A stretch of 64,000 nt of DNA from NCBI GenBank assembly GCA_964247055.1, contig OZ176051.1, positions 11,842,001 through 11,906,000 on the forward strand, written 5' to 3'. Below, one piece after another: positions 1-64,000 of this stretch (the stretch's first letter is position 1; each line of letters starts with the position of its first letter). The stretch comes from Paragordius varius. Taxonomy: Eukaryota > Animalia > Nematomorpha. A program made the position numbers and the translations under genes. The notes under the pieces are model-generated. The model made no database searches. It was not told the DNA's origin and was given only the letters and a program-made list of their open reading frames with translations.

Positions 1-193
1 TATAAATAAATTGAAATTCACTTAAGTTTTCACACCGACGCTTGGACACTCAGTTGTTCTAGAGTCAATTTTAATCTCAGTTCCAGTTTTATTTATTGTC
101 AAAAAAATTTAATACGGTTCGGCTGCCAAACTTTGAAATAATATTATAGTCATGTATACTTTATTTTATCGAAAATTTATTTTTTTTCGTTAA

Positions 194-656
194 ATGGGTA
201 TAAATATTTGGTAAAGAATGGAAAAAAGAGCTCTATGTTATTAACCAAACCATATTCATTAAAAAAGTAAAAGTGTGGGGGGAAAGCGTCGGAAATCTTT
301 GGTAAAAAACGAAAATACACTAACAACTAACCCTTCACTTAAAATTATTGTATAAAAGGGTTGGAAAAATCGTAATTTTTATCTCAATTATAATTTTTTT
401 GTTTTGATATGGGAACGATTTTAAAAGGGATATTCACAATACATGCTACCTTTAAAATTATTATGATTTTCCCGGTTCCGGTTCCAAAATTTCAGGAACC
501 GCCCGGTTCTATTTTCAAATTCTTAAGAACCAACGTGGTTCCGGTTCCATTCAGGAACCGACCCAGTTCCGGTTCCACTTTATTGAACCGGTTCCAAGCC
601 TTGGTTAATACCATAGGGCTCTTGTTTTTCATTCTTTGCCAAATAATTTTACCCAT
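194..656. mobile_element. Non-autonomous TIR element flanked by TTAA (termini ATGGGTA...TACCCAT), with an internal CCGGTTCC motif cluster
   Basis: TTAA at 190-193 and 657-660, with imperfect inverted termini of about 50 bp. The same termini recur at 36023-37287. Confidence 0.75.
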
Positions 657-1908
657 TTAAGGAAAAAAAAGTAAATTTTTAATAAAATAAAGGGTACATA
701 CATGACTGTACAGAAAATAAACATAGCAGATATTTTTTATTGTTTTGGTTTTCTCATAAATGAAAAGATGATTATGTTAAAAGTAAAGAGATACAGACGC
801 ATAAAAGCTAAAAGAATTTTTAATAAACAAACCATATTACAAATTTTCTACAAACTCTTTATTCCAAATTTAGGTTTTTTAATGAATAAATCAACTCTAT
901 TACTTTTTGCGACACAAAGGGATGATAATTATTTAAAAAATTGATATTTTGCAAATAGTTGCCCTTTTAAATATTATATATTTGTCTATTGCTTTTACCT
1001 TTTGTCTGTTTAATTTTATTTTCTTATATATGTTAGAATAATAATATCTATTAGAGTTTTTTAAAACAGGGCTTATGCAATCGCTTATATTCTTATTAAA
1101 AAATTTATTTTTATGAACTTGCAAAACATTATTGTTGATTAAAGACCCTATATAAACCATTATTAAACTATTTAAAAACCTTTATGATAAATTTTTAATT
1201 TGAAAGTTTAGTGCGTGATACCAATGTAAATCAAAATTTTTTTCAACTAAAAAATTATTCGTTCATTTATTCGTATATTGGGATAGGGTCACGAAACACT
1301 TTAATTTTTATAAATTCAAATATTTTAATCAAAAAATAAAGCCTTTAGTTGCTTTTGTCAAACATTTACTTGGCCGGGTATCAAGAATAATATAAATGTT
1401 TCCCATACTAGGAATGAGGGAGACAAAATGCAGTTTCGAAATTTATGTGATGCATCGTGCTATAAGTGGGGAAAACTTTATACCATTATAAAGGAAACGC
1501 AAAGTTTGGCTGATGATAGAGTAGAGTTGGAAAACATTGTTTATGTCGGTTGTGGTACAACTAAAATAGAGGTAAACGTTTCCTTTTATTCAATAAACGG
1601 TTTTTGAATCAATTTATAATTCGAAAGTCATTATAATGCATGTAAATAATGACGAAATAAAATGATAACATGTTATAACCACAAACGCAAATATAACAGA
1701 GTAGGCAATACCTGTGAAAAACTTGTATAGGGTAACATATATTTACTTGGTGCCCAAAAAAAATTTTATGAGGTCAACTAATAGATGTCAGCGAAAATAT
1801 CCAGACGATTAATTAGCACAGACTACACTTTGTTCATATGATAACATTAAATGACAATCACACACAAGTTAGTTTGCCAAAAACTAGCTCCTCTTGTTTT
1901 CAGTAAGC

Positions 1909-2345
1909 ATGTCACATTACCGAAAACAACATTTGCGACTTGAATTGCTTTTCCTCTTTTATAAGGAGAAAAAGGCCGCTGAGAGCCATCGTTTGCTGAT
2001 AGAATCATATGGTGCATAAGATCCATGAATTGTATTTGAAAAGGGTTTCGTAAATGTAGAATTTATGACTTCGATATGAAGAGAATGGGAGCTATGTAAT
2101 ACCACACAACTGCGAAGATAAGGTTCGAGTATTGGTTAGACCTAACTCAAACTCCAGGGTAATTGGCAGAATCATTATATACGAGCTATGGGACAACCAT
2201 TATACTCGGTCTTTATTTATTAAATCCCAAGCGAAAAAATACTCACTTTACATGCCAAGGCCAAGTCGTTTCGACGAGAATACAATTTTCTATGTGGGAC
2301 CAGCACTCTAGTATGTATTATAAACTTATCACGCTATGCAACCGT
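1909..2345 (+). mobile_element. Decayed mariner (Mos1-like) transposase fragment
   Basis: Translates as MSHYRKQHLRLELLFLFYKEKKAAESHRLLIESYG (mariner HTH), then DLTQT..LAESL and a CVWWD-like segment. It contains stops, frameshifts and deletions. Confidence 0.7.
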
Positions 2346-2369
2346 TAATACACACCGCTATACCATAAA

Positions 2370-2650
2370 TCTAATTCAAAGCTTGGACCATAAAACGTGA
2401 CGAAGGTTTGATAAACGCGCATTTGAACTATGGTACTGGCGGAAAGCTTCAGAAATAACATGGAGAGACAAAATAAAAAATTCAGTTCTCAAAAGATAAA
2501 TCCCAATGGCTCTACCGGTCATTGCCTCAAATCAAAGTTATCGTATTTTAGACATACTATTAGGGCATAAAATTTATAATCTAATCAAAGAAAGCGCGGC
2601 GTTGTAAAATACACTGGGAAAAAATTTTAACTTACAACACAAACTCTTTA
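2370..2650 (+). mobile_element. Decayed RTE-clade LINE 3' fragment
   Basis: WTIK..AFELWYWRKA..ITWRDKIKN..KLSYF motifs resemble the RTE copies at 50156-51018 and 56415-57218. Confidence 0.6.
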
Positions 2651-4345
2651 TTATAAATAATATCCCCTTACAACAGTTATTGGCGCCATTTATTTACGAA
2701 AACGCTATAAATCCATTTAGCTTCATACAATGCAACCTATAAACGACCGGAATGAAGCTGAAAGGATGGCAAAACGATTTGACTGTATGACAATTCATCT
2801 CGCACAGCAAAACCAGGACACCTTGCTTTAGGATTTTTTTCTTATTCGCTTACTCTCCTAACCTAACGAGTCTATTAACACTCCGCATCAATGGAGCACG
2901 TGCTGGCCAAGCTGGCCCGATTAATTTTAAATATGGTGGAAAATATGAGGAATGGATTTCCAGACAATCATTTTTCTATCATGTTATCCCAATAAAACAA
3001 TGGGCAATATTTTGAATAAAATAATTGAGTACCCTTTAAAATTTATATCTTTTTCCTGGGAATGTATTATTATCATGATAGTTTTGGGCTTTACGAGTGA
3101 TTTAAAAAGTCTATAAAAAAGCTAAATCTGTGCATATTATAATAATTTTTTGGTGGACTCTAAATCCTTCATTCCAATAAAATTTTAAAATAGATCATGT
3201 ATAATTACATGTCAACACCGAAAATCAAATTTTTGGACCTTCTGAAATGGATAGTTTTCTTAAATAAAGGCGGTCGAGATTTTGCGATATAATTTTTAAT
3301 ATATTCTTACGAAAATATTTTTTAAAAATGCATACTCATTTTAAAAATTTAATTATTTGCAAAATGTCAAACCGTTATATTTGGTATTTCTAAGCAAAAT
3401 GGAAACATTTTAAACAATTCAATTTATAAATCACTTTTCATATAATTTTATGATGCGTAACGTTTCTATCACCTCAAAATTCAGATTTAAACATTAGTTA
3501 ATTTTATATTTAATTTGAATTTAAAGGCGTTTTCTTTTTAATTCTGATGTTATAGAAATATTCAGGATCATTGAATTGTAAGAAAAATCGTCCGTTTTCA
3601 TTATGCTCTAAAATATTATATTTTGCTTAAATGTTAGTTGATAAATTTTACCATTTGAAAGCCCTAATTGTACCTCTAAAAAAAGTTTGTTAACAAGTTT
3701 AGGATTCTAAAACATAATTTGAAGTATTTGGCGGCTAATAGTTTGACATGGATTTTCATCGTTTTCTATTTTACGCCTAAAAGGCCACAATGCATATTTT
3801 GAAATTTTGTCTAGATTTACATAAACTTATTTACATTTGAAATTTTGTAGGCTACCCTCAAAATTAATCATATGTGAACAATAAAATTTTTAAGTTTAAC
3901 AATGAAAATATCTTGTAAAAGATAATGTTTAAATATGAATTAAGTGCTTAAGAGAGGAGTTGATAATTTGTATATATTATAATGAATTTTATACAAATCG
4001 ATTGTTTTTTCCATATACTAGCCTATTTTGCCAAATGGGGGGGAAATTACAATGCACATCGAAACGGACTAAAATGATCCTAATTTATCATGTTGCATTA
4101 AGCAGATAAATGTTAACAAAATATTTTTCAAAAAGTCATCGCATATTTTTACATGCAAATTTTATTGTGAAATTTGCTATAAACCAATATGCCAATGATT
4201 TTTTACGAATATTAAATGTCATATATAATAAATATTGTAGTATGTTATTCTAATATCCAGTAGAGAGAAATATTATTTTTGCAATTATAAATTTATTTAA
4301 TATATACAAAATAGAATTATGGAGATAGCATAATGTCGACTTTCC

Positions 4346-17934
<13,589 letters not shown>

Positions 17935-17954
17935 GTCGGTCGATATATCTGAGC

Positions 17955-18850
17955 TCTTTTTACGGATCTTACATTAAAACAACTGGAAATTCACATGTAA
18001 CCTGGATATTAAATATGGACAAAACCAAAGTTATGACAACATCCGAATTATCAATTAAAAAATTTCCTCTCACAATGGGAGAACTTGAAATAGTAGACAA
18101 ATACAAATACTTAGGAGTCTGGTTCTCTAAAAAAGGATGTATAGATCTAAACGCAATGAACAGATTGAACAATACCCAGGAAATATTCGGTGAAATGCGC
18201 CAACTCTGGAGTTCAAAAATTCTTAGCAAACAACTGAAATTACGACTTTTTAAGGCATGTATAATAACAAAAATTACATATGGCTTCTCAGTATGGCCAA
18301 TAAAAAGAAAAACCTTACACAGAACTCAAATATTCATCAACAAAGCCTTAAGGAAAATAATGGGATATTCCTATCAAAACCACTCATTAATATCCAATGC
18401 AGCACTTTACGCCGAAACAAAATGCATTCCCTTAGAATACGCTATCCCCCTAGCAGGATTAAATGTTATGGCACATCAAATTAAAAGATCTAACATAGGC
18501 CCACTGTGGGAAGCGCTATCATGGAAAGATAATAACACCGAAAATTACAAACAAGACAAAACTACTTGGCTAGGACGCATCTTAACATTTCTTTCAAGAT
18601 TCGATTTGAACGAAAACAAATTTATTCAGTTAGTTAAACAAAACAATTGGAAAAAAACGGCCGAAGAATGCAAATTACAAATAATTGCTATGTGTTTGTT
18701 AGACCACGAGGAAAAGAAAGAACAAAAAAAGCTTAGAAAAATTAAAAAATCAAGAACCGATAATGATAATATGTGGATAACGCTTACACTCGAGACCTTA
18801 GGGTTCCTTTTTTCTCTTTACTCTTCTTTGCGAAATTTAAAAAAAAAAAA
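17955..18850 (+). mobile_element. 5'-truncated RTE-like LINE with a 282-aa open frame (RT C-terminal part) and an A-rich tail
   Basis: ORF 18015-18863 contains KTKVM, YKYLG, KLRLFKACI..ITYG..W and LRKIMG. A-run at about 18839-18850. It lacks YADD and the endonuclease. Confidence 0.85.
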
Positions 18851-18865
18851 TATATATATTTAGTA

Positions 18866-18963
18866 CAGTAGCATATGGTAAATAATTCAAATAAAAATAA
18901 AAAATAAAGTTTATAAATTGAAATAGGTTACAAATCTTAATCTTTTCTTACCATACGCTACTG
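18866..18963. mobile_element. Tiny Tc1/mariner-type MITE (98 bp)
   Basis: TA-CAGTAGCATATGGTAA ... TTACCATACGCTACTG-TA inverted termini with TA flanks. Confidence 0.7.
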
Positions 18964-19314
18964 TATATAACGAATTTGATTTCCAAAACAGTCTAAACTT
19001 ATAATAATTTTTAAACTAAATTTTTTGGAACTTTAAAAACTGTACCTTAAATATATACGATAATATTAACTGAATCAAAATACTTTACGTACATCAAACA
19101 TTTTATTGCAAATAATTGGATTGGATTTAGAAATAACCATTTTTTTTTTCTTTTCTCCTTTGAAGATAACTAATTAAAACATCCATAAAATATAAATAAA
19201 ATATTTCAATATAATAAAGGTCATCCTAATAAATTTTTGAATAAATTTAAACCGATATAACTTTAAATATAACTTCCTTATTTATATTAGAATAAATCAA
19301 ACTTTTGTAATCAA

Positions 19315-19420
19315 TGCCCCGTGAAGGCTATGCTGTGAAGGGGATTGGGGAGTCTTGTGCAGACTGAAACTGTCAAGTTAGATTGATCTTGTTTCACCCC
19401 TGATACTGATACTGATACTG
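19315..19420 (+). repeat. GC-elevated island ending in a (GATACT)n tandem that runs into the SEH1 ATG; possible LINE/SINE 3' tail
   Basis: ...TTCACCCCTGATACTGATACTGATACTG|ATG; composition contrasts sharply with the AT-rich flanks. Confidence 0.45.
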
Positions 19421-21787
19421 ATGTTTGAAAATATTAGTCCAATTTCTGCGCTTCATAAAGACACAATATTTGATATTGCATTTGATTATTATGGAAAACG
19501 ATTGGCGACATGTTCAAAGGATCACACAATTAACGTATATTTTACCATAAGTAACTAGATATTTGATTACAATAATGATGATGGAAAATGGATATGTACG
19601 GCTAATTGGAAGGCTCATAATGCCCCAATTTGGCAAGTGAAATGGGCACATCCTGAATACGGACAAATTATAGCTTCATGTTCTTTTGACCGCACTGTTA
19701 ATATTTGGAAAGAAACCAGTAATAATTAGTAAAAGAGATAAACATTAATTTTCACTTAATACGCTTTATTACATAATGTTAAGAATATATTCAGGTTTTG
19801 CTGCAGAATTTACAAATTTATTTTTAAAGTTATGTTCGCTAATTTATATTAAATAAGGCTTTTCAGTTCTGTAAATTTGTTATACATTGAAAAAGCCGGT
19901 TAATTTATTTTAACCGGATATAAAAAATATATATTTTAAATAAGAACGGTGACATTAAGTAAATCACTTGATTAGGTTATTTTAATTTAAAAATACTTGG
20001 TAACATCTCAATATAACATTTATTTAATTTTCATATCACCTACACATTGTATATACATACATACCTATGATAATATTAAAAAAAGTGGTCACATAGAACT
20101 TCGCCCTTTAAAACCGTAACGGTTTGCTGTGTGTTCTTTTTGGGTCGCGCCTTTGGGAAGGTTGTAATGTAGAATCGTTTTTCTTCTTTTTGTTTGCATT
20201 ATCATTTATCAATATAATCTAGATCAGTGTTATTTAAACCACGGGCCACATGCGGTTTTAAAAGTTTCTATACTGATTCATTTATTTGTTTATACTCATT
20301 TAAAGTATAAATATCTGCATGTAAACAATTAGGCAAAAATTATTAAATCATATGAAGTACGGCCCTTGAGGCGAAAATGTTTTATTTGGCCCTTCAAATT
20401 TTTTTGGTGAGTACCCCACTGATTTAGATTATCGTTATCGTGATGAGCTCGTATATCATTATTGTTTGGAGTATTTTCATGGGTGGGTCAGCTATTTTGT
20501 GTCGGCGTATTTTTTACAACCCTTTCTATATCACGCTCTCTCAGTTGTCCATCATAAATCTCGCCCGCCCGAACCTAATTCGTTTTTTCTCTTTATCTGC
20601 TCGTTTATTATGGATTGGCGTCTAAGACGCTTTTCCAGGACTTTGGGTTTGTAATTCCATGCCAATAGATTGTAGGGTAATTTTTTAATCAGTAACTGAA
20701 AGGCGGTTTCTTTGGTCGTACAATAAACTGATTTTCGGTATGTCCATATGGTGTTAAAAGCTTCCTGTGAAATAATGTTGTGGGTTTTTATATCTTTTAA
20801 GAGTGGCGATCAACTTTTTTACCGTTCATTAACTTGGGATGTGGAGTTAGCGTTGTTTTACTCCAAACCATTCGATGCGAATGAAATACTGATTATTTAT
20901 TGACTTTTACAAAAGGTTGAAATAGCTTACCACACACATTACTTTTCAAACTCTTTGAAATCATAATTTAATACTTTAAACTTGATAATACGCAATATCT
21001 TCCGATTGTCAATTCCAATGCCCATGTTAAAAATCTATAATTTTGCATTTTTAAAATGCCTTACTATAAAGGTTTGTTTTAGGGTCCGAGAGTCGTAACT
21101 TGCGATAATTAGTCATATTTTAACAACTTTTCTTCCATTTCAAAAATGAACGATTTGAGTACATAACGCCCTTAAGCTCTTCACCATCCTAAAAGTAATG
21201 AATGAAAATAGTAGATATCCTTAAAGACAATAATTAATTAATTAAACATGACATTGCTGCTCAATAAGCCTTTTAAACATGTGATTAATTTACCAAAATT
21301 CCATATATAATACCATTTAAAAATATTTAATTTCACCTTTTCTACAAACGAGTACACATTCACTTCTAATGAATCAATCCCAAAACCAACTTAGCCGCGT
21401 CATCTCGTCTCCTCACGATAAATGAACCAACAGGTAATGCCAAAAAAATAAATTGGGTTTCGTGACATGGATATATATGGTAGGAAACAAACAACTATCA
21501 TACAACCAAATAAGGATAAAATTTTATAAAATAAATACGTCCAATTAAAACATATTTTTCCATTATTGCCATTTTTTCTAGTGATTATATGGATGATTCT
21601 TTTTCCAGGGTTATAGACTAGATATTTTATCTCTGAGATAAATAAAATTTTACACCAGCTCACAATTTGTATATACATTTTAACCCAACAGACGTTTGTA
21701 TGGATTAACTAGAATTAGATATATACCAACACCTTAAAATATGATGATTATTATGTATTCAGAGCTAATCTAGTTTATTTTTTGGTC

Positions 21788-21818
<31 letters not shown>

Positions 21819-24800
21819 TTGAATCATTTGCCAAAAAATATTTTCTACTAGATAATTTTCATATAGGTGCCATAAGCCATTTTTAATGCTTATTTTATCT
21901 CAAATTCATCGGTTTTTTTGAGTATATTACTAATTAAAACTCTTATGAAAAAAAATATATTTATATATTTTGTAAATTTTAATATACATATACATAGGTA
22001 TAACTCAAATCTCAAAAATTCCAATGAGTTTTTTATCACCAGCCAACAAAACTCATCAGTATCCTACTCAATGGATCAAAGTAGCTAGTTTAGTTGATTC
22101 AAAAAGCAGTGTTACCACCATAACGTTTGCTCCACATTACGATTTTCATATTTATTACAGGGAACATGTAAAATTCCCGGATTCAAAATTGACTTCTCCT
22201 AAAAAGTTTTTCTTTTTTTTGGAATTTTATGCATCAAAAATGAAATTATATAGACTAAACCGCAAAAAATATTAATATTTTTTTCAAAGCATCACCATAC
22301 TTGATATATATATATTATTTAATGGCGATTCTGATATATATAATTGATTGTGTTATTAATTTCACACTTTCCAATTTAAAACAATGAGTTAACCATAAAA
22401 TATCAAGTTGTACAGCGATCGTATTTAAAAAAAATATTTGTTCTTAAGTTTTTAATTAGGTTTTGTCCACGTGTAATTTCATTTTTTCATGTAATAACCT
22501 TATGACAAATTCTCCGAATTGCGTGGTATAATCATAATATATAAAAAATAATTAAATTATAAATGAATATATGAAAACTTATTTAACACACCATTACCTT
22601 TTGGGGTAGTTTTATACAGAGCGAATTAAATTTCAAATATCCCAAAAAAATTTAAGGTATTAAGGCAAATCAAAAATATGTTTTCTTTGGTCTTTTATTC
22701 GGATTATACGAAAAAAATCATCATCTCGAACTTTTTGCCGCTTTGTTTTACACTCGTTATATAAAAAAATTATTATGAATAAAGTTTTATACAACTAAAC
22801 ATAATCATTTGATATTTATATAATTTTTCCCATAGATCATATTTATTTAATCCTTGAATAAATTTTAAAAAAAACTAAAAAATATAAAAAACTATTATTA
22901 CTTTGGTTAGTTTTTTTCCTAAAAATCTCCCAAAAATAATATCTAGAAAAAATTATATAATCAACTATTTCCAAAAAAAACATTCTTCTAATTTTATCAT
23001 TGTAGAAAACGAAATTGAAAAAAATGTTAATATTGTTACATACCGAAAATGTTGAATTTTTTTGATTACTAACCACATAAATATAGACATTTAAACTGCA
23101 AAAATAATAAAAAATATGATAAAATAAGAAATTTTTTGTAAAATACCGATTTTGATATCTCTAATACAAGATTGTCGTCCGATAAAAATAGCTTTTGCAG
23201 GCCGCAGCTGACATATACATAGGCATTAATTACTTAATATTTTATTATATTTCAAACATAAGACTCTTAAATAGAAACACATTACTCTTAGAAAATTTGT
23301 TTAAGAGTAAGTAATATCAATTTTAGTAATACTAAAATGTTAGTATATCCATTGCAAATTTAGACGCCACCTATCAACCCTGTTGAATTATGTGAATGAA
23401 TATGATTTTGGGCTTTGTTTAATCACGGCAAGCAGTGATGGTATCTTGCGATTTTACGAAACGAATGACATAACTAATGTGGGTAATTGGTCATTAACCA
23501 AAGAAATTGTATACCTTACACCCGAAATTATAAGGGCAAATATTATGATGGCTAACTCTTGTGCGTTAAGGGATGAAAAAACTCATGTTGAATCTAATGA
23601 TGCCAAGTATATTTTAGGGGGATATTAATTAGAGTATGCATTTTAATGCTTGATTATTAACACTTCGATTCAAATTGGGGTATCTAAATACCCCAGACTC
23701 AAATTAGATTTATAAAAAACTACTGAAGGAAACGATCTCAATTTAAATATATGCTTCTATCCTAATAAAAATTATATAAATATCCCAAAATATTTAACTA
23801 AAATATTGTTTTGAAAAAAATGTTCCATGTCAAACTGCTTCGACGCCATTTTTATTTTACAAAATTTTTGCAAAATATCGTCTTCATTTAATTATAAGGG
23901 TAAAATTAAAGCTAAGTTTTTATTTAAATTACATCTAACATTGATAGAAATAAAAAAAGTGGTTTATTTTGTATTATTTTTTAATTTTACCATTTAACAC
24001 ATGTCACGTTAACGAAATTTTTACTACCTTTCGGTTTTAGCTTAAAATAAGTAATATCAAGTATTTTTGAATAAAATTTTTTATATATTTCGGATTAATG
24101 TTATATAAGTGCAAAATTTTGTCATGGTTTTTCCTTCTGTATTTTTTAAAGAATTTAATTTTAAGCCTGGGGTATCCAACTACCCCAATTTGAATCGAGG
24201 ACTGAATGAATGTGTTGTATCCAAGTGTTAAAGACACTATAGTTGTTGGGCAATTTGCAACACAGTGGTGTATGGATAAAACAATAAAATATTAAAAAAA
24301 CAATTTTATTACCTTTTCTTTTTCCATAAACTCCCGTGTTAAGAATTGCCCATCTATAGTGTGAAATAAGCAACCATTAAAATGCATTTGTATTATATCG
24401 ATGTATATTTGTTCAAATATAGAATTTTTTGTTTTTACTTTATATTATTTAAAATTCAGCAATCATTGAAATTTTATGTTTGATTACTAGAATAAATGTA
24501 AAAAATATAATTAAAATATAAACTGAAAATATATATACCAATATTAATATAAAATTGATTAATCTTTATTATAAATTCATATTTTTGTTTTATAAGTGCG
24601 CCTCCCTTACAACCTCGCACGAATCCCATTTATTCGGAAAACACCTTTAAAGAATCTGAATGCTTCATTAATGTTAATACTACATTGGCTTGGAGCACGT
24701 CACAGTATATACTATTTGCAAATTTTGAATTTCAAATTACAGTTACATTTTTTATATGATTATATTTAAAAAAGTTAGCTAATGTATTGTTTTAGTGTTG

Positions 24801-27062
24801 TAAAATTATGGGTTATTTTTGGTACGATATATTAGTATCATAAAAATACTTTTTAATATATATATATATATATATAAGATAAAATACGGTTTAAACATAA
24901 AAGTTAAAGTGTAAGTTTTTTTTATAAAGATATGCATAAATGTAAAAGCCTAACATTATCTGATAACACACAGATATATTATCAATCCATAGTTTTATAC
25001 CATTTGCACTTCAGTTGGTCCTTGAATACTTCAAGATGGTCCTTGAACACTTCAAGTTAATCTTTAAACATTCCAAGTTGGCCCTTGAACACTTAAGTTG
25101 GTCCTTAAAATTTCAGTTTTAATTTTTGCATTAATTATTTATTTTATTATTTTTTAACCTAATATTCTTTTATTATATATTTATCATTTAAAAATAAAAA
25201 TTTTATTTAAAAACCACTTTTTTGTTTTAAACTATCCAATTTAACAAAATTATTAACTTTTAAATGTTTTTAATGATAATTGGTAATTAATAACCCAGAA
25301 AACTAATATATCTTTTAATTTCATGTTAAAATCTTATAAGAAAATAATTTTAAGAAATTAATAAAGATATACGGTTTATGAATGATTAAAAGTTAATGAG
25401 GAGTTAAAATATATGTTTAATAAAATAGGTTAATAACGATAAAATAGATAAATGATATGCGATTTGATTGATAAAACTTAAATACAAAAAAAGTTAAACG
25501 ACCAACTTGAAAAAACTTTCAAGGGCCAACATGAAGTGTTCAAGGACACTCTTGAAGTGCAAATGGTATATCTAAAAGGCTTCTATGGTTACGGTTGTGA
25601 AGTAGGAAGTTTAAAATACTGCCTATATTTAAACATCCTCAGGGAAGGATGCCCAAAACGCTTTATTCAGTACGCAAAACTTGCTATTAAAATGTCAAAA
25701 AATGGATTTTAATCACAAATTTACGATTATTTAGCAGATATATAATCCAAAATGGGCTTAAAATAAATAAAGAAACGCAATTATCAAAGCATCCCGCAAA
25801 TATTTGTGTTACACACCCCTGTTCTAGCTCATTTATAGGGGCTTATAGAAAAAAACTTACTATGAAAATAATATTGTGCCTTTCTATCATGCACGAAATG
25901 ATGTTTATAACATTTTAGGAGCTGTCTTAGACAAGAAAATTTCAATTAACCATTTAACCTTTTGCATATATCTAATTTTTTACGTATTCTTTATTGGTGT
26001 GATTACTACATAGAATACTTCCACCTCTCATAGCTATTGGCATAGATAATAGTTTAACACCAAATCTTTTGTCTGTGTCAAAAAATTGCCAAAACTCAAT
26101 GATGCCAGGAAAAACGGGGAATTACGTAAAGTCACAACATAACAGAAAAACTGATTTTAATAATCTTTTGGAACCAAATATGGACATGGAGGATGAGCCA
26201 ACATTCTTTGGCTGCCTACAAATTTATCAGTGTTTTGAGGGTGGAAAGTATATATATATATATATATATAATTTAAATTTTAAAGTTGAAAAACTTAGAT
26301 ATTTCAAACTTAGTCTTGATTTTCTTTGATATAACTTAACTTTGAAGAACAGAGATGTAAATTGGTAGCATACTCAATTTTACACACTTTACACTTTTGC
26401 AGTATTATTAGAAAATATTAAAGATTAAAAAATATGGTTTACTTTATATAAATGCATTTTACTACTTTTCAATCTTAATAAGTATATTTTTACTTGCTAT
26501 AAGTATTAACATTAATTTTATCATTAATGTATCTGGGCAAATTGATGATTTAATATTAATAACTTTGTAATGATATTACACAATTCGAATAATAACATAC
26601 AAACGAAATTTAAATTTTCCTATGATTAGGGGTTTGAAACACTTAAAAACTAATATGTTTGTAGATATTAGTACATATTTAAAATCGAAAAAGTACACGC
26701 ACTAATTAGCACGAATTAATTAGTCTATAAGAGAAAAAGGTTTTTATGCATGAATTGCCTCTTTATACCTATATAAAACTTAGGAAATGGATCCTTGTTG
26801 AACCTAATCTCGGTTCACACAATGCACCAATCAAGGATGTAAAATTTGCACCTGACATTGGAAAAGATTATCACATATTAGCAGTATCTAGTGGTGAAAC
26901 AATACTAATTTATGGCTTACAAATCCCTGGCTTATATAGCAATCACAACTTTAATATCTCAGATGATGATGTGGAAAACAAGGAAGATTATGGAAAAAAT
27001 GTAAATTATTATGGTGGTATGAATAATGAATCCTTATACCAAGCTTTTAAGCACAATAAAAG

Positions 27063-27096
<34 letters not shown>

Positions 27097-28977
27097 GCTC
27101 ATTTTATACTGAGTTTTTTTGGAATATAAGCTTTTATCTTCATTAGCGTTAACTTCTGTATTTCAAATAAAGATCGTTTTAAAAGATTCTACCGTTAAAG
27201 TATACATGTTGTTTTCCTTCAAAAACTAACTAATTTTTTGGATAAAAATTATTCTTTTTGACCATATTTTGTGTTAGAATTTTGGACAAAACATAGTTAA
27301 CTTTAAAAAATTCTTACCCCCCCCCCCCCAAATTTGCGTGCGCTATTAGCTCATCTAATTTGTTATCATAGTTTTCTCGAAACCATGGGATATCCCAGAA
27401 TTTGCCATACAAAAGGCTACGAAAATTACATATCCTTCACCACGTTTGAATTGGCATGCCTTAATGATTTCCCCTCTATTTGTCAACGCATATCTTGGAA
27501 TCTAACTGGTACTATGTTGGCCAGTTCACATCAGGACGGGGATGTTAGACTTTGGAAAGGTTGTTTTATGATATTTTCTTTCATATGATTTTGAAACATA
27601 AATAATGACTTGGCCTTTTGCGAAAAAATAGATGGCTATCAACATTTGCATCTTGATGACCCTTTTTTGAGAAAATTTTTATTATTCAAAATCCAGATTT
27701 AATGTTTAGTTTTTTGCCAATTAAATATGCAATTAATTGTAAAGGTTTTTTCTTTCTCCTATTAACTATAAAGTTGGCCTCTAACTCTGACCCCAAATGT
27801 AACAAAATTCATGACCATTTTTTGTAACATATTTAATTATTGTTCAAATAATATTCAGTTAAAATATTTTCCAAACGGTAGTTTCAGACGTTGTAAACAT
27901 ATTTTTTTTCAATTTTGTAAACTAAACAGTCTACATCCTTAATAATCACCCCGATTTGGGGAAAAAACGATCAAAAATTAAATATTAACAAAATTAGTTT
28001 TTAAATAATATTCAGTTTTCTTATTGTTTTATCCTAATAAGGGCCTAAAAAACCACAAATTTTGTGAGAGGGTTTGCTCATTTATAAACGATTACAACCA
28101 AAACGCAGTGTTATTTAATCATAAAAGTATGATGAACATGCGATTAGTATAAACCAATTATATTAAGATTCGTTAGTTCGAGTTTACGCTACTGTAAACA
28201 TTTTAATAAGGATTTTTGGCGGTAATTCCTATTTTATAGCAACAAATTTATTGTAGTGATGAGTTTTAAGTTTTGCCGGAATTTACATAATTAAAAAATC
28301 CTTAGACGAAATTTATGTTATATCGTATGATCCCAAAAACAGTTTTGATCATTTTTGTCAAATTTAAAACCTATTATGTATACTTCAAAACATTTTTATT
28401 AAACATAAACATTGAACACTAAAATAAATCGAGCTGATACCAATATTTGGATTTAATAATTAAATAATTTATATGATAACCTTACAATGGCCTTCTGTTC
28501 AGTCATTTAGCCAAGTTTCCATATATCTTTATACAAGAGTATAATTTATAACAAATTTGATGTTTAAATAATCAAATTAAATTTAAATAAAATATAAAAA
28601 TTCTCCGTTTTTTAGCCGATTTTTTGAGTGGAAAATGGTTGTTAGCTGGTATCGTGCGCGATGATAACTTACTGATTTCAACACCGCCTACGTTAGAAAC
28701 AAAAGTATAACTTTTATTTTTCTAAGTTTATCGTTTTACCAATTGTTTATTTTTTAATTTAATATCTAACATTATATGTTTTTATACTAATTTTTAGGAG
28801 TTGTCTCTAATGAATACCTCAATTAAATTGGAAAATCTGATAAATAGTCATAATACTAATAGGAAGAATATAAACTCGTCTTCAGAATTATCCAACGGCA
28901 ATGCAAATAACGCTAAAAACAATTTATCTAACACAAAACCTGTTACAGATTTACCTTCCAATGTTGTTTGGCATTAA
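19421..28977 (+). CDS. SEH1L: Nucleoporin SEH1 (WD40; Nup107-160 complex and GATOR2); 10 exons
   Basis: [151 protein letters not shown]; ends VVWH*. Exons: 19421-19534, 19559-19718, 21998-~22205, ~23364-23606, 24597-24704, 26014-26247, 26784-27062, 27372-27559, 28616-28704, 28798-28977. Confidence 0.93.
20225..20421. mobile_element. hAT-type MITE (197 bp)
   Basis: CAGTG...CACTG termini; 8-bp TSD ATCTAGAT/ATTTAGAT. Confidence 0.65.
20430..21190 (-). mobile_element. Possible heavily decayed IS630-Tc1-mariner-like transposase remnant
   Basis: Coding-like, GC-elevated block inside SEH1 intron 2 with fragmentary motifs only. Confidence 0.3.
22147..23403. mobile_element. TE-like insertion splitting a SEH1 coding exon
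   Basis: Flanked by the direct repeat TA(C/T)GATTTT; short inverted termini CATATTTATT / AATGAATATG. Precise removal restores FAPHYDFGLCL. Confidence 0.55.
23661..24227. mobile_element. piggyBac-type MITE (TTAA TSD, CACTT termini)
   Basis: TTAA-CACTTCGATT...ATCCAAGTG-TTAA; a second copy lies in opposite orientation at 41289-41845. Confidence 0.8.
25000..25566. mobile_element. 21-bp-array foldback-like MITE family A
   Basis: TATA-CCATTTGCACTTCA...TGAAGTGCAAATGG-TATA with TTCAAGTTGGTCCTTGAACAC units. Confidence 0.85.
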
Positions 28978-29793
28978 GACTAATTCCACTAAAATATATA
29001 ATCACGAAAAATTAATATTTATAATTTTTTTGTTTTCGATTAAATGAATGATGTATTTAAAACTCACCTATAAATTTTACAAGATATAATATTGATTGAT
29101 TTTATACTTATTGTAATATCTATGCGCTTATATTAAGCTTCCCAAAATTAATATGGCCATTGTTAATTGTCCTTAATTCGATCCATTCGTTTCAATTAAA
29201 AAATACATATAAAACAGTCGATAGTGTTTAACCGTTTTTTTCTGAAATATAATGGCTACCGATGCATCGTAGGGATAAAATATAACATATTTTTGGTAAG
29301 GCGCAATTTACCTCTCTCCTAAGCCTATCAACGATACCTATATATGTAGAAACAAGCCGTGGCATATTATGTGTCGCTGCTTAGACGAAACAACATCCGA
29401 TGTTTCTCATGAAAATGATTTGAAATTTATGGAATTTACATAAAATTTTACGTTATTTTTAAATGGTGGTATACCTTTGCGAAAGAATTCTATACAGAGG
29501 TTTTGAATAATAAAGCTACTTTTTTGAAGTGTCTATAATCCCTAATTTGACACGTGTTTGGGCTAAAATTAGGACCTTATTTCAAAAATTATGTCATCTT
29601 AGCGCATTAAAAATATCTTAAGAGATTAGTAGACTAAATAAAAATGTGACTTAGTAACCCTCGGCTCATTTATAAACGGATAAAATTTTTCACTTGCAGA
29701 AAATTTCTGGAAACTCATTATTATAATCTCCATTAAAAAACCGAGATCATGGTGCTTAATTATGACAATATTTAGAAAGGGACTTAATTACAC

Positions 29794-30181
29794 CAGTGGC
29801 GTACCGAGCATTTGCGGCGCCCGGGGCATAAAACTTTTATGGCGCCCCTCCCCCCTTTTTTAAAAAGCCAATAAAACAATTTAGTAAAAAAAATAGTTGT
29901 AATCTAAACACCATAGATAAGACAGCACAGTCATAAAAATTTTAAATCTATTAAATATATATTTTTATATGATACTAAATTTATTCAATGGTACTAATTA
30001 GGTGAATAATAGAGTATATATTATAGGGATTATTACCTAAATTGCTGAAAAATCTCAATTGAAAGTTCTTATTATTTTTGCATAATTAAAATTTAATTTT
30101 AAAAAATCATTTAGGCGCCCCTAAATAACGGCGCCCGGGGCATGATGCACCACCTTGCCCCCGCCCCTCGGTACGCCCCTG
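29794..30181. mobile_element. hAT-type MITE (388 bp), probably young
   Basis: TIR CAGTGGCGTACCGAG / CTCGGTACGCCCCTG; perfect 8-bp TSD AATTACAC; GGCGCCCGGGGCAT subterminal motifs. Confidence 0.88.
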
Positions 30182-31431
30182 AATTACACTCGGCGCATTT
30201 ATAATAAAAAAATTACTTTAAATGGGTTTATTAGTTTCCTATTACAACCAATATTTTTTCAATTTAACGGCGGAGTTAAACTAAAGGAATTCAAAATAAA
30301 AGTAATCGGATTAATATTTATAAAATTTAATTCTGAAAATTTAAACGCAAAAGTTTTCGAGTAAATTCCTGAAAAGTCAATAATCTCCATATTACCTATT
30401 AAAAAAAAACTCTCTTCACACAGACGATTAAAGGGTAAATTGTAAAAATATGACCTAATCATCTTCGGCGCATTTATAAATATTATTCAAAGAATGAATC
30501 AGTTATCCTTGACACATTCAATGACTAAAAATTTCACTTGAATTCTAAGCCTTTAATAATATCTTTAAAGCAAATATTTTTTAATAAATCCCATTTTTGT
30601 GTGAAGTGCAGGGGGCTATTTAAAAAAATTGATCTGTTGCCCTTTGCATTATTAAAAAATCCGTTAATAAATTCCGATAACGATTTCAGAAAAACTGTTT
30701 AAAAGCAATTAATAACCAACCCATTGATCGGGGATGGTCTGAACTAATTTAATATAAGGGCTCAGCGATTCTCAGCCAAAAATAAATTTGAGCTTAAAAA
30801 TTTGAAATCAAAAACTCCTATTTTGTTAAGGGGTATGGCAAAACCTTGGTGCTAAATACGGATCAATTACCCTAGGCGCATCAAATATTCAATATATATA
30901 TATATACTTTGGAATTTAACTGAATCACAAATTTGAATTGCGATATTAGCGCACATTATGCTTAAAAAATTTTTAAGATAAATTAATTCCAGAAATTATC
31001 AAAAATGTAGCATAGAGCCTATTTAAAAAATATGAAAATGTCCATTTTTAAAAATCTCGACATTAGTTAGTTTTCTTAAAAGGGAAAAATGTCGAGATTG
31101 CGCGATATGTAATCACTAATACTTCATTACATTTTCCTTTTTTATCCTAGTTTACCTTATTGGATATTTTTATATCCCAGAGTTAAATTTTGCAAATAAA
31201 CTAGCTGTGAAATATTTTATTTAACAAACATTGTTGTCAATTATATAAAAAACTTATATTACAGTTTTGTGATTTCTAGAGTCTAAAATTGGGACCGCTC
31301 CAAGCGATCGAAACAAACAGCTTATATTAAAATCGATTTATAAATATCAAGTTTTTGCTGGTAAAATGCAGCCTAAAAGCTTTTTAAACTTAATTTTTTA
31401 CATTTTTTAACCATAATATACATTAATTTGC

Positions 31432-31918
31432 TTGTTACACAAGCGATTTAAAGAATATAGAAAAAGGCTGCAAAAAGTTTTAGACAATTTTACATTTTTA
31501 AAAAAAAGATTAAAGAAAGCATATTTTCAAATTTGGCTCAATACTCTAGATACTTATAAGATGTTGCAATTTCAAATCGTAGGATATAACCCCAAAATAT
31601 GGAATGAGAAGGATAGACATGGCATCCAAAATTGAAAATATTCATAGAGCGTATAGAAGCATGGTCGAAACGGTAAATAATATGCATTTTCAAATTCATA
31701 TAACAAATTATATATATATCGACAATTTTAGGTTTTTAGGAAAACTAGTTCATTTTATCGAGGCAAGAATTGAGACCTTGGAAGCCCACATATATATAGA
31801 ACATTGTTTCGCTTTTAAAGGGCTGCAAAAAATATTGTCTTTCAAGGACTGTGCACCTTATCTTACCGATAAAATTTTACAGCTGACCAAAAGATTAAAA
31901 AATAATTTAGAGGCATAA
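31432..31918 (+). mobile_element. Probable decayed CR1/L2-like LINE RT C-terminal fragment
   Basis: Two overlapping frames with ..KIW..IDMASKIENIHRAYR.., resembling the VW.P..DI.KIE.IQRR motif; weak match. Confidence 0.35.
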
Positions 31919-32252
31919 AAAAGCAATATAGTGGGCCGCGGTTTGAGAACAACTTGTTAAATAAATAAATGAGCGAAGCAGTTAGCTTTCCCCATTACAA
32001 AATTGAAAATAATTTTCTTACATCGCTCATAAGCCCCAAAACCACCTTGAAAATTCTGATAGTATCTAAATGATAATTCCTTGTATTAAAACCAACTGCA
32101 ATAGGTAAAAAATAAAAAAAGTAAATATACACCGATATGGTACCCGTTAAATTAAATATAATTAAAATGCATAATAAATTTAAAAAAATGCCTCAACATT
32201 TATTAATATAATGAAACAGATGCATATGAAAACACAAGTAAAGATATTACAT

Positions 32253-32801
32253 TCAAATATAATTTAACCGATACATTATGTATAATTCAGTGAAGGCTAT
32301 TACCAAAGCACTTATCAATCCGGATAATAATTGACAAACTAAACATTTTCCATTTGAAAGATATTTATAGGCAAAAAATGCAAAAACAAATGTACCGACC
32401 ACGGAAAATATATAGTTGAAAACTAAATAAATATCGTTTGCAATGAATTTAGGATTTATATCCCGATAAATTCTAGGGTGTTCAATGTTTGCTACCATTT
32501 TCTTATACTCCATATTTTCCATTTTAGTTTTAATAGTTTGAAGATTTTCTTGATATTGCGGATCGATTAATTTATTTTGTTTCGATATGAATTGCATATC
32601 ACAAATTTTAATAAAATCTGTTAAATTAACGGTGTTGCACAAATGGCAAATGTTGTGATTGTACATTTTAACAAAATCCTTATAATAGATCCAATCATTT
32701 GCAGTGATGTTTTCGGTTTTTGAAATATGAGAGCACTTGACTAAATTAGCGAAAAATTTATTAAGTTTGGCTGGTGAAGCAGAAATATATAAGCCATCCA
32801 T
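32253..32801 (-). CDS. TMEM199: V-ATPase assembly factor TMEM199/Vma12 (intronless, 182 aa)
   Basis: DPQYQENLQTIKTKMENMEYKKMVANI matches the Vma12 core. It is followed by two hydrophobic segments (VFNYIFSVVGTFVFAF; LSGLISALVIAFTELYIMYR) with the conserved AELY-like motif. Confidence 0.85.
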   Translation of the reverse strand: MDGLYISASPAKLNKFFANLVKCSHISKTENITANDWIYYKDFVKMYNHNICHLCNTVNLTDFIKICDMQFISKQNKLIDPQYQENLQTIKTKMENMEYKKMVANIEHPRIYRDINPKFIANDIYLVFNYIFSVVGTFVFAFFAYKYLSNGKCLVCQLLSGLISALVIAFTELYIMYRLNYI

Positions 32802-33106
32802 TATACTTTCATTAATTTATCCAATAATCTCTCGACAGAATCTTTATCCTTTTCCAAACTGCTCAAAAGGGATTTAGATTTATATATTCTTGTTTCCAAT
32901 TCAGATTTTAAATCCTTTTTAGGAGTTAATAGAAAAAACTTACCCAGAGATAAATAGAGGTTAATATTACTAGTAAGAGGGGATATCTCTTGAAGTGTCA
33001 ATTCTTCTGATTGAATATTATATTTTGCAACTTCTATCGCATTCAAAATATCTTGCAATTTTTGTTGAAGGTTAAGTTTTCGTTCATAATCCTTAAAATC
33101 AGTCAT
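32801..33106 (-). CDS. PFDN1: Prefoldin beta-type subunit, PFDN1-like (intronless, 101 aa)
   Basis: Coiled coil - LTLQEISPLTSNINLYLSLGKFFLLTPK - coiled coil, aligning to the PFDN1 hairpin LTDTEIMTL..NMYEGVGRMFIL. Confidence 0.75.
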   Translation of the reverse strand: MTDFKDYERKLNLQQKLQDILNAIEVAKYNIQSEELTLQEISPLTSNINLYLSLGKFFLLTPKKDLKSELETRIYKSKSLLSSLEKDKDSVERLLDKLMKV

Positions 33107-33184
33107 TAGCTAAATATCAATTGACGCATTCATTCACTCACATTTACCGGAAAACTTTCTAAAAATACAACCTATATGAAAGAT
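33107..33184. promoter_or_regulatory. 78-bp spacer between divergent start codons (putative bidirectional promoter)
   Basis: PFDN1 ATG at 33106 (-) and eIF4A ATG at 33185 (+); contains a CCGGAA(A) ETS-like motif. Confidence 0.55.
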
Positions 33185-36100
33185 ATGTCCAAGTAATGTG
33201 TTTATCAAATATATTTTAGTAATGATGTAAACAATGTAGAAAATAATAACATTGTCCATCTAAATGATGGAACTCTAGAGGTACAATAATTTTGTTTTAA
33301 TAATTTAGACAAATTGGAAAGAAGTTATTGATTCATTTGATGATATGAATCTGAAAGATAATCTTTTGCACGGAATATACAATTATGGTTTTGAAAAACC
33401 TTCAGCTATCCAGCAAAGAGGTATTAAGCCCATAATTGAGGGTCATGATGTTATTGCTCAAGCCCATTCCGGAACCGGAAAAACGGCAACTTTTGCCATA
33501 GCGATTCTCCAAAAAATTGACATTAATTTAAGGCAATGTCAAGCCTTAATTCTTGTTCCAACTCGGGAACTTGCTTTACAAGTAATTTTTATAATCGTTT
33601 ATTAAATAAAAGCTGCTTGTGTTCCGAACGGTAATGTTACATTTTTAAAAGGGTTTTTTTTATAAAAAGTAAATTGGTTTATGAAAAAAATTTATGGCAA
33701 ATTAGTTTTGAATTGTTTTTTTTGGTCATATTGTTTTAATTGTTCTATTTAATTTATAATATGTTTGCAATTTTCTAAAAAATATATTTGACATAAAAAA
33801 CTTAAATAAAATGGAAACTATTTCGTGTTCTCCTTTTTTTTTGTAAAAAAAGACTCTAAGCAACGATTGTAATTAATTTTATAAACTTTTTCTAAGACTG
33901 CAAATAAAAATTCTGTGTTACAGATTCAAAAAGTAGTTTTGGCCATTGGTGATTACATGGGTATTGCTTGTCATGCCTGTATCGGGGGAACCAATGTTTC
34001 CGCTGATATAGCACGTTTGGAAGAAACTCAAATTGTGGTTGGAACGCCAGGCCGCGTTCATGATATGATACAAAGAAATGCGCTAAGTAAGGCATTTTTA
34101 TGATTGTAATGGTACATGACGGATTGATTATGTTTTGTAATAACTTGTTAAATCCATTAAATAATTATAAACGAAAATTAAATAGAAAATTAATTGACAG
34201 ATATTTATTAATATAATTAAATGAAAGGGTTTTACATATCGTTTATAATTTCTATTATTAAACATCTCCCAAATAATTTTCGTTTATCATTAATTAACGG
34301 ATTTTACAAGTTATTATTTTATATGACTATTTTTTCTATGTTTTCTAATGTAATTAATACTATAAAGTTTTGATCTATGCTTAAATTTACATATCTTTCT
34401 GTCATTATCCGTATATTAGGATTAGATAATATCCAAATGTTTGTGTTGGACGAATCGGATGAAATGTTATCCCGTGGCTTTTTGGATAACATTCAAAATA
34501 TATTTCGATGTCTGAAACATCCTACCCAAGTATATCTATACATTGTTGTATAATATTTACACTTCAAATTCACCCTCAAAACTATTTAATTACCTATAGA
34601 ACCTAATTTTCGTTTTTTATTAATATAATACTGAAAGAAGAATGAATTATGCCACAAAGAAATAATTATTATCAATGATAAGTTTAATTAGCACCAAAAA
34701 GATTATTTATTGTTAGGGTGAATTCGAATTGTTCAAGGGTGAATTTGAGTGTTTATATATCACACATTTATTTTTAATATATGTATATTATAGACTGTTT
34801 TACTTTCTGCCACGATGCCGGCCGAAATTTTGCAAATCACTCAAGAGTTTATGCGAAACCCGATTAAAATTTTGTTGAAGAAAGAAGAACTTACCCTCGA
34901 GGGTATCAAACAATTTTTCGTGATGCTCGAAATGGAGGTATTTTATATTATGTATATGATATAAAAAAACATATTTAGCGTTAATTTATAAAACTTTATG
35001 AATAAAGGAAAAATTAACAGTTTTTAATCTTCTAAATCATTGTTGTGAAAAATACAATTGTAGTATCAAATAATGATTAAATTACGGTTTTAAATAATAA
35101 TTATTAATTACTTTTTAATATTTTTTGATTAAGTTAGGTCATCTATTCCTTTTTTATAAATATGTTAAACCGTGTTGTAAATAATCCGATTTTCAACTTA
35201 ATTTTTGAATTAAGAAGAACAATAGTGTTTTGAAAATAAATTTCTGCTATATTTGTAGTAATCACAATTTTTCCTCGGTATTTTGAGGTGTCCACCCGAA
35301 TACTTTTGCTGGCGGCATTTTTCGCTCCAAAATTCAGGCGGGCCGCATTTAAAAAACATATTTTATTAGATTTTAAAAATAAAACTGTAAAAAAATTGCA
35401 GTAAAACTACAATTTATATTAACAATTTTTGCTACTTTATTGCCAAAATATGCAAAAAAGTACTCAGAGAATCTGTTTGAGAAATATCAATTTTACATTG
35501 ATTTTACAAAATGTTTTTTTTTGATTATAAAATTCTTTTGGTATTTTACGAGTAACATGTTGGACCCGAATATAACTACTTGTATAGTTAACAAATAAAT
35601 TGAATTTTATATACAAACTCTGTTTTTATTAAATTTCAGAGGTGGAAATTCGAAACTTTGTTGGATTTGTACGAAACCATTGCCATTGCAAAAGTTGTAA
35701 TATTTTGCAACACTAAACGCAAAGTTGAATGGCTTACTGCAAGTCTGATTGAAAAATCATTTTCCGTATCTGCAATGGTATTATTTTAATTATTTCCCCA
35801 GATAATATTATTTAAATTTTACAAAACATTGAGAATTACTTTCAAATATAAGGTAGTGAGAATATAGAATGTTATTATGTAAAATTCAATATTTGTTTAG
35901 TTCATCATTTTGGATGACTTAGTAAAAATTGAATTTATAAAGACGAAACTTAAAAACTAAAACATAAATTCAAAAAGTATCCTTTATTAGACCTAGATTT
36001 GTCAAAAAAAAATTTGTGTTAAATGGGTATAAATATTTGGTAAAGAATTGAAAATACAAGAGTTCTTTGGTAATTCTTATACCTTTTTGATGAATTACAC

Positions 36101-38038
36101 TAGACAACAAATTTTAACTTTTTTAAACTGCCATTCTTGTAAATTTAAAATTTATTTCATTAAAGTACATAATTAGTATATCTGAAAAGAAAATTGGTCT
36201 AGCATGGAAGAATTTTTTTATATTAGAGTTTATCGATAATTTTTGGCCCCGATTAAACATTAAACTCGAAATTTCGAAAATTAAAAGTTTTAGATATGAA
36301 GCCATGTATTTTATATCATTCGAAAGAGCGCAAAAAACTGCATCTTTTAAATGGTAGTAAGTCATTTAAATCAATCGGATGTAAAATTTATTTGGATTTA
36401 AATGGTCGAAATTTTCAATCCTTAAATAAGTCAGGAATTTTCACAGACAAACTAATTTGAAAATCATATAAATTATTTTAATATAATTATTAGGGTTATA
36501 TTAATATTTAATTTTAAAAAAATGTTTGAAAAAGCTTTTGGTTTGCTTTTTTAATAAAAATTATTATTATCATAAATATTTTACCTAGTGGATACTAAAA
36601 TGCATAGTTATAACTGTAAATTTATTACATAATGGCTCTAAAAGATCAAAAATACTCTAAACTTTGTTTTTATTTTTTAAAATTTTAAAATTATCAGCCT
36701 TATAAAGAAAATAAATTAATATTGATGAGATGGTAATTTTTAAAAAACAAAAAACTTAAAAATGGTTGTTTTGAGTGACATAAAAGTAATAAAAAAATGT
36801 TTTAATCAAAAAAACTTTCTTGTGTTATCTTTTTTGGACATTCATCACCATCTAAACAAAGTTTGAGCTATTTTCATCCATTAGTTTTAAAAATATAATA
36901 ATTAAAAAAATGCTCTCGCTTCGCGCGTTTGTCGCTCTTTGTGTCCAATATTAACTGTCGATGTAATACATATTAGTATGCATTTTATAGAGTTTTTATT
37001 ACTCTTTCGAATGATATATTACAAATGGGCATTATTTGTATATTTTTAAAAAAAAATATTTTTTAGTAAAATTTTGATAAAGAGGGCGCATAATCAAAAA
37101 AATCAAATTATATAAAATTCTTCCAACGAGTTATAATTTTTATTTCAGATTTACTGTTAAAATGATACTAAATATCAGAAAATTCAAAAAACTCGAGTGG
37201 CAGAAAAATTTGTTGTCCAGTGTTATTGTTAATACCCATAGAGCTCTTGTTTTTTCCATTCTTTACCAAATATTTATTTTTACCCATTTAACGAAAGAAA
37301 ATAAACTTTTGATAAAATAAAGGATAATGACTGTAATAACTCATTGTTTTCGGTTGCAAACGTAAAGAGTTAAGATGTTTTTACATTCAATTTTTTGCGT
37401 CTTGTATTTATAAATTCAATTTTTACTGTATATATATATATTTAGCACGGAGATTTGGATCAAAAAGGGCGAGATAAAATTATGCGAGAATTCCGAAGTG
37501 GATCTAGTCGGATACTTATCACTACGGATTTATTGGCGCGTGGGATAGATGTGCAGCAAGTCTCATTGGTTATCAACTATGATTTGCCTAAAAACAAAGA
37601 AGTTTACATTCACAGGTTACTTTTATAGTTTTATTTTGTTTGCCATGAAAATGTCATTTAAGGGGTTGGGATTTTAATTATCTATTAATATAAAATGACT
37701 TTTGTCTTTTATTTATGCAGTTTTCCTAATTGTACAAGTTAATTTATAATATTTTAACACTAAATAATATTTTATTTTCCAAAAATTTTATGTTATGTAA
37801 ATTTAGACACTGATAGGCCGTAACATTTACGGTCATAAATGAATTTGCATTCATTTAGATTCTATTTTCTAGTTTATATTAAACATTTTTTAGGATTGGT
37901 CGTAGTGGAAGGTTTGGGCGCAAAGGTGTCGCAATTAATTTTGTCATAAATGAAGAAATGCCTATTTTGCAAGAAATTCAAGAATATTACCATACCTCTA
38001 TCGTTGAAATGCCCAGCAACATTGCAAATTTAATCTAA
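33185..38038 (+). CDS. EIF4A: Translation initiation factor eIF4A (eIF4A1/2-type DEAD-box helicase, with a DESD motif)
   Basis: [20 protein letters not shown]; SGTGKT; PTRELA; GTPGRV; [12 protein letters not shown]; LLSATMP; [13 protein letters not shown]; IFCNTKRKV; HGDLDQ; [18 protein letters not shown]; HR|[11 protein letters not shown]; [10 protein letters not shown]. Nine exons, with 27- and 28-nt first introns. Confidence 0.96.
34555..34753. mobile_element. Short 21-bp-array MITE family B in an eIF4A intron
   Basis: TTCAAATTCACCC at the left; GGGTGAATTCGAATTGTTCAAGGGTGAATTTGA at the right. Confidence 0.65.
36023..37287. mobile_element. TTAA-flanked TIR element (ATGGGTA termini) in an eIF4A intron
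   Basis: TTAA at 36019-36022 and 37288-37291; about 50-bp TIR shared with 194-656; different interior. Confidence 0.75.
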
Positions 38039-39114
38039 ATCGAATAATATATTGATGATTGCATGTGTAAAAAAATTAAAATTGACAACCCCAAATACAC
38101 TGTTGTTTATATTTTTACATACACTCAATCCAATGATTCTACAAATTTTTCATTACCATAAAAACTAAATAATTTTGTTTGCTATGAAATTCCATATTAC
38201 ATACCCATAAAAATTTGTCAGAATATTTGACTTGCGAAATATTCCTTTAATAACCATTTATACATATGACTATCATATCCCACATAAACATATAATAATG
38301 ATTATGAGCTGCCGCCTCTATATATATTTTTTTATTATCACTTGCAACTTTGTAAAATATTCAGACATGTGTCCAATAATCTTTGTGCATAAAACATTTT
38401 TTTTCGGCATTCGGTGTGTTAATTTTCCCCCAAACTCCTCTATCCACCTACCATTAAACATATTCCCCCCAACATCTTCTATAATTATTCATTGTTAATT
38501 AAATCCTTTTTATATCCATCATTTGTGAAATGATCAAATTATATTATGCTCTTCACCATGTATTTAATTTTATAAATAAATATTTGCGAAATCATATAAT
38601 GGATAAGTTACAACTATGTGAAAGGCGAATCATTTGTGTTTATAATGTATTTTAATTGCGCTCTGCGTAATGTTGGCATGGTTTTATACAGTTTTTGTTT
38701 GCTAATTTTTTATGTATGTAAAGCGAAATGAGGATGATATTTAAAAAAAGTTATACATTACATTAATTTTTTGAAAAATTATCGGTGGAATAATTTAGGG
38801 TCTGTTTAATAAAAAAATTGCCATTAATTTTAATATTTAAGGGTGGTATTCTAGGTAGGGATACGCACTCTTTAACTGTCTGTGTAGTGTACCAAAGTTT
38901 GAGCCCCCAACAGTGCAATATTTCCATTATCACTGATAGCCTTGGCAGGGGAGTGTTAAAGCTATCAGGGGTCTTGGATAAAATAGTCCTTACCCTATTA
39001 AAAGGAAATAAAAGTGTCTAATCTAAACTGACAATTTTAAATTATCACTATGATTTAAATTAAGATATTCAAATATTTATAATGATAAAAAAAATATACA
39101 GTTTAGAGTCTCTT

Positions 39115-39286
39115 TTTTCCTTTTTTATTAAAGGGTAAGGACTTAAATTGTATCCGGACATGTGAAGGCTTTAACATTCGCCTCCCCAGAGCTAACAGTG
39201 ATGATGGAAAAATTGCGTAGTTTCGGGGTTTGAACTCTGGCACGCAGTGTAAGAGTCCGGCGCCCTACCTACTATACCATCACGCC
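39115..39286 (-). mobile_element. tRNA-derived SINE
   Basis: The minus strand begins GGCGTGATGGTATAGTAGGTAG (A box) ... GAGTTCAAACCCCG (B box), followed by a unique body and an A-rich tail. Confidence 0.65.
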
Positions 39287-41144
39287 TTATTATTCAAATA
39301 TTTATATATGTCGATTATTCAAGTAAAATGCTACTCTTATAACTGTTGATAAGCTTTTGTTTTTGATGAATTTTAAAAAGAAAGGGGTAAAGACTACATG
39401 ATTGATACTCAGAGGATATAAATTTTGAAGCAATTTTTCATATTTGATAAAAAGAGCGGCATCTATTCATTCAGAAAAAGTGTTATATCATATATAAAAT
39501 CTTTATATAAGGTTTAGTCATTAAATAGCATTAAACACCCTTCAACGATTGCCATAATATAAATTTTAAGGTAAATAAGTTTTTCCAAAAATAATTTATA
39601 ATATTCTAGCATATAAATATTTATCGTTGGTTGTTTTGCCTTTTTTAGGAGACTGGCACGGTTAATCTATTATTATATAACTTTTACTGGTCGTAAATAA
39701 GAATAAAAATCACATTACATTAAATATTAATTTTATTATATTAAAAATTATTTTAGTTTGAGGCTGTAGATTTTAACAAAATTCAAAAATTTTATTATAA
39801 ATTAAATATTTAAGCAGAACATCCAATATTTTGGGAAACATGTCTTGATGTCAAAATTAAGCCTATATTTAAAAATTTTATCGCGTAGTATCAGCGTTTT
39901 TGCATTTACTTTGAGAACTTACCCATTATAGAAAAGTCAAAAAATTTAAGACTTTCGGATCCCATATCTAAAATTTATAAAATATTGTTGTGCTGTTATA
40001 TATGGTGTCTGATATCAGTTAATGATATTTTTTGGAATGAAGAATTTTTCCCCAAAAAAAAATTAAATTGTGAGAAAGCCATTTTATGGAGCGGTTGCCA
40101 AAGTAGTATTATATTTTTAATATCACCTATGATTAAGGTGACCAGATTTTTTGAAGGAAAAAGCGGGACAAATTTGAGAAGGTGAAGGGGGGTCGTTGGG
40201 GGTACAACCAAAAATTTTTATACAAAAAATTTATTGTAATATTTATTTATTTTTAACACAAATACATTATAAATATAAAAAATTTGTACCTCACAGGTTG
40301 TTTGTACCTTATTCAATAAATTTACATGTGCGGAAACAAAGGGTGAAATGATTGTAATATTCTAGAAAAAAATAATAAAGACGAAATCATCACAAAGTTC
40401 GCTGGGTGGTGCAAGAAGCGGCACAAAAAATATTTTTAACAATTTAGCTAATCTTAATCAAAACATTATTGGCAGATACACAACGCTATTCAAACAGCTA
40501 CTGATTTTTTACCCCTGGATGTGGAAAATATAGATGTTAAAATGCTTGGATATCGTAAAACTGTTGGTTAGCTCTTTTGCCAGCGATTGAAATATTTATA
40601 AAAATGTGATCTGCAAGAATCCTATTTTTTATCACAGGACAAAGGTCAAAATTCCAAGTCAAAAAAGGTAGAAAATAATTTTATACCATTACCTAATCGC
40701 AATATTATAGACCATCCAGAAACAAGGCTTAATGAATAGCCAGAATATAAAAATGTTTTATACAAACAGAAACGATTATTTGGAAGACAAGACGGTGCAC
40801 AATGACAATTTTTTATGAAGTCTCATTATTAAATAAATATATTGAATGAAAACTTATATTATGGACAACAGAAAAAAATACGTAGGATAGAAATGGTTAA
40901 AATAATCATTTTTAAACAAATTATGTTCCATACAATAATATTTTAATTGTGGAATTTGCATTATCTTTACCTGAACCACTGCTATTGAAGGCGTTTTTCC
41001 ACAGAAAATTAAGAAAGGACACGGAATCAAATTTAAATGTTAAATAAAAGCCATTTTATGTGTTCAAATATAATTTGACAAATTATGAAGACTTATACAA
41101 TATTTTAAGTAATTTTGTTTTTAACACAAAAACTTTAAATAAAG

Positions 41145-43556
41145 TATTTTATTCTTTGTTATATTTTTTGTTTGAGTGAATGCGTTTTAGCAGATTGTCA
41201 TCATTTTTTAAATATTGTAGAAGTGTTCACAAGAATTTGTCAAATTATATTTGACAGATAAAACGGCCTTTTAAGTTTCAACATTTAACACTTGGATACA
41301 ACACACTCATTTTAGATTCAAATTGGGGTAGTTGGATAACCCAGGCCTCTTTAAAATTAAATTCTTTAAAAAATATAGAAGGAATCGAAACCATGGCAAA
41401 ATCTTGCACTTATCTAACATTAATAAACCGAAATATATAAAAAATGTTATTTAAAAATACTTGATATTACTTATTTTAAGCTAAAACCGAAAGGTAAAAA
41501 TTTCGTCATCGTGACATGTCAAATTGAAAAATTATACTAACTAAACCGCTTTTTCTATTTCTATCAATGTTATATGTAATTTATATAAAAAATTAGCTTT
41601 AGTTTTACCCTTAAAATTAAATAAAGACAATATTTTGCAAAAAATTTGTAAAATAAAAATGGCGTCGAAGTATTTGAAATGCAACTTTTCAAAACAAAAT
41701 TTTATTCAGATATTTTGGCATATTTATATAATATATATCAGGATAGAAGCATAAATTTAAATTGGGACCGTTTCCTTCAGTAGTTTTTTAAAAATATTAA
41801 TTTAAATTTAGTCTGGGGTATGATACCCCAATTTGAATTGAAGTGTTAAAATTGATTTTTCCGATGTCCACACCTGATCTACTGTGGAAAAAACGCGCTC
41901 AGTAGCAGCGTTGGTTCCAGGTAAAGATAGTGCTAATTCCACAATTTTTAAAATATTATTGTAAGTAATATAGTTGGCTTCAAAATGATTAAATATTTCC
42001 AACCATTTCTTTTCTACTGTATATTTTTCTTTTGTCCATAATTTATGTTTTTCATTATTAATATTTCTTTTAACTAACGATACTAAGAAAAAAGATCATT
42101 TTCTGAAAGATTACTTTTTGAGAATTTTTGGGAGCAGATATAATCAAATGATTTTTGAACATCGCACCAATTAAATTCTGATTTTAATGTTATCCAATGA
42201 AAATGAATTGCGTCGTCCAGTCTTCCAAATAATCTTTACAGTTTGTATAAAACATTTTTATATGGTACATGATATCTTGGCGATTCATTAAGCTTTGTTT
42301 TTCTAAATTATTTATTATATTGCGGATGGTTAATGGTATAAAATTATTTTCTAACCGTTCTTGACATTGGAATTTTAGGTTACTAACTTCATTGGCTACT
42401 TCGATTGCCGAAATTTTGTCATCTTCTAAATTTAATAACATTTTGAAAAAGAGAAGCTTGATTATGTAAGAATTCTAACCATATTTTTTAAAATTCACTT
42501 TCAAAAAACTTTAAAGTTGTAGCACATTTGTCCTGAGGTAAAAAAAAGATTTTAAAGGATTATACATTTTTAAAATTCTTTCGATAGCTGGCATAAAAGC
42601 TAACCAACGAGTTTTACAATATCCAAGCATTTTTTGATATTGAACTTCTGCATTTTCACAGAATTCTTTAAGCGTTTCAACATGTACCGTGTATATATAA
42701 AAATAGGAATATATTTTAACAACGACATTTTCCACATCTAGGGGTAACAAATCAGCAGCTGTTTGAATAGCGTTGTGTATTATATGCGCTGCCCACCCAA
42801 CGCTAATAATGTTTTGATTAAGATTATCTGTTTATTTATGAAAAATATTTTTTGTTCCCCTCCTTGCTTTTCCACCAAAGTTCGTATTGGTGTTGTCAGC
42901 GCAATATGCGATAATTTTGTCTTTTAAATTATTTTTTTCTAGAATATGCATTATTGAAGTAAATATTATTTCGGAATTTTCACCGGGTAGGGAAATGAAA
43001 TCTAAAATTTTAATTTTTACTCCGGTATCTGAATCAAAATATCTTATCAAAGTGGGAAATAATTTTGTTTCATGGTGATTTGAAGCATCAAAGTATAGGG
43101 ATAAGAAATTAATTTTTAGCAAATCTTTTTGTATTTCAGAAAATGCATGTGGCGAAAGGACATTGCACACAATGGCTTCAGCCTTTGTACGGGCACATGT
43201 AAATTTTTTATGGAATAACGTGCGAATAACCTGTGAGGTACAGTCCATAGATCTAAAGGAATGATTGTGATTAACGGCGTGAAAAGATAACACGCCCTCA
43301 GTTAGTGCCAAATTCTTTTCTTCCACTCCAAAAGCGGTTTTTCGAAAAAAATCGCTCATTTTGTAAGATGATGCCGCCATATCTAAACATTTTTTATGTT
43401 TCTGTGTTTCATGCTTTGTAATATCATGCTTGCGCCATGTGCTAGGGTGAATTCCCCCTCGCATATAAGACATTTAGATGAATTCGTCGTTTTTTTAATA
43501 AAAGGAAAATCTTTCATTAATTCATCGTTGAATTTACAACCTCTTTTTGTGCTCAT
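41145..43556 (-). pseudogene. Frameshifted hAT transposase
   Basis: MSTKRGCKFNDEL (BED-type zinc finger), SLYFDASN, YCADNTNTNFGG, RWL, LSLPGTNAATERVFS; split across several frames and interrupted by a MITE. Confidence 0.9.
41289..41845. mobile_element. piggyBac-type MITE nested in the hAT transposase
   Basis: TTAA-CACTTGGAT...GAAGTG-TTAA; the orthologous position in hAT copy 2 (about 60488) has a single TTAA. Confidence 0.88.
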
Positions 43557-43567
43557 ATTTATGAACT

Positions 43568-43960
43568 ACTATTAGTATAATAAATATTATATTACCTTAA
43601 TTTTCTGAAATAAACGTGTAAGGTACCGATTTGTGGTATCAATTTGTCTTTTAAGTTACCGATTTGTGGTATTAATTTGGCTTTTTAATAATGTTGACAA
43701 GTAATAAATATTAGTATAATAAATATTATATTACCTTAATTTGCTGAAATAAACGTGTAAGGTACCGATTTGTGGTATCAATTTGTCTTTTAAGCTACCG
43801 ATTTGTGTGGTATTAATTTGGCTTTTTAATAATGTTGGCAAGTAATAAAACTAAAATATTAGTATAATAAATATATATTACCTTAATTTTCTGAAATAAA
43901 CGTGTAAGGTACCGATTTGTGGTATCAATTTGTCTTTTAATCTAGAGATTTGTGGTATTA
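43568..43960. repeat. About 130-145-bp subterminal tandem repeat of the hAT element (3 units here, 2 units at about 62205-62460)
   Basis: Recurring TATTAGTATAATAAAT...GTAAGGTACCGATTTGTGGTATCAATTTG units. Confidence 0.85.
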
Positions 43961-45371
43961 ACTTGGCTTTTTGGGAAGGAAAGTGTATAATCATATGATA
44001 TAAATTCGAAAAAAATAAATATTTTTAATTTAAAAATAAAAAATTTTAATTTAAAATTTATATAGATTTTAAAGATATTTAATGATAAAAAACTAAAACG
44101 GATAAAAAAATTTATTTGTATTATAAAAATTTTTTTTATATATATTCGTGAAAAAGCGGGACATTTTAAAAACGTAGCGGGACGCGGGACAAAGTGTGAA
44201 AAAGCGGGAGGTCTGGTCACCTTACCTATGATGCCCGAAACCCACCTTAAGAATACTAATACATTATCAATCAGAATATGTGTATTTCATCAAGATATTT
44301 ATTTGTGCGATGAGTGTTATGAAATCAGTAAAGGAAATTGGAAAAAATATTTGTTAAAAAATTAAATACGAAATTTTAATGAACCGATTTCAGAGCGTGA
44401 TAAAACGAATAAAAACACAAATTAAGATATTAGAAATACAAATCATTAAATTACATTCTAAGAACTTAAAATTGTTTTATGTACACAATGGATACAAAAT
44501 ATATCTTGCTTAAATATTTATTAAGATAGATGAATGCATCCGGATATCACGGTGCTTATGTTTTTAAGACTTACAAGTGATATAAAAATATCAACACTAG
44601 CTCCATAACCAAAAATCCCAAATTTCGCGCCAAATATGGTTCATTCCAAAAATATTATCAATATATCAATATATATCATATAATACTATATTTAAAAAGA
44701 AAAACAATGTAAATATTTATATTGATAAGAGGTGTGGGCCTAAAGAAGTTTGGGGAAAACGGATAGGCCGATTCTAAATCAAAGCTGAAAATCATTTAAT
44801 CATCTGTAAATATGCCGACAGTGATTAAGCCCTTATATGGATCCTCATTTTTGCCCCTATCCCATGTAAAAATTGTACTATTAAAAAATGAAAGTTATTT
44901 TAAATTTGAAAGACAATTCAGAAAAAGCGTGGTCTCATTTATTTACAATAATGTAAATATCTTTTGTTTTACAAAGACGCCGATAATCACCAAGTCCATA
45001 AATTATCCAGCCCCATTAAATTGGGGTTTCTAAAAAATGTTGGCTTAAAACACAATTCCGAAAGTGTGGGTATGTCAGTTTCAATAAAGCTTTTTTTATT
45101 GTTATTTAATTTCGGTAAAATTGACTAAGTCGTTTTTGAATTAGCCCCTTGATTTAGCCTCACATAGTGTGAAAATAGGAACTTTATAAAATTATATTAA
45201 CGCTGAAGGATTAACTTGGAAAGCGTGCCATGCAAAAACATTAGTAATGTTCCGTGAATGACTGAGCCATATTTTAGAATTTTCTCTCCTCAAGCCGCAC
45301 CAGTGTAAAAATGGATTTTTAAAACAAATGGATTTTGAAGCACCTTTCCTAAAAACGTACCTTAATATATA

Positions 45372-46049
45372 CCATTTGCACTTCAAGAGTGTCCTTAAAC
45401 ACTTCAAGTTGGTCCTTGAACATTTCAAGTGTGTCCTTGAACAATTCGAGTTATTCCTTGAACACTTCAAGTTGGTCCTTAAAATTTAATTTTAGATTTG
45501 ACCATAATTTTAGCATTTATTTTTTTATTTTATCATTTATTAACCTAATTTTCTATATTTATTATATATTTATTCATTTAAAAATAAAATTTTTTATTTA
45601 AAAACCACTTTTTTGTGTCAAACTATTTTTTTTCAATTGAATAAAATTATTGACTTTTAATTGTTTTTAATGAAAAATTTTAATTAATAACCCAGAAAAC
45701 TTATATATTTTTTCCTTTCATATTATATAAATATCCAAAATTATTTTAAGAAATTAATAAGGATATACGGTTTCTCAAAGATTAAAAGTTGACGATTTAA
45801 AATTTATGTTAAATAATAGAAAATAGGTTAAAAATAATAAAATAGATGAATTATTTACGATTTGATTGATAAAAGTTAAAAACAAAACAAAAAAGTTAAA
45901 GGACCAACTTAATGTGTTCAAGGACCAACTTGAAATGTTGAAGAACCAACTTGAACTGTTCAAAGACCAACTTGAACTGTTTAAGGACCAACTTGAATTG
46001 TTCAAGGACTAACTTGAAGTGTTCAAGGACACTCTTGAAGTACAAATGG
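45372..46049. mobile_element. 21-bp-array foldback-like MITE family A
   Basis: TATA-CCATTTGCACTTCAAG...CTTGAAGTACAAATGG-TATA; about 5 units at the left and about 7 inverted units at the right. Confidence 0.88.
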
Positions 46050-47281
46050 TATATGTAAAATTTATGAAAATTATTTACATATCTATTAATTCTTACTTTT
46101 TGCATTTTAATTCTAAAATTTACTTGCTTATATATAATGTAAATAAATACATTATTTAAGTCATACTTGAATACATCCATTGCAGAGCCGTTTTAAATAT
46201 TTTTATATAACTCGATATAAAAAAGCATGATTAGAATCTTAATCATTTAGAATATATATGGTATGAGTAAGTACACATTGCTAGTTTATTAATTATTGCC
46301 AAATATCATATACAACAAAGGGAAATATTATTGGCTAATAATAATAAAAAGTAAGAATAATAACTATAAGCCAATAATACTGCCCTTTGTTGTATAAACT
46401 ATTTGGCAATAATTAATAACTTTCTGGCAATGTGTGCATACTCATACTGTATATTACCAAGATATATTTCCCGTGTGTACTGTGGATTAACCAATTATTT
46501 GCCAAAATGTTATTTATTATTTAATATTACATATTTAAACTTCTCAGATAAAGTAGCAATGAAATCAAATTATTTTAAAATTAAATCAACAATACTTTTT
46601 CAATATGATAATGCTTACTTTATGCATTCAAGAGCTAAAGTGCAGGATATTAATAATCTTGTTAATACTTGTAGAGTAATGTGACCAGATATTTAAAACG
46701 CTGACGCAGTAGAAATCAAAACATACTCTGCCTGTTCAACATCGGTGTGGTATATTACACAGTTTCCACAAAATAATATCCTAATGAAATATATATATAT
46801 ATGGAAAATATCAGGATTATCATGGTGCTTTTGGTTTTAACCTATACGAGTTAGTAAAGAAAGTTATTTACTTTTTTTGTGGTAAGCGCTCCGTATAAAT
46901 TGCAAAGAGTGCGCAATATTTCCAATATTTTTTAGTGAATGCTAAATGCTTTATTTTAAAAATATATCACTAAAATATAAAAAACACTACATAAAAAGCA
47001 AAACAATATTTTTAAAAATTTAAATTTTTAGATGTGGGCTCTGAAAGTCCCAAATTTTTTGGATCTTTTAAAATGTCTATTAAAATGAATGCAAAATTCC
47101 GACATTGTGGTATAATTCTAAATATATGCTAAATTTTGATATCAACTAAATATATTTTTTAAAAATGCATACTTTCAAAAATTTAATTTTTAGTAAGATT
47201 TTGTTGAAGCATACCTCATACTATTTTGACGTGATCGAAACGAAATAAACGGTTGAGATGTTATAACATTTTATATATATT

Positions 47282-48298
47282 GGGTCGGGTGATAAAAAAT
47301 CTTTTTGACTTGACTTGCAAATTTTTCAAGTCATGGCTTGCTTTCATGTGATAAAATTTAACATTAGACGACTTAAGTCAAGCAAGAAAACTTGATTCGG
47401 AGGTGATAAAAAATCATATGATCAAGTAAAACTTAAAGATTTTGCAAGTGTAGTGTAGTGCACACTTGACAGATTTGAAAATATGGATAAAATTATTTTG
47501 GAAACTATTTATGTATAAAATTTAAGTTTTATATGTAATTCAAATATTTGTTAATGCTATAAATTGTTAATTTGATAAATTTTGGCTAATTAATCTATTC
47601 ATTGGGTGGATACAAAAGAGGATAATTTTTAGAAAAACTCTGCTAATATTTAATAACATGGCATATAAAAATATGCTAAATATATCAATTCTGTGACCCC
47701 TCAAAAAATTGGATTCTCTAAAATTTCCTAAAAATAATAATTAAATATCAATCTTCTAAAAATCTTCGTTTATTAAAAGCAAAGGGTTACTTCACTATTA
47801 ACCAATGTAAAGAATTTATTTAATCATAAATTTATTTCGAATGTAATGTTTATAATCGAAGAATAATTATATATTGTATAAACATCTTCCCATTATATTT
47901 GCAAATGGACTCCAAACAAAATGTAGTGTGATAAAGAAATGGAAAGTGTTTTAAGGGCGAATGGTTTCATCAATTTAAAAATTATTACCAGGCTCAATAT
48001 TTAAAAATTCATAATATTAAATAAGATACTTTCCAGTAAGTTTGAAACGTCAATAAATGCATATTGTATTAATTGTTTATCTTTTTGTGCCTTATTTTAT
48101 AATTTTGGCTGAACATAATCAAAATAATTTCTGCAAATTCGAATTGGGTGGCAAAAAAATGTTACAATAAGCAAAAGACTTGACTTAAGTGTTTTTTTCT
48201 CACCGATCTTCAAGTGTACACTTGCTGGCTTAAGTAAACATGCTCAACTTGCCACGCTTGGCTTACAAGTCAAGTGCGACTTTTTTATTACCCCACCC
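47282..48298. mobile_element. Non-autonomous TIR element, PIF/Harbinger-like
   Basis: GGGTCGGGTGATAAAAAA / TTTTTTATTACCCCACCC termini; 3-bp ATT flanks; many internal CAAGT/ACTTG motifs. Confidence 0.6.
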
Positions 48299-48505
48299 AT
48301 TATTCGATAATGCTAATTTCTCAATCAGAATTTTGTGAAAAATATTCGTTCGTTTTCAAATTTATATTATTTAAAAAAAATTAACCAAAATTTGCAAGCA
48401 AAGAAACCTAATTAAAATTCTTAATGTTCAACATCATCGAATTATTATGTAGAGAGATGAGGCATTCATTAGCCTTAAAATATCGTTTTTGACACCTTTT
48501 TACAC

Positions 48506-49656
48506 ATGGTTGTTCAAAAAATTCATTTGAGTGGAATAAAATCTAACAATGGTAAACCGATTTTAATAACTTTAGATCTATGGGATAAATTGATAAAATT
48601 TAGAATACTATTAAACACTGTATTGATAGCTAGCAATGAGAGTTTTTGCCCTAACAGTTAATAATTATTAAATTTCAGATACCAAAAAATTTAAAAGATT
48701 AATAATGAAGGTTTTGAGTCTAGAAAAAATGTTGCTTGACAAATTTGAGAAAAATCAGTTTTTTTTATTATTATTATAACAGAGAAAAATATAATTACCT
48801 TGATATGAGGCAGGAATTAGATATATTGATTAATAGCGATCGGGACCAAATTTTAAATCAATTACAATATGAAATATCAAAATCTTCCTATTCTCTAACC
48901 GATCAAATTGAAAAGGTTGGTGGTTATTTAATTTTAGATTGTCCAAGACATAGATGGGAAACTTTTGGAACGAACACGCTTAAAACGAATATCTCTGAAT
49001 GATTCAGAAAATATGCATGTATTGTTTATCATTTTTATCGTATTTTGTAAATATTAAATTCAAATGAGCCGAAAATGGTTATTAAAGCTTGATTAAGTTT
49101 TAAACGGATTTAAAAATAATTTTTAAAATGTTAATATTTATCATTATTGAGATATTTGTTAAACATCATATTTAATAATTAATTATCAAAATTTATTTTA
49201 ATTACATGTTGAATAGACGATTATTTTTGGGGGTGGTTTTTACCTAACTTATATTTTTAAATTAATAAAAAAACTTATATTTTTCCACTTTTTAACCTTT
49301 AAACAAAGTAAGATAGCTCTCGTTTGCTTTTAAAGTCAATAAATGTCTAAAATTTGGTTCCTTAAAAGTTTCTAAAAATTTTCTAAGTTATCTATTCATA
49401 TTTTTCAATCATAAAATACATTTATTTGTTGTTGTGGAGTGCAAAAAAGTTTTAACATAGTATTACAATTTTTCGTTTTTTTTGTAAAAATTGGATCATG
49501 CACCAGAAGGTCTAAAATTGCTTTTTCAATTTAAAATACTTTTGTTGTGGAGTGCAAAAAAGTTTTAACATAGTATTACAATTTTTCGTTTTTTTTGTAA
49601 AAATTGGATCATGCACCAGAAGGTCTAAAATTGCTTTTTCAATTTAAAATACTTTT

Positions 49657-49740
<84 letters not shown>

Positions 49741-52700
49741 TTTAAAATCGCTCTGACAAAACTATCCCAGAAATAAATAAAGTGTCAACATTTGGGCACT
49801 TAAATATTAATTCTGGGTGCACTTGATGGTGTTTGCTTGCCTTAGCCCTTCGAAAATGTAATCCTTGCTTCCAAAAAATTTCGGGATTTTTACTTTGTAT
49901 ATTTTTCAAGTAATTTTAAATTATTTTTAAAAACGATATGGTTTACCAGCAATAATAGATTTATTACAAGTAAAATAGGTTGTATTCTTGTTATAAAAAA
50001 TATTTTGCAAAATAATAAGTTAATCCAGTCGCATAAAATTTTGCAATTAAAATGCCAATCATGTCGTAAAAACTCAAATATTATACCAAATAACTTTGAG
50101 ACTCAACTCGAAAAAGTTAATAGATAATATAATTTCTCAAAATAAAAACTGACACATGTCTGTTTTAACACTCTACCTGGAGTGCATTATAAGAAATATC
50201 CCACAAACTTACGGCATCAACGTAGTTGGGAACCTACTTACATCCGTTCACTACGCGGATGATACAGTCTTATTCGCAGACAGTCTAGACACATTATCGC
50301 AAGCCTTGCAAGTGTTTGCAACTGAATGCAATAAATTTGGATTAAATATCAATTTCAAAAAAACAAAAGGCATGCAAATAAATCCAGCTCAAACCAATCC
50401 AATAATCCTCAACGGCAACCAGATCGAAACAGTTAGCAGCTACACGTACTTAGGTAGCATTATTAATAATGAGAACAACTCTACGCCTGAAATAAAGCGA
50501 AGAATTGCTATTGCTAAAGCAGTAACTTTTAAATATAACAGGATTTGGATGTCACATGACATTAAACTACAAACCAAAATCAGATTAATCAAAGCTACAG
50601 TTTTCCCCACATTCATGTATGGGGGGAAAGCTGGACACTGAAAAAATATGATGAACGTCTAATAAATTCTTTCGAATTATGGGTTTGGAGGAAACTTCTT
50701 CAAACAAAATGGACAGACAAAGTTTCAAACACCACCATTCTAAATAAAATAAACCCAGAAATGTCATTTCTTGGCAGCTTAACACGGCAAAAACTCTCCT
50801 TCTTCGGGCACATCATGAGATCCAGTTCACTTGAAAAATCACTGATGCTGGGGAAAGTGAGTGGTGCCCGAAAAAGAGGGAGAAGACGAACTCGTTGGAT
50901 GGATAACATCCTCAAAGAAACTAACCAATCATTATCCGACCTAAACACCAAAACCGGAAATCGCAACGAATGGAGAAGTTTTATTTTCAATGTTGCAATC
51001 AGTCGGAATCGACTTTAGCAAACAACAACAACAACTTTTTTAGTTTATTTTCTACTCTGGAACTATTTTAGATATCTCATTAATATTTTTACCTTAAATT
51101 TTAATTTTTAGTTTTTATTTTAATTTTATTTTTTCGTTTGACAAGGATTACTAGTGGTAATCGAAAATTCACCCCAATAAATTCATATAATTTTAGCTGA
51201 ATTATAATTGCCATATTCATATACTTCAATCTTTCTGTGATATTGTGCCAATTAATATAGAGGTATTCCATGGCTTTTTAGGGGCTTTATTCATTTCATT
51301 TTTTTAAAAAAATAATATGTTAAAAATTTTTCAAACTTTTTGCCATTAAAAAAATTTCTAAATTTTGTTGAAACGCTAAAAATATAATATATAAAAAACT
51401 TAGTTTGTAATGTCAATGTTTTTGAATATATTTCAAGGTAATTTTTTGCTAATGTATTGTATTTATGAAATATTTAAATTTAAGGCCCTTGAGATAATAC
51501 ATCCCAAAATTTATTCTTCTTATATAAAATTTAATAAGTAATTTGAAAAAAAAATTCCTACATAAATACAACCGCCTCACCCTGATTATTGGATAGATAA
51601 AATTTTAGTTTGAGCGTGTTTTTGATGACTATAAATTCTGCTATAACTAAATAATTCAATGCAATTGAGAAGCTATTTTGTATCGCTATTTCTATTTAGA
51701 GTATATACAATATTTTTTAATAAAGAGTAGGTTATTAAAAGTTAGAAAATCTTATGTCTACAACTTTAACAATAATTATTAGTATTTATGAGATTCAGCT
51801 TGCTTAGAAGAACGCCTTTTATTTGTAAAAATTTTATTTCGTTTATAAGGTACATCTCTTAATAGATGTCTTATCTTGTTTTTATTACCCCACCAAGTTT
51901 TAGCTATTGTGGCCTTTATTTGTATTGTTAAATAAAGCAATTTTAATCTATATATATATATATATATATATATTAGAATTCTCTGGTCATCAATAAAGTT
52001 AATAATACTGACACAATTATCAATCCATCAATTTTCGATGACATGGATTTTTATTACCGACTTGTGAAAGATTTTGTGGACAAAAATAATTCATTACAAA
52101 CTTCTCACAAAAATAATCAAAGGTTTGGCAGTTTTGATATTAAAATTTACAGTTTTTTATAGTTCATTTTGCAGCATAATTGGTATAAACAATTTTTATT
52201 AGTTAAGATTGTCATTAATATTTTGATCATGCAACATGTTTTTTATAGGTGTATTATTTTTACATATTGTAATAAAAACATTAAATTTTGTATTATATCC
52301 ATTTAAAATTATTCATCCAAATAATATTTAGTTAACATAACTAAAGAAGTTGACTTTTCCCTATCTATTCTGAAAGACAAAATCTAATTTTAATATAAAT
52401 AATTGTTATATCTGTGAAAAAATGAGAAAAGAAATTCATAGTTTTAAATAAAAAATATAACAACTAATTTGTTAAACGCTTTGTCAATAGTAATCGCAAT
52501 GCTATTTCTCTGTTTATAAAGTAATTTTCAGGTGTATTTTCGTTTATCATTATTTCACGGTCCGTCATTTACCATTTATAATTCTAATATTTTTTTACAC
52601 ATTCCTTAGTTATTTTGTTTGTAATTTAAGGTATTGATTTTTTTACGACTTGGTACTTTCAGGTAATTTTTACATTTTATCAGTTGTAACATTGTGATCA

Positions 52701-53578
52701 AAATGGTTTATATATATTGGTTATTTTTTGAGAATCAGTAAACCTATTTTTCGGTTATTTACCGTATTTGTACATTATAAAATTAAATAATTATACAAAT
52801 AATAAATTTTTGCATTACACTTTTGTGTTCTTATGTAATCAGAATGTAGGCTATAGCGAAAACTTATGGGAAATGAAGGATTTAATTGAAAAATGAATAT
52901 ATGATGTTTAAAAATTTTAATTATATTTGACTGGTAAGTTTAGCCAACTCAAATAAAAATACTTTAAATGAAAATATTTTTTATACCTATACTGGTTTAT
53001 TTTAATAATACATTTCAATTTAGCAATGTTTCCAAACACACGCTTGATGTGAGAGCTACTAAGAAACGAAGGATAAAGTAAAAATATAATTATAATTTGT
53101 TAAAAAAAAATTTGTTTGTTAAATTTGGTTTTTGCTAATTAATCTACTTTTTGAAACATTAATAAATATTTATATATATAACTTTTTATATGTTTTTTAG
53201 TTATGAGCCAATACCTAAACTTCTGAATTTTATGTGTCCCGAACCTGAATTAATAGATGTTGACCAAAACTTTTAGTATTTATATACTTTTTCTATAAAA
53301 ATTCTAATTATTTATTTTAAAAATTTAAAATTGATAACATTAATTATAAGGTTTATTATTTAATTTAATATAGTTTTAAAAAAAGTTTTAATAATGAAAA
53401 AATTATTAATTAAGTTTGTAATTTCCCTAATTTTTGAATTGAAATTGCTTACTTATATAGCTAAATTAAAAGAGGATTAAAAATTCTTGATTTAAACCCA
53501 ATTATACAATTTTAATAATAAAATAAATTTCTTTATTTTATATTTAGCGGAAAATTGTATTCATCCTTATTCCGATAA
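48506..53578 (+). CDS. AATF: AATF/Che-1/Bfr2 (SSU processome), about 250 aa; 8 exons
   Basis: Spliced product contains GKPILITLDLWDKLIKFRILL, SLTDQIEK|IVQDIDGKLLERTRLKR, SIFDDMDFYYRLVKDFVDK, LDVRATKKRRI|NYEPIPKLLNFMCP and KLYSSLFR*, all matching AATF/TRAUB motifs. Exons: 48506-48656, 48679-48757, 48783-48915, 48938-49018, 51977-52122, 53024-53077, 53201-53275, 53548-53578. Confidence 0.88.
49428..49737. repeat. 113-bp tandem duplication followed by a (TA)~39 microsatellite
   Basis: GTTGTGGAGT at 49431 and 49544; TA run at 49660-49737. Confidence 0.9.
50150..51035 (+). mobile_element. 5'-truncated RTE-clade LINE with a (CAA)n tail, in AATF intron 4
   Basis: HYADDTVL, GLNINFKKTK, YTYLGS and, after a frameshift in a G-run at about 50620, FFGHIMR..GKVSGARKRGRRRTRW; tail CAACAACAAC. 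Confidence 0.92.
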
Positions 53579-53624
53579 AGATTTTCTATTTCAAACATAT
53601 GCCATAAATAATAAATTTAATATT

Positions 53625-53664
<40 letters not shown>

Positions 53665-55293
53665 TTTTATGGGTAACACGATATAAGGAGCACTATACAG
53701 TAGGCCTTATTTATAGCTAGCTAAAAGATTTAATTTACATGAGCCATATATGAGATTTTTCATCTTTATTCGTTGTTACATTTTTGAAAATTATGGAGTG
53801 AAAAAATCGTAATGTTTAATTAAATATCCTCTTAGTCATTTTAAATATATAAATGGCCTGACGCGTAGAAAAAATGCTTTATTTATGATACATATATCAT
53901 TTGATAACTAAATGTTTCAGAATATATAATGAACATCCAAATGCGGTTAACGATCCAGTAAATAAGTTAATTTTTAATTTTTCTGTTATTCGCCAAAATC
54001 GAAGTCGCACCTTAGGTCGTTTAAAATTAAATACAACAGAAAAAAAACATGTCCTCGAATTTTATTGGTTAATATATAGAGTAAGGTTACTTAAAAACAC
54101 AAAAATGTAAAAAGTTGCAGAAAGTCCTTGTAGGACTTACAGGAATCAATGCTAATCTCATTTGATGTCAAATTAGAATCCCATAAACTAGTTAATTTGC
54201 GGTAGAGGATTTCAAAAATATCACATAAGCTTATGTATCTAATATATAATAATATCATTTTCTTGCAAAAATTAAAAAAGACATGGTAAAGGCCATTTAA
54301 CAATGTGAAACAATTAAAAAACTTGAATTCCAGAATCAGCACATTCATCTTTTTAAATATTATGAGCACACCGAAAAAATTGTAAAATATGTTTGGAAAA
54401 ACTCCCATTCTAAAAATAATTATAAATATAATATTAGATTACCATTTTTTATATTTCTCAGTTTAATTAATTTTATGTGAAATACAATATATATTTATAA
54501 AAATGGAAAGTGGTGGCTTTGTGATCTGTTTCCGGAAAACCGGTAGACCCATTCAAATCCAAATATCGAAAAAACAAAATCATTAATGAATGCCCCGACA
54601 ATAACTTTGCCCTTTTTTTGAAATAGGTCCCCAGTTCGGTCCCACCCCGTTTAAAAACGGGTTTTTTGAAAATCGTGTCTTTGAGACAATTTTAACGTGT
54701 TGGACCATTCAATTTCAAATATGATTTTTTTTTACTTATTTTCGATTGTGCTTTTTAATTTAGGTCTTCTTTTAACCTGCTCCCCCCGTAAAATGCCATT
54801 TTTTTCAAAAAAACAAAGTCTACAAAAAAAATTTTTAGAATCTATATCGCCCAAAGCATGAGACCGTAAAAATTCAGTAAGGATTCCAAGTATTTTCTGT
54901 TAAACATTTTAGCCAAGCGTTCTTTGATGATAGCTCCTGGGTAAGGAGATACCCGCTAAAAACTGACCTGTCATATCGAAATAGCGTGTCTTTGGGGCTA
55001 AATTTCAGAAAACCTATTAGGACATATGAGTTCAATAGCTGCTTAAAATATTACCAGTAAGAAGGCAAAAACCTAGATCTTGTGGTTTTTTTAATTTCGC
55101 CGTTAATTAGGCCCTTCACGCCCTGAAAAATGCGCCACCATAGAATGATTTTTTAATTGTGAATCAATTTTTCCAAAAACTAATGGGAGCATATGGAATC
55201 AATCATGTCCAGGTATTCTCAGTGAAAAGGCAAAAAAAAATGTATCAGCCTTTGGGTAGGGAGCTACCCGCCGACATTTGCAGCTGATATATA

Positions 55294-56012
55294 CCATTTG
55301 CACTTCAAGAGTGTCCTTGAACACTTCAAGTTGGTCCTGTTCATTTCAAGTTGGTCCTTGAACAATTCAAGTTGCTCCTTGAACATTTCAAGTTGGTCCT
55401 TGAACACTTCAAGTTGGTCCTTGAACACTTCAAGTTGCTACTTTAAATTTATGAATTTTGATTTAACCATAATTTTTGCATTTATTTTTTAATTTTATTA
55501 TTTATTAACCTAATTTTCTTTATTTATTATATATTTATTCATTTAAAAATAAAATTTTTTTATTGAAAAACCACTTTTTTGTTTCAATCTATTTTTTTTC
55601 AATTGAACAAAATTATTGACTTAAATGTTTTTAATGAAAAAATTTAAGAACTCAGAAAAATTATATATTTTTTCATTTCGTGTTAAAATCATATAAATAT
55701 CCCAAATTATTTTAAGAAATTAATAAAGATATACGGTTTCTCAAAGATTAAAAGTTGATATCGATTTAAAATTTATGTAAATAATAGAAAATAGGTTAAA
55801 AACAATAAAATACATGAATTATTTACGATTTGATAGATAAAATTTAAAACAAAACAAAAAAGTCAAAGGACCAACTTGAATTGTTCAAGGACCAACTTGA
55901 ACTGTTCAAGGACCAACTTGAATTGTTCAAGGACCAACTTGTATTCAAGGACCAACTTGAAATGTTCAAGGACCAACTTCAAGTGTTCAAGGACACTCTT
56001 GAAGTGCAAATG
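55294..56012. mobile_element. 21-bp-array foldback-like MITE family A
   Basis: Same termini, arrays and core as 45372-46049. Confidence 0.88.
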
Positions 56013-56015
56013 TAT

Positions 56016-59000
56016 AGTACCAACTAATTAGCTAACTTTTAAAGTGAAAGGTCAAATCTATTGATAAAGCAGGCTCTATGCTTCCAGAAAAAGGGAGCCA
56101 TTACAAATTTTACAAATATATTTTGTTGGTGATGATACCGTTGAACTTGGTATCCGTTGCAATAATTTTATTATTAAGAGGCCAATTTTATTAGAGATAC
56201 AGGAACTATTACATCAGCATAATCAGTTGGGAAAATTGTTTAAAACAGAAATAGATATGATTCCGTCTAATACGCATAAAATTATTATGCCGACAAAGTG
56301 CCTCATGGCGAATATGAAAGCAGATTTAATGCTCCCACAATGAATGAGGTAGCTATTGTTATGGACGGCGATCAATTTTATTCAAGAGATATTGTTCTTC
56401 ACCTGAGAAATTTATTATTGTAGCAAAGATCGTTGTCGATATATTGCTTTTTCGAAGGTGTATTTTCTCCAGTTTATTCGATTGTGAGTGAGTGATGTTA
56501 ACTGTTGTAAAGAGAGATTGGTTTCTTTGGTTAGGTTTTCAATCCAGCGCATCTTGCAGCGTCCACGTTTCCTGGATCCTTCGACCTTGCCTGTTATTAG
56601 TTGGAATTCCAAGTCATTAGCTCTGGTAATGTGACCAAAGTATGATAATTTCATTTTGAGGCACATGCCAATCAAGTGTATCTCGGGGTTTATTTTTTTA
56701 AGGATTACAGTGTTTTTTACTTTATCTTTCCAAGTGATTTGAAGTGCCTTCCGCCAGCACCAGATTTTGAAGGCGTTAATGTATTTTTCGTCTGTCTTTT
56801 TTATTGTCCAGCTTTCTGATGCATATAGCATGCTAGGAAATATTAGGGCTTTAACTAAACGGATTTTTGTTTTAAGTTTGATGTCGTGTGATGACCATAG
56901 TATATTATATTTTATCATTTTTGTCTTAGCAATCCCTATTCTTCTTTTAATGTCTGGGGTGCTGTTGTTCGTTGTATTTATAAGACTGCCTAGGTAAGTG
57001 TATTGGGACACTACTTCTATTTGTTGGTTGTGAAAAGATAAGTTGTTATAGTGGTTATGAGCATTTATTATCATGATTTTAGTTTTTTTAAAGTTGATCG
57101 TCAATCCAAATTTTTGACATTCGTTTGAGAATTCAGTTAGGAGTTTTTTCAGGTTGTCCACTGAGTTTGACAGCAGTGTCATCAGCATAATGGAGTGATG
57201 ATATAATATTGCCGGCAATGCTTATACCATTAGTTTTATCTATATCCCGTAATACACTTTCTATGCAGACGTTAAAGAGAGTGGGTGAGAGGACACAACC
57301 TTGTCTTAGACCGTTGTTCATTTGTACCCAATTACTTATGCCATGTGGGGTTTTTATGTTTAGTGATAAGTTGGAATAAAGGGATTTTATGATGTTCAAA
57401 ATGTGATCTGAGACACCCATCTGAGATAGTGCCTTCCACAGCGTGTCGTGTTTCACGCTGTCGAAGGCTTTTGTAAAATCAATGAAGCAGATGTGGGTTT
57501 CTTTCTGAAATTCAATTTGTTTTTCGAATATCCAACGTATATTGCTGATCATGTCCCTGCATCCGCGATTGGATCTGAATTTCGCTTGAGTATTAGAAAG
57601 TTCGGCTTCAATTATGCCTTGGATACGCCTGTGAATTATTTTGAGGAAAACTTTTGATGCTTTTTGAAAAATGTGTCTGAGACTCATAGATGTTACGATC
57701 CATTACAATATCCATTAATATTCTGGGATGGCACAGATGGATATAATTTTAATGTTAAGATGATTAATCCTATCACCAAACAAGAAACTAATAAAAAATA
57801 TAGCGCAATGTAATATTATTCGTCTCAATTAAAGTATAAGGAACGGTCAGGATAATCATATTTTAAGATGCCGACAATTATTCCCAATACATTGTAGATA
57901 TGTATGCAAAAATAGAAACAGAGCGTATGTTATCTTCGGTTAAGGCTAAACTTTGTTCTGAAGAATATATACAACTATGAGATGCTTTAGTTAATGATTG
58001 TAATATTAACAATATTGGGAGATTGACAATACTACCATCCACTTACATAGGTAGTCCTCGCCTTATGCATAAATATGCCCAAAATGTTTCGCGTATGTGG
58101 CACAATGTGGACGCCCAGATATATTTGTTAAATTTGCATGTAATCCTCTTTGGGAATCTATAAAAGTTTTCCTATTCCCTGGACAGGAGCCATAAGAACG
58201 ACATCACAGCTCAAGTTTAAAGGGGTAGCTTAGATCTTTGATTGATTTTATAGTTAAATTAGAGGTGTTTGGTGCAGTGCAATGTTGAATGTATTCAGTC
58301 GAGTGGCAAAAAAGGGGACTATCATATGCACATATATTGATTTGGCTTTATTCCAAAATAAGGTCAAGTGAAATATATCCGCTGAAATAGCTGATCATAC
58401 GATTAAAGATTTAAATCAGGCTGTTATATCCTATATATGAACGTAGCCCTACAGTTGTTCATTTAGCAATACATTTAGAAAATGGGTAACTTGTCTATTT
58501 TACAGCTTCTAATGCCATAGAGGTGGCTAGATATCCACCAGATACTACTTTAACCGCTTTCTTAAAGTTATGGCAAAAGGCCTTTGTGAAAACATTCTCT
58601 ATTCCGAAATACTTTCCTATTACATATGGAACGCTAAAAAAGAATTCGAACGGCCCAAGCGAGGGATTCCAGTTAGTTGCTATTCTGGTATATATATATA
58701 AAGGTGCGGCATTAGGTAGATTATACACGGTTCATCCAAACCAAGACGAATGTTTTTTTCTTCGTCTGTTATTGATAAATGTGAGAGGACCATCATCATT
58801 TGATTATTTAAAAACCGTAAACGGTGTTTTACATCCTACGTTTCGCAATTCATGCCAGGTGCTTAATTCGGAAAATGATCAACATTGGGATCTAGGTATC
58901 CATGATGCTTTAGTAATGCTAAAATATTAATAACAATGAGGTAACAATTTTCACTGGCGCTTTGATAAAAATCGAGGTCATTTGTCTAGAGATATCAAAC

Positions 59001-59384
59001 AGACCTATTAGGCTATTATTAAGCCATCTCCAAATCGAATGCTGTCGTTTCCATATAATATATAGAAATTTGTCGTGAACAATAATGAATATGAGTTAAT
59101 ATCCTATCTAAATTGTATTATCCAAAATAACATAGGAACAAAAGATAATATACGATAAAATTATGCGGGATATTTATAATCATGTTGGTGGGATATATTT
59201 TTTGATACACCAGGGGGGGCCGGTAAAACATGTTTAAAGCTTATATTGGCAGCTGTCAGAGGTAAAAAAATATCTTTGGCTAAAGGTTCTTCTGGGATAG
59301 CTGCCACCTTATTACCGGGCGGAGGCTCATTCTGCTCTTAAATTGCCACTAAATATGCGTCATGAAAATATTATGTGCCATACC
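56016..59384 (+). mobile_element. Decayed Helitron (Rep/PIF1 helicase fragments), interrupted by an RTE and cut by a hAT
   Basis: TFKVKGQI, RFNAPTMNEVAIV..RDIVLHLRN, SETHRCYDPLQYPL, LPSTYIGSPR, VEWQKRGL, LGRLYTVHPNQDECFFLRLLL, PGG.GKT, SSGIAATLLPGG; many stops. Confidence 0.9.
56410..57668 (-). mobile_element. 5'-truncated RTE-clade LINE inserted into the Helitron
   Basis: FIDFTKAFDSV, GLRQGCVLSP.LF, HYADD, YTYLGS, ESWTIKK, GSRKRGR; Helitron coding sequence resumes on both sides. Confidence 0.92.
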
Positions 59385-62300
59385 TAAGGTGACCAGATTT
59401 TTTGAAGGAAAAATCTGAGAAGGGGGGGGGGGCAATGGGTACAACCAAAAATTTTTATACAAAAAATTTATTGTAATATTTATTTATTTTTAACACAAAT
59501 ACATTATAAATATAAAAAAATTTGTACCTTACAGGTTGTTTGTACCTTATTCAATAAATTTACATGGGCACGAACAAAGGGTGAAGTGATTGTAATATTC
59601 TAGAAAAAAATAATAAAGACGAAATCATCACAAAGTGAGCTTGGTGATGCAAGAAGCGGCACAAAAAATATTTTTAACAATTTAACGAATAATCTTAATC
59701 AAAACATTATTGGCAGATACACAACGCTATACAAACAGCTACTGATTTGTTAATCCTGGATGTGGAAAATATAGATGTTAAAATGTTGGGATATTGTAAA
59801 ACTGTTGTTAGCTCTTTTGCCAGCGATTGAAATATTTATAAAAATGTGATCTCCTAGAATCCTATTTTTATCACAGGACAAAGGTTAAAATTCCAAGTCA
59901 AAAAAGGTTAGAAAATAATTTTATACCATTATCTAATCGCAATATTATAAGGCATCCAGAAAAACAAGGCTCAATGAATAGCCAGAATATTAAAATGTTT
60001 TATACAAACAGAAACGATTATTTGGAAGACAAGACGTGCACAATGACACTTTATGAAGTCTCATTATTAAATAAAAATATTGATATTATGGACAACAGAA
60101 AAAAATACCTAGGATAGAAATGGTTAAAATAATCATTTTTAAACAAATTATGTTCCATACAATAATATTTTAATTGTAGAATTTACATTATCTTTACCTA
60201 AACCACTGCTATTGAACGCGTTTTTCCACAGTAAATTAAGTAAGGAAAATTAAATTTAAATGTTGAAGTGCCATTTTATGTTTTCAAATATAATTTGACA
60301 AATTATGAAGACTTATACAATATTTTAAGTAATTTTGTTTATTTTTTAACACAAAAACTTTAAAGAAAATATTTTATTCTTTGGTATATTTTTTGTTTGA
60401 GTGAATGCGTTTTAGCAGATTGTCATCATTTTATAAAATATTGTAGAAGTCTTCAATTTGACAGATAAAACGGCCTTTAAAGTTCCAATATTTAAATTTG
60501 ATTTTTCCGATGTCCACACCAGATTTACTGTGGAAAAAACGCGCTCAGTAGCAGCTTTGGTTCCATGTAAAGATAGTGCGAATTCCACAATTTTTAAAAT
60601 ATTATTGTATATAATATAGTTGGCTTCAAAATCATGAAATATTTCTAACCATTTCTTTCCTACTTATTTTTCTTTTGTCCATAATTTAAGGTTTTCATTA
60701 TAACATATCTTTTAACTAATGATACTTCAGAAAAAAGATCATTTTCTGAAAGATTATTTTTTGAAAATTTTTGGGAGCATATATAATCAAATGTTTTTTG
60801 AACATCGCACCAATTAAATACTGATTTTAATGTTATCCAATGAAAATGATCAATTTCATTGAATTGCGTCGTCCAGTCTTCCAAATAATCTTTACAGTTT
60901 GTATAAAACATTTTTATATGGTACAGGATATCTTGGCGATTTATTAAGCCTTGTTTTTCTAAATTATTTCTTATATTGCGGATGGTTAATGGTATAAAAT
61001 TATATTCTAACCGTTCTTGACATTGGAATTTTAGGTTACTAACTTCATTGGCTACTTCGATTGCCGAAATTTTGTCACCTTTTATAAATTTAATAACATT
61101 TTGAAAGAGAGAAGCTTGATTATGTAAATCATATTTTTGGAGAATCACTTTCAAAAAACTTTTTCAAAGTTGTAGGACATTTGTCCTGGGATAAAAAAAG
61201 ATTTTAAAGGATCATACATTTTTTCTTTCGATAGCTGGCATAAAAGCCAACCAACGAGAGTTTTACAATAACCAAGCATTTTTTGATATTGAAATTCTGT
61301 ATTTTCACAGAATTCTTTAAGCCTTTCAACACGTACCGTGTATATATAATAATAGGAATATATTTTAACAACTACATTTTCCACATCTGGGGGTAACAAA
61401 TCAGCAGCTGTTTGAATAGCGTTGTGCATTCGCTGCACACCCAGCGCCAATAATGTTTTGATTAAGATTATCTGCTAATTTATGAAAAATATTTTTTGAT
61501 CACCCCCTTGCTTTTCCACCAAAGTTCGTATTGGTGTTGTCAGCGCAATATGCGATAATTTTGTCTTTTAAATTATTTTTTTTTAGAATATGCATTATTG
61601 AAGTTAATATTATTTCGGAATTTTCACCGGGTAGGGAAATAAAATTTTAAATTTTAATTTTTACTCCGGTTTCTGCAACAAAATATGTATCAAAGTGAAT
61701 AATTTCGCTTCATGGTGATTTGATGCATCAGAGTATAGGGATAAGAAATTACTTTTTAGCATATCTTTTTGTAAGAAAATGCATGTGGCGGAAGGCATTG
61801 CACACAATGGCTTCAGCCTTTGTACGGGCACATGTAAATTTTTTATGGAATAACCTGTGAGGTACAGTCCATAGATCTAAAGGAATGATTGTGATTAACG
61901 GCGTGAAAAGATAACACGCCCTCAGCTAGGGCCAAATTCTTTTCTTCCTCTCCAAAAGCGGTTTTTCGAAAAAAATCGCTCATTTTGTAAGATGATGCTG
62001 CCATATCTGAACATTTTTTATGTTTTTGTGTTTCCATATGCTTTGTAATATCATGCTTGCCGCCATGTGCTAGAGTGAATTCCCCCTCGCAGATAAGACA
62101 TTTAACAGATGATTCATTCTTCGTTTTTTTAATAAAAGGAAAATCTTTCATTAATATATCGTTGAATTTACAACCTCTTTTTGTGCTCATATTTATAAAC
62201 TACTATTAGTAAAATAAATATTATATTACCTTAATTTTCTGAAATAAACGTGTAAGGTACCGATTTGTGGTATCAATTTGTCTTTTAAGCTACCGATTTG

Positions 62301-62703
62301 TGGTATTAATTTGGCTTTTTAATAATGTTGGCAAGTAATAAAACTAAAATATTAGTATAATAAATATATTACCTTAATTTTCTGGAATAAACGTGTAAGG
62401 TACCGATTTGTGGTATCAATTTGTCTTTATATCTAGAGATTTGTGATATAAACTTGGCTTTTTGATAAGAATGACAGTAGTAGTAGGAAGGAAAGTGTAT
62501 AATCATATGATATAAGTTTCGAAAAATAAATATTTTTAATTTAAAAATAAAAAGTTTAAAATTAAAATTTATATAGATTTTAAAGATATTTAATGTTAAA
62601 AAATTTAAACGGATAAAAAAAATTTATTTAAAAATTTTTTTTTTTATATAATCGTGAAAAAGCGGGGCATTTTAAAAACGTAGCGGGACGTCTGGTCACC
62701 TTA
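59385..62703 (-). mobile_element. hAT DNA transposon, copy 2 (defective)
   Basis: Same TIRs and architecture as 40134-44224; transposase at about 60385-62190 with independent frameshifts; no direct TSD. Confidence 0.93.
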
Positions 62704-62999
62704 GGTATAGGCAATTTAACCTAATAAAATTTGATTAAAACAAATTTAGGCCCTCAACGGTCTTATTTAAAAATTTTATGAAATTATTTGTGTTTTACAG
62801 ATTATTATTTTGATACAATAAAAAATTTAAGCTAATATAGTTACATCTATAATAATACTAAAAACAGTTAATTTTTGGTTTTTTGCAGTTATTTCTCATA
62901 TATGGAGCTTAACAAAGTTTAAAAAAATGATTTCATAAACATGCAACAAGTATCCGAATTTAACCACTACCTATATAAATAATAGGTACATATAGGGGA

Positions 63000-63370
63000 A
63001 GTAGTTACTTAGGTCGAATCGACTCTTGAAATAAAAATAATTAGTTGCCTACGGCCCTTTTCCATTCTATTTCCTTTAATTCCATAATAAAGCTATCATT
63101 TCCATTTCTTTCCTTCGACTTTTCCAAAAATCCAATCTTTAGAGAATGTAGTTCTTAAAATGTGACCTCATTCTACTATCTTTTTAACTTTGTCCTACCA
63201 TTTTATTTTTGACCTTCTCCTCGTGCGCTACATTCAAACGATGCACTTTATAACTGAGTTTCAATGTTAAACTTTTTTAGCCATAAGTCCCAGTAAACAA
63301 TGCCTTTGATGCTTATTTTAATTTTCATAGCGACGTTGATACTTCTGGATAGTTTAATCAAGTTGTAGCG
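63000..63370 (-). mobile_element. Highly decayed RTE-like LINE 3' fragment
   Basis: Fragmentary KIKW.DKV and GKGRR motifs with many stops. Confidence 0.4.
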
Positions 63371-63464
63371 ATATCAAATATATTTATTAGCAATAACTCC
63401 CAATCTGAGTATATAATAAAAAATTATTGTCATTATGCAAAACAAAAACTAAAAACTGTTTAAA

Positions 63465-63972
63465 TTATTTTTGATCAGGCTCTTCTAATAAAAATTCGGG
63501 TTTTGCATAACCCATTTCTTCGGGTGTTGATATGCCTAATTCATCAAGAGTGGGTCGTATTTCTTGCAATATATATGGATATATTTCGTTAACTTTACTA
63601 CCGCATTTAAACTAAATCATTAATTAAAATATACTTTAACGGCTTCCAATACTCTGGTTGTCAGTGCGTAATCATTTAACCTCCGGCACGCTTTAAAAAT
63701 TGATATAATAATTTTAGGTTCAGGTATGACATCTGAATGCTAAGATATATTATTATAGAATGTACTATCAAATCATTTATTCCGTGCCTTAATTCCCAGC
63801 TATCTATGTTCTCTTTATTAAAATAGTCAATGTATTTTTGATCAAATTCCTCATCCGTCAATGAGTGTGAAGCATATAAACGAACATTTTTTAGATAACT
63901 AAATAAATTATTATAAACTTACAAAAGATTCCCGACTTTTGGCACTTTAGTTAGAAGCCGTGTGATATTCAT
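63465..63972 (-). CDS. COX5A: Cytochrome c oxidase subunit 5A; 4 exons with 24-, 26- and 23-nt introns
   Basis: MNITRLLTK...[35 protein letters not shown]|[31 protein letters not shown]|[30 protein letters not shown]. Introns at 63899-63922, 63740-63765 and 63612-63634. Confidence 0.95.
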
Positions 63973-64000
63973 TTTGACTGACAGAAAGAAGCAAGCAGCA

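Follow-up and report, generated by a model that had tools for sequence, protein, structure and literature searches.

A one-base overlap between the prefoldin subunit 1 and TMEM199/Vma12 genes of the horsehair worm Paragordius varius, a predicted dicistronic pair

The window analysed here is the whole 64-kb stretch of Paragordius varius DNA, with a GC content of 27%, similar to that of the Gordionus genome. On its minus strand lie a gene for a PFDN1-like prefoldin subunit 1 and, directly behind it, a gene for the V-ATPase assembly factor Vma12/TMEM199, and the two constitute a real, conserved and overlapping gene pair. The features of the locus are as follows, in window coordinates.

32801..33106, minus strand: PFDN1-like prefoldin subunit 1 coding sequence, 101 amino acids, no intron in the coding sequence (open reading frame, Pfam, PDB and Gordionus match)
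32253..32801, minus strand: Vma12/TMEM199 V-ATPase assembly factor coding sequence, 182 amino acids, no intron in the coding sequence (open reading frame, Pfam and Gordionus orthologues)
32799..32803, minus strand: TAATG overlap, made up of the prefoldin stop TAA (32803-32801) and the TMEM199 ATG (32801-32799) with base 32801 in common
32199..32204, minus strand: AATAAA, likely to serve both genes as poly(A) signal; the TMEM199 stop lies 48 nt before it, and it belongs to the last stretch that can be aligned between haplotypes
32757..32762, minus strand: AATAAA within the TMEM199 coding sequence (codons 14-15), the sole nearby candidate for a prefoldin-only poly(A) signal; polymorphic
33110..33141, minus strand: candidate 32-nt micro-intron in the prefoldin 5' UTR (GTGAGT...TTTAG), predicted, ending 3 nt before the ATG
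33107..33175: the 69 nt that separate the divergent ATGs of prefoldin (minus strand) and the eIF4A-family gene (plus strand), presumed promoter region, common or overlapping
33176..33605, plus strand: coding exons 1 to 3 of an eIF4A-family gene (DEAD-box helicase); the two introns between them lie at 33193-33219 (27 nt) and 33281-33308 (28 nt)

The names PFDN1 and TMEM199, proposed for the two open reading frames (ORFs) in the first-pass annotation, hold, because both ORFs exceed the Pfam gathering scores (27.6 bits for Prefoldin_2 and 25.5 bits for Vma12) and because human prefoldin subunit 1 is the nearest structure. The prefoldin ORF matches Prefoldin_2 with 45.9 bits (5.9e-12) over profile positions 6-95 of 106, and the TMEM199 ORF matches Vma12 with 45.1 bits (1.3e-11) over residues 80-178, the C-terminal hydrophobic region included. 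Human prefoldin subunit 1 was the top match of the prefoldin ORF among solved structures in the PDB, at an E-value of 0.004, although the margin is modest. At E <=1 the solved structures matched were human subunit 1 and archaeal beta subunits only, and human subunits 2, 4 and 6, which belong to the same complex, were absent from these matches. The worm prefoldin ends about 11 residues short of human PFDN1 at its C-terminus.

The claim of a one-base overlap between two intronless same-strand ORFs was borne out (minus-strand ORFs 33106..32801 and 32801..32253). The distance from stop to start is -1 nt, which leaves no space between the cistrons in which a 3' UTR, promoter or 5' UTR could fit. 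It is the only pair of same-strand ORFs of at least 60 amino acids lying -4 to +10 nt apart in the 64 kb; 0.015 such pairs per window are expected from shuffled windows. An assembly error at the junction, a doubt that the first-pass annotation had itself raised, was ruled out by independent contigs from another sample that cross it without indels, and the junction is therefore not an assembly artefact. Five public runs contain the stretch; all are DNA-like, with contigs that span intergenic DNA and repeats. One contig (X1 record 7, 32667-32822) spans the junction and is identical to the window, and two contigs from a second sample, X4 record 22 (32688-32940) and X5 record 30 (32199-33400), span it without gaps. 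No substitution in the TAATG letters was found among the differences listed, and there was no indel at the junction.

Both genes are under purifying selection, as the listed variants demonstrate. In the prefoldin ORF all six of the six variants listed are synonymous; in the Vma12 ORF seven of those listed are synonymous and six non-synonymous, with all of those in the part encoding the C-terminal membrane region synonymous. Inside the genes there are 16 differences in 465 nt (about 3%). Strong haplotype divergence was seen beyond the genes, at 31895-32199. Here 32044-32199 (about 154 nt) is replaced by 169 other letters in the X4 and X5 contigs (sample S3), and at 31895-32044 the haplotypes differ by 20 letters and 11 gaps. 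As the haplotypes stop aligning just past the AATAAA at 32204-32199, the conserved block extends from the 5' region as far as the poly(A) signal that follows TMEM199. The AATAAA within TMEM199 is itself affected by a variant at 32759 (K15E); contigs of X1, X4 and X5 read AATGAA here, and this polymorphism argues against it being an essential signal.

On the other side of the pair, the ATG of the eIF4A-family gene (33176, plus strand) is only 69 nt from the prefoldin ATG, and the description of the other genes in the window as lying kilobases apart has to be corrected accordingly. The spliced translation of this gene reads through into the conserved helicase N-terminus, and its matches in the PDB are eIF4A-I/II/III (E about 1e-31). 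The candidate micro-intron in the prefoldin 5' UTR resembles the 27- and 28-nt introns of the eIF4A gene in size and ends and, if spliced, would take out three upstream ATGs. A palindrome, TTAGCTAA, lies at 33103-33110 beside the prefoldin ATG and presents a TAG/AG acceptor-like site on both strands. The prefoldin ATG stands in a weak start context (cuaAUGa) and the TMEM199 ATG in a strong one (auaAUGg, with A at -3 and G at +4). Within the prefoldin ORF there are three internal ATGs, which open ORFs of 14, 2 and 3 codons, the last of these stopping at the same TAA as prefoldin. The remainder of the window is gene-poor and transposon-rich in comparison with the tight eIF4A-PFDN1-TMEM199 cluster. 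Remnants of RVT_1 reverse transcriptase are present at 50156-50641 and 56415-57687. Downstream of TMEM199, the segments 29762-30285 and 31072-31595 are very high-copy repeats, with a summed contig depth of 100 to 1000x that of their flanks; this high depth was seen in four DNA runs, with many internal joints, and the repeats are probably transposon fragments.

A search of 5.8 billion protein clusters returned close relatives of the pair only from the nematomorph Gordionus sp. m RMFG-2023. The Gordionus prefoldin is 69% identical to that of the window and has the same ...LMKV end; the Vma12 orthologues are 40-46% identical, with the C-terminal 70 residues highly conserved. The genes occur there as a PFDN1-Vma12 pair at two loci of chromosome OX940783.2, L001 at 68.18 Mb and L002 at 0.68 Mb. 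Each copy has prefoldin first and Vma12 second on the same strand, with a T-rich spacer in between that measures 132-135 nt. The operon-like linkage put forward in the first-pass annotation, which had also named synteny in related species as a check, is thus supported by the presence of PFDN1 ahead of Vma12 at both Gordionus loci. These loci are 67 Mb apart and have different neighbours; since order and strand are nevertheless the same at both, the pair moves and duplicates as a unit. The L001 copy sits within another gene on the opposite strand and has only the pair in common with the window. No eIF4A gene was found near this copy, and synteny that includes eIF4A was rejected. At L002 a transposase gene has been called upstream of the pair. 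The first methionine of the window TMEM199 aligns with the first methionine after the Gordionus spacer, so that the ATG in the overlap is the real start and what the window species lacks is exactly the spacer.

The existing annotation of the Gordionus loci, derived from BRAKER/AUGUSTUS/TSEBRA gene models, deserves some comment. For each locus ENA holds consecutive accessions for a fusion protein (288 or 391 amino acids), Vma12 alone and prefoldin alone, and RefSeq holds the Vma12 protein only, without a separate prefoldin. The two fusion models splice at different, non-homologous sites, and we therefore read them as the predictor's bridging introns and not as biology. Where transcript evidence spans both ORFs of a locus, fusion models and the lack of a prefoldin in RefSeq are a typical outcome, and in this indirect way they are consistent with a common transcript. 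The 391-amino-acid model at L002 (6759-10345) is almost certainly a chimera created by annotation, in which the prefoldin and Vma12 ORFs have been joined to exons of a DDE_Tnp_4 transposase that lies upstream. At L001 (6900-6950) the RefSeq and ENA models of Vma12 excise a 48-nt GT..AG interval in the conserved membrane region, and the 16 amino acids so cut are retained by the window and by copy 2; the excision reflects either an error of intron prediction or an isoform of a paralogue that is decaying. Annotation pipelines thus fuse such pairs or lose one member, and as a result apparent gene loss is inflated in Nematomorpha.

We tentatively favour the explanation that the pair is one transcription unit giving rise to a dicistronic mRNA, from which TMEM199 would be translated by reinitiation or leaky scanning. 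This is favoured because the pair is inherited as a unit, because there is zero room for independent signals in a genome that is not compact, and because there is precedent in flies. Transcription would start in the short divergent promoter region common with the eIF4A-family gene and end at the AATAAA 48 nt behind TMEM199, and the mature mRNA would carry both ORFs. Prefoldin, an abundant chaperone subunit, would be translated from the cap-proximal AUG in its weak context, and a minority of ribosomes would produce TMEM199, an ER assembly factor of low abundance, by starting at the overlapping AUG in its strong context. Such ribosomes may reach it by reinitiation after termination at UAAUG, or by leaky scanning past the prefoldin start. 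We infer each part of this proposal from genomic sequence: that the two genes are co-transcribed, that one mature mRNA results, and how its two ORFs are translated.

With regard to the mode of translation, the prefoldin ORF of the window contains three internal AUGs against 4.0 expected; this depletion is not significant, and leaky scanning is therefore not clearly favoured. The Gordionus ORF and spacer together contain one AUG against 4.1 expected, which is marginal (P 0.057). Reinitiation after an ORF of 101 codons is inefficient in known eukaryotic systems that have no special element (PMC10275272). No unusual RNA structure was detected at the junction (fold z -0.05) and no UGGGA (TURBS-type) motif was found in the 149 nt upstream, a motif for which the worm's own 18S complement may differ. 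Look-ups with the exact window prefoldin and TMEM199 proteins found no assembled contig on record.

One alternative is that the two genes produce overlapping monocistronic transcripts, with the TMEM199 start site at an internal promoter inside the prefoldin coding sequence; the prefoldin mRNA would then end inside TMEM199, or would run on to the common poly(A) site but leave its TMEM199 ORF silent. Monocistronic transcripts are the eukaryotic default for adjacent genes, and many FlyBase dicistronic loci also have monocistronic forms that start from downstream promoters. The prefoldin coding sequence contains a TATA-like octamer, TATATAAA, at 32879-32886, which places it 78-85 nt ahead of the TMEM199 ATG. 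However, by our own estimate such an octamer is expected about 0.5 times per 306 nt at 27% GC, and it is not conserved in Gordionus; the internal AATAAA, at which a separate prefoldin mRNA could end, is the polymorphic one described above. The genome is also not compact, with kilobases of repeats on the side of the pair away from the eIF4A gene, so that compaction does not account for the zero spacer, and the pair stays linked through its duplication in Gordionus. We consider this explanation rather doubtful.

Another possibility, and on balance an unlikely one, is that a polycistronic precursor is resolved by RNA processing, either by spliced leader (SL) trans-splicing or by alternative cis-splicing. 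The cis-splicing route would join the donor in the 5' UTR (33141) to an AG close before the TMEM199 ATG, with the prefoldin ORF skipped, and each precursor molecule would give one of the two mRNAs only. An AG at 32807-32806 precedes the TMEM199 ATG by 4 nt, and some 60 nt upstream there is a better acceptor (..ttttgagcag); for prefoldin there is a TTTAG 3 nt before the ATG, with a consensus GTGAGT donor 32 nt further upstream. The Gordionus spacer, T-rich over its 132-135 nt and carrying an acceptor-like AG in both copies, resembles a nematode intercistronic region, and it counts against the dicistronic reading in that it fits RNA processing equally. On the other hand, the AAAG acceptor at the junction lacks a pyrimidine tract, unlike the TTTAG acceptors in the window. 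An Rfam scan of the 64-kb window gave no SL RNA or other RNA matches, and no paper linking a spliced leader with Nematomorpha was found in the literature searched.

The first-pass annotation had also offered the reading that AAA|GTATAA is a splice donor, with TMEM199 nested in a prefoldin intron, or with a short intron that alters the prefoldin C-terminus or fuses the two proteins. A GT does follow Lys100 in both species (GTATAA here and GTGTGA in Gordionus), the prefoldin is short at its C-terminus relative to human PFDN1, and predicted fusions are found among the Gordionus gene models. The 36-nt GT..CAG interval at 32806-32771 would suit the micro-intron size class. Yet the Pfam domain is nearly complete without an additional exon, prefoldin ends K-V-stop in both species, and comparison of the window with both Gordionus loci by tblastn or blastn revealed no conserved downstream prefoldin exon. 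The region 32044-32199 is replaced in another haplotype, and the fusion models use non-homologous sites, as ab initio bridging introns do. A donor at this position is thus unsupported and highly improbable. As a specific candidate, the 36-nt micro-intron at 32806-32771 was rejected: its CAG is CAA in other haplotypes (32771) and splicing would be out of frame with TMEM199. A frameshift or readthrough fusion is excluded, since the TMEM199 frame has a stop 6 codons before the ATG and a slippery heptamer is absent.

If a single mRNA from this locus is confirmed, the dicistronic reading would provide a clean natural cellular UAAUG junction between two essential conserved proteins. Cellular counterparts of the viral reinitiation elements are considered an open question in a recent review (PMC10275272). 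No comparable gene pairs, operons or trans-splicing in Nematomorpha have been published in the literature searched. Perhaps the pair reflects a genome-wide habit of horsehair worms, in which dozens of zero-spacer, two-gene housekeeping units with the small protein upstream would be expressed by cellular termination-reinitiation or by an undescribed spliced leader, an extrapolation that we regard as speculative and somewhat improbable. If Nematomorpha do use polycistronic expression widely, this would have implications for the manner and timing of operon origins in the nematode-nematomorph lineage.

Nematomorpha is the sister phylum of Nematoda, and in C. elegans the SL1-type operons have zero intercistronic spacer. 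The same is reported for Ciona operons (PMC2760879). The PFDN1-TMEM199 pair resembles the SL operons of nematodes and tunicates in that unrelated housekeeping genes lie on the same strand and are inherited together, and the Gordionus spacer, at about 130 nt, T-rich and with an AG, adds a likeness to nematode operons in particular. It differs in that neither a spliced leader nor an SL RNA gene was found by the searches described above. Furthermore, since the stop overlaps the start, one precursor molecule cannot yield both mRNAs, unlike in the usual SL operons.

The polycistronic nuclear genes of green algae offer another parallel: there too a small upstream ORF with a weak start is followed by a downstream ORF with a better one, and in the algae both are on one mRNA. 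Leaky scanning is reported as their mechanism (PMC7896298, PMC11291117). In contrast to the algal upstream ORFs, which are without internal AUGs, the worm prefoldin keeps its three.

The same pentanucleotide is found in the UAAUG/AUGA reinitiation systems of viruses and a retrotransposon (influenza B M1/BM2, caliciviruses, hypovirus CHV1 and SART1), in which a long upstream ORF is joined to an out-of-frame downstream ORF (PMC10275272, PMC2699510). These systems need an upstream structured element, a UGGGA-type match to 18S rRNA (TURBS) or some other defined structure. The worm junction has its stop and start within about 20 nt, as they do, but the motif and the fold are absent, and the worm pair consists of cellular housekeeping genes. 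The 132-135-nt spacer in Gordionus means that tight coupling is not conserved.

A direct precedent comes from Drosophila, for which FlyBase lists 159 dicistronic pairs. The arrangement of PFDN1 and TMEM199 is therefore less exceptional for a eukaryote than the first-pass annotation had implied, all the more so as one of the fly pairs contains the TMEM199 orthologue. At the Drosophila loci that give polycistronic transcripts only, the stop-to-start distance ranges from -34 to 319 nt, and overlaps of 4 nt and spacers of 0 nt both occur; the -1 nt distance of the worm pair falls inside this range. The worm locus also holds two complete, conserved ORFs of different functions on the same strand, one of the features of an animal dicistronic pair in the FlyBase sense. 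In the fly Muted-CG7071 pair, CG7071 is the downstream cistron, with 5 nt from stop to start (PMC4528330 file S1), and CG7071 is the fly orthologue of TMEM199 (PMC10452791). Both pairs come from ecdysozoans and combine same-strand genes for conserved but unrelated proteins; in both the upstream cistron is small, the spacer is almost nil and the downstream cistron is a member of the TMEM199/Vma12 family. They differ at the junction, which in the worm is a 1-nt TAATG overlap, and in the kind of evidence, which is cDNA and RNA-seq for the fly transcripts and DNA contigs for the worm pair. They differ also in the upstream partner, Muted/BLOC1S5 in the fly and PFDN1 in Paragordius varius, and this difference indicates that the two arrangements arose independently. 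The TMEM199 family may thus have taken the place of second cistron in two ecdysozoan lineages independently, the worm case being a predicted dicistron, and we propose that the PFDN1-TMEM199 pair most likely belongs to the class of dicistronic genes already known from animals.
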